NCBI GenBank assembly: GCA_010093995.1 | Contig: ML992501.1 | Location: 1,987,320-2,051,319, forward strand | Length of the DNA: 64,000 nucleotides | Reading direction: 5' to 3' | Source: Elsinoe ampelina | Lineage: Eukaryota | In this document: positions 1-64,000 of the stretch, piece by piece | Numbering within the stretch: position 1 is the first letter of the stretch | How the letters are laid out: each line of letters opens with the position of its first letter | The notes under the pieces: model-generated | What the model was told of the DNA's origin: nothing | Databases searched by the model: none | What the model saw: only the letters and a program-made list of their open reading frames with translations | Translations under genes and position numbers: made by a program

Positions 1-793
1 TGGTTTCAGTGTCGCCGACCTCTGTTGCATCGCTTGCATGGCCGGTCATGACTGAAGCAGTCGAGCGTCCCACAACAGCTTCGCGCACATCTGGTGCCGA
101 TGCGCTTCCTTTGTTCATGCGTCGATATCTGCGCCTCGTCTCACGCTCGATCTCTTCCAAGACTGCCTTGCTCTGCTCTGTCCTCCATCGCTCTACCCGT
201 AATCTGCGCTCTTCTTGAGGGTCGATCTCGGTGGACTCTCCATTCTCTTCCAGTGCGTCCAGCCTTCGCTGAACACTACTTAATCGGCGGTGTATATGCC
301 GTCGTTGAGGGTTGTATCTTTCGTGCTGCCACAGCTGTTCTTGAAGAGCATCGTGGTTGCCATTGAAAGTGGCTGGGAAGGCGCCGAGACCGTCATGAGT
401 CGGCAGTACAGTCCCTCCACTTTGATCTAAATGTGGTGATGGTGGTAATTGAAAGGCATGCAAACCGTCATCGAGACTGTCAAGTTCGGTGCCGTCGTCA
501 TCGTTGGGGTTGGATATGGTGACTTGGCGAACGATGTGGTCATCACTCTCCAACAGGTCGGAACGAACACCAGTTTCTAATGAACCAAAGTAGGACGCTC
601 TGGACAAATCTGCTGTTCGAGGTGTTTGTGAAGTGTTTGTCTGCGATGGCGGAGAGAACAAGATCCAGTCTTGTTGTGACTCTTCGAGAGTGCGCTTTCG
701 CTGTTGGGCCTGTGGTGGGCCTGCTGCGGGGTCTTGTTGATAAGACGGACGACGTTGAGCCTGAGGCCTCTGTTGAGGTTGGCGGAACGCCAT
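1..793 (-). CDS. Conserved Pezizomycotina hypothetical protein, 3' end beyond window start
   Basis: Hand translation from ATG at 793 (MAFRQPQQR...) stays open to position 1, with blocks DWILFSP, ELDSLDDGLHAF, VLPTHDGLGAF and RVERWRTEQSKAVLEEIERETRRR that I recognise from a fungal uncharacterised family. Missing from the ORF track because it has no stop in the window. Confidence 0.8.
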   Translation of the reverse strand, partial: MAFRQPQQRPQAQRRPSYQQDPAAGPPQAQQRKRTLEESQQDWILFSPPSQTNTSQTPRTADLSRASYFGSLETGVRSDLLESDDHIVRQVTISNPNDDDGTELDSLDDGLHAFQLPPSPHLDQSGGTVLPTHDGLGAFPATFNGNHDALQEQLWQHERYNPQRRHIHRRLSSVQRRLDALEENGESTEIDPQEERRLRVERWRTEQSKAVLEEIERETRRRYRRMNKGSASAPDVREAVVGRSTASVMTGHASDATEVGDTET

Positions 794-1732
794 GATTGAT
801 GGTAGGAGTCAGACAAGGTCTGGAGTGATGAATGGTATAATATCAGGCGGACGCGGCCAGAAGTCGAGGCTTTGGCAGGGTGCAGTGTGTCAGTTGATGC
901 TGCGACTCTCGTCACGATGATCGACCAGGAATGACCTTTGTCGGAATGTGGAGATGGCGGTGAGACTGTTGCTCACAACACCTTTTCCACAGTGATGGAT
1001 GTGAAGGAGAGACTCTAGCTTGTCGGACACTCAGGAGAAGACGAGAAGGCGCATCAAAAGGAAGGTGCAGGTGCAGGTGCAGGTGTAGTGTCGTTGTAGA
1101 TCAGGCGATCAAGGGTGTTTCTTCTCTCATTCGGTTTAGCCTGGGCTTGCGACAGCGGAGTGGTCTTTGGGCCTCTCTCTCCACCTCCAGAGATTATTCG
1201 CCGGGAACCGTTCTATAAATGCCCCAAGACCCGGACAAACTCGCGATCTTTGCCAGGATGAAGGAATTCTCTGCTCTGTGACTGTGTCGATAGATTGTGT
1301 ACATACTAGTTGTTGTCGTTTTCGCGATATTCCCGAGAGTCTTGGACGACGAATAGCTGGTGTCGTTGTCGCGTCATCGGAGGACAAAGGCACCTCAGGG
1401 CTGTTCTGTTCTTTTACCAATAACTAAATGGAAAGATGTTCCTTTTGCGGAAGGTCACGCTCACGACACGAAACAATCACATTGACAAACAGCTTGAATA
1501 TGCTGGACAAACGCATCTGTTACTCCCGCTTTACCTGGCCCAACATATACATGATTTTAAGCTCCATATGTCCAGTGCTTGCAGGAGCCGGACCGGCATC
1601 GTGGATTGCTATATCGAGATAAGGGGCGTTTCTTGCCAGATACGCGAGCTCGGCGATCCACCTTTATTAGACTTTGGCGACCTTATTTGGGTGATCCGGA
1701 TAACAACTTTTGATACTGACAAGTTCCGAGGA

Positions 1733-1812
1733 TACGTCCATGACAATTCAGTCCTTACAAAAAACACTGTTGTACGTCCATGACAATTCAGTACTCACGA
1801 GAAACACTGTTG
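1733..1812. repeat. 40-bp direct tandem duplication (2 copies, 4 mismatches)
   Basis: tacgtccatgacaattcagtccttacaaaaaacactgttg (1733-1772) followed by tacgtccatgacaattcagtactcacgagaaacactgttg (1773-1812). Confidence 0.95.
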
Positions 1813-1978
1813 TGCGATCCATTCTTCAAGGACATTGTCTGCGCGAGGTATTGCATGGCACATTGTCATTTCTTATTTTTCCTGGTCCCGGCATAATTCC
1901 CAGTCGTCTACTTAGTCATATACTCATTACAGACGTACGCCAACAGTGTATTTGTTGCACGTATCTCTTTCCTCTTTC

Positions 1979-3085
1979 CTAGCCTCCACGATAGAAAAAG
2001 GCACCTTGAGGTCCAGCGTGCCCAGCATCCTTCTCTTCTACCACATCCTTGATATCATTGAATGGCTGGACCAGTGACTTCAGGGCAGGTATCGATGCTG
2101 AAGTCAGTGACCACACCAGGAGAACTTCGAATGATCCGGAGCACCCAAGCAGTCGAATCATGATCTCGGCCTCATCAGATAGAGCAAAGTTGACCCGGGT
2201 AAGATGGAGTATGCTCATCGCGCACAGCCTGGTAATCTGGTGAGCTTTGGTGCCTTCAGGCATGGTGAAGATTAACCTACGGGAGTCGACTCAAGAACAC
2301 GATTGAGACCAGCGTCTTTTGACTTCCTTTTTTCATGATTGTGAGCACTAACCATGTCGGTATGGCAGCCAGCACAATCTCGTTGATCACGTCAAGTGCG
2401 GTGATGGCAGTCCACGAATGGAACTGGAGCATAATTAGATTCAGATTTCCGTCGATTGCGGCGCGACTGACTGTGATGGGTACAGCGATGATGCCTTTGA
2501 GCGTACCCAGAGGAAACCGAGCAACTCCGGCCACGATCAATGAGATGGCGCCAGACCCAACGATGGCGCCAATGAGAGCTCGACAGCTCCAAGCGTTGAT
2601 GAGAGCATGGTTGAAGAACAATCGTCGGATGAACCAAGCTATCGACAGCTTCGCAAGGTAATGTGACAGCAGTGCGAAAATGTCGGACGCTAGGAAAGCC
2701 TGCATGAACATTGTCAGTCGCTGTGCATTAGACAAGCGACGGGATATCGATACGGTAGCAACTGAATGCTGCTGCTCTACTGTCAACAGTTCGTTGTCTT
2801 TGCCCAGGCCAAGTCGTAGAGCATAGAAGAGCAATGCGTGCTGTGCCATGTACGATGCCTAAGCACGTGTCAGTGGTCATCTCCTGCTTTCCGACGCAGA
2901 CATACCATCGAGCCGCATATAAGAGCATCGTCCAGACCGTAAACGCCTCTCCGCAGGATCAATCTCAGAGTAGTGACGAGAAGCACACAAGTCAGAGCGG
3001 TGATGCCAAAGATCCATCCTTCCGCCGACCGATCGGTATCTTGAAAGGGCGCCCAATACCAGACATTCTCCACTGGACTCGACAT
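1979..3085 (-). CDS. PTH11-like / rhodopsin-domain integral membrane protein (multi-exon)
   Basis: ORF pieces 2870-3112, 2277-2849 and 1979-2263 give several TM helices with family-like motifs: LRL..R..GLDD, GLG, AKLSI, LDV..E..L..IP, F.SRL and SASIPALK. GT..AG introns lie between the pieces. Confidence 0.75.
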
Positions 3086-3811
3086 GTCGGCATGCGTGAG
3101 ATGAGAGGTCAAAGGGAACAGTCGTCGGATGGACTTTACAAATCACCCTGCCCACCACCCCGACCTTCCTCGTTGCCACAAACAGCCGAAACCCTGCGAC
3201 GATACTCGTACAGCCATGTTCAAACATGATCCCGCCAGCGTCTAAATTGGGACGGTTTAGACTCTGCCACGCACTAGAGCCAACGGTTCACCCCTGTGTG
3301 GTGACTGCAGTGGTCCCGACAGCAACCGTCGACAGCAACGGACACGGCGGAGACGAAGCTACTTTCCACCACCGTTGATCATCAGGTGGCTCTCGACACC
3401 TATTGCGTATCCCCTACCACCTCGAAATGTTGGTCGACGTGAAACCTACACCTAGTTGGTGCAATTCTCGGTCCAAAAATGGACGACTTTTGGATTTATG
3501 CCCTGCTGCTCGGGGAGCATGTCTCGCAGAGCTCTGTATCCTCGCTTGCCATCTTCATCACCAGGGTCTGGAGCACTCGACACCTGGCCGTCATGACAGT
3601 TGATGACAGTTGCCTTCTGCAGATCCGATAGGCGAGAGTCGCTACAACGTCCTCTGCCTTGTCCACTCGGGATGATTGTCGGCCGTACTCAAGCACATTC
3701 ATGTCCCACAATGTTCCAGCCAAACTTTCAACAAACTTTAGGGCATACACCACTATCTGACATCTGCGGCCGAGGGTTTCTCAAGCTTCACAGATTCACA
3801 CGACACAGCCC

Positions 3812-5630
3812 ATGATGGGCAAGAACTCTGGTGTCATCGACCCCTATAGGGACATCGAGGTTCAAATCAATGTCAACCTAGTCGACGGCACTGCCGCAGA
3901 CTCTACGCAGGCAACCACCGTCATGGACAAGGATAGCATATCGATCGAGGACAGTAATGACCAACGAGACATGGTCAGGATGGGACGGCGGCAGCAAGTC
4001 AGACGAGTCTTCCGAACCTGGTCACTACTTTCCTTCACTTGCATCGTGACCAGTACTTGGGAGTATCTCATGCTTGGACTCGACACTGGACTGACTCTCG
4101 GCGGGCGAGCTGGTCTCTTCTGGGCCTACATCTGGAGCATGATCTTCTTTGCCTTCCTGAGCGCATCCATTGCTGAGATGGCATCCATGGCTCCTACGGC
4201 AGGAGGCCAATATCACTGGGTCTCTGAATTCGCACCTCCCAAATATCAAAAGCCAATGAGTTATGTCACCGCATGGCTCTCTTGCCTTAGTTGGCAAGCC
4301 GGTAACGCCTATGGAAATCTGCTCACTGGATCAATGGTGGAGACTCTGATCCAACACTTCAGGCCAGACCACGAGCTCATTCCGTGGCGATCGACACTGC
4401 TGGTGCTGCCTGGTCTCATTCTGGTCACTTTGTTCAACCTCGGCGGGCACAAGTACTTGCCGGTCCTGCAGAACGTCACCATGATCATCCATATCGTTGG
4501 CTGTGTGCTATGCATAGGTATGTGGCTCAGCACATTCAGATCAGTCAGTACTGACATTGCGTAGTGACCGTCTGGGTCACAGCTCCCCACATCTATCCCG
4601 CTGATGTGGTCTTCTCGTGGAATAACACCAGTGGATACAACAACATGTTCATCGTCATGATGATCGGACAAAATGCCTGCCAATCTGCACTTGCCTGTAC
4701 GCCATGAACTTTCACAACACCATTGACCAAGCATTGACAAGACCACAGCGACCGATTCCGCGGCACACATGGCAGAAGAAGTCCACGAAGCCAGTATTAC
4801 CGTCCCACGAGCCATCATGAACGCTCTTTGGGTCAACGGCACTATGGGCTTCCTACTCCTCGTCACCATTCTCTTCTCCATTCCCAACCTCGAAGAAGCT
4901 GCCAGCGACCCATCGGGTTTCTCCTTCTTCGGTGTTGTGCGAGCAGCATGGCCAGAAGCAGGCTTCATTTACATGCTCTTCATCGTCGCCAGTCTAGTGT
5001 TCCTCGGCAACATCTCCTTTGCTGCCTCTACCGCCCGTCTGGCCTTTGCATTGGCAAGAGATGGAGCTCTTCCATTCCCAGATTTCTTCTCAAAGGTATG
5101 TATGCCCCCTCCCTCTCCTAGACCTGACTCACACCTTCACCAGATCAGCCCTCGGACCCGCGTCCCAGCCAATGCAATTCTCCTCTCGATGGGCTTCTCC
5201 CTCATCATGGCCTTCGTCCACCTCGGTTCCGAAGCTCTCTACGGCGCCGTCGTAAGTCATCCCCTCCCTTCCTCTTTCAATGCTCCTCTAATCTCCCTCC
5301 CAGCTTTCCATCGCCGCCGCCAGCCAAATGGGCTGCTACTGCATCTCCATCACCTGCGTTCTTTGGCGCCGTCTCACAGCCCCCGAGACCCTTCCTGCGG
5401 CTCGCTGGTCACTCGGCCGATGGGGCGCACCAATCAACCTCGTCGCGGTCCTTTACTCGTTTAGCATCATGTTCTGGGTGGTGTGGCCGCAGAGCATGCC
5501 ATTGACGCTTGACAATTTCAATTTCTCGGCGCCGGTGACGGCGGGAGTGATTCTAATATGCACACTGACGTATTTGTTTTATGGACGGAAGAGGTACACC
5601 AGTCCTGTGGAGTTGGTGATGAAGCTCTGA
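3812..5630 (+). CDS. APC-family amino acid / GABA / choline permease (multi-exon)
   Basis: Motifs SIAEMASMAPTAGGQYHWVSEFAPP, DSAAHMAEEV...VPRAI, ARLAFALARDGALPF, PANAI and WSLGRWG. Several short GT-AG introns. Confidence 0.93.
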
Positions 5631-5771
5631 AAGTAACAAAGAAAGATCGTCAGGACGAATAGACACAAGAAGTAATGGTGGATTTGAGATGAATTACGAT
5701 ATGAAAAGAACAGCTAATAGGATTGATATCAGAACGACCTTTCCTTCCACATTCCATCTTCAGCATGCCCA

Positions 5772-8351
5772 CTATGAGCCCTTCCCCTCCCCTCCCACCG
5801 CCTATACGTCGCTGATTTCTCAACCAGAAGATCCTCCGCCGTCAACGGCTTCCCACGCTTCTGACTCTCCCTCTGCCTCCTCACGAAACCCAACAAATGA
5901 GCCTCATCCTCCTTCTACTCCCCCGTCTTTTGCTTCGGCGGGCCATTCCCCTCCTGCCGCCTCTTCCCCTTCAGCAACTCAGTATACCACGGCTCCCCAT
6001 CTTTATCCTCTGGCTTCCCCTCGTCCCTCCTCCCCTCCTCGCCCTCTCGCCTCTTCCTGTCCAAGAATTCCACCAGATACTCCTCCTCCGTCTTCTCCCT
6101 CTCCCCACCGGACCTCTTCCCCTCCCTCTCCCTCCGCTCGCTCCTCTCCGTCTTCTCAGCCATCCACTCATCCATCCACGACGGCTTCCCCCCCCGCCGC
6201 CGCTTTCCCATCTGTCCTCTTCCCCATCTTCCCCTTCAACAACTCAGTATACCACGGCTCCCCATTCTTATCCGTCAGCCTCCCCCCGTTCCTCCTCTCC
6301 TCCTCGTCCATCATCCTTCTCTCCACCAACGCCTCCCCTTCCTCGTCCAGCCTCTTCTTCCTCTCCCGCAAATCCCCCATCCGATCCCGGTCTGCCGTCG
6401 ACTTGTCCTCCGTCCCGTCCGTCCCATCCGTCGCCTCACTCCCTCCACTCCCCTCCCTACTCCTCCTCCTCCTCCTCCTCCTCCTCCCCCCTGCCTCCGT
6501 CTTAGAGTCCCACACCTGCAAGCAAAGCAACCCATACGCCACCCCCCCGCACGCGAACCCATCCTCAACACTCACGAGCCTCGAGGGTCCCTCCTCCCTC
6601 GCGGAATCAGGGTCGGCATCGAACGCCCCGACGGCGTTGGCCACCCACCACCAAGGGATATCGGGGTCGGAAGGAAAGGCGGGGCTGAGCGGCGGGGAGG
6701 AGGAGGAGGAGGCGGGGGAGGACGGGGACGGGGACGTGGGGACGAGAGGGGAGCCGAGGAGCCCCGGGGAGAAGGCGGAGATGGAGAGCGGGGAGCGCGA
6801 TGACGGGGTGGAGAGGCGGGAGAGGGAGGTGGGGGAAAGGATGGAGTAGGGGACTGGGATGGAGCGGGTGGCGGAGAGGGCGGCGGAGGGGGAGAAGGCG
6901 GAGGGGGAGAAGGCGGAGGGGGAGAAGGGGATGGTGCTGCCTGTGGCGTTTGTGTGGGTGGGAGAGGAGGTAATGGTCGAAGGGGAGGGGAGGGGCGGGG
7001 CGGTTTTGGGTTTGCGGATTGTGAGTTGCGTTTGCGGTCGCGTGCGGGGGGTGGGTTGGGGGTGTGGCTGGTTGCGGGCGAGCCATTGTGCGTTTAGGGT
7101 GGAGTATTGCGCCATGTACTGGGCGAAGCTGACGGGTTCGGCGCCGTATGGGATGATCATGCCGGTGCCGCTGATGTCTGAGCCAATGGGGCTGGTAGGG
7201 GATGTCGCGCTGCCTGGGGATACTGGACTGGCGAGTGATGTCGGGCTGGGAATTGAGTTCTGACTGGCTACGGATGTAGGACTTGTGGTAGCCGGACTGC
7301 TCAAAGATGGATGGCTTGTTGGCGATGTAGGACTGGCAATAGTGCTAGGTGACGGGCTCTTAACCTCGCGATGTATGATGGTGACAGTGCCGACGCGCGT
7401 ACCGCTGAGACCTGCACGCGATACTTCGACCAGAGCGTGGACATGGTCTGGTTTGTGAGAGAGAACATGCGCGATAATCGCAGATCGTTCAGCGTTTCTT
7501 GTTCTGGACGTCGGTTAGCTTACGTTCGAGCTCTTTCTCGTCAAAATCAAGTTCATGGAAGGGGGTTGGTAGAAGACAAACATGAAGTTGATCCGCTTGA
7601 CTACATCCACTTCACGTTGACAGTCTTCCTCTCGACGGATCGCATCCATATATGCGAGGCGCTGCAACGCGATCGAACGCATCAAGTAGCCAGAAGCGAT
7701 GGCATAGAGGAAGAGCGTAGGTTCGTCCCTCCAACCCTCCTGGGGTTTCGCGATTTTGTGGACTGCAAAGAGCCACGTGACATCGAGGTTGTAGATGGAG
7801 GCTCTATCCGGCGAAGAAACGGACATGTTGAAGGATTGCGCAGTCCACTCGATCGAGTGGTTGGTGTCCAAGAGAGCTTCCACTCGTAGCGCGAGATTAG
7901 TGGCGATAAGGGGGCCGGCCCATAACGGACATTCGTCGCCCGAAAAGTACTTCGCTATGGTCGCGACGATGAGTTCGCGCTGAGCGGGTTGTGCCGAGTA
8001 GAAATCCTCGACATTGAGGATAGGGGTGTCGGGGAGATGATGAGGTCGCATACTGCCTTCCCGCTGCTGATGATAGCCATGCTCTGACAAGAAAACGCCA
8101 CGGGCGTGAGCTGAAATGGCGCTGTCGATCTCGCTGAACCTGGCATGACGAGCGCCGGACGACGAGATTGCTTTGTATGTGGCAGTCCTTCGGAATCGCC
8201 GCCACGTCTTGGATCCGGACTTGTCGTATTCACGAGGTTCCTTGTCAGCCAAGTGCGGCAGGAAAGAAGCCCACTTTAACAAATCTTCGTGAGCAAGAAG
8301 GCATGCGACCTCATCGTCAAAGTGCGCTTCTGTGCTGGCTGTTTGGCCCAT
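5772..8351 (-). pseudogene. Interrupted hypothetical gene (MGQTAS start, low-complexity Ser/Pro-rich and charged C-terminus)
   Basis: ORFs 7515-8480 and 6168-7304 are in the same frame, separated only by TAA at 7515-7517. A duplicated peptide DKxGEPWYTELLKGK recurs 265 nt downstream in another frame, and that frame reads through a TAG at 5915 to a stop at 5772. Confidence 0.5.
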
Positions 8352-9926
8352 ATTGAGCTGTACGGATTTCTCGCAGCGGCGCTGAAAAGGTAATGTGATG
8401 CAAGTCTGTGCCTCTCGATCGGAGAATAATGCGGCTTTGTACTGAGAGAGTGTTTCGATGTTGATCGTGGCAAGGGGCAACAGGACACATGCGGGTCGAG
8501 GAATGTGAGGAAATGAGGCCTAGACTTACCAGGACAACCGGCTACGCTGGAATTTGCTGGACGAAGTCCAAGCGGTATGAATCGTTCTGCAACGATAGTA
8601 GCGCATCGCGTTGATGGTATGGTCAATCGAGACATGGTGTACGATTGCAGTGTTCGTGCCACTACTCCGACTCGCCAATGAGGATAGTGCAGAGGCAGAA
8701 TCATCGAATGAAGCCAACAACTCTTGTGCTAGAAAGGCGAGAGCCAAAGCTGACGAGCATGCCAGTCCATTGCGTGTGGTGAGGATGGGCGCTGAATTTA
8801 TCCCCGTCGCATTGCCTGTCAATACGCACAGTCTGCTTCACATTTACAATTATGCGGAGCAGCCATTGTTGCGTGTCTTTCTGTGGGATAGTCTGCAAAG
8901 GGAAGTGCCCGACTATCGAGATAGCATCTGATCGTGGGGATCTCTGATCCTCCTGGAGGACAAACATCTGGAACGTGTCTCTGCCAAGATTAGCCTGGCG
9001 CCAGCGGGATGTAGGGTCACCCTCGGCACGGCAGGCGTGAACATCAGTGGCTGAGGCGTGATCGACACGAAGAACAGATGTTCGCGGAGATGGGCGGGTC
9101 GCAGTCGCCGAGAACAACAGACAACATCGTCCTGTCATTTCTCAACAAGCATCAGAACATGAAATGTCAGAGTCTTCTGCGCGGGGCTGACCTTGGCGGG
9201 TGTTGGTCCAGGGAGAAAGTTCGTGTGCCTTGCCGCATCAGGCAGTGGTCTGCTGGTCGAAGAACGGCACATTGCATGGCAAGGAGCGTGCTGGCGGCGG
9301 CACGGGCGTCAGTGCATGTTTTTTTTAGAGCTTTAGCCCCCGTCTTTTGAGCGAGGAGCGAAAATGTCTCTGGCGGTGGAAATTGTCCAGGAGGTCCGCT
9401 CTTGGCACTTTTCGGGTCTGTCCGAACCCAAAGCTGGGGTTTTTGATGCCGTGATTGGCTCTCCTGACTCCATGATCCACCATCGTGGTTTCAGCTTCAT
9501 CCTTCTCTCCCTTTTACACTCTCGTAATTGTGGTTTGGTAGCATTTGGCGCCGCCAGCCGCTCGCAACATGCCCAACACCGCTCCCGTATGCAGCTGATC
9601 CCCGCACCGCAGCTCCACTTCTCATTAGCCAAGTTTCACTGCTTACAGACACTCACAGACCTGGACATGGTAGGTCTATAGCGCTCGCTTTTCGTTCCGT
9701 CCACCCTCTTGTTTACCTACCTCTGCGTCTGCTCCTTTTCTGCACCACCTCCAGTCACTCCTTACTTCTGTCGTTCTTTACCACAGTCACTCTTTCCGAA
9801 CAACACTGGTGTGCTAGGCACCCAGATCACGATCTTTTAGACTCCTCAAAGCTCGTTGACGAGCTCTGTTTCGATTTCCACCCCAAACCCTTGCCCGCCA
9901 CACGATCCGAAACGACCATACCGAAA

Positions 9927-11517
9927 ATGTTGTCCATCAAGCAGACTCTTCTTCTTGGTGTCGCCCTTGCGCCTAGCGCGCTTGCGCACACCATCTTCAC
10001 AAACTTCTATGTCAATGGTGTTGACCAGGTATGTCCAGACAAAGTAATTCACAAAGCTTCAACTGACTCGTGAATAGGGAAACGGTACTTGTGTTCGTAT
10101 GAGCAAGATCGACAATGAGGCAAACTCTCCAGTCCCCAATGTTGAGGGCACCGACATGACTTGCGGTGTCTCCGGTCTCGACTCCGTTGCCCGTACCTGT
10201 CCCATCCCTGACGGCGCTTCTGTCACCTTCAAGTTCGACTCTATCGACCGTAACCCAGGCAAGAACTGGTACATTGACCCTGGCCACAAGGGACCTTGCG
10301 CCATCTATGCTAAGAAGGTCGACTCTCCCAGCGCTGACCCTACCGGAGATGGCTGGTTCAAGCTTTGGGACCAGGGCTTCGACGGCTCCAAGTGGTGCAC
10401 CGAGAACCTCATCGCCAACAAAGGTCTGATCTCTGTCAAGCTCCCCTCTGGTCTTCAGGGTGGCTACTACCTCCTCCGACCAGAGCTTCTCGCTCTCCAC
10501 GCCGCCACTGACGGCGACCCACAATTCTACACTGGTTGCGCTCAAGTGTTCCTTGAGGGCAATGGCAACCTGGGCCCTGACACTACCGTCTCCATTCCAG
10601 GATACGTCAAGAAGTCCGACAGCGCCTTGACCTGGAACATCTACTACGGCACAGACCCCAACAACTACCCCACTGTCGGACCAAAGGTGTCTTCGTTCTC
10701 TGCCAACGCCAACGTCCGTGTTGCCCAGTCATCTCAGACCGAGGGTCTGGCCCCACAAGGATGCATCCTGGAGAACGCAAACTGGTGCGGTGTCGAGGTT
10801 CCCGACTACACCAATGAGAACGGATGCTGGAAGGCCGTCGAGAACTGCTGGGACCAGAACAAAGCCTGCTGGGACAGCGTCAACAACGTCATCTACGACG
10901 GCTGCAAGATCTCCGAGGCTAGATGCAAGGAGCTCACTAACACTTGCGACAACAACATTTACCCCGGGCCTCCCAACAAGGGTAAGGTGCTCACTGCACC
11001 CAAGCAGACCATCAATGTTGGTAACGTCCCTGCTGCCGGGCCCGTCAATGGTGGATCTGGTTCGTCCGCTCCCGCGCCCTCTCCGGAGCCAGCTCAACCC
11101 GCTATTCAGCCAGAGCCCGTCAAGGAGGAGGCCGCCCCCGCTCCTGCTCAGCCAGACTACCAAGCTCCCGCCCCTGCCCCGGCTCCTGTGCAGCCAGAGC
11201 AGCCAGCTCAGACACCGACTCAGCCAGCACCTGTCGAGCAAGATTCTGGATCTGACGAAGACGAGGATGCAGGTGACGACTACAGTGGTGACGATGACGA
11301 GGATGACGATGAGGAAGACTCCGCACCTGCTCCAGCACCAACCAAGCCCGAAGCCCCAGCGACCACCCCGGCCCCTGTAGCCGAGGATAGCCCTGAAGGA
11401 CCTGTCGTCTACGTTACCGAGTGGATCACCGAATGGGTTACTGTCAACGCTCCCTACAGGAGGCTCGCGAGAAGGCAGCAGAAGGTTAGGCAGGTCGTCA
11501 GAGCTGTCAAGATCTAG
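9927..11517 (+). CDS. AA9 lytic polysaccharide monooxygenase with Cys-rich module and disordered C-terminal tail
   Basis: Signal peptide MLSIKQ...ALA followed by His1 (HTIFT). Intron 10029-10077. Motifs HKGP, DGWFK, GYYLLRPELLALH and PQFYTGCAQV. Confidence 0.95.
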
Positions 11518-12355
11518 ATGCCGTAGCTACGTCAAGGATTGAATTGTATGTGATGGTACGATATCGGGCGTCGCAAGGGACAGGACTTGAGCATGGTCTG
11601 GGAATGAATGCTACGATTTCTTCACTTCTACAACCTCTTCTGCCTTGATGGGTAGAAGAGAGTCGGGGACTGCATAGGACCGGTTACAGCGCGATCAGAG
11701 CGCTATGAAAATACAAAGGCCTTTTCCAAACACTCTGTCCCATGTCTGCTGTGTCATTATGAGCCTAGATCGCTGTTGCAAGTGACACTGTTCGGCATGT
11801 ACTATCCCAGAGCACGCCCATTAACTCCGTAGCATGTCCGAGGAGGCCGATCAATGATGACGTAGTATTTTTCCGTTTTGGGGAACGGCGGGGTGAACTT
11901 CTCGTCTCAATGCGAACCATGCTGTATTTTTGCTTCTTCACATGTCGGCGCTTGGGAGGAGATAGCAATATAAACATCGACACGTATTTCTGCGGTCTTG
12001 GCCTATCGCTCGTCAACGTGTCCCAGGCTGGACCACTTGACTGTCGTCCCCGTCCACGAACGACCCGATTCTTGGATCCTGACCTGTCCGCTATCTGACG
12101 ATCAGGGTCGCATCGTTCCATATCTTCCTCGATCCTCATTCGTCACCTACATTTGATATGGGATTGACCTCAACTTACATTTCCAACGACTCTGTATAAC
12201 CTCTACTACTTCTTGATCCCCATACCTGGACACTTTCTCCCTTCCGCGACCATCCGTGTCGATGAGCTGGTCTCGAAGCATTACTTGGATACTGTATTGG
12301 TGATACCCTTCCTTAGCTAATATTTGGACGGATTTCACGCCCACGTCGAATCACA

Positions 12356-13750
12356 ATGGCTCCGGCAGCTGTCCAACCCTTTGGTGCTGCTGTGCAGCTG
12401 CCACTTCCATTACATTCCGACACATCCGCGTTTACCACATCTGCTCAATCAATACCTCTGCCCAGCGCCTCACCCAGCTCGATACCACACGCAGATAGCA
12501 GGTCATATCCTCCAAGGTGTCATGCCCGCCCTTCCGGCAGCCACACAGAAAGCACATGGAAGAGCAAAGCAGATCAGGCATGGGACACAGCCGACTCGAT
12601 ATGGCAAGCAATACGGGCAAAGGCAGAAGAAGTGCTCGCTTCCTATAGTGAAGACGCCGAGATTCTGGATCAAGACACCATCCCTGACTACGTCTTCAAA
12701 CACGCCCCTTACGTGCATCTGTACTCCGGCGAGCAATTCTGGCCATGCAGTCTCGACTCGCACCTCTTCCACACGACCCCCCACCTCAACTACACCCCCA
12801 TCACCACCGCCTCCAACCTCACCGTAGGCAACCTCTCCTCCCTCAACACCTACGGCTTCTACACCTACCTCCAATCCGACGACAACGTCGAATCCCGCCC
12901 CACCTGGCTCGCCGGCACCCAAAATATCCCTTCCGACCCGGACTCCTCCTCCCCATCCCCCAACACCACCTCGCCCGGCGGCCACTCCTCCGCCCCCGCC
13001 ATCCTCCTCACGATCCGCAAACCAAACAACATCCTCGACGCCTTCTGGTTCTACTTCTACTCCTACAACCTCGGCAACAAAGTCGGGCTACGCTTCGGCA
13101 ACCACGTCGGCGACTGGGAACACACCCTCGTGCGTTTCCGCCACGGCCGTCCCGTCCACGTCTTCCTCTCCGAGCACAATTTCGGCGAAGCCTACGCCTG
13201 GTCTGCGCTGGAGAAAATCGGTTCCCGCCCCGTCACGTTCTCCGCCACCGGCTCCCACGCCATGTACGCCACCCCTGGGTCCCACCCTTACGTCCTCCCG
13301 TGGGGCCTCCTGCACGACCAGACCGACCGTGGTCCCCTCTGGGATCCGTCGCAGAATGTATACGCCTACACTTTCGACCTGAACACGCGGCGGCTTCGCG
13401 CCTCGACGAGGACCCCGGATGCGCCGACGGATTGGTTCTACTACCGCGGCCACTGGGGGGATAGGGCGTATCCCATGAGCGATGAGAGGCAGTATGAGTT
13501 TGCTGGCCAGTATCATTACGTGAGTGGGCCGTTGGGGCCGATTTATAAGAACTTGGGGAGGGGGGAGGTCTGTCAGGGGAGGGGCAGGTGTCGGATAAAG
13601 TATTGGTTGCCGCCGGCGGGGGAGGTGGGGGTTTGGGATGGGGAGGAGGGGGAGGGGCCGGAGGATGGGTGGCCGGAGAGTGGGAAGGATGAGGGGTTGA
13701 TGGGGAAGGATGGTGATGTGGTGATCGAGAGGTTTGAGGATGGGGTTTGA
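12356..13750 (+). CDS. VPS62: Vps62-family protein
   Basis: IPDYVFKHAPYVHLYSGEQFWP, DAFWFYFYSYNLG, FGNHVGDWEH, SATGSHAMY, TDRGPLWDP, GHWGD and GPLGP motifs. Confidence 0.9.
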   Translation: MAPAAVQPFGAAVQLPLPLHSDTSAFTTSAQSIPLPSASPSSIPHADSRSYPPRCHARPSGSHTESTWKSKADQAWDTADSIWQAIRAKAEEVLASYSEDAEILDQDTIPDYVFKHAPYVHLYSGEQFWPCSLDSHLFHTTPHLNYTPITTASNLTVGNLSSLNTYGFYTYLQSDDNVESRPTWLAGTQNIPSDPDSSSPSPNTTSPGGHSSAPAILLTIRKPNNILDAFWFYFYSYNLGNKVGLRFGNHVGDWEHTLVRFRHGRPVHVFLSEHNFGEAYAWSALEKIGSRPVTFSATGSHAMYATPGSHPYVLPWGLLHDQTDRGPLWDPSQNVYAYTFDLNTRRLRASTRTPDAPTDWFYYRGHWGDRAYPMSDERQYEFAGQYHYVSGPLGPIYKNLGRGEVCQGRGRCRIKYWLPPAGEVGVWDGEEGEGPEDGWPESGKDEGLMGKDGDVVIERFEDGV

Positions 13751-14474
13751 GATGGAATGGGTGCATGGATGGGCTTGAAGGAGTTTGGCGTGGAATTTGG
13801 TAGTTGGATGTTTGCGGGGAATCATTCGATGATGGATGACTAGATACCTGGTATAGATGATGGATGAATTCATGTTCTGATCTACATCCTTGTTCTCATA
13901 AATCTGATATTAGGGGTAGATCTCCATATCATCCACTGTAATACACGAGGTACACGAGCAATGCTAGGTGTCATGCCGGATGCCGGACAGAGGTGCTGGA
14001 CCAAGATGATCCGAATATATTCCACTGCCACTCAAGCATCCGACCAAGCCGTCTCAAACGACGCAGTCGACGCCGGACTCGCGGGCTGACTCCCTCGCCC
14101 AGCATCAAGGGCAGCCGTATGCGATCCCCAAGCCACTTTCGGGGCGACCTTGCACACCAACGACTGCAGACGATGGATCTCATTCTCGACTGTGTCCAAC
14201 ATGCTATCCTGGGCGGACGCCAGCTCATTCCGAAGGTAGTAACCCCCCCTCGACTCTGAAGCCGTACCATCCCCGCTTTGCCGCAAGACTTTCCGAAGCA
14301 GGCTGAGGAATGATCGGACTGATGACGGAGGCGGACCCAATACATCGTTGGCGGCTTGCTTTGTCTCGAAGCCATGCTCGTGAACTCTGCTGAAGTTATG
14401 TTGTAACCAGCCCAGTACTGACGACGAGGTCACCAAGAAAGATCGGAGTCTCGTGGTGACTACTTCTAAGTGTG

Positions 14475-16095
14475 CTAAGTATACTCTTCTATGAGCTCTG
14501 TAGTAATAAATGGATCCTGTAATAGCTCCTTTGCAGTAGCTCGCTCCTCTGGTAACCACCTAAGAGTCCGCCGGGCGAAGTCAAGTAGAAGACGTTTAGC
14601 CTGTAGAGATTTAAGGCGAACCTCGCGAGCTTCAAGTGACTGCGTCTGGATTGGTGTCGATGCTTTCCAGCGACCTAGGTTGGTTCTTAGTACTGTTAGA
14701 ATTAAAGGAGTATGGAATGTTTCTTACAGTCTCTGTCCCAGTACTCATCGCACTTTGGGCTTCGCTCCATAAGTTCGTGTGGAGGAGGGCCGAGCAATCC
14801 AACCATCTCAGCGAGATGAATCTCATCGTCTATTATAGGCATATCTCCCATCCCGTGAAACAATCTCTTTCCCTCGAAAAGGTTCCATATCTGTCTCGGT
14901 TAGAGAAAGTCGTCCACTTGCCCGTGGACTGTCTCTTACAATAAGTCCAACGGTCCAGATGTCAATTGGTGGCCCCCAGCCCGCACCAAGTATGACTTCT
15001 GGTGCACGGTTTACGTCGGGCATGACATCGTTGCCTGTATGGAAAGGTCCGATGCGAGCTTGTCCGAGATCGTTGAGTATAGGTATGCCTCGAGTGATAG
15101 GCATATTGCATGAGCCATATACGATGCGGTCCGGTAAGTATTTCCGCGGTGAGGGATAGTCCCGTTCGGAAACTTCTAGATCGGCGAAGACGTCTTGACT
15201 CTCAACACCCATCAAGATCTTGTTTGGTGAGAGATCTAATGCAAAGCTTAGCGAAAACCTCATCTGCTCTACTTATAGTGCTTACCGCCATGGGTGACTT
15301 GAGCCTGATGTAGAAAATCCAGCGCCGTAAGGAGTGCCTTCAGGGTCTGTTGGAGGAGCGTTAAAGTAGGGAATACCCGCGAGGGTTGCTCATTACGGAA
15401 GTCTGTGTAGCGCTTCCCCGCAGGTTCAAAGACCAGGCAGTCGTGGACCTGGCCAGTATTCCTTAGCTGGAAGTGCTGTTTGACCGTTCGTATCATGTTT
15501 TTCCCCGGATGATCCCATGTGATTCCATCGAGGTACTTAGAGGTGGCAATCTCGCGCCGTATTGACCGTCCTGCCCAATTCGATGTGTAAACCTTGAGTG
15601 CAACATACCTGGACTCACTGATCCCGTCAATTAGTTGGCAACATGAGCATCATGGAGGTCATTAACTTACAAAATGTCGCGACAGAGCCATACCGTAGAC
15701 TGAGAGCCAAAACCCAGCTTCGCAACAACGCGATACCTCGAGTTGTAGGTCTCACCGATCTGGACAGGGTAGAGGAGGTCGAAGTCAGTGCACATCTCTT
15801 CCTCGAATGTCACGTCAAGGTGAATATCCCACGGAAAGTAAGGCGTGCTACTCGCTTTGCGGTGCGGCACTATGCCGCGGGTTGCTTCCAAACCCAACGA
15901 CGAATGTTGTCGATGCAGGGCCGAATTAGAGTAACGAATGCTGCAAAGGTCGCGCCGCTGGCGTATTGGTCCACGGAACAATGCCAGACCCTGTGATGTA
16001 CCACTTTGATACAAAGCCAGACAGGGTTTGTGGCTCTGCAGTGTCGTTGTTAGAGGTACAGAAATGTCTAGTGCAGCGAGACACCGTTGCGGCAT
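14475..16095 (-). CDS. Fungal SRPK-like (CMGC) protein kinase, divergent catalytic loop; start codon uncertain
   Basis: Exons give RYRVVAKLGFGSQSTVWLCRD, YVALKV, HDCLVFEP, HGDLSPNKIL, DLGQA, RAPEVILG..W...IDIWTVG and LRWLPEERATAKELLQDPF. Stop TAG at 14475. Confidence 0.8.
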
Positions 16096-17047
16096 CAGGG
16101 TGTTGCGGCACCAAAGAGCACGCCAGCTCCTGATGCAGTTCTGCATTCTTGTCGCTCGGAATGTGACAGGGATCTTAACGTGTCGCAGATGAAGGAAGCT
16201 ATGCTAGTGTATCAGTTTTATATGGATTTGGTGCAGTGCTGTTGAAAAAGTGTATATTGTTCTTTTTCTCGAGCAAAAGATACGTATTCTCTGTCTTGTC
16301 TCCACTCGCATGAAGTTTGCGTCCTTTTTCCGCAATCTGAAATGTGTGGTTAGTTGTGACAGCTATCACAACACAAGCAGATGACTTGGATATCTGGCAG
16401 TTAGAGATAGAGCTGATGACTACCAGAACTATCTGTTATAGTGATTTCGGGCCAATAGGGTCCTTTTCCCACGGAGTTGTAGGTATGGTAAATTTGAATT
16501 CACATACTGCGAAGTCTCGGTACCCCGCTAACACGGTGATTTGTCATCTGCCAAGGCTTCAACCATTGATGACTTTGTTCTCGCTCTGCGCGTCGCATGT
16601 CCTGTATACGTTCACCGTGTCAAAATGCGCGTTTCGCCTGTCCTGCGCGCAATTCGGTTCTTGCCTGTAGGCGATATAGATAAATTGAATCCTGTATATA
16701 GAAGCACGGTCTTGCAGGCCACTGCGTCTCTCGAGAAGAGGGTAAGTATGGTCACCATATCATTCAACACGGATGCTAATGATCAATACAGTTTCCCCGG
16801 CTTACCACTGCCCTCATCAAGTACGTGATCCTACGACATCAGGTTTCTGGTAGTTAATGTTTGCAGGGGCATTTTGGAGCACCACACTCATCGAGACAAG
16901 AGGCCGAGTCGACAGCTTCAAAAGTGCATCACGGTCAGCTACCACGTTGGCGACTCTGCTCCTGACAGCAGCAATCGACGTTTGTCGATACACGCATTCC
17001 CAGATTTTTAGGATGAATATTCTTTGTTCCTCGCAAGCGAATTTAAA

Positions 17048-18352
17048 ATGGTGACACCTTTCGAGGAAGATGAGTGGGAATACGAGCTCGACTATGAGAA
17101 TACCGAGGTCTTTATACACGATGCGTCGTCCGACTACCCGAGCTGATGATCCCAGGTTGTCTATGTCACTGTTGACTTCTCAACTCACGCGCCTCCTGGT
17201 CTTTCTTCAAAGAGAACGGCCGAGAGTCTCCACATCAGTGATACCCGTAAATCTCAATCAATGAACGCCAGAAAGCCTCGAAAGCGGAAACGGCAGCCAA
17301 ACGATGCACAGGATGCAGAGTCCGTGGATGCACCAACGCCCGAATCTTCAACTGCGACTCCGCTCTCCAATTCACGCAACGTGACTCCCGCAGAACTCGC
17401 TCCACCTCCAGACGCAACCGCTGTCCCCAGCACCACAACTCCAGCCAAACAACCCGAACCAGACCCTACCCCGCCCAGGCCCAAAACCATCCAGATCCTC
17501 GACCTCGACACGAAAAACCCCCTGATCACCTACGACTCCCAATTCTACACCTGCCACTGGGCCACCGACCTCGGCACCTCCCTCTACCTCTCCCCACCAC
17601 CGACAGAGGCCCTCTCCCACGCCCCTCTCCGCTCCTTCCCCACCTTCGACATCCTCGCCAAAACCCGCACCCGCCTCGTCGCTGCCCCCGCCAGTCTCAA
17701 GCCCGCTCTGCCCGCTCCCGAGCTCTCAAATCCCCAGGGGTTCAATCCCTTCCACGACCCCTCCGACCCGGACAGCAGGGACTTCGCCATCGACACAACT
17801 GAAGGAGATAAGATCTTCCTGTCCAATAAGGGGGAGATCAAGATCCATACGCCTGCTGACGCATCGGACGCGAAGAAGGCGCAGGCGAGGTTTCTCGAGA
17901 GATGGGGGGAGTTGAAGGCGAAGAAGGGGTGGGGTGATCCCATTCCTATCAAGGCGATGAGGTCGTATCGTGTGCCTGAGGGGTGGGAGGAGGAGAGGAA
18001 GAGGTGGTTGGAGCTGGAGAAGGGGCAGAAGGGGGAAGGTGCGGAGAGGGGGAAGTCGAGGCGACGGCAGGGGGACAAGTTCCTGGGAGATGTAGAGGAG
18101 GTGGAAGCTGACGGGGTTGAAAGTGAGGAAGCGCAGAGGGAGGAGCAGCTGATCGTGGTGCCGGACGATGCTGTGGGTGAAGATGATGAGGACGACGATG
18201 ACGATGACGATGACGAGAATGATGAGGACATGGAGGTAGAAGGGCAAGCAGGGGGTGAGGAGGCAGTGCAGCCCGCCAATGTTCACTCACATCATGGGGC
18301 AAGTTACGAGGCCTCGCAAGCAGTTCCAGGGTCAGGAGTCTTGCGTTTCTAA
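17048..18352 (+). CDS. TFIIIC subunit (triple-barrel / TFIIIC_sub6-like domain)
   Basis: First exon MVTPFEEDEWEYELDYENTE, intron 17108-17155, then VVYVTVDFS...IQILDLDTKNPLITYDSQFYTCHWATDLGTSL. Acidic tail. Confidence 0.8.
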
Positions 18353-18613
18353 AGCATTTCTTTCGACGGCGTTACTGAAGCAAGATACCCAGACACAATC
18401 AATCCATCGATTTTCCTCTCCTTGCTCACTTTTCACGTCACCGACCTGGTAGTTTCTCAATGCAATATACTACCAGCTTGTCGCAGTAGACGGCTGTTTA
18501 TTTCATCTCGAAATATCCTCAGGCCGATCGCCGTCATAAAAACTACCACAACATCCCGGCCTGGTAGTTTGAGCAGCAATTATACTACCACTCCTTCCTA
18601 TGCTATTCTCGAC

Positions 18614-20368
18614 TCACTTCCCCCCCGGATACCACACCCCCACCATCGCCTCCCACCCCCTCCCCTCCAGCTCCCTATCCCTCCCCAAACTCGCCTCCTC
18701 ATTCTTCCCTACCCACTCCTCCAGCCTCTCCCTAAGCCTCTCGTCCCCGACCGCCAAACACCTCGCCGCCAGCAAGGCCGCGTTCACGCTCCGGTTCACC
18801 CCCACCGTCGCCACGGGCACCCCGTTCGGCATGTTAGTCATGCTCACCAGAGAATCATACCCATCCCCAATCGTCGGCTTGATCGGCACCCCGATAACAG
18901 GGAGAGTGGTGTGCGACGCTGCCATTCCAGGGAGGTGGGCCGCACCACCGGCTGCTGCGATGATGATGTCCACGCTGGGATGAGTGGTGGGGAGGGTGGA
19001 GACGAAGGAGGACATGTGGTTCGGGGTGCGGTGGGCGGAGGTGATGCGTGCCACGTGTGGGATCTGGAGGGTTTTGAGAAGCTCGAGGCCGGGGACGAGG
19101 ACGGGGAGGTCGGAGTGGGAGCCCATGATCACGGCGACTCGAGGGACGACGCGCGGGGCGGAGGCTGTGGCGTCGCTGGGGGCGGTAGACGGGGAGGGGG
19201 AGGGGAGGTTGAGGCGGGCGGCGCGTTGAGCGTCGACGGCGGAGATGAGAGGGGCGATGAGGCTTTGCGCCTGGGAGATCGTGGGGGCTGTGATGGTGAT
19301 GTGCCCCATTTTGCGGCCGGGCCGGGCATCGCCTTTGTCGTAGAGGTGGACTTCGGCGTTGTCGACGGCGAGGGCTTTCTCGGCGATTTCCAGGTGGGAC
19401 TTGGGGTCTGCTCCGCCGAGGATATTGAGCATGATGGAGGGTTGGCGGAGTTCGAGAGAAGCTTGGGTGATGGGGAGATCGCAGATGGCCCGGAGATGGG
19501 CGGAGTACTGTGAGGTTGGGCATGCTTCTATCGTGTAGTGTCCGGAGTTATGAGGGCGAGGTGCGATCTCGTTGATGAGTAGCGAGTCGTCTTGTAGCAG
19601 GAACATCTCTACTCCGAAGACACCTTTGCCGTCGAAGCAGGCCACTGCTTGTTTGGCGAGCTCGCGGGCAGCATTCCTGATCTTGGTTGAGACACCTCGT
19701 GCGGGAGCATACACAAGCTTGCAGATGCTGTCCTCGTGTACAGTCTCCACGACCGGGTACGCAAGCACGCCGTCTTTCGTCTTGACTACCATGACAGCCA
19801 ATTCGATCTTGAACTCTGCCCACTTTTCTGCGTATAGTGGTCGTTTGCCGAGTGCTTGCAGAGCCGATTCAAAATCCTTTTCCGACTTCACCGGAAAGTT
19901 GCCCCTGCCGTCGTATGCATCCGTTCGTGATTTGAGCATGAAAGGAAAGCCGAGATCCTTGCCAGCGTCTTGCAGGCCTTGAACATCGTTGGTCTTGATT
20001 GGGATACTCTTGGCTGTAGCGACACTGTTCTTGATCAAGTGTTCCTTCTGAGCATATTTATCCTGGATAGTCCTTATGGTCCGCCAGCTTGGTTGAACAT
20101 CGACCTTGTCCGATATTTCTTCGAGGACATGAGTATCGACATGCTCAATCTCGACCGTGACCACATCGCAAGTCTCAGCGAGCTTTTGTATCGATTCGCG
20201 TTCCTTGAATGAACCATCAATGTGCTTGCTGTGATGGGAAATCTTTTTGGCGGGCGCATGGCCCACATCGAGTACATTGACCTGTATATTTAGTCGATTT
20301 GCCGACTCGATCAGCATGCGACCAAGCTGGCCGCCACCGAGAACACCGACCACCTTGTCGTGTATCAT
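18614..20368 (-). CDS. ADE2: Phosphoribosylaminoimidazole carboxylase (PurK-PurE fusion)
   Basis: VGVLGGGQLGRM, AYDGRGN, NEIAPRPHNSGH, RKMGH, SAHRTP and AGGAAHLPGM motifs. Start taken at MIHDK. Confidence 0.97.
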   Translation of the reverse strand: MIHDKVVGVLGGGQLGRMLIESANRLNIQVNVLDVGHAPAKKISHHSKHIDGSFKERESIQKLAETCDVVTVEIEHVDTHVLEEISDKVDVQPSWRTIRTIQDKYAQKEHLIKNSVATAKSIPIKTNDVQGLQDAGKDLGFPFMLKSRTDAYDGRGNFPVKSEKDFESALQALGKRPLYAEKWAEFKIELAVMVVKTKDGVLAYPVVETVHEDSICKLVYAPARGVSTKIRNAARELAKQAVACFDGKGVFGVEMFLLQDDSLLINEIAPRPHNSGHYTIEACPTSQYSAHLRAICDLPITQASLELRQPSIMLNILGGADPKSHLEIAEKALAVDNAEVHLYDKGDARPGRKMGHITITAPTISQAQSLIAPLISAVDAQRAARLNLPSPSPSTAPSDATASAPRVVPRVAVIMGSHSDLPVLVPGLELLKTLQIPHVARITSAHRTPNHMSSFVSTLPTTHPSVDIIIAAAGGAAHLPGMAASHTTLPVIGVPIKPTIGDGYDSLVSMTNMPNGVPVATVGVNRSVNAALLAARCLAVGDERLRERLEEWVGKNEEASLGRDRELEGRGWEAMVGVWYPGGK

Positions 20369-20931
20369 TTTTGCGAGACAGGTCTCGGAGGCACGCAGCG
20401 TTGTGGTTGATGGCAAAGTCAGGGTGGGGCATACCGAGGATTTTATATGGGCTGTGACCGAGTCACACTTCAGAAAGGCAAAAATTGTCAGACTGCTCCA
20501 GCATCTGGTAGGAATGTTAGTGCAAATACTACCAGGGTTGACTAGCAAGTCTAAAAGTCTGCCATGTGTGCTCAAATGCTAGGTTCTGGTAGTAATTCCA
20601 CCACTAGAGCTGATGACTGACAACCCAGAAATCTCGGGAAAAACTTTGTTGGAAAAGCACAATGACTTTCATACACGCAGTAGCCAAGGCACCGACACAG
20701 AAGAATAAAGTCATACAGAGGCAGACATGGGCGGTACTTCCTGACTGACTGACTGTCCGCCAGACACACCACAATCTGTACAAGCACCAGTCCTCCTCGG
20801 TTTGATGTTGGTATTCTCGTTCATTTTGACGTCTTCCGTATGAAAGCACTATGGACGCCGTAAAGTTTGCTGCAAATGCCAGCCAGGATGCCCGCTGTTC
20901 ACCATCCTCTATCATGCCCTCGTCCAGCCGC

Positions 20932-21691
20932 TTACACCTTGAAACCCTTTGATCGTCTGCGACCACGACCCTTCTCGAACTTCCTGCCCTTGCTCTCAAT
21001 GTATGGCTTCTGTTATTCGTGTTAGTGATGCTCCTCCAATCATCGTCGCTCTTGCTGACCTTGTGCTTGTGGGGACCGAAACCGAAGTGCTTGACGGCCT
21101 CGCGGGCATTCTTTGGTCCGCGGAGGAGAAGAGTGTTGGCGCCAGTTGGCGAACGGGTGGCGAGCTGATCGAGAGTCAAAGTCTCACCGCCAGCCTTGAT
21201 GATCCTTGCGCGAGCAGTCGCAGTGAAGCGCAGCGCGGCGATGGAGAGCTTGGGAACTTCCAAAAGGCGGTTGTCGTCTGTGACAGTCCCGATAATCACG
21301 ATCGTCTTTCCCTCGTGTGCCTTTGAGCTGTGCTTGTTCGCGGCAGTCGCAATGATCTTGGAGATGGAGATAGGAGGGCGGTTGATCTTGCTCATCATCA
21401 ATCGGCGCAGGACGACCTGGTTGAACTTGGCATCGGTGCGGCGTGCGAGGAACCTGTAGAGCTTGACGAGGAGGGCGAGATACGGGTTTTCCGACTTTGG
21501 GGCCTTGCGGTGCCCGCTGCGGACGTGATGGTGATCTGTGAAACGTCCAGTCAGTATTTGTGCTGACCGAAACTTTTTGCATCCTCCATCCAGCTCTTGC
21601 TTCCCTCGCTGTTGTCGATTGAGATGCTTCGAACGTCGCGCAAAAGAGTCCGAAGCGTGCAATTGGTGTACGTACCAAGATCGATACCCAT
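20932..21691 (-). CDS. RPL18: 60S ribosomal protein L18 (eL18), 3 exons
   Basis: Exons 21691-21676 (MGIDL), 21535-21060 and 21009-20932 ([25 protein letters not shown]). Core [18 protein letters not shown]...SKINRPP. Confidence 0.97.
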
Positions 21692-22183
21692 CTTGCCGGT
21701 TGTGCTGTGGAAAGTTGGTGGTTAGTGGTGGTAAGCTGTGCGGTGATGTTGGACGAGATGGAAATTGCAGCGTGGTGGGTTTGCCAAGCATTCGAAAAAT
21801 CGGCAGATCATCGGCGTGATTTTTAGAGTTCTCCCAGCACACTTCGCTTGAACAAATTCTGGATCACCGTACGACACTTCACCATTAATTCTACGGTAGG
21901 CAGCGTGGCAGGTCAAATTTCCTGGATATCGGCTTTGAATTTCGCGATTCTGATCGCGCCTATCTTTCCTATGCAACTGAGCTCTTCCTGTGGAGGGCAA
22001 CAATTCTTCCTGATATGTTCGTACGATGAGCACGATAGCAATTCCATCCGAGCTATCTTATTCGACCTTTCCCTATGTCTTGGTTCATACGCCACGCTGA
22101 AGCCTTGAAAATGCCATGTCGCCGGTGCGCCGCGTCGAAAAGTGTTCGTGTCGCCGAGAGAGTAGTCTCGTCTTCGGCCTGTC

Positions 22184-23822
22184 TCATTTCTTGCCAGAGA
22201 CTAGATCACGTGTGACCTCAAAGGCAAGCCAGTTGGCTGCCATGCTTGGGGCAACTTTGAGGAGATTGGGTGCGATGCCCTTGTAGAGCCCACGGAGACC
22301 CTCTTGAGTTACTATGACTCTGATCGCATCAAACATGGACTTGTACTGGTAGCCCATGCCGGACATCGTGTTGATCTGGAAGCGACGACGAAGCACATCG
22401 CTGAAGATGGGTTAGTGTAGCCTTGCGTCGAGTCGAACGTGACTTACAAGGGGTACGTGCAGGTCTGCGCCACAGCTCCAGACACGGCACCAGCACCAAG
22501 CTTGCCAAAGTTGGACGGGTCCTTCTGTCCCTTTGGCGTGAAGTAGCGGCGGACTGAGTCGTAGACCATGAAGTTGAGGCCGACCTTTGATTTCGTCAGC
22601 GTCAATTTTATGTGCGGTGAGGAGAACATACGTATGGTGCCACTCCAGCGACAGTCGGTATGATGCCGCGGTAGAGCGCAGGGAGACCGCCTTCGGTCTT
22701 GTACATGGTCTTGAGAAGAGGATACATCCCTGGCAGCTTCTCACCGACCTTGGCTTTTGAAAGTCCTTCGAATGATGCGGACTGGATGGAGAGACGGGTG
22801 CGGACGATGTCGAGAGGATACGTGAAGGTCACAGAAGTGATACCCGCGAGAGCACCGCACGCGAGGCGTTGCACAGCCTCCAGTGGGACGTCCGGAGAAG
22901 TTTCGAGGAACTGCAATTTCAGTAAACGTTCAAGGAGCTTGAACGATAACACTTACGCCCTTGTATACACTGTAGGAGCTAGTAGGTGGAGTTAGTGATT
23001 GTCGATTGGGAGTCGCGGTAAAATCAGACTTACGCGAACTGAATTGCCGAGTATGGCACAATGCGCTGCTTATGTCAGTCTCTTTTCGATTCTCATCTCA
23101 CCATTATTCATGTCCATGAATACCAAATCCCCGCAGATCTGGCATCTTGATCTTCTGTCTATGTCGCAAAGACCATCTTCGTCATTAATCTTGTCGTTCG
23201 TGCAATCATTCCGTTCTCCAGTGCTGGTAAAAGTATCCTTGTCCATGAAGGTCCAGGGGGGGTTCCATGAGATAAAGTCGGGGTCAAAGAGGGGCGGTGT
23301 TATCGGTGGCGGCGGCAGCGGCGGCGGCACAGACATAATACAGGAAGACATAGTGAATATACTTACAATGCAATTGCTTCCATTGCCCTTCATGAACCCG
23401 GCGAATCCTTCCTCGCGCCAGATCTTGGCCAACGCTTGAGACAGGTCAGCTTGTGAAGACTCTTCGCGCAGATGGAATGCATACCCTTGTATATCGGCAT
23501 CTTGTACTCATTGCGTCCCACGCTTTGAACCTGATATAGGATCTTCAGACGCTCTGTCAAGACCATGTGAGATTTTGTAACCCTCTCTTCATTTGGACCA
23601 CATACCTAACGGAGAGACGACAGTACGTGAGACAGCCCCAGCAACACCTCCAGCGACGAATGACGCCACCACTGGCTGCTTGAAGAACTCCCTCACGGCG
23701 TCCCATGTATCAGGTGGTGGTGGTGATGCTCCTCCGATCAGCATGGTGGGAGCATTGGCTGAACTCTTGAGCGGGTTGAGGGGAGGCGGTTTATGGGGGT
23801 CTTCGACTTTGTCGCGATTCAT
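22184..23822 (-). CDS. Mitochondrial carrier family protein (intron-rich, with micro-exons)
   Basis: Three carrier repeats (AGGVAGAVSRTVVSPLER, TYPLDIVRTRL, TYPLDVLRRRFQ) plus EGLRGLYKG. Micro-exons at 23034-23065 and 22957-22978. Confidence 0.92.
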
Positions 23823-24961
23823 GTTGGACTCGAGAAGGGGTTGTCGAATTGGAGAATCGGCTAGATCACCTTAATTGGCTTCGTTGCCGGTAGCCAAATG
23901 GCGGTTTGTGAAGTTGAGGTTTGGAAAGCATAGGTGAAGTTCGGAGCTATATTGCGATGCGTTGTTAGGTGCGCTGCGTCATAAGATGCGCTGTCGTGTC
24001 ATGCGACCATTTCGAGGTCGAATACTGGCATGTGAAGAGTTGAATGGCAGCAGAATGGATGTCGACAAGTTCATCAGATGCCAAGAAAACCTTGCGGGAC
24101 GGCCGTGAAGCTTTCGTTTGCCGCAAATCAGCGAATCACAATGCTGCAATTGACCCGCGAAATATGCTCTGCAGGAATTTTACAAATTCGTGTTTCGTGC
24201 ACAGAAGTAAATCATCACGTCCTCAGAAATACTGACAGTGACTTCCAATGATCTCACAGCGAGCAGAGTATCTAAGAGCTCTGATTTCTGGTCGTCGGTA
24301 TCTGAACCGATAGCACGGGACAGGGACGCGGTTTGACCCGATTGGAATGCCGCAGCGGATTTCTTCCGCCCCTCTGTGACCGCCTCTGCCTTCCTCCAAC
24401 ACCGCCAGCCACGTTGTCATCTCGTAAGCGGCGCATGTTGTAGGTACACAGTGCTTCCCAGTCGCAAGCTCATCTTATGTTACTGCGATGTCTCTCCAGG
24501 CGGTTGCACAGCACCTCGCTGAGTCTCTGTAGGTGGACAGTCCGAGCGTGGCTTGCATTCCATTGACCAGACAGCGACCACATGAACGACAGGTGACATC
24601 TAGCTGCAGCTCCATGCTGCAAACCTTCAGTACCACGACAAGTCGACGTACGGAGTAGAACAACCAATGACCGCTACATCAGTACTCCTTCGATGAATAA
24701 TAGTCTCCTGTCCATCAAGCTAACAAGACATGGCTTGGCTGCCGGTGCCGGATCCCGTTGGAGATCATTTTATACTTCATCGACCCGCTCCCCACACCTT
24801 CCCCGATTCTGTCACCGTCGTCAATATTTTGCATTTCTACAGGGCGTGAGCGAGGCTGCATCGTACGACAGGGCATGTGGTTTGAGAAGCCATGATCAAA
24901 TAAGATCTCCTTAACCCCCGAATCTTCATATCAATTGCTCGCTTGGGCTTCAGCAACCTTC

Positions 24962-26329
24962 ATGGCCGAGGTTACATCCAATCCCGCAAAAACGCCACTG
25001 GATGTCAAAGATGAGGAAAAAATTGTCGAGCAAGTCGCACCGCCACCGTCTACGGCCGCTGTAGTAGCACCAGAGTACGACATTCCGGATGGAGGATATG
25101 GCTGGGTCTGCATCGCTTGTGTGGCAATGGTCAACTTCAACACTTGTATTGAGCATGTTTTCATTTGGGGAGAAATAGACTGACAGTCACAAGGGGGTTG
25201 CGCCACGAGCTACGGTATCTATCTCGCATACTATTTGAATGCAAACATCTTTCCTGGAGCAAGTGCTCTGGACTTTGCTCTCATTGGCGGTCTCCAATTC
25301 GCAATATCCATGCTGCTGGCACCCATTGTGACACCGACCTCACGAAGACTAAAGACTCGACCCACCATGGCTATCGGCATTGTCATCATGTCTCTTGGCT
25401 ACATCCTTGCTGGCTTTGCGAATGGAAGAGTATGGGTCCTGTACCTCACCCAGGGCTTCATGGTTGGCAGCGGCCTCTCCTTCATTTTCGTCCCTGCAAG
25501 CGCCGTTCTGCCACAATGGTTCTGGCGACGGAGGACCATGTCGGTTGGCCTGACGAGTGCCGGTGCTGGACTGGGCGGACTGGTATACTCCTTGGCCACA
25601 GATCCCATGATCAGGAACTTGGGCCTACCTTGGGCCCTTCGCATTACTGGCATCGTAGCGTTTTGTTGCAACACAGTCGCTACCATCTTCCTACGCGATC
25701 GCAACAAGATCATCAAGCCCACTCAGCATGGCTTTGCTGTTTACTTACTCAAGAGGAAGAGGGTACTGCTTCTACTCGGACATGCATTCTTCGTCATGCT
25801 GGGTTACATTTCTGTTCTATATTCTATCTCTAGCTTTGCATTATCTCTAGGTATCGATCAACGACGAGCAAGTCTTGCGACAGCTTTCCTCAATTTGGGC
25901 ACCACACTTGGTCGTCCCTTTGTAGGACTGGCAAGTGATCGTTTCGGGCGATTCAAGGTCGCCTTTTGGTGTACATTCGTCAGTGGCATTCTCTGCTTCG
26001 CCCTGTGGCTGCCCACCAACTCCTATGGTCTACTGGTGTTTCTGACCATCACGATCGGTTTGATCATGGGTTCTTTCTGGACAACTATTTCTGCACTGAC
26101 AGCAGAAGTTGTTGGAATCAAAGAAGTTCCGTCAGCCCTCTCTTTGGTGTGGCTGTCGATCGTTTTACCAACAGCCTTTTCTGAAGTCATTGCTTTGTAC
26201 CTCCGCAAGCCACCTGGATCTAGTCGCCAATACCTCTATGTCCAGATTTTCTCCGGTCTATCTTACTTTGTCTCGGCAACTTTCATGCTCATCCTTTGGC
26301 GAACCAAGAAGGCGCCAGCTGGTCCATGA
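24962..26329 (+). CDS. MFS monocarboxylate transporter-like protein (MCT/Mch family)
   Basis: IPDGGYGWV, LYLTQG..VG.G, LPQWF..RR, GAGLGG and SDRFGR motifs. One intron near 25146-25192. Confidence 0.92.
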
Positions 26330-26339
26330 ATTCCAGTCT

Positions 26340-27840
26340 TCATATCTTCGTATTGAAAGACGGACCGACCTTTGCAAAGCGGCAGGTGATGAGGAGGACC
26401 AGTCCCAGAGCCATCGAGACACCAGCCCACAGCTGTGCACCCAGGAAATCGCCATTTCGAATCCTGATCAGCTCGCCAGCGATTGGTGGTCCAGAGAGTA
26501 CAGCGAACGAGGCGACGAAGAAGCCCATCCCCATGCGGGTCCCTCTGACTCTTATGTCGGGAGTGAGGGTCGCCAGCATAGCAGGGAAGAGACTCTGTAT
26601 AGCTGCCCCACCAATACCATATAAAGCGGAGAAGACATACAAGCCAGCGACGTCTGTTACTACTGTCCAGACCAGGAGCATGATGGTCGCTAATACAACA
26701 ATGGGGATCAGAGTACTCATTGGTCCAAGATAGTGATCTGCGATTAGTCCGGGGATGATCCGAGCTGGTACTCCAATAGCCACCATGACCAGCAGCAGGT
26801 CGACTGACTGCTCGTACGGCAAGCCGATCTCGGTCCGCCCAAATACGCCAACCTGAGCATGTCAGAATTGTAGACAAGAATACTCTGCAAATACTCACAT
26901 AGAAGAATGCAAAATATACTGCCCAAAAAACAAAGAACATGGCCCCAACAGCCACCAAGAATGTCCGATCCTTGAACGCCGTCGTGTCCACCCAAGGCCC
27001 AGTCTGCCTAGGTGGCAACCTCCACTTCATGATGAACACACTCATCCCATTGAACAGCAAAACAATAAACGCCACGACCCGCACCGCCCACCCAAACCCC
27101 ACCTGCGGCACCAACTGCCTAATCACACTAGGAAACACCAACCCACCCGTCGCCGCCCCACTCGCCGCCATAGCAATCGCCACAGCCCTCTTCCTCTGGA
27201 AATACGTACTCAACAACGCCGTCATGGGCGTGAACGACAGCCCTGCCCCGACCCCGAAACAAATCCCCTGCGCCATCACCAACTGCCAGAACTCCGCGCA
27301 AAGACTCGTCATGAAAACCCCGAGTACCTCGAGGAACAAACCGGCCCAGACGACGGGGTAGAAATAGCCTCCGTCGGTCAAGCGGCCCGACGCGATGCCC
27401 ACGAAGAAAATAAGCGTGACTTGTATCGAGCCGATCCAGCTGACTGTGCTCTGCGGCAGGTCGGGGAGGAGCGTGTCCGTGTAGTAGGTTTGGTACGCGC
27501 CCCAGGACATCACGGTGCCCCAGCATGAGGACATGGCGAGGTGGCAGGCCAGGACTTGGAGCCAGGCTTGGCGGCCGCCGTCTGGGGGAGGGGTGATGGG
27601 GAGGGTGGTGGGGACGCGGGTGAGGGCGGAGAGGGTTTGGGTGAGGGTGTTGGTTGGGGTTTTGGCGAGGGGGAGAGTGGACGGGGGGAGAGGTGGGGGG
27701 CCGGGGTGTTGGGAGGTGGTGGGCTCGGGGTCGGGGAGGTTGGAGAGGGAAGAAGAGGTGGTGTCGTTGTCGCTGTGGTGGTAGGCCTCCTTGGTGGAGG
27801 CTTTTTCAAGGTCGTGGTCCATGATGCGGGTGGTCGACAT
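26340..27840 (-). CDS. MFS monocarboxylate transporter-like protein (MCT/Mch family)
   Basis: PPPDGGRQAWLQV, SWIGSIQ, STYFQRKR and, after one intron, GTRMGM...GPPIAG. Confidence 0.92.
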
Positions 27841-29464
27841 GGTGTTGGTCCTTGGGCTTGTAATTGGTACGCTGTTTGTGAGGGTCAGTAGACGAGGCTG
27901 TCAGAAGCCTGAGTTTATGGAGGAAATGCCATGTGTGACTCAAATGGTCACGGAATTGGATGAAGCCGTGAGATGAGGACTTGGCTATGAGATATACTCC
28001 GAGGTAGCGCGCCCTACGATCCCCTCAGGATGAGATCGACAACAGCGGGGTACCTGGCTGAATACCATGACATGTACTCTTGCTGATATCGCATCATACA
28101 GGGTGTCGCAGGTTGGATCTACCTGCTGACATGCTAAACGATATTCGTCCACCATTCAACAAAATGATGCAGAGATCAATTGCTCCAATGGCCCTAGAAC
28201 AAGCTTTGATCGCAATCTTGTCAAAAAGTCTGGTCGATGATGACTCTCTCCGGTAATAAGCTGCTGTCGGAAATAAAGCTCCGGATATCGGAGTTCAAAG
28301 TTGCTGACACGGTTTGACCTCCTCCAACGCATCGCACTGTCAACATGGGGCCACGCGCCCATCCTAGGCGCGACAATAGAGCCACGCGACGGTACAGTAT
28401 ACAATTTCCCGCGCTCTAGATGGTTAGGAGGCACCCGCGAGGTCGTGTGGTGGACTACCAGAGTACACTGGAGAGTAGGTCCGGAATCACCTTCCATAAG
28501 AGTCATCGAACCCGACATCACTCCGTCACCAAATCTGCACAGTCGACCACTTAGCTTACAACTTCAAGAGCTCCGATACTGTTAGATGTGATGCCTTTCC
28601 ATCTGGCGTCACACATGCCAGATTCTGTCCGATAGGGTCGAAAACCAACCCCCGACCGAATCATGGATGCATCATGAGGTACTTCCGGCACGATCGACAT
28701 GGCCGATCTCACTGAGAATTAGCTATGTTGGACAGTGTCGATGACCAAGCATTCTGTAGGGGTTCCACGGTATATGTCTCTGAATGAAGGGCACACCATG
28801 CAGCTTTTCCCGGCAGACACGAGATTCTGCCTGACAGACCAGCTATCGGGATGCAAATAACATGAGATACCGATCGCATAAGCTGTGTCGAACAGCGGAC
28901 GCTCTCGAGCCTTATGAAATGGCACATGCGGTCGATGCCGTGCGACCACCTGAGTAGCCGGTTGAGCTGACCATCAGCATGCCGGTCTGGATCCACGATG
29001 CTTCTTGATCCAGTTTCTGACGGACGGATACCCATTGGCTGGTCTGCTCAACGGTCGTCAGCATCGTGGCTGGATTGGCTGATTTGGCCCGATTAGAACG
29101 ACAATTTTTCGCTTGCTCTTCTCACAACAACGACAGAACAACTTTGCTCATCAATCACGATCTGGTGATACCTCGCGGGGACTTGATTGTGACAAACTTG
29201 CACAGTGCGGAAATATTCGTGCAGCTTCGGTCCGATATCAAGCTTCGTGGTTTATCTTGGCCGTTGTGCTTGTTCTTGGACGTTGCGAGTGAAACCATCT
29301 ACAACGGTCCATCTCGGCCAGACTCTGATGCTCGAGCCCGATATCAGGTACAAAAGGCCGGTCACAGTCGGTCTTCTCGATGCCCACACAGTGCTCGTTG
29401 AGTCAACAAGGTGCCAATCCTTCTTCTTTGGTAGTCGAAAGAACTTCACCAGATCTCCCTAAAC

Positions 29465-30376
29465 ATGCATTTCACACTCCTCGCACTCCCGGCGTTTGCC
29501 ATGCTCGTCAATGCGGTAACCACGGAAGAACCGAGCACCACTACAGCCGCGCCAACATCGGACGATCCAGTCACATTAGAGGACCGAGCTTCTGCTGTCG
29601 ATGCTATACTGTCTGCGATGAAATTCCAGTACTCCAGAGATCACCCCGCAACATCTGCAGCAAAGCCTACGGCAGTAGCCACGACAAAGAAGCCAGCCAA
29701 CGCCAAGGGCGGGAAGAAGACTTCGTCCAGTAAGAAGGGCAAGAAGCAACCTAAGAAGACACCGAAAGCTTCCAAAGCCTCTTCTACCGGAAAGTCTGAA
29801 AGCTCCATCACAGTCACCACTGAAGTCGGGCCAACCACGACGGTGAGCATGACGCCTACAGTCTCCAAGGCCAGCAAGATCCGTCGCCAGAATGTCAACA
29901 ACGCCTGCGCACAACAGCCTATATTGTACACATACACACCCTCGGTACCTGCGGCTGCTGCAGCCACGGATGTGATTGCCCCAATTGGTGCTTTCCTCCG
30001 CGACACCAACCTCATCAATTCTGCCGCCTCGGTCTCCACCATCGACGGCTTCACCACCATCTTCAGTGGTCTCCTCGGCGTGGCTCAGAAGCCTCTCTAC
30101 TACATGTTCTACACGGACATGTCCTCTTACAATGCCACTGCTTGTGGCGAGATCTGCAAGAACACCAATGGCTGCAGGAGCTTCAATATGTACTTTGAGC
30201 GCAGCCCCAGTCTTGCACCGGCGAGCTCCTGCCCCAATCCGAATGCATACACAGCAGTCAGATGTGCGTTCTACAGTACATTCATCAAGGCGACAGATGT
30301 GGTCAACAGTGGTCAATGGAGGCAGGACTTTGGTGTGGTCATTACTGGAGCGAACGGCTACAGGAGAGTATTCTAA
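29465..30376 (+). CDS. Secreted protein with Thr/Lys-rich pro-region and C-terminal Cys-containing apple/PAN-like domain
   Basis: Signal peptide MHFTLLALPAFAMLVNA, dibasic KIRR site, then C..IC....GCRSFNMYFER.P....CPNP....C.FY...GQWR..F.VVITGANGY. Confidence 0.8.
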   Translation: MHFTLLALPAFAMLVNAVTTEEPSTTTAAPTSDDPVTLEDRASAVDAILSAMKFQYSRDHPATSAAKPTAVATTKKPANAKGGKKTSSSKKGKKQPKKTPKASKASSTGKSESSITVTTEVGPTTTVSMTPTVSKASKIRRQNVNNACAQQPILYTYTPSVPAAAAATDVIAPIGAFLRDTNLINSAASVSTIDGFTTIFSGLLGVAQKPLYYMFYTDMSSYNATACGEICKNTNGCRSFNMYFERSPSLAPASSCPNPNAYTAVRCAFYSTFIKATDVVNSGQWRQDFGVVITGANGYRRVF

Positions 30377-30623
30377 GCTTTAGATAAAGCCATCACATGT
30401 ATATACCCATAGATTCCTTCTCTTCTCAGCTTTTATATGGCACTTTGCCCGCATTGCCCTCATACTGCCGTCTCCCTGTGCATGACCATTTGCCGGCCCT
30501 CACCGCCCGGCAGTTTTCCAACTGCTCAAGAGCTCATCCATCGCCATCTCTGTACCTATTACCTCAATGACCACTTCTCCTTTCAAGCTACTCATTACCT
30601 ACCTCCTTGGCGTCATATCGACC

Positions 30624-31658
30624 ATGTTCGCTATCCGCTCCGGCGCTTTTAATAGCGCTCTCGCCACCAATGTCTTCCGCGGAGCTTCGACCCGAGCCTT
30701 CCACGCTTCCCGGCCAAGTCTTGTGAAGGTCGGAGATGCCATCCCAGGTCAGCATTCATTTCCATAGTTCCTTGACGACCACATCCATCTACAATGCCAC
30801 TTCTACAGCAGAACTCACGCCGTTCTGGGGCTCTCATTCTATCCCGACTCAACGTGAATTCCGTCTTGAGCCCGCTCCTGACCACAAACAGATATCGAAC
30901 TCCACGAATCCTCCCCTGGTAACAAGGTGTCGCTGGCCAAAGAACTCGCCTCTCCCGCCAAAGGTATCATCATCGGCGTTCCTGCCGCCTTCAGCCCAAG
31001 CTGCTCCGCCAAGCACGTCCCGGGGTACCTCAACAGCGACAAGCTCAAGGACGCAGGCAAGGTGTTTGTCGTGAGCGTGAACGATGCTTTTGTGTACGTC
31101 TCAGCCTTCTCCTATATTTCTACAAGTTATCTACCACCCCTCTCCATACTCGCCACCAAGATTTTCCCCGCCGCACCCGAGCGCAGCATCCTCCCCATCC
31201 CTCGCCCCTATTCCTTCCGCGGCTCCTCACGTGCTGCTTGCCACATACACGTCCCTGCCGCTTCCCTCCTCATGCATCACGACACAAGCCTTTTGATCAA
31301 GCCAGCTGATCATCGCAGGATGAAAGCCTGGGCCTCAACCCTCGACCCTTCAGAAAAGTCAGGCATCCGCTTCCTCGCCGACCCAGCAGGCAACTTCACC
31401 AAAGCCCTGTCCCTTGACTTTGATGCTCCAGCTGTCTTTGGTGGAGCGAGGAGTAAGCGCTATGCACTCGTGATTGAGGAAGGCAAGGTGAAGGAGGCGC
31501 ATGTTGAGCCGGATAATACAGGGGTTTTTGGTGAGTACCTTTTCATGCATGATGGGAGAGAACAGGGGTGGCAATGGGGTTAGGAGATGAGGTTGTGAGA
31601 ATTGGGCTGACAAGTCATAGCGTCGACGGCGGAGAAGGTACTTGGGGCGCTTGCTTGA
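30624..31658 (+). CDS. Prx5/Ahp1-like peroxiredoxin with mitochondrial presequence
   Basis: MFAIRSGAF...RAFHASR presequence, PAAFSPSCSAKHVPGY, VVSVNDAFV, RFLADP and RSKRYAL. Introns 30748-30891, about 31094-31318, and 31531-31620. Confidence 0.92.
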
Positions 31659-31850
31659 GGGGCTTGAGGGTCGGACATGGGGGAAGGGTCAATGGCATAT
31701 CAAGAATGGTGTTTGGTGCAGACTGTGTGCTCTTCAAGTCTACTAGATGAGTTACTTGCGCTTCCTATGAGGTCGACCTCTTTCAAGTTTCCTCGTCCCG
31801 ACCTTCGAGGTCAAACGATCTGCACAATCCGCTCTCAGATTCACCTGCTA

Positions 31851-34800
31851 TCACCCCTGCTGCGTCGTGATCACCGTTGTCTCCTCCTCTGTCGTGTCTG
31901 CTGCACCTCGTCTCACCGTCTTGATGACTTTCTTTACGGTTGTGGTCGTGGTCGTCACTACCGTCGTCGTTGTTGTCTCCGTGATCGTCTGCTCTTCCTC
32001 GGCTGACTGGACGGTTGATTGGCTGCTATTTGGCGGAGCTGCTGCGGGCTGCGCCAAAGCTGTCAGTGCTTGAGATGGTCCAGGAGCAGTGGCTACGGCT
32101 TCAGCGCTTGCTTGAGATGACTCTGGTCTGTCGGGCTGCAGAGTAGGGCTTCGTGGGGCTGTTCCTCTTGCAGATGAGGGGAAAGTAGCGATTGTTGCCG
32201 GTGCGATCGAAGGGCTTGGACGATCTCGGTTTGGAATACTGTGTGTTTCGGACCTTGTCTCCTCCAGCGCTGGTGTAGTACTTCGCATCCGACTTGTGGC
32301 ATTTGCTATCTGTCGCGGTGCACTGGGCGGCACACCGATTGAGGAGGTCCGTGGATGCGTCAGTCCTTGCTGGACGGGCATGTCGTGGCCAGCGGTCGTA
32401 ATGGGAGGCGCTCTCAAAAATTGTTGGCTTCGATGCTGCGAGCGAGGGATTCTGTGCCTTAGACCATCGTCAGTCGATGTATCTGTAAGATCTGGCGCTT
32501 GTCTTCTGGTATTTAGTCGTAGGTCTCCGAAAGGTCTAGGCAATCGTGTCTCCAAGCGATCGATCTGAGCCATTGACGATCCAGCCCGCCGATCCTTCTC
32601 AATGTCACGAGCAATGCCTATCGCCGCCTCAGAAGCCAACCCGTATCCATTGGCAGTGTTAAATTCAGTGAGGACACGGGATCCTTGCTCCAGGCGCTGC
32701 ACTAATTGAGACTCCTCCTGGCAGCTCTTCCGCCACGCATCTTTCAGACTAAGACCCAGAGCAAAGGCAACGTTTCTGTGAACAGAGTTACCAATGATCT
32801 TCCACTGCTGTTCCCGGCCCCCGAGGATGACCTCGTGGTCGGGAAAGCCTTGCGCACGTCGAGCTTCCATGACCGTGAGCAGTCTGTTCTGATTAGGATG
32901 AATGCATGTTCCAACGAAAGCGTCGATGGTATGTAATCCGGTCGTGATAGTCGTGATGATCGTATCTGGCTGTACCCTACTAAAGGACTTGCTATTTGTG
33001 GCTGACCGAGTCTTGTTGCTAAGCCAGCGTTGTGCCTGCGGTTCTGGTATCTTGCCTAGTTCATGCGCCTTCGCAAGACCCATTCCACGTGGATATTGAG
33101 GAATCAAAGGTATCAGCCTCCTTTGCTCGTGCGACAAGCGAGCTCCACCTTGTCTGTGATCTGGGAAAGGTATACAAGTGTATGTGTGACCGTCACCAAT
33201 GTCCGGTAGGTCCTTGGTCCCCTCATGGAATGTAACAGTCTCGAATGGCGCAAGTTCATCTTGGCTGGCGCCGAAGCGCTTACCATTCGCGAGGCTTCCT
33301 AGAGATGTGACGCGGAATTGCTCAGTGTCCGGTCTTGAAAGATGGCTTTGCGGCGGTCGAGCAGGTGGTGTCAGCCCAGGTGCGGTTGCTGTTACGATAA
33401 CTCGACGTCGAGATTGGAAGCTACCGTATGATGGAGCGTCGAGGATATGCTGCTGAAGCTGGTATCCGAGAGCTACTAGGGTGGCGATGATCTTCCGCAT
33501 CATGCTCTGATCCTCAGACACACCTTTGGCCACGCTTGAGATAGCAACCACATTCTCAAGATAGAAATAGTAGGGCATGTAGTGCTCGACGAACGAGAGT
33601 ACACATGCTATCAAAGATGCATGCTTAAGGGAGCGGGAGGACTCCTTATCGGGCTGAAGGATCGAGAATGATTGACATGGGCTGCCGGCAGCTATAAGCT
33701 CGATGTCGCCGATGTTGGCTCTGGGATACGTCGTTGGCCCTGCTTGGAGGGAATCTTCTAAGTATTTCTCCATTGGACCAAGGAAGAGGTTTGGAGGGTG
33801 ATTTGGATCCGCGTTGGCTCGGTAAGTGTGCAGCGCCAGGCTGTCAAAGTCGATGGCGTGCTCAAATCGCACTGCTTGCCCATCTTCAAGCCCTCGATCG
33901 AAACTGCCTCCCCCGCAACATATACCTAAGCCTCGGAGTGGACGAAGCGATGGCGACATTTGGCGGGGAAAAGGGTTTGGATCTTCAGCGTGGTAGATGT
34001 AGTAAAACAAGTCGCCAGCTCCACCTCTTCTAAACACTTCGGCGACGTCGTCGACGTTGCTAAATCCTTGAACTTCACAGAGACGGACGTGATTGTATGC
34101 AGGGGTCTCGATGTACTCTTCTGTCCATAGAAGTTCGTTCGGTGGCGCAGTTGGCTGTTTCGTCCTAGCACGCCTCAGGACTCGCAAACGAAGCCTGTGC
34201 GAGGTGTATAGGAACGACATTACCTGTCCAGGCTCGAGGATACTGTCTATATCACGACCGGTGTCAGATTCGAGATTACCAGTGCGGTATAAGATGAAAG
34301 ATCCAAGCGGGTAATCTGCAACTGCTTCTGCAAAAGGATGGGGACTGTAGTCCTTGCATCTGCAAGAGAGATGCTCTTGTCGAAATGTCGCAAATTCGTG
34401 AGAGTCAGTCATATATGTCTGTCGCACCACATAAGCCTGTTCTTGAGCAGCTGTCGCAAGATCATGATTTCCCCAGAGCACATCCGCCCGTCCTAGCACG
34501 TCTTGCAGGTCGTAGGCATCTCCACCACAGGAGCAATTGTCGGAGAGGAACAATTCGTTCTGGAACGGATAGAAGGACTGCCCGATCGATGTGTCTGATG
34601 GCCGATAGAGCCATAGCAGATCGAGCTTTGTCCGGCCAGACTTCAGCGTACGGACCTTTTGCACTAGAGCCAACCACGTTTCTTCCGTGGTAGACCACTC
34701 TGAGCGTTGATCTGGACGAACATAGACTACATCTTCTGGTTTGACTGACTTGGCTGCTTGAGGTGTGGGAGCTGTCCAATCGACGCACATTGTGCTGGCT

Positions 34801-35825
34801 GGGATCAGCTTGAGAAGCTTACGCCTGTGTGCTGTAGTGCTACGGAGCGAAAGACTTCTATCCTGGACCTTGAGAAAACCGTTGAAGCTCATCTTGTTAA
34901 ACAAGTTGTGGATGAAAGGCGTTACGATAGTGCTGTCCTCGCTACGCTTATGCTGTGGGATAGCATTCAACCTGTTTTGATCGGTCTCTGCCCAAAGTGG
35001 ATGACGATCTGTCTTCTCATCGATATCGTATGCCTCCTTCCAGAGGTAGTGTATATTTGCTGCGATTGCTGAACGGAAGTCCTCCTTAGATCCGTACTGG
35101 GAAAGCCAGTCACGGACGCATTTAGATCTGCCGAACGACTCTTCCAACCACTCACCAAAGTCGCGGCGGAATTGAGCAAGTCCAACTGTTTCTCTCGATA
35201 GCATGAAATCAAGCGAGTACTTGGCTAGATCTGCGATCCACAGGAAAGCTTCGTGGTAGCGGAAGTACTCGGCAGAAGGACAAGTCAGACGGTACCATAC
35301 GTTATGATTGGAGGCCATGTCGGATTGAATGCATATGTTAGGCGCCACTGAAGGGATGTGTGTTGATCCGTAACCGTGTATGGCAAGAGTGCTGAAGTCA
35401 ATACCTTGTACACGCATCTCGCGGCCGTCGATACATAGGCTGCCATCGAAACACAACGTGTCTACCCCAATCTCGACTTTCAGTGCATGGAGCGAGGTCA
35501 TCTCATTTGGCCTGATTGACGCATGTGGAGACCGATATATGGTGAAGTCCGTGATGTTGACGACTCTGTACTGCTGGTGGCTGATTGAGGGCAAGGTCCC
35601 GAGAGCATCTGCTTCGGACCAGATTGACTGTCCCAAAGATGAGTTGTCGAATGCGGATCTAGCTATCGTTGCATGAAGATCTCGAAAGCCAGCGAAGATC
35701 TTCTTTCGTGGTAAACATGACGGGGCAAGGTCCAATTTGCGTTTGCCATGTGTCTCATGACGCTGTGAGCTCGTCACATCGTCGGCCCCCAAGGGAGATC
35801 GCGATGGAGAGGGCGACTCTGACAT
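31851..35825 (-). CDS. dim-2: C5 DNA cytosine methyltransferase, DIM-2-like, with BAH-type region
   Basis: Intact 1324-aa ORF with WLYRPSDT...NELFLSDNC (BAH-like), motif I GICCGGG.F.RGLE, motif IV GSPCQSFS, motif VI LENV, motif VIII QSRRRVI, RAQGFPD and QWKIIGNSV. Confidence 0.88.
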   Translation of the reverse strand: MSESPSPSRSPLGADDVTSSQRHETHGKRKLDLAPSCLPRKKIFAGFRDLHATIARSAFDNSSLGQSIWSEADALGTLPSISHQQYRVVNITDFTIYRSPHASIRPNEMTSLHALKVEIGVDTLCFDGSLCIDGREMRVQGIDFSTLAIHGYGSTHIPSVAPNICIQSDMASNHNVWYRLTCPSAEYFRYHEAFLWIADLAKYSLDFMLSRETVGLAQFRRDFGEWLEESFGRSKCVRDWLSQYGSKEDFRSAIAANIHYLWKEAYDIDEKTDRHPLWAETDQNRLNAIPQHKRSEDSTIVTPFIHNLFNKMSFNGFLKVQDRSLSLRSTTAHRRKLLKLIPASTMCVDWTAPTPQAAKSVKPEDVVYVRPDQRSEWSTTEETWLALVQKVRTLKSGRTKLDLLWLYRPSDTSIGQSFYPFQNELFLSDNCSCGGDAYDLQDVLGRADVLWGNHDLATAAQEQAYVVRQTYMTDSHEFATFRQEHLSCRCKDYSPHPFAEAVADYPLGSFILYRTGNLESDTGRDIDSILEPGQVMSFLYTSHRLRLRVLRRARTKQPTAPPNELLWTEEYIETPAYNHVRLCEVQGFSNVDDVAEVFRRGGAGDLFYYIYHAEDPNPFPRQMSPSLRPLRGLGICCGGGSFDRGLEDGQAVRFEHAIDFDSLALHTYRANADPNHPPNLFLGPMEKYLEDSLQAGPTTYPRANIGDIELIAAGSPCQSFSILQPDKESSRSLKHASLIACVLSFVEHYMPYYFYLENVVAISSVAKGVSEDQSMMRKIIATLVALGYQLQQHILDAPSYGSFQSRRRVIVTATAPGLTPPARPPQSHLSRPDTEQFRVTSLGSLANGKRFGASQDELAPFETVTFHEGTKDLPDIGDGHTYTCIPFPDHRQGGARLSHEQRRLIPLIPQYPRGMGLAKAHELGKIPEPQAQRWLSNKTRSATNSKSFSRVQPDTIITTITTGLHTIDAFVGTCIHPNQNRLLTVMEARRAQGFPDHEVILGGREQQWKIIGNSVHRNVAFALGLSLKDAWRKSCQEESQLVQRLEQGSRVLTEFNTANGYGLASEAAIGIARDIEKDRRAGSSMAQIDRLETRLPRPFGDLRLNTRRQAPDLTDTSTDDGLRHRIPRSQHRSQQFLRAPPITTAGHDMPVQQGLTHPRTSSIGVPPSAPRQIANATSRMRSTTPALEETRSETHSIPNRDRPSPSIAPATIATFPSSARGTAPRSPTLQPDRPESSQASAEAVATAPGPSQALTALAQPAAAPPNSSQSTVQSAEEEQTITETTTTTVVTTTTTTVKKVIKTVRRGAADTTEEETTVITTQQG

Positions 35826-36398
35826 CGGCTTGTGGTATCAATTGATGTTCTCTAGAGACTGTACGCATCGATGCTGGGCAAGTCTCCTTCGACCAGGTTG
35901 GGGAGAAATCAAGTGAGGCTATCATGAGTGGAAGCATACTCCGGAGGTGAGAGCCCAGTTTCACCGCGCAGAAGATGCTAGAATATGGATTTTACATTGT
36001 CAAAAGCCTGCATGGCAAAATAGACATGTGAGACGCTACCTGCAATTCCCGCATGTGAAGAAACGACATTCCGGAAGACTTTCTGGTGTCCGAAAGTCAC
36101 GTGACAAACACACCATCATTTTGACAAGTTAGAGACGGTCCACGAGTATTTAGATCAATATTAATCAATGATTATGCAATTTGACTACGGTTCATGCTGA
36201 TTCTCGGTACATCCCTGGCCACGCCTTGCCCAAATACTATTCGCCGGCTGCAGCACCAACAGCACACTCAGCTTTACCGCATCGGATCCTGACGTAGCTA
36301 GATACGGCTTGCAACAGTGACTGACTCCTCTTAATCCCGTAGTACTGTACGCTCCTGTGAAATCTGTCCTGGACGCAACTCACAATGGTCCATGGTTC

Positions 36399-37754
36399 TC
36401 AGTAGTACTTTTGATGCGCCGGCTCCAGCTCAGTCACCCTTTCGGTAAGCACTCTTGCTTTGACGATGCACAGCGGTTTGATCTGGGAAGAGGTAAGCGG
36501 GATTACTGAACGGTGAAGGACGAGACATCTCACAGGCTTCCCGTCCTCGGTCGATGTCTTGAATAATGCATGGAAGCACTTGCCGGTCAACTGATATTCC
36601 CCCTCTGCAGCGCCGACTGCTTTCCCCGACACGTCCGTGTGCGAAGCTTCCACAAACGTCGAGAACTTGAATCCCGAACTCATCACTGGCGAGAGATTCA
36701 GATTGTATGCAGCGGGATGTAGGTATACTAGTTGCATCAGAGCTCGGAGGTCAAAGAAGATGCCCTGCAACTCGTTCTGCAACTCCGCTGGCATTTTGAA
36801 ACCACGCCAGATTTTCAACTCCACATCCAAAGCTGATAGAAATCGAGCAAAGGACAACTCTTTCACATGATCCAGATCTCTTTTGGACATCATCCCCAGA
36901 GTCTCGGTGATCCAATGACGGCCCTTGTCGCCGTCTTGGTTGAGGAATCTACCAGCACGCCTGGAGAAGCCTGCCATCTCATTACTGCCATCTGTCGGTC
37001 CAAAGTACCAGGACTTGTCCAGCTGATGATGTGTCAAGCGAGCCACCATGTTGATAATGAGTGCTCGATGATACATCTTAGCAGACGGTGGCATGAAAGA
37101 GTCATGGAACGGCATGGTGGGGCGGAGTTTCTCGTTGGTCCTGGGAAGACTTGGATCTTGCACTGCTATCAGTTAGCAATCGTAGCTTATGCGAGCCACG
37201 ATTCTCGATCAGAGGTGCATACTATGGTGGAGGGAGGAGATCATTTCTCCTGCCCAGTTCCAGAGGTCTGCAAACACAGAGTCCATGCGTTCCCTGAGCT
37301 CGCCGTCTGTGGCATATTGCGGCTTTCTCGTGGCGTCCAGGAGTTGTCTTTGTATATCAACATTTTGTGTGCGCAATTCTTGGACTTGAGTGTTCAGCTG
37401 ATCCAGTGCGGTACGAGACTGCTTCTCCGCGGTCTGACTGATTTGAAGTTGGCTGCGCAGTCTCTTGTTCTCTCGCTGCAGGACATCATAGTCCTCGTCA
37501 ACGCCCTGGAGCTCGTCGAACAAGCGCTTGATCCTATGGGTGACGGGATTGGACATTGTCGGAATTGTGGTGAAGTGACTGTCTGTCTTGAGTGACCGTG
37601 ATGATATCGCTCCTCCCATTACGATCTGAGTCTGATCTGTACCCTCGCTCGTGAAATGTTTAGTTGGGGGGACTGCTTTCTCATGGAGTGTAATTTCTCT
37701 GACAGGTGACTTAAGCCCGAAGCGATCGTCGTTCAGGTAGCCAAGGTCCGACAT
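36399..37754 (-). CDS. Coiled-coil protein with GrpE/MIEAP-like C-terminal motif (hypothetical)
   Basis: Heptad-rich segment (LFDELQGVDEDYDVLQRENKRLRSQLQ...LNTQVQELRTQN). Introns at about 37166-37222 and about 36484-36534. Spliced C-terminus GFKFSTFVEA...CFHALFKTSTEDGKPIKPLCIVKARV. Confidence 0.7.
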
Positions 37755-38355
37755 CTCGTAGAATGAAGCGATACTCAGGTGGGCCTCGAGCTGCTTGTTG
37801 AGCGGGGACAGATGTGAAGGAAGAGGGAAGTTTGTGTGATTGTGTGACTGAGGAGAGAAGGTCGTAATCAAACAGCTGAAGCCGATCGACTGCACAGCTC
37901 AAACTATGTGAAAAGCTTATGAGCGGTGAGAGCAGGTTGCCGTGCTCAAAGATAAATCACTCCAAGCATGTGAATGCAGCTGAACAGCCTCTTCGACCTA
38001 TGGAAAAAGTCTTCATCTCCTCAAGAACGTCCCATGATCTGAGAAACAATCACCTGATTCACAAACAATCTTAGCTCAATCATCCTTCCACTTCACACAC
38101 AACCACTTTTCTCTTTCACACGCCTCGCCTACTTCACCCCATCTCGTCGTCTGCCCTTCCTGTACCAATCACAATCACAGGAATTGAGCTGGCTGTTCGG
38201 AACTCCGTCGACAGTCTTGAGCATCAGCAGAGCCTGGACTCACCAACAAGGCGCAAAGTTGTCATTTATTGCCGGAGTCAACGACGTGCCTCTCTGCCTC
38301 ACATCACTTCCGCCACCAACCACACAGCACTTCATTGGTCACGTCGCATGGTACC

Positions 38356-40234
38356 ATGCCGGGTACTGGTGGATTTCTCGTAGTGGCGTTCGACTACGGG
38401 ACAACGTATTCGGGGTAAGCAAGGGCCTCTCTCGCCGTGTGTCCAGCTGCTAACATCGACAGAATCGCCATTGCGCACGGCAGCGACGTCCGAGCGCCAC
38501 AGAGCATCGAAGTTGTTAAGGAGTCCGTCGATCGAGTCAGGGTATTGAAGCGTCGCTAACATGAGCAACAGATGGCCAGGCAGTGATGGTTTCACATCCG
38601 ACAAAGCGCCCACAGTTATCGAGTACGTCCCTAGAGCGGATCCGCTGGTTGGCTATGAAGTCTCAGCCAATCCAAATGCCATTGTGTGCGCCAAATTGGC
38701 GTTGGATACAAGGCAAGACTTCCCAGAATGGGTCAGCCGAGCAGACCTGATGGCGAGGCTCGATGCGGTCGGAAAGTCGGCAGAAGACGCAGTGCGAGAC
38801 TATTTTATAAGACTCCGCAAGACTGCGATCGAGGAGCTCACCAAGCGAGGATTCTACAAGCAAGATGCGCCTACGGAAATTCGCTGGGTAATGACCATAC
38901 CTGCGGTGTGGTCCGACGCTGCCAGACAAAAGACATTGGATGCGGCCAAAGCGGCGGGGATCGGACCCAAAATTCAAACCATCAGCGAGCCAGAAGCCGC
39001 GGCAGTCCACGCTTTCGCCACGCTACAGAATAAGGACTTGAAGATCGGCGACGTCTACATCATCTGCGACGCAGGCGGAGGCACCGTTGACCTGATCACC
39101 CTGGAAGTCACCAGTCTCGACCCCATGCAGTTCCGCGAAGTTGTCCCTGGCGAAGGTGGACTCTGTGGCTCAGCCTTCATTAACTTCGGTTTCGAAAATT
39201 TGATGAAGACAAAGTTCGGACCGAACGAATTCCACAAGTTCTACAAGAGAAGTCCAAAGCAATGGAAAGTCGTAATGGATAATTTCGACCAGTCTGTCAA
39301 GCGATCTTTCGACATGAGCAAAGCCAGAAATCGTAAAAGAAAGTTTGAGCTACCGTTCCCTGGTATGCCCGACAATTCGACGATCGGGATCGAAGGAGGG
39401 ATGTTGAGCTTGACCAGTGAAGAGATCGAGAACATGTTCGAGCCGGTTTGTCGCGATATTCTGCTCCTGATCCAGAGGCAAGTGGATGCAGCGACCACGG
39501 CTGGACATTCTCCATCTGGCATTCTTGTTGTCGGCGGTCTCGGTCGTTCCCCATATCTCCTGGACCGAATCAACGAGCGCTTCATCGGGACACCTTCGAC
39601 GGCAGGGGTCAAGCGGGACTATGACGAGATGACTGGAGATCGATCTTCACGGCCAAAAAGTCCCGCTATGACTCTTTTGAAGCCAGCAGATGCTTGGACG
39701 GCGGTCGTGCGTGGTGCTGCACTTGGAGGCATGTCGAATGTCGAAGTCGTCACAAGCCGTAAGGCGAGACGGCACTACGGCGTGAGATATCGACCAGAGT
39801 TCGATCCGACAAAGCATTCACCGTCGGCGAAGTACTGGGACGAGATCAAGGAGAAATGGAAGGCGCGGGGCCAGATGAAGTGGTACATCAGAAAGGGCGA
39901 CACTGTCCCGGCAAATGTACCCATTCTTAACAACTTTCACCGCATCAATGCAGAAGAGCATTCTTCTGTTGGGTCAGATCTTTACTGCTGTGACGATGAC
40001 CAAGCACCACAGGAGCGCAGGGGCAACGAAAGCAAGATATACAAGCTTTGTTCGGTCGACATTCCCCGTAGGGATATCCCCGGAGGAGCCTTTCGAAAGA
40101 TGGAGAATTCAAGTGGGGCAAAGTACACAAACCTCGATTACGCTCTGGGCATGCATGTCGGATCTGGTGAGTTGCGATTCGATTTCCGCCTTGACGGAAG
40201 AGTCCTCGGCCATATCGACGCCAGATTTGATTGA
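38356..40234 (+). CDS. Atypical Hsp70 (HSPA12-like, actin-like ATPase)
   Basis: First exon MPGTGGFLVVAFDYGTTYSG, then TIPAVWSD.A, ISEPEAAA, ICDAGGGTVDL, VVGGLGRSPYL, AVVRGA and RRHYG. No canonical EEVD end. Confidence 0.92.
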
Positions 40235-40688
40235 CCACATCTGACGAGGTCTATTTCGTCGAAAAGAAGGTCCGGCTAGGCGTAAGGCAGATGGTATGAT
40301 GAGTCAAGGTGGGCAGGCATCTCTTGCCTGGTGGTCGAAATGGTGGATACGGTCCTCTGGAGTAGGACAATACCTCGAGATGTGATAGGCACAAGATCGT
40401 GTGGTATCTTGAGATCTGGAAGTGAGGCGTGAAGAGCAACCAATTAGGCCATAATTATACATTGAATGCATCGATCCAGGTTTCTGAACATGACGGGGCG
40501 CATGAGGAGAAGTTTTTCTGGGAGGTCTAGATCCGCGTTGCGCCACATGGTTCGCGCCACGGTGGCTAGTGCGCAGCCCCACCAGTCCACCAAAGCGTCG
40601 TCACTTTTCTGGTGCTTGAGTCCTGCGATGTTAGAGCCACATCTTTGACACTGTACGAAGTGTCATCTCTGAGACTACCGGAGTGATC

Positions 40689-41975
40689 ATGTCGAATTTT
40701 GATCCGAATGCTATTGTGCGGGGTGCTCAGCTGACTGTGGTTGGAGGCGAGGTCTCCTCCCTAGCATACGTGGGCATAACTGACGCGGTCTAGCATATCG
40801 AGCTCTTCAGAATCCACGCCTGTTCACAACGGATCACTACCGACAAGCTGCGTTGGCTGTTGCTGCAGGCATTGCGATTAGACTCATCGTCAGCATACCA
40901 GTACGCCTGGCAGCTCGAATGTGAGGGGCAATACACTGACAGACCCTTCAGACAGTTGGTGTCCGGATTCTACTATGGTTTCTATCACTTTTCATGGACT
41001 TGAAGTCCGCAGCTTGGGACGATGAGGTCCTTCGCAGCTTGGATTTCATTGAGAACTCGGTGCTGCAGGTACCTTTCTTCCTGATGACGTTCATGAGACA
41101 TATCAGCCCGTCTCTCGACAACATGTGAGCTCTATGGGCACATAACGTGACAGACAGCTGATTTGATCAGGTTCATGGAGTCTCTGCAGTGGGTCGACCA
41201 GACATATATCCAGAAGCACAAGTCGGAGGATCCAACACACCTTCGAGCGATGTACTACCCGAACTTGGTCATGTATGGAAATCAACCTTCCACAGGAACC
41301 AAGAAGTCACCTATGGACGCAATGAAGGCAACCTTGCTCCGCTATGGCCGCAAAGCTGCCATCTCCTTGCTGGTTTTAGTACTGTCATACATACCATATG
41401 TCGGTCGCTTCGTCCTTCCTGCCGCTAGTTTCTACACCTTCAAGAAAGCCGTCGGACTTGAGCCTGCCATCGCTATCTTCGGGGGTGGCGTGTTTCTTCC
41501 TCGACGCTACCTTGTCACATTCCTGCAAAGCTATTTTGCCTCAAGAAGCTTGATGAGGGACTTGGTAAGGCCCACCATTCTGTCAAGCTGACCACTTTGC
41601 TGACAATGATAGCTTGATCCATACTTTAAACGGATCCGATACACTCCAGAGCAGAAGAAGGTGTGGTTCCGTGATCGCGAAGGAGTCTTGTTCGGCTTCG
41701 GCGTGGGATTCTTCATCTTCCTCAAGATCCCTCTCCTGGGCGTTCTCATCTACGGCATCGCCGAAGCGTCTACAGCATTTTTGATCACCAAGATTACAGA
41801 GCCGCCTCCACCACCATCGGACTGGGCTCAGGTAGCCGACAGTCAAGTGCATTGGAAGAACAAGCATGAATTTATGAGATTGCCGCTAGACAAGCTTGAT
41901 GCGTACAACGCTAGCTTGCAGGAAGGTTCCGACAAGCAGAAATCGACAGAACCGAAAGGGAAACAGTATACATAG
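40689..41975 (+). CDS. usgS: Conserved transmembrane protein UsgS
   Basis: MSNFDPNAIVRGAQLTVVG-AYRALQNP.LF, FMESLQWVDQTY, SRSLMRDL-LDPYF, WFRDREGVLFGF and AEASTAFLITKITEPPPP. It lies upstream of formamidase, as usgS does in Aspergillus nidulans. Confidence 0.85.
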
Positions 41976-42303
41976 ACACCATCATAGGAAGACATCGAGA
42001 AGCCTCCCACGCAGTCCATGCGGCTCTGCTCAGGGCAGGGCTGCCACGCTCGGTCCAAATTAAGCGGTACACAGTAAAACCAGAATTTGGCGGGTGAAAG
42101 AACACTGCCAAAAACTACTTTGCCGCACGGTAGGATTTATGACTAAATTCTAGTATCATTCGATAGCTTATAAACGCCATAAGCTACTTTCGTTTTATTA
42201 GAATCATAACTTACGTAGCAATGCTAGAAAGTGTAGTATAAGAAATTTAGCTTTTGGTAAGGATTTAGAGTTTTAGCAGGGATTTACAACTATATACTAC
42301 TTA

Positions 42304-42343
42304 ACGTCCGTCCCCTAGATCTAAACACCACCTAGAACTAAAC
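42304..42343 (+). repeat. Left terminal inverted repeat
   Basis: acgtccgtcccctagatctAaacaccacctagaactAaac. Differs from the reverse complement of the right TIR at only two TG->TA positions and contains an internal direct repeat cctaga.ct.aac. Confidence 0.95.
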
Positions 42344-42549
42344 AGTTAGGGTTAACCCTTATTATAGCTAATCGAAGAGTCTAAATATGCCTCGATGCTA
42401 AGCCTAATTAGTGCTATTAGATTTCTATCTTCTTCTAAGCTATATACTACCTTTATATTACTTCTCTTATAGTTCTACTACTCTTAATTAAACATAAAAA
42501 GCAGTTATAAGCTACTCTACTTAAATACTAACATTAAAAAGGTAAGATA

Positions 42550-44250
42550 TTAAAGACTAAGCTCTCTTAGTAGTTCTCTCTTATTAATAAAGCTACTCTT
42601 AGTTAACGGATTAGAAGGACATATAAGTTATAGGTAATATTATATTCTTATTAACAACGACTTACTTAAGCTTAAGAAAGTGCTCTAGTTAAGTTTATTT
42701 ACTTTCTATCCTTTAATAGCTTTAATTTAAATAACTAGTAGCTTAGCTAATATACTAGATATTTACTTAAGTTAACCCCTAGCTAATCTATATATATATA
42801 GCCTACTTCTATTAGCTGTAACTAGTACTCTCGATTTAAAGAATACTATCTAGAGATTAATCTTAAATGTTATATAGCTATAGATAGTAATAGATTAGAA
42901 GAGCTTAGTAATACTAGAAAGGTAGAGGCATAGTTTAAGCTAGTAGTATACGCTATTAAAGTCTTTAATATTAAGCCTTATAACCTCTATAATATAGACA
43001 AAATTAGCTATATACTTAGTTAGTTACTTTATAAGTAAATCTAAATTATAAGTAAAGATAAGTATATATCTTATTTATGTTAATCTAGTAATTATAAGTA
43101 GGCTATAGCTATTAAGACTCTTAGTACTATTAGCCGAAGTATACTACCTTTGTTTATCCTAAAGGAATAAACTATTTAAGATAGCTAGTTTAAAGATTTA
43201 ATTAATCTTCTAGAGAATTTAATATACGCTAATACTATAATTAAGACCTTACTAACTAGATAGACAAATAACAAGGTCGCTCTTAAGTAGTTAAAGAATT
43301 ACTTTATCCCCTTTATATAGCCTCTAGATAAGTAAGAGAGAAAGGTAAAAGACCTTAATAATTACTAGTAATTACTTCTTTTCGATAGTTACTACTTATA
43401 CCTTATACTAGAGTTTATCTAACTAGCTTAGAAGTACTAGATTACTCTATTAAAGCTACTAGTATACACCTTATACTTTCTCTAGCCTCTTAACGTTACT
43501 ATATTTACTAAGCTAAAGTATAAATATTAAAGTAAGGTTTAGTAAATTATATATAAGAGTATTATATAAATTAGTAAGTACTACTTTATCGAAGCTTATA
43601 TTAATAGTTACAATGTATATTTTAGTAGTAATAGCTAGATAAGAGCCTTTAAAGTTACTAGTATCTAGCTAGTTAATCTAGTACTAGTTCTTAGTTAAAT
43701 CTAGCGCTATTTACTCTCTTAATTAACCTCTTAATTAACCTCTTAATTAACCTCTTAATTAACCTCTTAATTAATCTCTTAATTAACCTCTTAATTAACC
43801 TCTTAATTAACCTCTTAATTAACCTCTTAATTAACCTCTTAACTCTTAGATTTAGAGGCTAATTTAGCCTCTTAATTAAGTACTTAATTAAGTGCTTAAT
43901 TCTCTTTAAATTTAGAGTTAAATTTGTACTTTAATTTTGTAAAGATTTTAACCTTCTTCTTTATAGCCTCTATACCTCTTCTAGCTACTCCTTTATAGCG
44001 CTCTAACTCCTTATTAAGTAATAGTACACTAATTAAATTAGCTAAGTACTTTAACTAAAGGCTTAAGGGCCTTCTTAATAATTAGTAGCATACTAAGTAT
44101 AGTTTAGCTAGTTATTAAAGAGCTTCTTAATTCTTATTTAAGGCTATAAAAGTAATAGAGGAGAAGGTTAGTATTACTAAGAAAGAGGTAAAGTTACTAA
44201 AAAGAAAGTTATAAAGGATTAATAAGCGTGCTAAGAAGAAGTATAAGTGT
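42550..44250 (+). pseudogene. RIP-mutated pogo/Fot1 transposase (ends approximate)
   Basis: One frame contains tat aat ata gac aaa att agc (YNMDExG, 42988), aga tag aca aat (GWTN), ttc gat agt tac (FDGH, D at 43384) and tag cct ctt aac gtt (QPLDV, D at 43492), giving D35D spacing. Stops are CAA/CAG/TGG->TAA/TAG type. Confidence 0.9.
43716..43843. repeat. 12-bp minisatellite (CTCTTAATTAAC) x10 plus a partial copy, inside the transposon
   Basis: Directly visible. One unit carries a single variant base. Confidence 0.95.
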
Positions 44251-45087
44251 TAATATAATAGTAGTAGCTACCTCTCTAAAGAAGTACTTATTAGTATAAA
44301 GAAGATAGTAGAGTAGAGAAATACTAATAAGAAGGTAAAAGAGACTAATAGCTTTAAGATAGCTACTTATAAGCGTAGAGTTAACCTTAGTAAGCAAGTT
44401 TAAGCCCTTAAGAAGTCTTTAAAGCGCCTATTAAACTAGTATCTAGAGCGCCTTTACCTCTTATAACTTAAAGAGAAATATAAGTAATCTAAGCTAAATT
44501 ATAACGCTACTAAGAAGAGGCACTTAGAGTTATAGTAGCGCTATAAAACTATTAAGAGTAGTAAGAGCAAGAGACTTCTTATACTTAAGCGTAATAGCTT
44601 AGAGATTAATAAGGCTAATACTATAGTACTACTACGTAGCTTAATAAGCTACTACTAGAGTTACTACTAGAACTACTACTAGAGGTAAAGGAGAAGGTAG
44701 TAGAGAAGGTAATAGAGGAGTAGTAGTGCTAAGCCGAGAGTAATACGTTTTATAATACTTAATTTTAGTAGATTGTAATAAATCTAGTACCTTAAGAGAT
44801 TAGAGATAGCTAAAGTACTTAGTATATAGTCCTATATAACTAAAGGATATAAGGAAGCAATTCTGCACTGTATAATAGGTTATTTAGCGCTTTCTAAGGT
44901 CTTAATTATAAGCTTAAAACACTAACTCTAAGCCTTAGCCTTAAAAGCCTCTATACTATTAATATAAAGTTGTATTAGTTAAAGAAGTATAAAAAACTCG
45001 AAGGTACGCCAAGATGTATAATCATTACTAGAATTGGCAGGTCGGCGTATCTCCGGCGCTATCTCACCGCTTTCCAGAAACTGGAGC

Positions 45088-45127
45088 GTTCAGTTCTAGG
45101 TGGTGTTCAGATCTAGGGGACGGACGT
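45088..45127 (-). repeat. Right terminal inverted repeat
   Basis: gttcagttctaggtggtgttcagatctaggggacggacgt, which retains the CpA sites that are mutated in the left TIR. Confidence 0.95.
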
Positions 45128-45204
45128 TAATTTGGCCGGCGCGTGCTGCGTCAAATGCCCCGCAAATCGACGTTCGTGACGTAGTGCCGAATTCGGAAGT
45201 GTGA

Positions 45205-45369
45205 TTATCAGCGCCCCTCCAGCTCCCGTCGACGGCGCGATCCACCGCGTCTTCGATGCGCGATCGAAGCCACAGCTTATCTGAATTATTAGTCAATCTC
45301 GCACACATACTCATAGGCGGCGGGTGAACGGCATGCACAAACCCTCACAGCTCCGAGCTCTCCTTATCT
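45205..45369 (-). promoter_or_regulatory. Cluster of three HGATAA (AreA/NIT2-type GATA) sites upstream of formamidase
   Basis: TTATCA 45205-45210, TTATCT 45277-45282 and TTATCT 45364-45369. AreA-dependent nitrogen regulation of fmdS is established in A. nidulans; function here is inferred. Confidence 0.55.
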
Positions 45370-45520
45370 TTAGCTCCAAACATGGATCGGATACCCCGCT
45401 TCCACGACGGAGCCAGGCAGGTCAACCTGAGAAGTCAATTGCAAGTTCGGAGAGGTCTTCTTCCATTTCGTTCACGTCTCTTCTCTACCGACTCAACAAC
45501 AGCTGCTACAGAATTCCACC

Positions 45521-46860
45521 ATGGGCAAATCAGAGATCCGTTACGCGGCAAAGGTCGATTTGACCAAGGAGGCCGGCAAGGAGCCATACCTGCACGTGAG
45601 TGGAAGAGGTTCGCGGCGAGCGAGAACGCAGCTGACATGAAACAGAACAGATGGCACCCGGATATCCCGTCAATTGACACGATCAAGAACGGAGAGGTGG
45701 TCAAGATCGAGTGCGTTGATTGGACTGGTGGACAAATTGGCAACAACGACAGCGCAGACGACATGCTCAACGTCGACCTCACCAAGATCCATTACCTGAC
45801 CGGCCCCTTTGACGTCGAGACCGCCGAGCCAGGAGATGTCCTTCTCGTCGAGATCCAAGATGTTCAGCCACTGCAAGACCAGCCATGGGGCTTCACCGGC
45901 ATCTTCGACCGCAAGAATGGCGGCGGCTTCCTCGACGAGATCTACCCCAAGCCTGCCAAAGCCATCTGGGACTTTGAGGGCATCTTCTGCTCGTCGCGAC
46001 ACATCCCGCACGTTCGCTTTGCCGGCCTCATCCACCCTGGTATCCTTGGTTGCGCGCCGTCTCCTGAGGTCCTCGCCGAGTGGAACAGACGTGAGGGCGA
46101 GCTCATCTCCGCCTGCTCCCATATGGACAGGGATGTGGCCAAGCCACCCGAGCCCAAGAACGTCCACGCAGGTGTCGCGTCCGCAGAGATCAAGGAGAAG
46201 GTGGGAGCAGAAGGTGCGCGTACCATTCCAGGTCGCCCTGAGCATGGTGGAAACTGCGACATCAAGAACCTTTCTCGTGGTAGCAAGGTATACCTGCCTG
46301 TCCATGTCAAGGGCGCCAAGTTCAGCGTCGGAGATCTGCACTTCTCTCAGGGAGACGGTGAGATCAGCTTCTGCGGTGCCATCGAAATGGCAGGCTGCAT
46401 CACCATCAAGTTCCATGTCATCAAGAATGGGGTGGCAGATCTCGGACTGAAGAGTCCGATCTACATCCCAGGTCCTGTCGAGCCGCAATTCGGACCAGGG
46501 CGCTACATCTACTTCGAGGGCTTCTCCGTCGACGAGAATGGCAAGCAGCACTACCTTGATACCACGGTTGCTTACAGGCAGACCAGCTTGAGGTGCATTG
46601 AGTATCTCCGGAGATTCGGCTACGACGATTATCAGATCTACTTACTGCTGAGCTGTGCGCCAGTCCAGGGTCACATAGCTGGCATTGTCGATGTAAGACC
46701 TCTCATGCTCTAGTGGAGATGGTGCAGCTAACTGTCTCAGATCCCGAATGCTTGCACGACTATGGGTCTGCCCATGGACATTTTCGACTTTGACATATCG
46801 CCCTCAGCGCCGGTCAAGAAGCTTGACATGGGCTCGTGCGCCTTTGCCAGCTCCAAGTGA
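45521..46860 (+). CDS. fmdS: Formamidase (FmdA/AmdA family)
   Basis: MGKSEIRYAAKVD...LH, intron, NRWHPDIP, then ECVDWTGGQI, HPGILGCAPS, GGNCDIKNLSRG and GDLHFSQGDGEISFCGAIEM. Last exon IPNACTTMGLPMDIFDFDI. Confidence 0.96.
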
Positions 46861-47456
46861 AGACGTAGCGAGACGACGACAGAGATTGAAGAGAGAGTGC
46901 AGTAGTTAGGTTAGCGAAGAGAGTTTGGCGTTGTGGAGATACCTCCTGAAAGGAATACGTTGAAGTCGCCTTCGAGGGGCCGATAAGGTATCAGACGTGG
47001 ATGTACAATTTGTAAATAGCTAATGTGGATATTGATGATCCCTGATGATGCATGAAGGAGAATCTGCATGAAAGAAATGAAGGTGACCCTCAAGGATGAC
47101 GCGCCAAACGTTCCTGATGCGTTCGGAGGATCGACCGTTGAAAGCCGTTCCCTCGCCCTGCGCCATCTTTCTTCGACACATGATCGCCCACATGGTCGAC
47201 ACGGTTGGATCTTCGACTTCGCCTGTTCTTCTCCTACTTTGCGGCCGACGTTAGGAGTGGTGGAATATAGCAGTGACTTGCTCGTCATGTATCAGTCTTG
47301 AGATTTGAGTCTCACCAACTTTCGCGACCTGTCACGGAGGCTGGGGGCCAGGCCCCTCCCATTGCTATCGCACGACATTCCACAATCCCGGTTAGGTGGC
47401 ACGAGACTCGCAGCAATCCCATAGCGGCAATCGAAGCCATGCAGTCGACATCTACC

Positions 47457-49231
47457 ATGGCATCCCATGCGCCTCAACAATCCTCCCTGGCGAATCCGAT
47501 CAGCCGCATGGCTGTCAGGCGATCAGTAACAGTACCTTCGAAGCTACAAGTGGATACCAGCGCGCAGCTGCCGGCCGAGATAGGCGACTCGAGAGGCGTA
47601 GAGACAATATTCACGCACCCGTCGGCCAAAGTTGTCTCTTTCACAGCAGCACCAGCGACTTCGAATAGAAGAGTCTCGGAAGGTGATGGTGCTGGCACGC
47701 TTTCGTGGAGGACACCGACAGAGAGGACGGTAGCGACAGGTGGGGTTTCAAATGCTTGTTTCTCAGAGTGTTACTTATTTTCCAAGGCCCTCTTGAGATC
47801 TATCGCGTTCCTGGTTCGGTCTCCTTCCTATACTCCGGCGCACTCCTGCACGCGCTACTCCCACGAGCCAATTGCTGGTGTGTAGATGGCAATTCGACAT
47901 TCATCCTCAAAGTATCGATCAACACATATTACCGCATAGAGCTTCCCGGCATCACCGAGGAGGATTTGACAAGAGTAGAAGAGTTCAAGGTCACACTGCA
48001 GAAGGTGCTGTTCTATGAGCGGACTCCTTGTCCATTCCGAAAAGGTTTCTCTGCCGAGCTCCCAGACACACCTTCCCCCACATCGCGTCGCAGGTCTAGA
48101 TACTCAATTGAGCCGGTCAAGAAGTGGAAGCTGGATGGCGTGTGGAAGCCCGAGGATGACGAAGAATGGCAGCCGAAGTACGACAGAGCCAGTGTCCTTA
48201 GCAGGGCAGAAGGCATGATACAACGCGGCGAGTCATCGCCGAAGGTGCGTCGTCAAAGGCCGTTCTCGATGGAGGACAAGGAAGGTACCAAGGTGGAGTC
48301 GGACGGCGAGCAAGAGGAAGAGACGCCTCAGCCCAAGAGACCAATGAGCTTCTCGGAAATGAGAAGTATCACCGCTCCACCGAAGCTTACGCTGGTAGCT
48401 TCCCCTCCCTCGAAGACGTCAAGCAGAGCTAGCAGTATCAGTGATATGCAGGTCGATCAAACCGAAGAAGGCCAAGAAGAGCAAGAATCGGAGAACGAGA
48501 GTGAGGAGGAGCATGAGCCCGCAAACAGCGGTGATGACAAGTCTGATGAAGACGAGGATGCCAATGAAGGCGAGGACAAGAGCGAGGGCGAGGGCGAGGA
48601 CGAAACCATACGGCAAGACAGTAATGCAGAATCTCCGCAAACAGTATCGGCAGAGACCACTGCCGAACCTGAAGATACTCTCTTCAGCAAGCTACAGCAA
48701 GCTCAAAAAGAAGCATTGCTGGACCATCATGCGCCGCTCTCAGCAGTCAGCCAAGCTACGGACGGTGGCATCATGTCAGAGGACGACGCAGTCGAGTCGA
48801 GGATTTGGGGTGGCATCTCGACTCCTTCTCTATCTAGCGACTCAGAAGACCACTCATGGGGCGAAGTCATCACTCCTCCTGAGACGTTGCGGATCCGGAA
48901 GACACGCAAGATGAACGCAGCAGAAAGCTTGTCTCGAGCATCCTCGGCAAGTAGACTCCGCCGGTCCTCAAGGGAGTCACAGAACGCCTTGACAAACGGC
49001 ATCGTGAGGAAGACCTGCAGTCTTGTGCTAGGTCCACCAGCTCATCTTGTCTCCATTATGCTCAAGATTGCGGCTAAGATCACCAATGGAGCGTTCAGTC
49101 TCACCATCAAATCACCATTAGATTCGCCACATACAGTGCCGGGCTCGTGGTACGTGGGCGACGAAGAAGACGACTGGGATCTGGATGACTATGGATTCCC
49201 TGTCGGACAGGCACAGAAGCGAGTGACGTGA
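47457..49231 (+). CDS. INP1: Inheritance of peroxisomes protein 1 (Inp1)-like
   Basis: VETIFTHPSAKVVSF, TLSW.TPTERTVA, intron, GPLEIYRVPGSVSFL.SG.LLH.LLPR..CWCVDG, YYRIELP, LFYERTPCPF and LGPPAHLV..ML.IAA.I. Confidence 0.85.
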
Positions 49232-49431
49232 AGCAGGTGAAGAATTATTGTTTTGATTGCAGCGGGTTGCATAGCGAGGCGTCCGGTGAGCTGAGAGCTG
49301 GATCTACCTGCTATTTACAGGCCATTTGACGCCATTTGAGAACATTTTCGTAATACATCAATGCCAGCTTCACTTCTCAAGCACATACTGAAGCATGCAC
49401 CAGCAAGCAAGCCATCGTGTCCTTCTCCTGC

Positions 49432-50367
49432 TCAGAACCTGATGATACCCTGCATAGCAAGTGCTGGGTCCGTCCTGCTCGCATCATGCATCTGATCGGC
49501 GAAGCCCTCGAACGTCGTCTCTTCTTCCTCCTCCAATCCCTGTGCCGCCACAAAATCATTCACCTCCTTACACGCCTGCAAATGTCTCTGCTTCGCCAGA
49601 TGCAGCCTTCTCTGCGCCTCCTCATACCCATGATCCACCCTATCCATCGACTTCAACACAGCCTGTGCCTGCTTCTTCTCCTCAAACGCCCTCTTCTTCT
49701 CCGCCTCCAACATCCTCCTCCTCTCCGGATCAATATCCCCACTCCCAAACGGCCTCCCACCCCTCCTATCCCCCAACTGCTCCAACCTCGCCTTCAACTC
49801 CTTATTCTTCTCCTCCAACAAATCCGCCCTCTGCCTCGCCACATAATACGCCTTGGCCAACTCCCCCATCGCCTTCTGCACCGCCGTGGCCTCGGCCTTG
49901 TGAAAACTATGCAACTTCCTCTTGACCTCCAAATCCGGGTGCCGCTTCAAGAAATTCCTCCCCCAACACTGCCCCAGCTCCCCAGCAGCCTGCATCTGCT
50001 CCAACGCCGCGGGATCACTCGCATCGATCCCCCTCTGCAACTCCTCATTCGCCAACTTCGTCAACGCGACAAGGTCCGGCGCGTTCCCCTCCTCAATCAA
50101 CGCCTCCACCCGCGCGGTGATGGCCGACTCTTGCTCCGGGTTCAGCCGCTGGAGATGCTGGAACGCCACATCGGCCGGCTTGTGCGTCCCATTGATGCGC
50201 CGCGAGAGCGTCGTGCGGTTCACGCCCGGATGCCGCGCCGCGATGGCCCGGATCGAGATCTTGCCTCCGTTGGCGTAGTAGTCTTCGAGCGCGGCTTTTT
50301 CGATGGCGAGGCGGCGGCGGCGGGCGGCCGCGGAGATTTCGGGGGGTGTGGTGCCTGCGCGTGGCAT
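49432..50367 (-). CDS. pogo-transposase-derived DNA-binding protein (HTH_psq + CENP-B/Tc5-type HTH), no DDE domain
   Basis: SIRAIAARHPGVNRTTLSRRING, RLNPEQESAI, LANEEL and LGQCWGRNFLKRHPDL, followed by a charged coiled coil. No YNxDETG/DGH/QPLD motifs. Confidence 0.78.
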   Translation of the reverse strand: MPRAGTTPPEISAAARRRRLAIEKAALEDYYANGGKISIRAIAARHPGVNRTTLSRRINGTHKPADVAFQHLQRLNPEQESAITARVEALIEEGNAPDLVALTKLANEELQRGIDASDPAALEQMQAAGELGQCWGRNFLKRHPDLEVKRKLHSFHKAEATAVQKAMGELAKAYYVARQRADLLEEKNKELKARLEQLGDRRGGRPFGSGDIDPERRRMLEAEKKRAFEEKKQAQAVLKSMDRVDHGYEEAQRRLHLAKQRHLQACKEVNDFVAAQGLEEEEETTFEGFADQMHDASRTDPALAMQGIIRF

Positions 50368-50764
50368 GGTTGTTGGATTCCGGTGGGTTGGGGATGGCGG
50401 GGTAGGTGGTGGTTCAGAAGAGGTTGTGGTGATGTGGTGAGGTGAGCCTCGTGGCGCGCCCGCAAAGGAGCCGGGAAGGGGGAGGCTTGGCAGGGTCGGC
50501 TGGCCGGGAGGGGCCGGACGGGTGGGGCGGGTGGTTCGAGAAGGGAGGAGCTGTGGAATTTCCCCTGGTCGGTCGTTTATTTGATAGCTCTTCGAATGTC
50601 AGACATTGAATTTGCATCTGTTGGCGAGGTCAAGATCAACTGCTCGGCTAGGCCTGGAGCCAATTTCACAACGATCCAGCAGCGATTGGACTTCATCTTG
50701 TATCGTCACAGCAGCGAGGCCGGACAGCCGACACCGCCTGGACCCCTACTGGTGGTAATCGAAG

Positions 50765-52522
50765 ATGGCACGCGTCGAGGCGCGGAAAGACAGAGTGTAT
50801 AGCCGGGATGAGGTTGAGGCATTGATACATGAGGGGAGATCTGTCTTCATCCTGAAAGGTGAGGTCATCAAGGCCGATGCATGGAGGAAGTACCATCCTG
50901 GAGGAGACAAGGCGATCCTGCACATGGTTGGGCGGGATGCTACAGACGAGGTGACTGCGTAAGTCCTGATACAGTGGAAGTCCTCAAAGAGCTCCGGCTG
51001 ACAATTGCACGGATTGCACTCTCCGGAAGCTCAAGAGCGAATGAAAAAGTATGTCATTGGCAAAGTTGAGGGCAAGTGGAAGAATTTTGTCCCTCCCATT
51101 CAGGGCGGCATATTCAGATCGCGAGAGGAGCTTGAAGGGGCACCACAGCGGTCGGTCTCCATTTCAGAAGATACCGATAGCTCAAGCCAGCAAAGTTCGA
51201 ACGAACCTTCACCAGTGTTCGATCCAGCAGACAAGCAAGATGTACGGAAGAGGCGGACGAAATCAGGGGAAGACCTATTGTCAAGATCAAGCTCGGCGAC
51301 TTCGATATCAACCATGGATATGGATGAGCAGAAGTCCAGACCTTCGGAGTCGGCGGCGGACAAAAGGACCCGAGAGCAAATTGAAGAGGATCTGCGAAAA
51401 TATCCCCATCTGGACTCAGCAACGCAAGGAGAAATCGTCGAGAAGTACCGCGACCTGAACGAGCGTATCAGAGATGCCGGACTGTATGACTGCAATTACA
51501 CTGCATATGCTTGGGAGCTGGCAAGATACACCTTCCTTGCAGCAATGTGCTGGACCACGCTGCAATGGGGATGGTACGCAACAAGTGGATTGTTCCTTGG
51601 CTGCTTCTGGCATCAGCTTGTATTTACTGCCCACGACTCCGGTCACATGGGCATTACACATGACTTCCACACAGACACGGTGATAGGCATCATCATTGCG
51701 GACTTTCTCGGTGGGCTCAGTCTCGGATGGTGGAAGCGGAACCATAATGTACACCACATCGTCACCAACTCGCCCGAGCACGATCCTGACATCGAGCACA
51801 TGCCCTTCTTCGCCATCTCACACCGCTTCTTCGACTCTCTTCGCTCTACGTATTACGACCGTGTTATGACTTATGACCCCTTTGCAAGATTCATGATCAA
51901 ATATCAACATTACATTTACTACCCACTCTTGACATTTGGACGCTTCAACCTTTATCGTCTAAGCTGGGAGTACCTCATCCTTGGCTTGGGTCCCAGGAAG
52001 GGACCGGCATGGTGGCACCGCTGGTTCGAGATTGCTGGACAGGTCTTCTTCTGGACCTGGTTTGGTTATGGGATCTTGTACAAGTCAATCCCAACAGCCT
52101 GGGGACGTGTCGTTTTTGTTCTGGTCAGCCACATGATCACCATGCCCCTGCATGTACAGATCACCCTCAGCCACTTCGCCATGAGCACGGCCGATCTCGG
52201 TGTTGAGGAGAGCTTCCCTCAGCGCATGCTCCGCACAACCATGGACGTCGACTGCCCGCCGTGGCTAGATTTCTTCCATGGTGGTCTGCAATTTCAGGCC
52301 ATCCATCATCTGTACCCGCGGATTCCGAGGCACAATCTCAGGCAGACGCAGAAGATGGTGCAGGAGTTCTGCAACGAAGTTGGTATCCCTTACGCGCTTT
52401 ATGGCTTTGTGGACGGCAACAAGGAGGTCATCTCGAGGCTGGGTGATGTTGCTAAGCAAGCACGGATCCTGGCTGATTGTCAGAGGCATATCGTGGAGAC
52501 AGGGGATATGCATATGCATTGA
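50765..52522 (+). CDS. Delta-8 sphingolipid desaturase (cytochrome b5 fusion)
   Basis: HPGG...GRDATDE cytochrome b5 domain and His boxes HDSGH, HNVHH and QAIHHL. Intron 50959-51012 has an apparent non-AG acceptor. Confidence 0.93.
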
Positions 52523-52840
52523 AACGACATAATGAATTTAGAACAGATGTGCAAATTGTGCAATCAAGACCATAATCAGCCACGGAAGATGATAGGAGTT
52601 CCAGCACATAGACTCAAGTTGCAACATCGATGGGGCCACGATCTCTACATATCGAGGGTAACCAAAACAGGCAAGTCACACAATCAATTCCCAGAGCCGC
52701 TCCCGCCCTGCTGGCGGCCTGACATAGTATCTCCTCCCGACACCCTCCCTTCCATTCGCCCTACCCTCACTCTTACCCCCGCCTTCTCACATTCCACGCA
52801 TCCCTCGCCACCGCCACCTTCATCTTCCTCGTATTCAGCT

Positions 52841-54103
52841 ATGCCAACCCCACACATCCTCATCATCGGCGCCGGCCCCATCGGTCTTCTCCTCGCTCAC
52901 TCCCTCCGTCGCCACTCCATCCCCTTCACAATCTACGACCGCTCCCCCGCCTCCCTCCCCTCCTCGCATAATCACAAAAGAAGTAAAGGATGGGGCCTCA
53001 CCCTCCACTGGGCCCTCGACGACTTCCTCGCCCTCCTCCCCCCTGACCTCGCAGCGCGGTTGCCCGAAACGTACGTCAACCCTGAAGCCGTTGCGCGCGG
53101 GGAGAAAGGGAGATTTCTGTTCTACGATCTGGCTACCGGGGAGGCGAGGTGGGAGGTCCCGGCCGCGAGGAGGATGAGGGTGGGGCGGGAGAGGTTGGTG
53201 GGGTCGATGAGGGAGGGGGTGGGGGTGCAGTGGGGGAGGAAAGTCACGGGGATCAGGGAGGGAGGGGAGGGGGAGATGGTGGTGGAGTTTGAGGATGGGG
53301 AGGAGGCGAGGGGGACGTATGTGGTTGGTGTGGATGGGACGTATTCTGCTGTCAGGAGAGGGGTGTGTCCTGGGAGTCATGAGGTGTGTGGATTGCCGGT
53401 GAGGTTTGTGGGGATGCGTGTGGCGTTGAGTGAGCAGGAGGTGAGGCCGGTGTTGGAGCTGGATCCGTATTTTCTGCAGGGAGGGGATCCGAAGACGGAT
53501 GCGTTTCTGTGGTGGTCTGTGTTGTCGACTCCGAGCATGAATGAAGGGAGGGTGGGGTTGGAAGGGAAGTATGAGTGTCAAGTCATGGTTGCTTGGCCGT
53601 ACAGGGAAGGGTTTCTGGGCCGGATGGAGCCTGTTGAGGTACCGCGAACGTCGAAGGAAAGGCTGGCACTTTTGAGGGAGATCACTAATGACTGGTGCGA
53701 ACCCTTCAAGTCGCTCGTACATGCTGTGCCAGAGGATACGGATCTGCAGGAGGTCAAGCTTGAGGACTGGCTGCCTCCCGCAGGTGACTGGAATAATTTC
53801 GACGGGAAAGTGACTCTAATGGGCGACGCAGCTCACGCGATGGTCATGTTCAGGGGTGAGGGCGCAAATCATGGGATACTAGACGTCAAGAACTGGCTCT
53901 ATGGACATCTGGATCTGCTAAAGCGCGGGTATTGGAGTGCCGAGGAGGTGCGAGACGCCACGAGCGAGTATGAGGCTGAGATGAAAAAGAGGACGAAACA
54001 AGCGGTACTAGCTAGTAGGAGAGCAGCGGAAGATGCAGTGACCTACCAAAGGATTGACGATCGAAGTCCGCTAGTTAACAAGAGAGCGGTGGTGGCTGAG
54101 TGA
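52841..54103 (+). CDS. FAD-dependent monooxygenase (aromatic hydroxylase class)
   Basis: ILIIGAGPIG (GxGxxG), GVDG..S.VR and VTLMGDAAHAM..FRGEGANHGI.D. Confidence 0.93.
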   Translation: MPTPHILIIGAGPIGLLLAHSLRRHSIPFTIYDRSPASLPSSHNHKRSKGWGLTLHWALDDFLALLPPDLAARLPETYVNPEAVARGEKGRFLFYDLATGEARWEVPAARRMRVGRERLVGSMREGVGVQWGRKVTGIREGGEGEMVVEFEDGEEARGTYVVGVDGTYSAVRRGVCPGSHEVCGLPVRFVGMRVALSEQEVRPVLELDPYFLQGGDPKTDAFLWWSVLSTPSMNEGRVGLEGKYECQVMVAWPYREGFLGRMEPVEVPRTSKERLALLREITNDWCEPFKSLVHAVPEDTDLQEVKLEDWLPPAGDWNNFDGKVTLMGDAAHAMVMFRGEGANHGILDVKNWLYGHLDLLKRGYWSAEEVRDATSEYEAEMKKRTKQAVLASRRAAEDAVTYQRIDDRSPLVNKRAVVAE

Positions 54104-55442
54104 GCAGCATTGATGAAGCAGCATCACACAACTACTGACTGGGGTCTATACTGCACTACTTAGTAGAGTATCCGTGTCCTCCAGGAGCCATAGGACAAGC
54201 CTGGCGCAGGAGGATCCATCCAGGCACTGTTGGCCCAAGCCGTGGGGTGTCGTCAAAGCCATCTTTGAACCGCTGCGACCATCGCTTTCTCCAGAAAACG
54301 CATGCCTGATGCAGGAGCTACAGATAGTTTCTCCAGCTCCGAGATATCGGACAGGTGGCCGCATTGAGACTGCTTTCCTGCGTGATGCCCCCGTGGTCAT
54401 CTCCGATGTGTAGATTATGACCTTATCCGCGGACCCTTCTGTATCGGTCGCCGCTCACAGTCTTTCACCCGTTCGTGCGCACGACTACGCATGGACAACT
54501 TGTGGCGTGACACACAACTGTAATACTTGTTAAGGCTACACCGTAATGAGCGGGATGGGACGATGGGCTCATTGTGTTGAGCAACATGGAAGGAGTACCT
54601 GGAGGGGAAGCCATTTCGGGCGAACTTCGGCGTAGAGGCACGTGCCCTGGAAATCCCTGCGTCGACTCGTTCCTCCTGTCGCGCGTGTTGATTCCTCTTT
54701 CTCTCCACGACCGTTTGCACCTAGACGTGAGGCGCTCCGCCACATGTCTCGGAAGTCGTTTCTGCTTCGTCTGTGCACACGAGTCTTCGCATGTTCGACC
54801 GAACCGTTGTTCAGGCGTCAATGAGCTTCGCATAATCCTGTCAACTTCTGCAAAGGCTGGAATGACTATACCACCTGCATCGGCCGTAAGACACCGCGCT
54901 TCGATGGGCCGCTGATATTGCACGAAGCAGGACATATTCTCCGGGAATGCAAAAGAAGGACATTTTCTCTACCAGTGAGGGCAGGACAAACTATTGGCGC
55001 TCCAGGGGTTACATTTCGCCTGTGCTCAGAGACCTGGCGAAACCTACTATACTTGAGCGCGGTCAGTCTGCAATGGAAACTGGACTGCCCTACTGCTCTC
55101 GTATCAGTCCATTTTGCCGGATAGGGAGCTCTCAATGTCCTCCAGCTACTGCGACGTTCGCAGCTGTTCGACGATATCAAGCCAAGCGAGATGTCAGTAC
55201 GGCGTTGTGGGTCGAGACGAGCATATATATCGCCTACACCTTCCACCGTGGCCTCCGCTCCAACGCATCTTGGCATGTTGTCTAGGCAAATGCTTGCAAT
55301 GCTTGCACTCCTCTGATGAACGACAGCCGACGAGTCTATAAAGGTTGGTGAGACCTTGTTTCATGTCTCCTCTTGTTTCACATCAATATCTCTCCATTTA
55401 TCTTGAGTTACATATCCGCTTAGCATCTTTTCCATTCCAATC

Positions 55443-56292
55443 ATGCGCATCTCCACCATTGCCACGCTCGTACCGGCAGCTACTGCTTGCTTCCAACACG
55501 CAGACCTCGAGAAACGAGACTCTGGCGGTGTTTCCGCGTGGAATTACCTTCAACCAGGGAATTGGGCTTCTCTTAACGAGAGTAAGTGCTATCATCATGC
55601 TCTGGTAATCTCTGCTGACAAGCGTAATAGGCTACGATCTGTGCATGACTGGGACGCAGCAGACGCCCATCAACTTGAGGACGAAAGAGGGATTTGCAAA
55701 GACCCACAAGCCCAACTTTAACAATGTAAAAGGATCGTGGGATGGCAAACTGTACAATTGGGGCTACGGTCCAGCATTCAAGCTTGATGCATTCGCCAAC
55801 TTGGATGTCGGGAAGCTTCCTTCGATCACTTTTGACGGCGAGACTGTCTACATCGCTCAATGGCACACTCATGCACCTTCCGAGCACACCGTCAACGGCG
55901 AAGTGACCAGGGCTGAAATGCATTTCGTCACCGTCAATGAGACAGGCAATTTTCGTGCCGTCTTCGGGATGCGCATCGACACGAACAGCACTGGAAACCC
56001 CAAATCCGCATTCTTCGCACAGCTTCCCAGCATTCCGGCGCATACGGACATTGCTACCGCCACCCCGCTCAAGATGGACCTACTGCAAGCTCTCAATGAA
56101 GTCGATTTCGCCAACCGGTACTGGAGCTACCAGGGCAGCTTGACAGTCCCTCCTTGCACTCAGGGTCTCAGGTGGTTCGTGGCTGGCAACGTTCTCCGGG
56201 TCAGTCGGGACCAGATGCGCTCGCTGCTACGTTCAGGAGCTTGGTCTGCCAGACCCATCCAGGAGAGGTGGGACCACAAGGTGAACGTATAA
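55443..56292 (+). CDS. Secreted alpha carbonic anhydrase
   Basis: Signal peptide, one intron at about 55582-55630, QTPINL, QWHTHAPSEH, EMHFV, YQGSLTVPPC and ARPIQ. Confidence 0.92.
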
Positions 56293-57284
56293 ATCGGGGG
56301 GGGGGGCGGCTACTACCGCATGTATTGTTGTTTGCGCTTCCCACAGCTCTAGCCATAGTAACAGATGATAATGTCATGGTAATCTATCTTCACTTGGACA
56401 TCTACCACGACAAAGGTGCGTTCTTGAAACGTCGAAAGTGCTTCGGAGGTTTGTAGCGAACGTTTGCAGACGGGTACCTGTAGTTCGGAGATGATCATAT
56501 AAACATGTCCGAGAAGACACCGAAGTCTCTATATCTTGACAACACTACCCGTAGACATTCTTCCCATACCTCATGAAGCAATGTCAAGGAATCCATACAA
56601 TCAACAGCCGGAACTGTACCAAAGAATCTGCCGGAATCTGGCGCTACGTCCAGCAAGTCATGTCCAACGTCCCATACCGATCATGTGACCCTTTCTTCTG
56701 AAAATCTCCAACGCTATGACTTGCTCGGTATCATTTGCCTCCTCGACGCCGAAGCGGGAATGAGGCCGAATGTGAAGAAGATGAATTGGACGGAGATACA
56801 GAATGAGCGTACGCCCGAAGCATTTTCTCGCTGGATCTGCAGCTAGCGGCTCTTCCCATGCTTGTGCCTGAGCTTATCTTCGGGAGCGAACGGAGCTACT
56901 GGACGTCATTTTCCGACTCGATATTTTCTCTTCATATCGAGCGAAATAATTTTCACACATCGCCATCGTCCAGAAATACACATGACAACATGTCCTTGAG
57001 GAAGACATGCTTGTTGGTGTCTCATATCGGTATCGACGCTGACCTCCGGGCAGGAAGCGCCGAGACGGCGATCCAATGCCGACAGCGATGGTAGCAGGAA
57101 GTCTGAGAATGGAGTGCTATCAAGCTCGGACAGTATGGACCAGCGGATAAAATCCCCGAGAGTCCCCCGACGTGTCTGATGGCCGAGGATGTAGCAATAG
57201 TGGGTCGCTTATATAAAAGCTCTTTCATTTCTTGTTTTCGCATACCATCCTCTATCTTCCCCTCTACCCAATTCCACGCCCAGC

Positions 57285-59077
57285 ATGTCCGGTACCGCGC
57301 CAACAACTATGGCCATCGACTTCGAAAAGCCTGGCAAGGACCATGAGCATGACTCCGACTCCGACTCACTCCACTCCGACGCCATCGATGACCAAGTAGC
57401 AGCCACTGGGCTTGCGCCTGTCAATGGACCAACTCTGACACAATCATCGACACGTCCAACTGGAGAAGACCTGGTCAATCTACCATTTCGCACTTTAAGT
57501 CATGGAGCTCAACTGGAGGAATACACCGAGGAGACCACGACCGGCCAAATCTTGAAAGAAGTACAATCACGACACACCGGCAAGCTCGAGCGATATGAGC
57601 TCGTCACCTGGAAGATCAACGATCCTGAGAATCCGAAGAATTGGAGCAAGGCGTACAAGTGGTGGTGCACCATGGTTGTAGCCTTCACCTGCTTCGTGGT
57701 TGCCCTCAATAGCTCAGTCATCACTGCTGACATCGAGGGTCCGGCACTGGAATTCGGCGTGTCTCATGAGGTCAGCCTGTTGTCCATCACCCTCTTCGTA
57801 GTCGGGTTTGGTGTAGGGCCCATGGCTTTTGCTCCTCTTAGCGAAGTGGTAGGAAGGCAGGTCATCTATGGCTCCACGCTACTAGTCGCATTCTTGTTCG
57901 TGCTGCCTGGGTGCCTTGGACAGAACATCGCTACTCTGCTGGTCGGCCGAGCGATCGACGGCATCGCCTTCTCCGCACCCATGACTCTGGTAGGGGGCAC
58001 ACTCGCTGACCTCTGGAGGAATGAAGAGCGTGGTGTGCCGATGGCCGCTTTCAGCGCTGCTCCGTTCATTGGTCCTGCCATCGGTCCGCTGATCGGTGGC
58101 TTTCTCTCCGACAATTTGGGTTGGCGCTGGCTCTACTGGATCCAGCTTATCCTTTCCGGATGCGCGTGGATACTGATCACTTTCACTGTCCCAGAGACAT
58201 ATGCTCCGACTTTACTTGCTCGCAAAGCAAAGAAGATGAGGAAAGAGTTGGCAGACGACAAGTATGTCACAGAGCAAGATCTGGACAAGCGACCATTTGC
58301 AGAGCGCATGGGACTCTTCCTACTTCGACCATTCCAGCTGCTCTTTTTGGAACCGATCGTCTTCTTCATCTCTCTGTACATGAGCGTCCTATACGGCTTG
58401 TTGTACATGTTTTTTGTGGCATATCCTATCATGTAAGACCCCCAATCCTCTTCGGAAAACACTGGCTAACTGATCATAGCTTCCAGCAAGGTAAAGGCTA
58501 TAGCGCTTCGACCACTGGTCTGATGTTCATCCCCTTGGCGGTCGGTGTCGTCTGTAGTGCCTGTTGTGCACCATTCGTGAACAAGCACTACATGAAGCAA
58601 GTTCAGAAGTACAATGGAAAGCCTCCAGCTGAAGTACGTCTGTATCCGATGATGATGTCCTGCTGGTTCATCCCAATCGGCTTGTTCATCTTCGCTTGGA
58701 CCTCCTACCCTACTCTGTCCTGGGTCGGTCCAGCACTCGGCGGCTTCCCGGTCGGATTCGGGTTCATTTTCCTGTACAATGCGGCGAACAACTACCTTGT
58801 CGACTCATATCAGCATCAAGCTGCTTCAGCACTTGCGGCCAAGACGTTCATCCGATCCTTCTGGGGAGCTTCGGTGGTGCTCTTCACGGAACAAATGTAT
58901 GATAGACTGGGGTACCAGTGGGCAAGCACACTCCTGGCGTTCATCGGACTGGCATGCTGTGCCATACCATACGTCTTCTTCTTCAAGGGTGCAGCGATCA
59001 GGAGGCATTCCAAATTCGCATACAGCGGCGACGACGAGGAGAATCAAGAGAAGTCCGAGGAGGCGGGCGGACACTAG
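57285..59077 (+). CDS. MFS DHA1-family (polyamine/multidrug) transporter
   Basis: [48 protein letters not shown] and NYLVDSY..AASALA. One intron at about 58433-58479. Confidence 0.93.
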
Positions 59078-59722
59078 GCAACAGATCAAGTAAGATCTAG
59101 AAACCCAAGAAAATTCAAGCATGGTATGCTTCTATCCCGCTCCGCAATTTCCACCCCCTTATGCATTTCCCTCGTCGTATTTTGTGGTCCGTCCATGGCA
59201 GACAGTAGGATACACAGGATGATTGCCCCTCCCGCTCGCTAAAGACATTCGTGGTCCACAATCTCCCTTGCCGCATGGCATCGAATCCCCCACAACGGAA
59301 TGGACTCGGTCGAAAAGCTTGTGCTACCCTTGACGGCCTCCGAAATGGTGGCCCTGGCTTCATCAAAGTCCTCCAGGGACGCCTCGCGTTGATGACCTGT
59401 CCTAACCTCACCCATTGCGGTTGGGGATGATATGTGGAACGACGGGGGATAGGTCCGGGCATACCTTGTACTAAAATGACGAGGCAGGGCTCGAGGTGAA
59501 GCTAGCAGTACTTTGTTCTTGGACATTAGAATGGACATCTCAGTCGTGGCTGTCACGATTATCCTCATCGAGAACATGGAGCGTCTGTGCATCACCACGA
59601 ACATTGTACAATCACGCATTCCCGCACGAGTGGGTGAGCATAGTCTGCGCCGTGGGATGGGATTTTCAACAGGAAGCTACTTGTCCATGTATAGAGCATG
59701 ATGAGGTCCGACCTTGTCTCGC

Positions 59723-61453
59723 CTAGCCAGCAGACCCTGGCAGAGTGGTGGCGGGCACCGTGACCGGCGGAATGGCAGGATCGACATATGAGATCTCCGA
59801 GACCAGATCCTGGTTGGGAGAAAAGCCAATCTCTTTGAATGTAAAAGTCTGCCCGCCGGGGAAAACGAAATCCTGAATGGTACTGATTGGAAGATCGGCA
59901 AAAGAGGTTGCCACGAAGTTGTCGACCGAGTTTTTGATGTTGCCTGCGATTTCGTTCATGTTTGTGAAGAAATTGGCGAAAGAGCCTTCAGTGATGGCGA
60001 TCGAATTATCGGTGTTTGTCGTCACTGGCTGGCTGGATGTCAAACGGCCATTGGCGTCAATGCCTATTGTATACGTGTCTGTGATGGATTTGTCCACAAT
60101 GTTGCCGTCATCGTGTATGAAGGCCTCGGTGATCTTGACGTAAACCAATAGACTCTGTGTGGCAACGATGGTGTTACCACTGAAAGAAATCGACAGACTA
60201 TAGCTGGATCTCATGGTGATGGAGCCCAGCGCCCCACCTGCGCCAGCTTGATCGCTACCGCTTTGACTGTAGCTTAGTTGCAGGACGTTGTTGCCATTGC
60301 TCGGTCTCGTCACCGTAGGTACCTGATTGGGCGCAACCGTTCCCGAATACCATGTTGTAAGACCGTCCTGCCAACAGCGCACCTGAGGCAGGAGGCAGCA
60401 TCGCGATGCGTCATTGATAACTTCGTGGTAGATCCAATTGGCAAAAGTGTTGCGATTGATGGAAAGCACACCGTCATGGTCAGACATTTGTGAGGTGTCG
60501 ACCCAGTTCCACGAGAATGGTACAGCAGGTGGAAGCACATTTCCGTCGGTCGCGCAGAGATAACTCAGGGTTGCTGCATCTTGCTGATCAGAATTCGGGT
60601 ATGGCATGGCTTGCCCGTTGGTATCAACGTAGGGAGAGATCTCCATGTTCATGCTGGTCAGAGTCAAGCTAGCTGGTGCCTGCGAAGGGTGGTGCACGAC
60701 CGAGCACCCGAGCAAAGGCTGACCGTCTTTCTGCATCTGAGTGAAGTAGGCTCCGATGAAGTATTGTTCGAGAATGAGGTAGGTGGTTGTGCCCGGGGTA
60801 ACGCCGGTGATGGTAGGCACTGTTGACAACGTCGCATTAGATAAATCGAATAAAAGTTGTTGAATGCTAAACGCATTTGGTCCTAGGTTGGCGATCTGGT
60901 CTTGAACGTTCTTAGGAAGTGTCTTGAATTTTGTAGGGCTGACCAACGAGAGTCGGAGGTCCACCTTGGAACTGAAGATCCAAGGGTTGTTGGTCGGCTG
61001 AGCCTGGTGCACCCATGAGGGTGGACCGTAGCCAGAACCGGGATCAAGACGAACGACCTCGAATTCGGAGCACAACATGTTGAATTGCACAGCACTTGTG
61101 TCTTGTCCAAGTACTACGACGTCCGGGACTTTCGTGAGATCATCCATGGGCGGAATTCCCAGCTTTGCTCGAAAGGCCATCATGAACCTGGCTGAGAGGA
61201 GACGTTTGACTCGGTCATCACCTTGGACATTGGCTCCGTCCTCGATTGTGAATGGATCTGGTGCTCCAGTCGTGTTGATGAGGGTCTGATAGTCGATCGC
61301 CTGCGGCTCGCCTTTCGGATTGGCCACATAACAGACCGTGACCTCAGGCTCGGAACGTGACGACAAGAAGATGAGCATAGTTGCATTGATGCTTCTCTGG
61401 GTAGTGGCAACCACGAAGTCATAATTGTACTTTGCGGAAGAGAGGTTCGACAT
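59723..61453 (-). CDS. Intronless hypothetical protein (~576 aa) with an N-terminal YDFVVATTQxSIN motif
   Basis: Long uninterrupted ORF with likely start MSNLSSAKYNYDFVVATTQRSINATM, FSIQQLLFDL, a beta-rich composition, and end DFVFPGGQTFTFKEIGFSPNQDLVSEISY. Confidence 0.85.
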   Translation of the reverse strand: MSNLSSAKYNYDFVVATTQRSINATMLIFLSSRSEPEVTVCYVANPKGEPQAIDYQTLINTTGAPDPFTIEDGANVQGDDRVKRLLSARFMMAFRAKLGIPPMDDLTKVPDVVVLGQDTSAVQFNMLCSEFEVVRLDPGSGYGPPSWVHQAQPTNNPWIFSSKVDLRLSLVSPTKFKTLPKNVQDQIANLGPNAFSIQQLLFDLSNATLSTVPTITGVTPGTTTYLILEQYFIGAYFTQMQKDGQPLLGCSVVHHPSQAPASLTLTSMNMEISPYVDTNGQAMPYPNSDQQDAATLSYLCATDGNVLPPAVPFSWNWVDTSQMSDHDGVLSINRNTFANWIYHEVINDASRCCLLPQVRCWQDGLTTWYSGTVAPNQVPTVTRPSNGNNVLQLSYSQSGSDQAGAGGALGSITMRSSYSLSISFSGNTIVATQSLLVYVKITEAFIHDDGNIVDKSITDTYTIGIDANGRLTSSQPVTTNTDNSIAITEGSFANFFTNMNEIAGNIKNSVDNFVATSFADLPISTIQDFVFPGGQTFTFKEIGFSPNQDLVSEISYVDPAIPPVTVPATTLPGSAG

Positions 61454-62882
61454 TGTGGAATCCTTTGCAGTTATTGAACGATGATGATCTTCAGAGTACA
61501 ATGATGGTGAGCAATGGCCAGACTATCTGTAAGTCCTTGAAATTGCAGAGCAACTCAAGACTCGATGCAAGTACCCACAGAGAATATAAACCAGAGCTGC
61601 GCGTTAGTGTGACATCCTCGCCTCATTTACCTTTCGCTCCAAACCTGATCGCCCCTTTCACGCACACTTTCTTTTGTTCGCGATCAAAGTTTTCGCCTTT
61701 TGTGCATATCTGCACCATTGATACCGGCGGGCGGTGTGTACTAGAAAGGGGTTGCCTCTACAAGAGGCAACTGGATTTCATGCCGGGTCGGCTCGACTGA
61801 GGCTGTTTCGGGTGCTGATTGCAGACATGTGCAATTCGCAAAGCCTTTTGGATGTAGGAGAGTAACGCCATGCATGCTGTACTGCCAGTGTTGCGCCAAT
61901 CGCGAGCTACCGCTGATAGATCGTCGCTGCTTGGGCGAGGGGAAATACGGTCATCGAGGCGTAGAGATGCATCAATTCTCTCGATCCAAGCTGCTGCGCC
62001 TGACTTCCCTGTCGACGCATGCTCGTTGGTGGATGTCATGCATGCAGGAAGCCCAAGTGAAGTGAAATTTGAAGGTGCTTGCTTGCAGTACTGTACCATG
62101 CATTGTGATTTGTTGCTCGGGCCGCTCGCCACGGGCCTCCCCGATCCGTCTCAGCTCGCCACAATGGGACAATCCCCACGTTCGACTTTTCTTCTTCACC
62201 ATATCTTGACTCTTCCGTTCCTTCTCCCCGCACAGGATCCCATGTTCGTAAGGTCGCACAGCTATGTCGAAGGGCAGAAGCGTTCTGCAGGGGCTCCCGA
62301 AGACGACTACACCGCCGCTGGACTACTCAACTGTCCCCTTGTGCTTTTTCTGTCGCCCAGGACAGTATGACCCAACCTTACGGAAGCAGAAATGCGCCAT
62401 GACCCCGTCTCCGTGCTTGCACAGCAGCAACGACTTGGCATATCCGACGACCAGACCCGTCTCGCTTCTCACGACTGGCTAGTCCATGCGAGTGCTGGCT
62501 TGACCCACCCAGCAGCTTATCTGCACCTGTCAGGGATGATTGTGGTCAAATGAAGCTGTACTCTATCCAACACTCCATACCGTTGTAGCGAAATCAAGAC
62601 AGGTTCTGCTCCGTACAGATCCAAGCTCGGAAACTTTTCTCTTTCACGAACAAATGTGCTGTCAATCGGCGATTCACATGCGGCACGCAGATCTCTAGAC
62701 CATCTGTCGGCGTGAGAGCTCTGTCAGAGCGAGGCATCGACAGCACCTGCTTCTTACCTTGATCGACTGGGCGAACGATCGAACACGACAATGATGCTCC
62801 AGATAAATACCAGCTTCGGTCCTCGAGGTAAGTCTATTTGTGTAAAGATATCTCAAGTTTCCCTTGCCTCTCCTCTACGAAT

Positions 62883-64000
62883 ATGAATCTTTCCAGCCGG
62901 TCTGAGCTCATGAAGGGCCAGCGACATGCCACTATCATGTCGCCGGACAAAGCCTTCCAGACACTCGTCACCGAGACTGGTAGCTCTGTGTTCTTCTCCA
63001 TCGGAACCGACAATGCTTTCTACGTCACTCGTGAGACTGGCATCACAACGACGGGATGGTCTAGAATCGATCTTTCCAGTGCTCTGCCTGGCATCACCAC
63101 TGGAACCACCGTGACCGCAAAGACGTTCGCCGTAGCCCAGCAACAAAGCTTGTCAACCTTTCGCATCGTACTAGTGGTCACCATCGCTGGCTCTGACGCA
63201 TTGTTCGCAACAGAGGGGGATCTGGCTCGTATCGACAACTGGGTTGGAAACTTTACATGGACACAGATCCCTTTTGACGCTGCCGGAATCACACCGCCGA
63301 GCCCACTCGTCGTTGCAGACCTCGCTGTCATGGACTTATCCCACGGTACACAGGCTCCCACCTGTTTCATCGATATCCTTCGTGACGCATCCGATCCTCT
63401 GCAACTCCTTGACCGGTACTATATCAATCTGGATGCGGCCGTGAAGTGGGCACGACATACATTGGCCATCGACCTAAAATCTGGGTCCATATCCAATTTC
63501 TTAGGTCGTCGAACGAATGATCTTGTACCTGGGCTGTACACATTTGGCAAGATTCAAGATACGGTGGAACTGATTTTCACGCCACAAATGAATCCCTTCA
63601 AACCCTCCGCGCCGCCCAACGTTAGCCGGCTTACCCTTCCAAATGGATCCACGGCCATTGCAAGTGTTGCCAACCAGGATGGCACTACCCTGTTGTTAGT
63701 CGCTTCAGAAGATGGCATTTATCTGTTTACGCCGGACAATCAGCATGATGGTGCCATCGGGACCTTGATTATCTCCGCATTCACATTGGCCGGCCAAGAC
63801 ATAATTGGAGGTATCACCTCCATGTTTGCTAGTCAGATGTACGGCAAGACCGTCGTTTGCGCACTCAACTCTCAAGCCAGTCTTGTGCGAGCGAGCTGCG
63901 CAATAGGCTCGGAAGCTTCGCCGTCATCTTGGTCAACCCCAATACCGTTCTGTTTCGGTGTCGAGCAATTTACCTTTGCGCTCGACAACAGCAACGGCAA
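62883..64000 (+). CDS. Hypothetical beta-rich protein, 5' part only (>=372 aa, runs off the window)
   Basis: Hand translation MNLSSRSELMKG...SVFFSIGTDNAFYVTRE...GWSRIDLS...WTQIPFD...LDRYYI...LGRR...GLYTFG...WSTPIP has no stop to 64000. Absent from the ORF track; exact start uncertain. Confidence 0.85.
   Translation, partial: MNLSSRSELMKGQRHATIMSPDKAFQTLVTETGSSVFFSIGTDNAFYVTRETGITTTGWSRIDLSSALPGITTGTTVTAKTFAVAQQQSLSTFRIVLVVTIAGSDALFATEGDLARIDNWVGNFTWTQIPFDAAGITPPSPLVVADLAVMDLSHGTQAPTCFIDILRDASDPLQLLDRYYINLDAAVKWARHTLAIDLKSGSISNFLGRRTNDLVPGLYTFGKIQDTVELIFTPQMNPFKPSAPPNVSRLTLPNGSTAIASVANQDGTTLLLVASEDGIYLFTPDNQHDGAIGTLIISAFTLAGQDIIGGITSMFASQMYGKTVVCALNSQASLVRASCAIGSEASPSSWSTPIPFCFGVEQFTFALDNSNG

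Follow-up and report, generated by a model that had tools for sequence, protein, structure and literature searches.

GrpE is the nucleotide exchange factor of DnaK; the two are encoded in grpE-dnaK operons, and a structure is available (1DKG). HSPA12-type Hsp70s are found from fungi to humans and have undergone a massive expansion in bivalves. The function of HspA12 is described as presently unknown in the available portion of a 2026 review (PMC13580251). The literature that we searched, including the accessible portion of a review covering HSPA12 and 'GrpE-like', names no dedicated HSPA12 partner and holds nothing on a neighborhood of an Hsp70-like and a coiled-coil gene with GrpE, the papers found for HSPA12, fungi and coiled coils being unrelated. 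We describe here a two-gene module, real and conserved in ascomycete fungi and apparently previously undescribed, in which an HSPA12-like ATPase gene is paired with a gene for a coiled-coil protein.

The copy analyzed here lies in a window of 64,000 nucleotides of the Elsinoe ampelina genome (contig ML992501.1). The Hsp70 gene (38356-40234, + strand) has three exons that encode 593 residues. Exon 1 (38356..38414, ATG at 38356) carries the phosphate-1 motif (DYGTTYSG), and with exon 2 (38463..38522) it gives a spliced product that can be aligned with five relatives, the N-terminus matching the family motif DxGTTxSG...WPG. Exon 3 (38572..40234) encodes the remainder of the nucleotide-binding domain (DAGGGTVD, EPEAAA, VGGLGRS) followed by a non-canonical C-terminal domain. 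The assignment is based on a match to PF00012 (37.4 bits, the cut-off being 20.6) that covers only profile positions 137-361 of 599, on PDB matches of which the best are DnaK nucleotide-binding domains (E 1e-9) and which end at that domain, and on the motifs DAGGGTVD, EPEAAA and GG.G.S, which are invariant in the fungal Hsp70 alignment. The protein is HSPA12-like in that its nucleotide-binding domain has the phosphate-1, phosphate-2 and adenosine motifs while the canonical Hsp70 substrate-binding domain and lid are missing. Precomputed annotation of its relatives places the family PF27033 on the C-terminal part, and an NCBIfam/PADLOC scan of the ATPase gave only DnaK/HscA matches far below threshold. 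Among 8000 candidates scored there are 1081 relatives at E≤0.001, the closest being that of E. batatas (79% identity), a species for which the databases hold no partner protein. The 5' introns of the Hsp70 gene are still present in public contigs X1 and X2.

The partner gene runs in the opposite direction, from an ATG at 37754 to a stop codon at 36401-36399 (- strand). Exon 1 (37223..37754) encodes a disordered N-terminus and a long coiled-coil helix (residues 70-143, about 37326-37547), which AF2 models with a pLDDT of 62-82 and for which the Pfam, PADLOC and NCBIfam scans returned only generic, sub-threshold matches to coiled-coil families. Exon 2 (36534..37162) encodes a helical region and the beginning of a beta-rich C-terminal domain (a conserved W, LHPAAY, F..., FxAL.K..ExG), as defined by the family alignment and a profile match, and exon 3 (36399..36482) contributes the last strand motif (..CIVKARV..), which aligns with the NV..KA.V end of the family, together with the stop codon. 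The order of parts is long helix, helical region and beta strands, the last two of low confidence in AF2. Intron 1 (37163..37222, 60 nt, GT..AG, with a CTAAC branch site) and intron 2 (36483..36533, 51 nt, in frame) are both absent from a 2584-nt contig of the public run X1, with GT..AG ends on the - strand, and the contig joint at 37162/37223 sets the 3' end of exon 1. The partner gene is transcribed and spliced, and the spliced state of its contig is what suggests that X1, a presumed RNA run, is cDNA. With the 51-nt intron missing from the X1 contig, ..DGKP|IKPLCIVKARV.. is confirmed as the correct spliced tail. The product is 414 residues long, whereas the deposited model P0001 (431 residues) wrongly retains intron 2, and the E. 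australis fragment P0002 (169 residues) reads into an intron at the equivalent position. Three gene models can be corrected in all: P0001 for its retained intron, and the Hsp70 models P0003 and P0004, which are truncated N-terminally.

Between the two start codons lies a divergent spacer of 601 bp (37755..38355), presumably a shared promoter region, and the X1 contig with the spliced partner spans it as well. The partner gene or its N-terminal portion can be read as a single unsplit open reading frame in 12 related loci, and there the ATG-to-ATG distance is 354-1005 nt. A sequence-only reading of this DNA had already proposed that an Hsp70 and an unassigned gene diverge from a spacer of about 600 bp and that the partner has an N-terminal coiled coil, a helical middle and the spliced tail given above. 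The coordinates and gene models hold, X1 is spliced as predicted, and the long helix is modeled as expected with the later parts at low confidence. Its further suggestion of a role in stress or non-self/defense signaling found no such backing: the spacer contains two CCAAT boxes and neither heat-shock (HSE) nor STRE elements, and the PADLOC/NCBIfam scan gave no sign of defense.

Ordinary searches with the partner find very little. A word-index search returned only the protein itself and P0002, an exhaustive phmmer search of 1.84 billion representatives gave the same two matches to P0001, and a metagenome scan with partner patterns produced 243 pattern matches of which none was confirmed. The family became visible from the side of the Hsp70. 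In a survey of fungal neighborhoods of the kind proposed by the sequence-only reading, 80 metagenomic loci, every one chosen via its Hsp70, were dereplicated into 62 groups, 34 of them with at least 2.4 kb (2400 nt) of upstream flank. A partner homologue lies head-to-head upstream of the Hsp70 in 20 of these 34 groups and 4-6 kb downstream, with the head-to-head order lost, in 5 others, while none is within reach in the remaining 9. Partner-like open reading frames are always on the strand opposite to the Hsp70 (43 reading frames in 25 of the 62 groups), and no surveyed locus contains a second Hsp70 copy. Blind all-against-all clustering of the reading frames around the 80 loci likewise identified the partner family as the commonest true neighbor, with other recurrent neighbors being rarer (RINGv in 11 groups, a proteasome subunit in 7). 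Carriers of the partner are scattered over a quick tree of the Hsp70s, and the named ones are proteins of Alternaria spp. and Extremus antarcticus, all labeled hypothetical.

The window partner belongs to this family. It matches the metagenome members by tblastn with E values of 1e-5 to 1e-7, and an HMM trained solely on 14 metagenome sequences matches the reading frame of its exon 2 (E 1.1e-7) as the sole match among 902 six-frame window reading frames, with the spliced product scoring equally. The family shares the motifs FD...MEDV, FP.L.K.GDE.G and NV..KA.V, and the top ESM Atlas match (score 0.96), possibly the cluster of the partner itself, comprises 4377 hypothetical proteins of ascomycetes. 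Among 401 Pseudomonadota genomes the fungal Hsp70 profile had no match at E≤1e-20 and the partner profile a single marginal one at E≤0.01 (E 0.0085). The two genes diverge at very different rates, the median identity being 24% for the partner and 68% for the Hsp70, but they do so together (Mantel r 0.75, a value reached in none of 2000 permutations).

The complex of the two proteins was also predicted. With the Hsp70 minus its first 40 residues and the partner with its 17-residue retained intron as input, ESMFold2 gave a median score of 0.39 (runs of 0.38, 0.43 and 0.39) against 0.00 for the best of three controls, with a partner pLDDT of 66-68 and at least 80% contact agreement between runs. 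Of 78 solved complexes, 51 pass the mark of the tool, as do 2 of 108 mismatched pairs and 7 of 44 blind neighbors. Only 5 of the 78 solved complexes pass with a score of 0.60 or less, but all four passing mismatches (of 180) do so, and 0.39 falls in the range where, according to the tool, wrong predictions outnumber right ones unless there is a good prior. This prediction, a check of the general kind suggested by the sequence-only reading, sets the pair apart from its controls and lends weak support to the two proteins binding each other.

We propose that the E. ampelina pair is one copy of an ascomycete module consisting of an HSPA12-like ATPase and a dedicated coiled-coil cofactor, which are co-regulated and form a complex, and we consider this explanation somewhat better than even. 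The two genes would be co-regulated from the shared spacer, the two proteins would form a complex, and the coiled-coil protein, probably as a dimer, would act as the dedicated cofactor of the ATPase, either as a GrpE-style nucleotide exchange factor or as a targeting or scaffold subunit. Counting against the proposal are the 9 of 34 groups with no partner in reach and the 5 that have lost the head-to-head order, the low complex score, the unspliced 5' introns of the Hsp70 in X1 and X2, the lack of a database partner for the E. batatas relative, the mere two matches to P0001, and a spacer free of heat-shock and STRE elements. That the partner is an exchange factor for the neighboring Hsp70 strikes us as doubtful, the GrpE signal being limited to a short motif.

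Of the other readings, the one that survives best has the partner as a client or scaffold, an assembly-former resembling MIEAP or GIL1-IRKI proteins whose oligomers or condensates the ATPase remodels or places. We rate it rather doubtful as well. In ESM Atlas features, the Pfam-named clusters that come closest are MIEAP (0.81 with the entire protein, 0.79 with the C-terminal half) and GIL1_IRKI_C (0.84, 0.81 and 0.81), and by structure the C-terminal half reaches a TM of 0.57 to a GIL1_IRKI_C cluster and 0.50 to MIEAP, with 0.71 to ascomycete hypothetical proteins. The far faster evolution of the partner relative to the ATPase is easier to reconcile with a scaffold than with a catalytic cofactor, and this reading is also favored because MIEAP is condensate-forming and has disordered regions, according to the available portion of PMC10845071. 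Against it, all MIEAP and GIL1 Atlas scores are below the bars of the tool itself (0.9 for features), and no Pfam match to MIEAP or GIL1_IRKI_C was found for P0001 (E≤0.01), for its two coding parts and 14 homologue reading frames (E≤1), or for P0002 and the C-terminal half (E≤10). The literature searched contains nothing joining HSPA12 and MIEAP, and nothing on the MIEAP domain (PF16026/IPR031981) or GIL1_IRKI_C (PF24994) or on a link of either to Hsp70s. The accessible part of a mussel proteomics study has HSPA12A and SPATA18 both raised by cadmium in one species, which is an anecdote (PMC11036304). We treat the MIEAP likeness of the C-terminus, which the sequence-only reading had pointed out, as a lead only.

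It is unlikely, in our judgment, that the partner represents a genuine, though cryptic, homologue of GrpE acting as a dimer that opens the nucleotide-binding domain of the neighboring Hsp70 as its private nucleotide exchange factor. The layout of the partner is GrpE-like in its order, with a disordered head, a long helix, further helices and a small beta domain (at low confidence beyond the long helix), the NV..KA.V end of the family resembles the R.A.V.V end of GrpE, and the conserved pairing with an Hsp70 (head-to-head in 20 of the 34 groups and at most 6 kb away in 5 more) is a GrpE-like trait. In addition, when a C-terminal sub-alignment of 26 sequences was used, hhalign aligned FDxxxMEDv of the family with FDPxxHQAm of GrpE at a score of 15.2, which none of 200 column shuffles reached (maximum 14.0). 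That match, however, comprises 25 columns at a probability of 2% and is just above the reversed and unrelated controls (10.3-14.0), and the whole domain aligned to 31 GrpE sequences with a probability of 0.4% and a score of 16.0, where reversed controls gave 14.5 and 18.1. Neither P0001 and its separate exons nor P0002 matches PF01025 even at E≤10. One of 14 homologue reading frames reaches 16.7 bits against a cut-off of 25.8, in a match confined to the N-terminal helix of GrpE (profile positions 11-55). The partner profile gave three insignificant matches to the PDB, none of them GrpE; the ESM Atlas lists GrpE at a TM of 0.28/0.40 for the whole partner and not among the rows for the C-terminal half; and the helical region of the partner is much larger than that of GrpE. 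The AF2 models, made from two-sequence alignments, have a mean pLDDT of 40.7 and 34.9 and are poor material for judging a fold. A Foldseek search of the PDB with the low-confidence model of the C-terminal half gave nothing at E≤0.001 and listed no GrpE, and the COMMD proteins in its top rows (E 0.2) were set aside as meaningless at the confidence of that model. Membership of the partner in GrpE, as the sequence-only reading had inferred, is not supported by Pfam, the PDB profile search or whole-domain hhalign, and only the short FD motif lines up.

The reading that invokes only a shared bidirectional promoter or old synteny, with no physical or functional link, we find quite unlikely: divergent gene pairs are frequent in compact fungal genomes, co-divergence is expected for any linked, vertically inherited genes, the complex score is weak and the neighbor is missing in 9 of 34 groups, but the pairing persists in Hsp70 lineages with only 31-44% identity to the window copy and despite divergence of the partner to 14-22% identity, the other recurrent neighbors are fewer, and the partner stays within 6 kb in a clade that no longer has the head-to-head order.

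Conservation of a partner gene beside the ATPase across ascomycetes provides a concrete and genetically tractable hypothesis for HSPA12 function, and it gives a nameless family, comprising hypothetical proteins of Alternaria, Extremus and Elsinoe, its first functional context. A broader step, which we consider improbable, would place the partner family as a fungal lineage within an ancient superfamily of coiled-coil, HSPA12-dedicated cofactors that includes animal MIEAP/SPATA18 and plant GIL1/IRKI. If it were true, MIEAP and the orphan animal HSPA12 chaperones would function as ATPase-cofactor pairs, and the head-to-head pair of fungi would offer the genetic means to demonstrate such pairing.

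The module can be compared with three known systems. The ATPase belongs with HSPA12A/HSPA12B and the fungal 'actin-like ATPase domain-containing' or 'Hsp70 12A-like' proteins, its relatives being named 12A or 12B by their sources, although the window Hsp70 is a long-branch member, 33-42% identical to those of the other carriers, which are mutually about 68% identical. With MIEAP/SPATA18 (PF16026) and plant GIL1/IRKI (PF24994) the partner shares a coiled coil and a C-terminal globular domain, but none of the 16 family members scanned matches the corresponding Pfam profiles at E≤1. DnaK-GrpE differs in several respects, as the partner is twice the size of GrpE, the ATPase is HSPA12-like and lacks a substrate-binding domain of the canonical type, the two eukaryotic genes diverge rather than forming a grpE-dnaK operon, and no J-protein is seen nearby. 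What the two have in common is that an Hsp70-family gene adjoins a second gene, whose product combines a long helix in its N-terminal region with a helical part and, C-terminally, a small beta-rich domain. A short FD...(M/H)(E/Q)(D/A)(V/M) motif is aligned where the beta domain begins.

We find it well supported that the HSPA12-like Hsp70 gene of the window and the unnamed coiled-coil gene diverging from it represent a real and conserved fungal module, an ATPase and the fast-evolving coiled-coil protein that is its dedicated partner, and as far as our searches reach this two-gene module is undescribed. Using the Hsp70 alignment to scan metagenomes, we obtained 80 loci, the best 80 of 487 confirmed, all set with Hsp70 on the + strand. 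In several of these, tblastn with the spliced partner and P0002 (an E. australis partner fragment) gave - strand matches ~1.9-2.6 kb upstream of Hsp70 (E 1e-7 to 1e-4), and jackhmmer with the C-terminal half of the partner against the 5981 six-frame locus ORFs converged on ORFs in 31 of the 80 loci, all on the - strand. An all-against-all clustering of the locus ORFs, performed without the window protein, returned the partner family as the commonest real Hsp70 neighbor, with 43 ORFs in 25 of the 62 dereplicated groups (32 upstream and 11 downstream of Hsp70, every one on the - strand), followed by a RINGv protein (11/62) and a proteasome subunit (7/62). In the 34 groups whose upstream flank reaches at least 2400 nt, the partner was head-to-head in 20, 4-6 kb downstream in five and not found within reach in nine, which supports the part of the sequence-only reading that takes the two genes as a divergent pair; with at least 3000 nt (32 groups) the counts were 18, five and nine, and the upstream flanks of the remaining 28 groups were too short to enter these counts. 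An HMM made solely from 14 metagenome members recovered the window partner ORF (E 1.1e-7) and none of the others among the 902 window ORFs. The RING-variant gene that is the second commonest neighbor (PF12906, 39 bits; positions 834-1934, + strand, in metagenomic locus L028) often occurs in loci without an upstream partner.

The ATG-to-ATG spacer ranges from 354 to 1005 nt in the 12 loci in which the partner, or its N-terminal part, is one ORF. In a quick Hsp70 tree (SH-aLRT supports only), partner carriers are scattered through most clades, and the loci with a downstream partner fall within one nine-row clade (100% SH-aLRT), alongside rows with no partner in reach. Of ten partner ORFs read from the first Met, nine are exact entries in the protein collection, and the clusters of these entries contain sequences labelled 'hypothetical' from Alternaria alternata, A. 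arborescens, A. tenuissima, A. hordeiaustralica and Extremus antarcticus. Among 401 Pseudomonadota genomes, the fungal Hsp70 and partner profiles found nothing beyond one marginal partner-profile match (E 0.0085). The two proteins differ in rate, with a median pairwise identity over 15 pairs of 68% for Hsp70 vs 24% for the partner C-terminal domain. Their identity matrices are correlated (Mantel r 0.75, reached in none of 2000 permutations), a correlation that is expected anyway for linked genes under vertical descent and that alone does not show co-evolution.

The partner gene (- strand) runs from a start at 37754 to a stop at 36401-36399 and has two introns with GT..AG ends, at 37222-37163 (60 nt) and, in frame, at 36533-36483 (51 nt). 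Both are spliced out in one 2584-nt contig from X1, a public sequencing run, which otherwise has zero differences from the window, and hence the spliced tail proposed from sequence alone is correct. The spliced product has 414 residues, and the deposited model P0001 (431 aa) retains the 51-nt intron, a gene-model error. The Hsp70 gene (+ strand; exons 38356-38414, 38463-38522 and 38572-40234) encodes 593 aa, and its N-terminus aligns with the DxGTTxSG...WPG start of its family. The listed E. ampelina model P0003 (447 aa) and its E. batatas orthologue P0004 (505 aa) are N-terminally truncated and without the phosphate-1 motif exons, while the E. australis model P0006 seems to read through an intron after TTYSG. 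The Hsp70 matches PF00012 with 37.4 bits (cut-off 20.6) over profile positions 137-361 only, its closest solved structures are DnaK nucleotide-binding domains (~E 1e-9), and matches to the NCBIfam DnaK and HscA models are far under their cut-offs. Relatives at E ≤ 0.001 numbered 1081 among 8000 candidates scored, those named being nearly all ascomycete, and the ATP-binding motifs are invariant across a 36-sequence alignment. Within this family the window protein is a long-branch member, with 79% identity to an E. batatas protein and 33-42% to other carriers and other Elsinoe paralogues.

The spacer, estimated beforehand at about 600 bp, measures 601 bp, and neither heat-shock nor STRE elements were found in it. 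The X1 contig with the spliced partner continues across it and takes in 525 nt of Hsp70 (join at window 37223-38880), leaving the Hsp70 introns unspliced, and a contig from a second study, X2 (38196-38555), likewise spans Hsp70 intron 1 unspliced. Contigs carry neither strand nor level information. The X1 contig could be a - strand transcript, antisense or 5'-extended, overlapping the Hsp70 5' end, or it could be an assembly in which mRNA of the spliced partner was merged with unspliced RNA or DNA present at a low level. Adjoining the partner gene is a 1328-codon open frame for a DIM-2-type cytosine-5 DNA methyltransferase (31851-35837, - strand), with matches to DNA_methylase (111.7 bits), BAH and DUF7893. 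Downstream of Hsp70 are an open frame at 41613-41975 (+) with a weak, sub-threshold EI24/CysZ match (20.8 bits, cut-off 32) and an AT-rich block at 42001-46000 (GC 0.29 in the 42-44 kb stretch, 0.42 in the 44-46 kb stretch and ~0.52 elsewhere), which may be a RIP-degraded repeat.

Physical binding of the partner to Hsp70 is plausible, and an exchange-factor role for it would be a further hypothesis. ESMFold2, run on Hsp70 without residues 1-40 and on the partner with its retained intron, scored the pair at a median of 0.39 (0.38, 0.43, 0.39) vs 0.00 for the best of three controls, termed 'weak support', with partner pLDDT of 66-68, at least 80% contact agreement between runs and no interface output. 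In calibration the mark was reached by 51/78 solved complexes, 2/108 mismatched pairs and 7/44 blind neighbors; scores at or below 0.60 comprised 5/78 solved complexes and also all four passing mismatches (of 180).

The C-terminal half of the partner matches zero Pfam families even at E ≤ 10, and the coiled-coil matches of its N-terminal half are all generic and sub-threshold. When 1.84 billion representatives were searched exhaustively with phmmer, only the protein itself and P0002 came back (169 aa; 36% identity across partner residues 261-392). From an alignment of these two sequences AlphaFold2 modelled a long helix at 70-143 with confidence and was unusable for the rest (mean pLDDT 40.7; 34.9 for the C-terminal half). 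The ESM Atlas, which contains the protein (model pLDDT 0.61), places it closest by features to clusters of ascomycete hypotheticals (top one 0.96, 4377 members), and by structure its C-terminal half also resembles ascomycete hypotheticals (TM 0.71). All Pfam-named clusters fall below the tool's bars, by features MIEAP for the whole protein (0.81, the nearest) and GIL1_IRKI_C (0.84, 0.81, 0.81) and MIEAP (0.79) for the C-terminal half, and by structure GIL1_IRKI_C (TM 0.57) and MIEAP (0.50) for the C-terminal half and GrpE for the whole partner only (TM 0.28/0.40).

The proposal that the partner is a cryptic GrpE-fold cofactor was not upheld by Pfam, PDB profile or hhalign searches, and its kinship to GrpE, like that to MIEAP/GIL1, is a hypothesis. 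Pfam GrpE does not match the window protein and matches one of 14 homologue ORFs only below its cut-off (16.7 bits, confined to the GrpE N-terminal helix), the family profile against all PDB sequences gave three insignificant matches, none to GrpE, and comparison by hhalign with 31 GrpE sequences from Proteobacteria, on average 38% identical to that of E. coli, gave a probability of 0.4% and a score of 16.0, with reversed controls at 14.5 and 18.1. For the C-terminal 70 residues (26 sequences) the hhalign score is 15.2 (probability 2%), and because none of 200 column shuffles (maximum 14.0) or of the reversed and unrelated controls (10.3-14.0) reaches this value, the resemblance of motifs noticed from sequence alone is real at the family level, although it is short and homology is not established. 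In this alignment the FDxxxMEDv of the partner family lines up with the FDPxxHQAm of GrpE.
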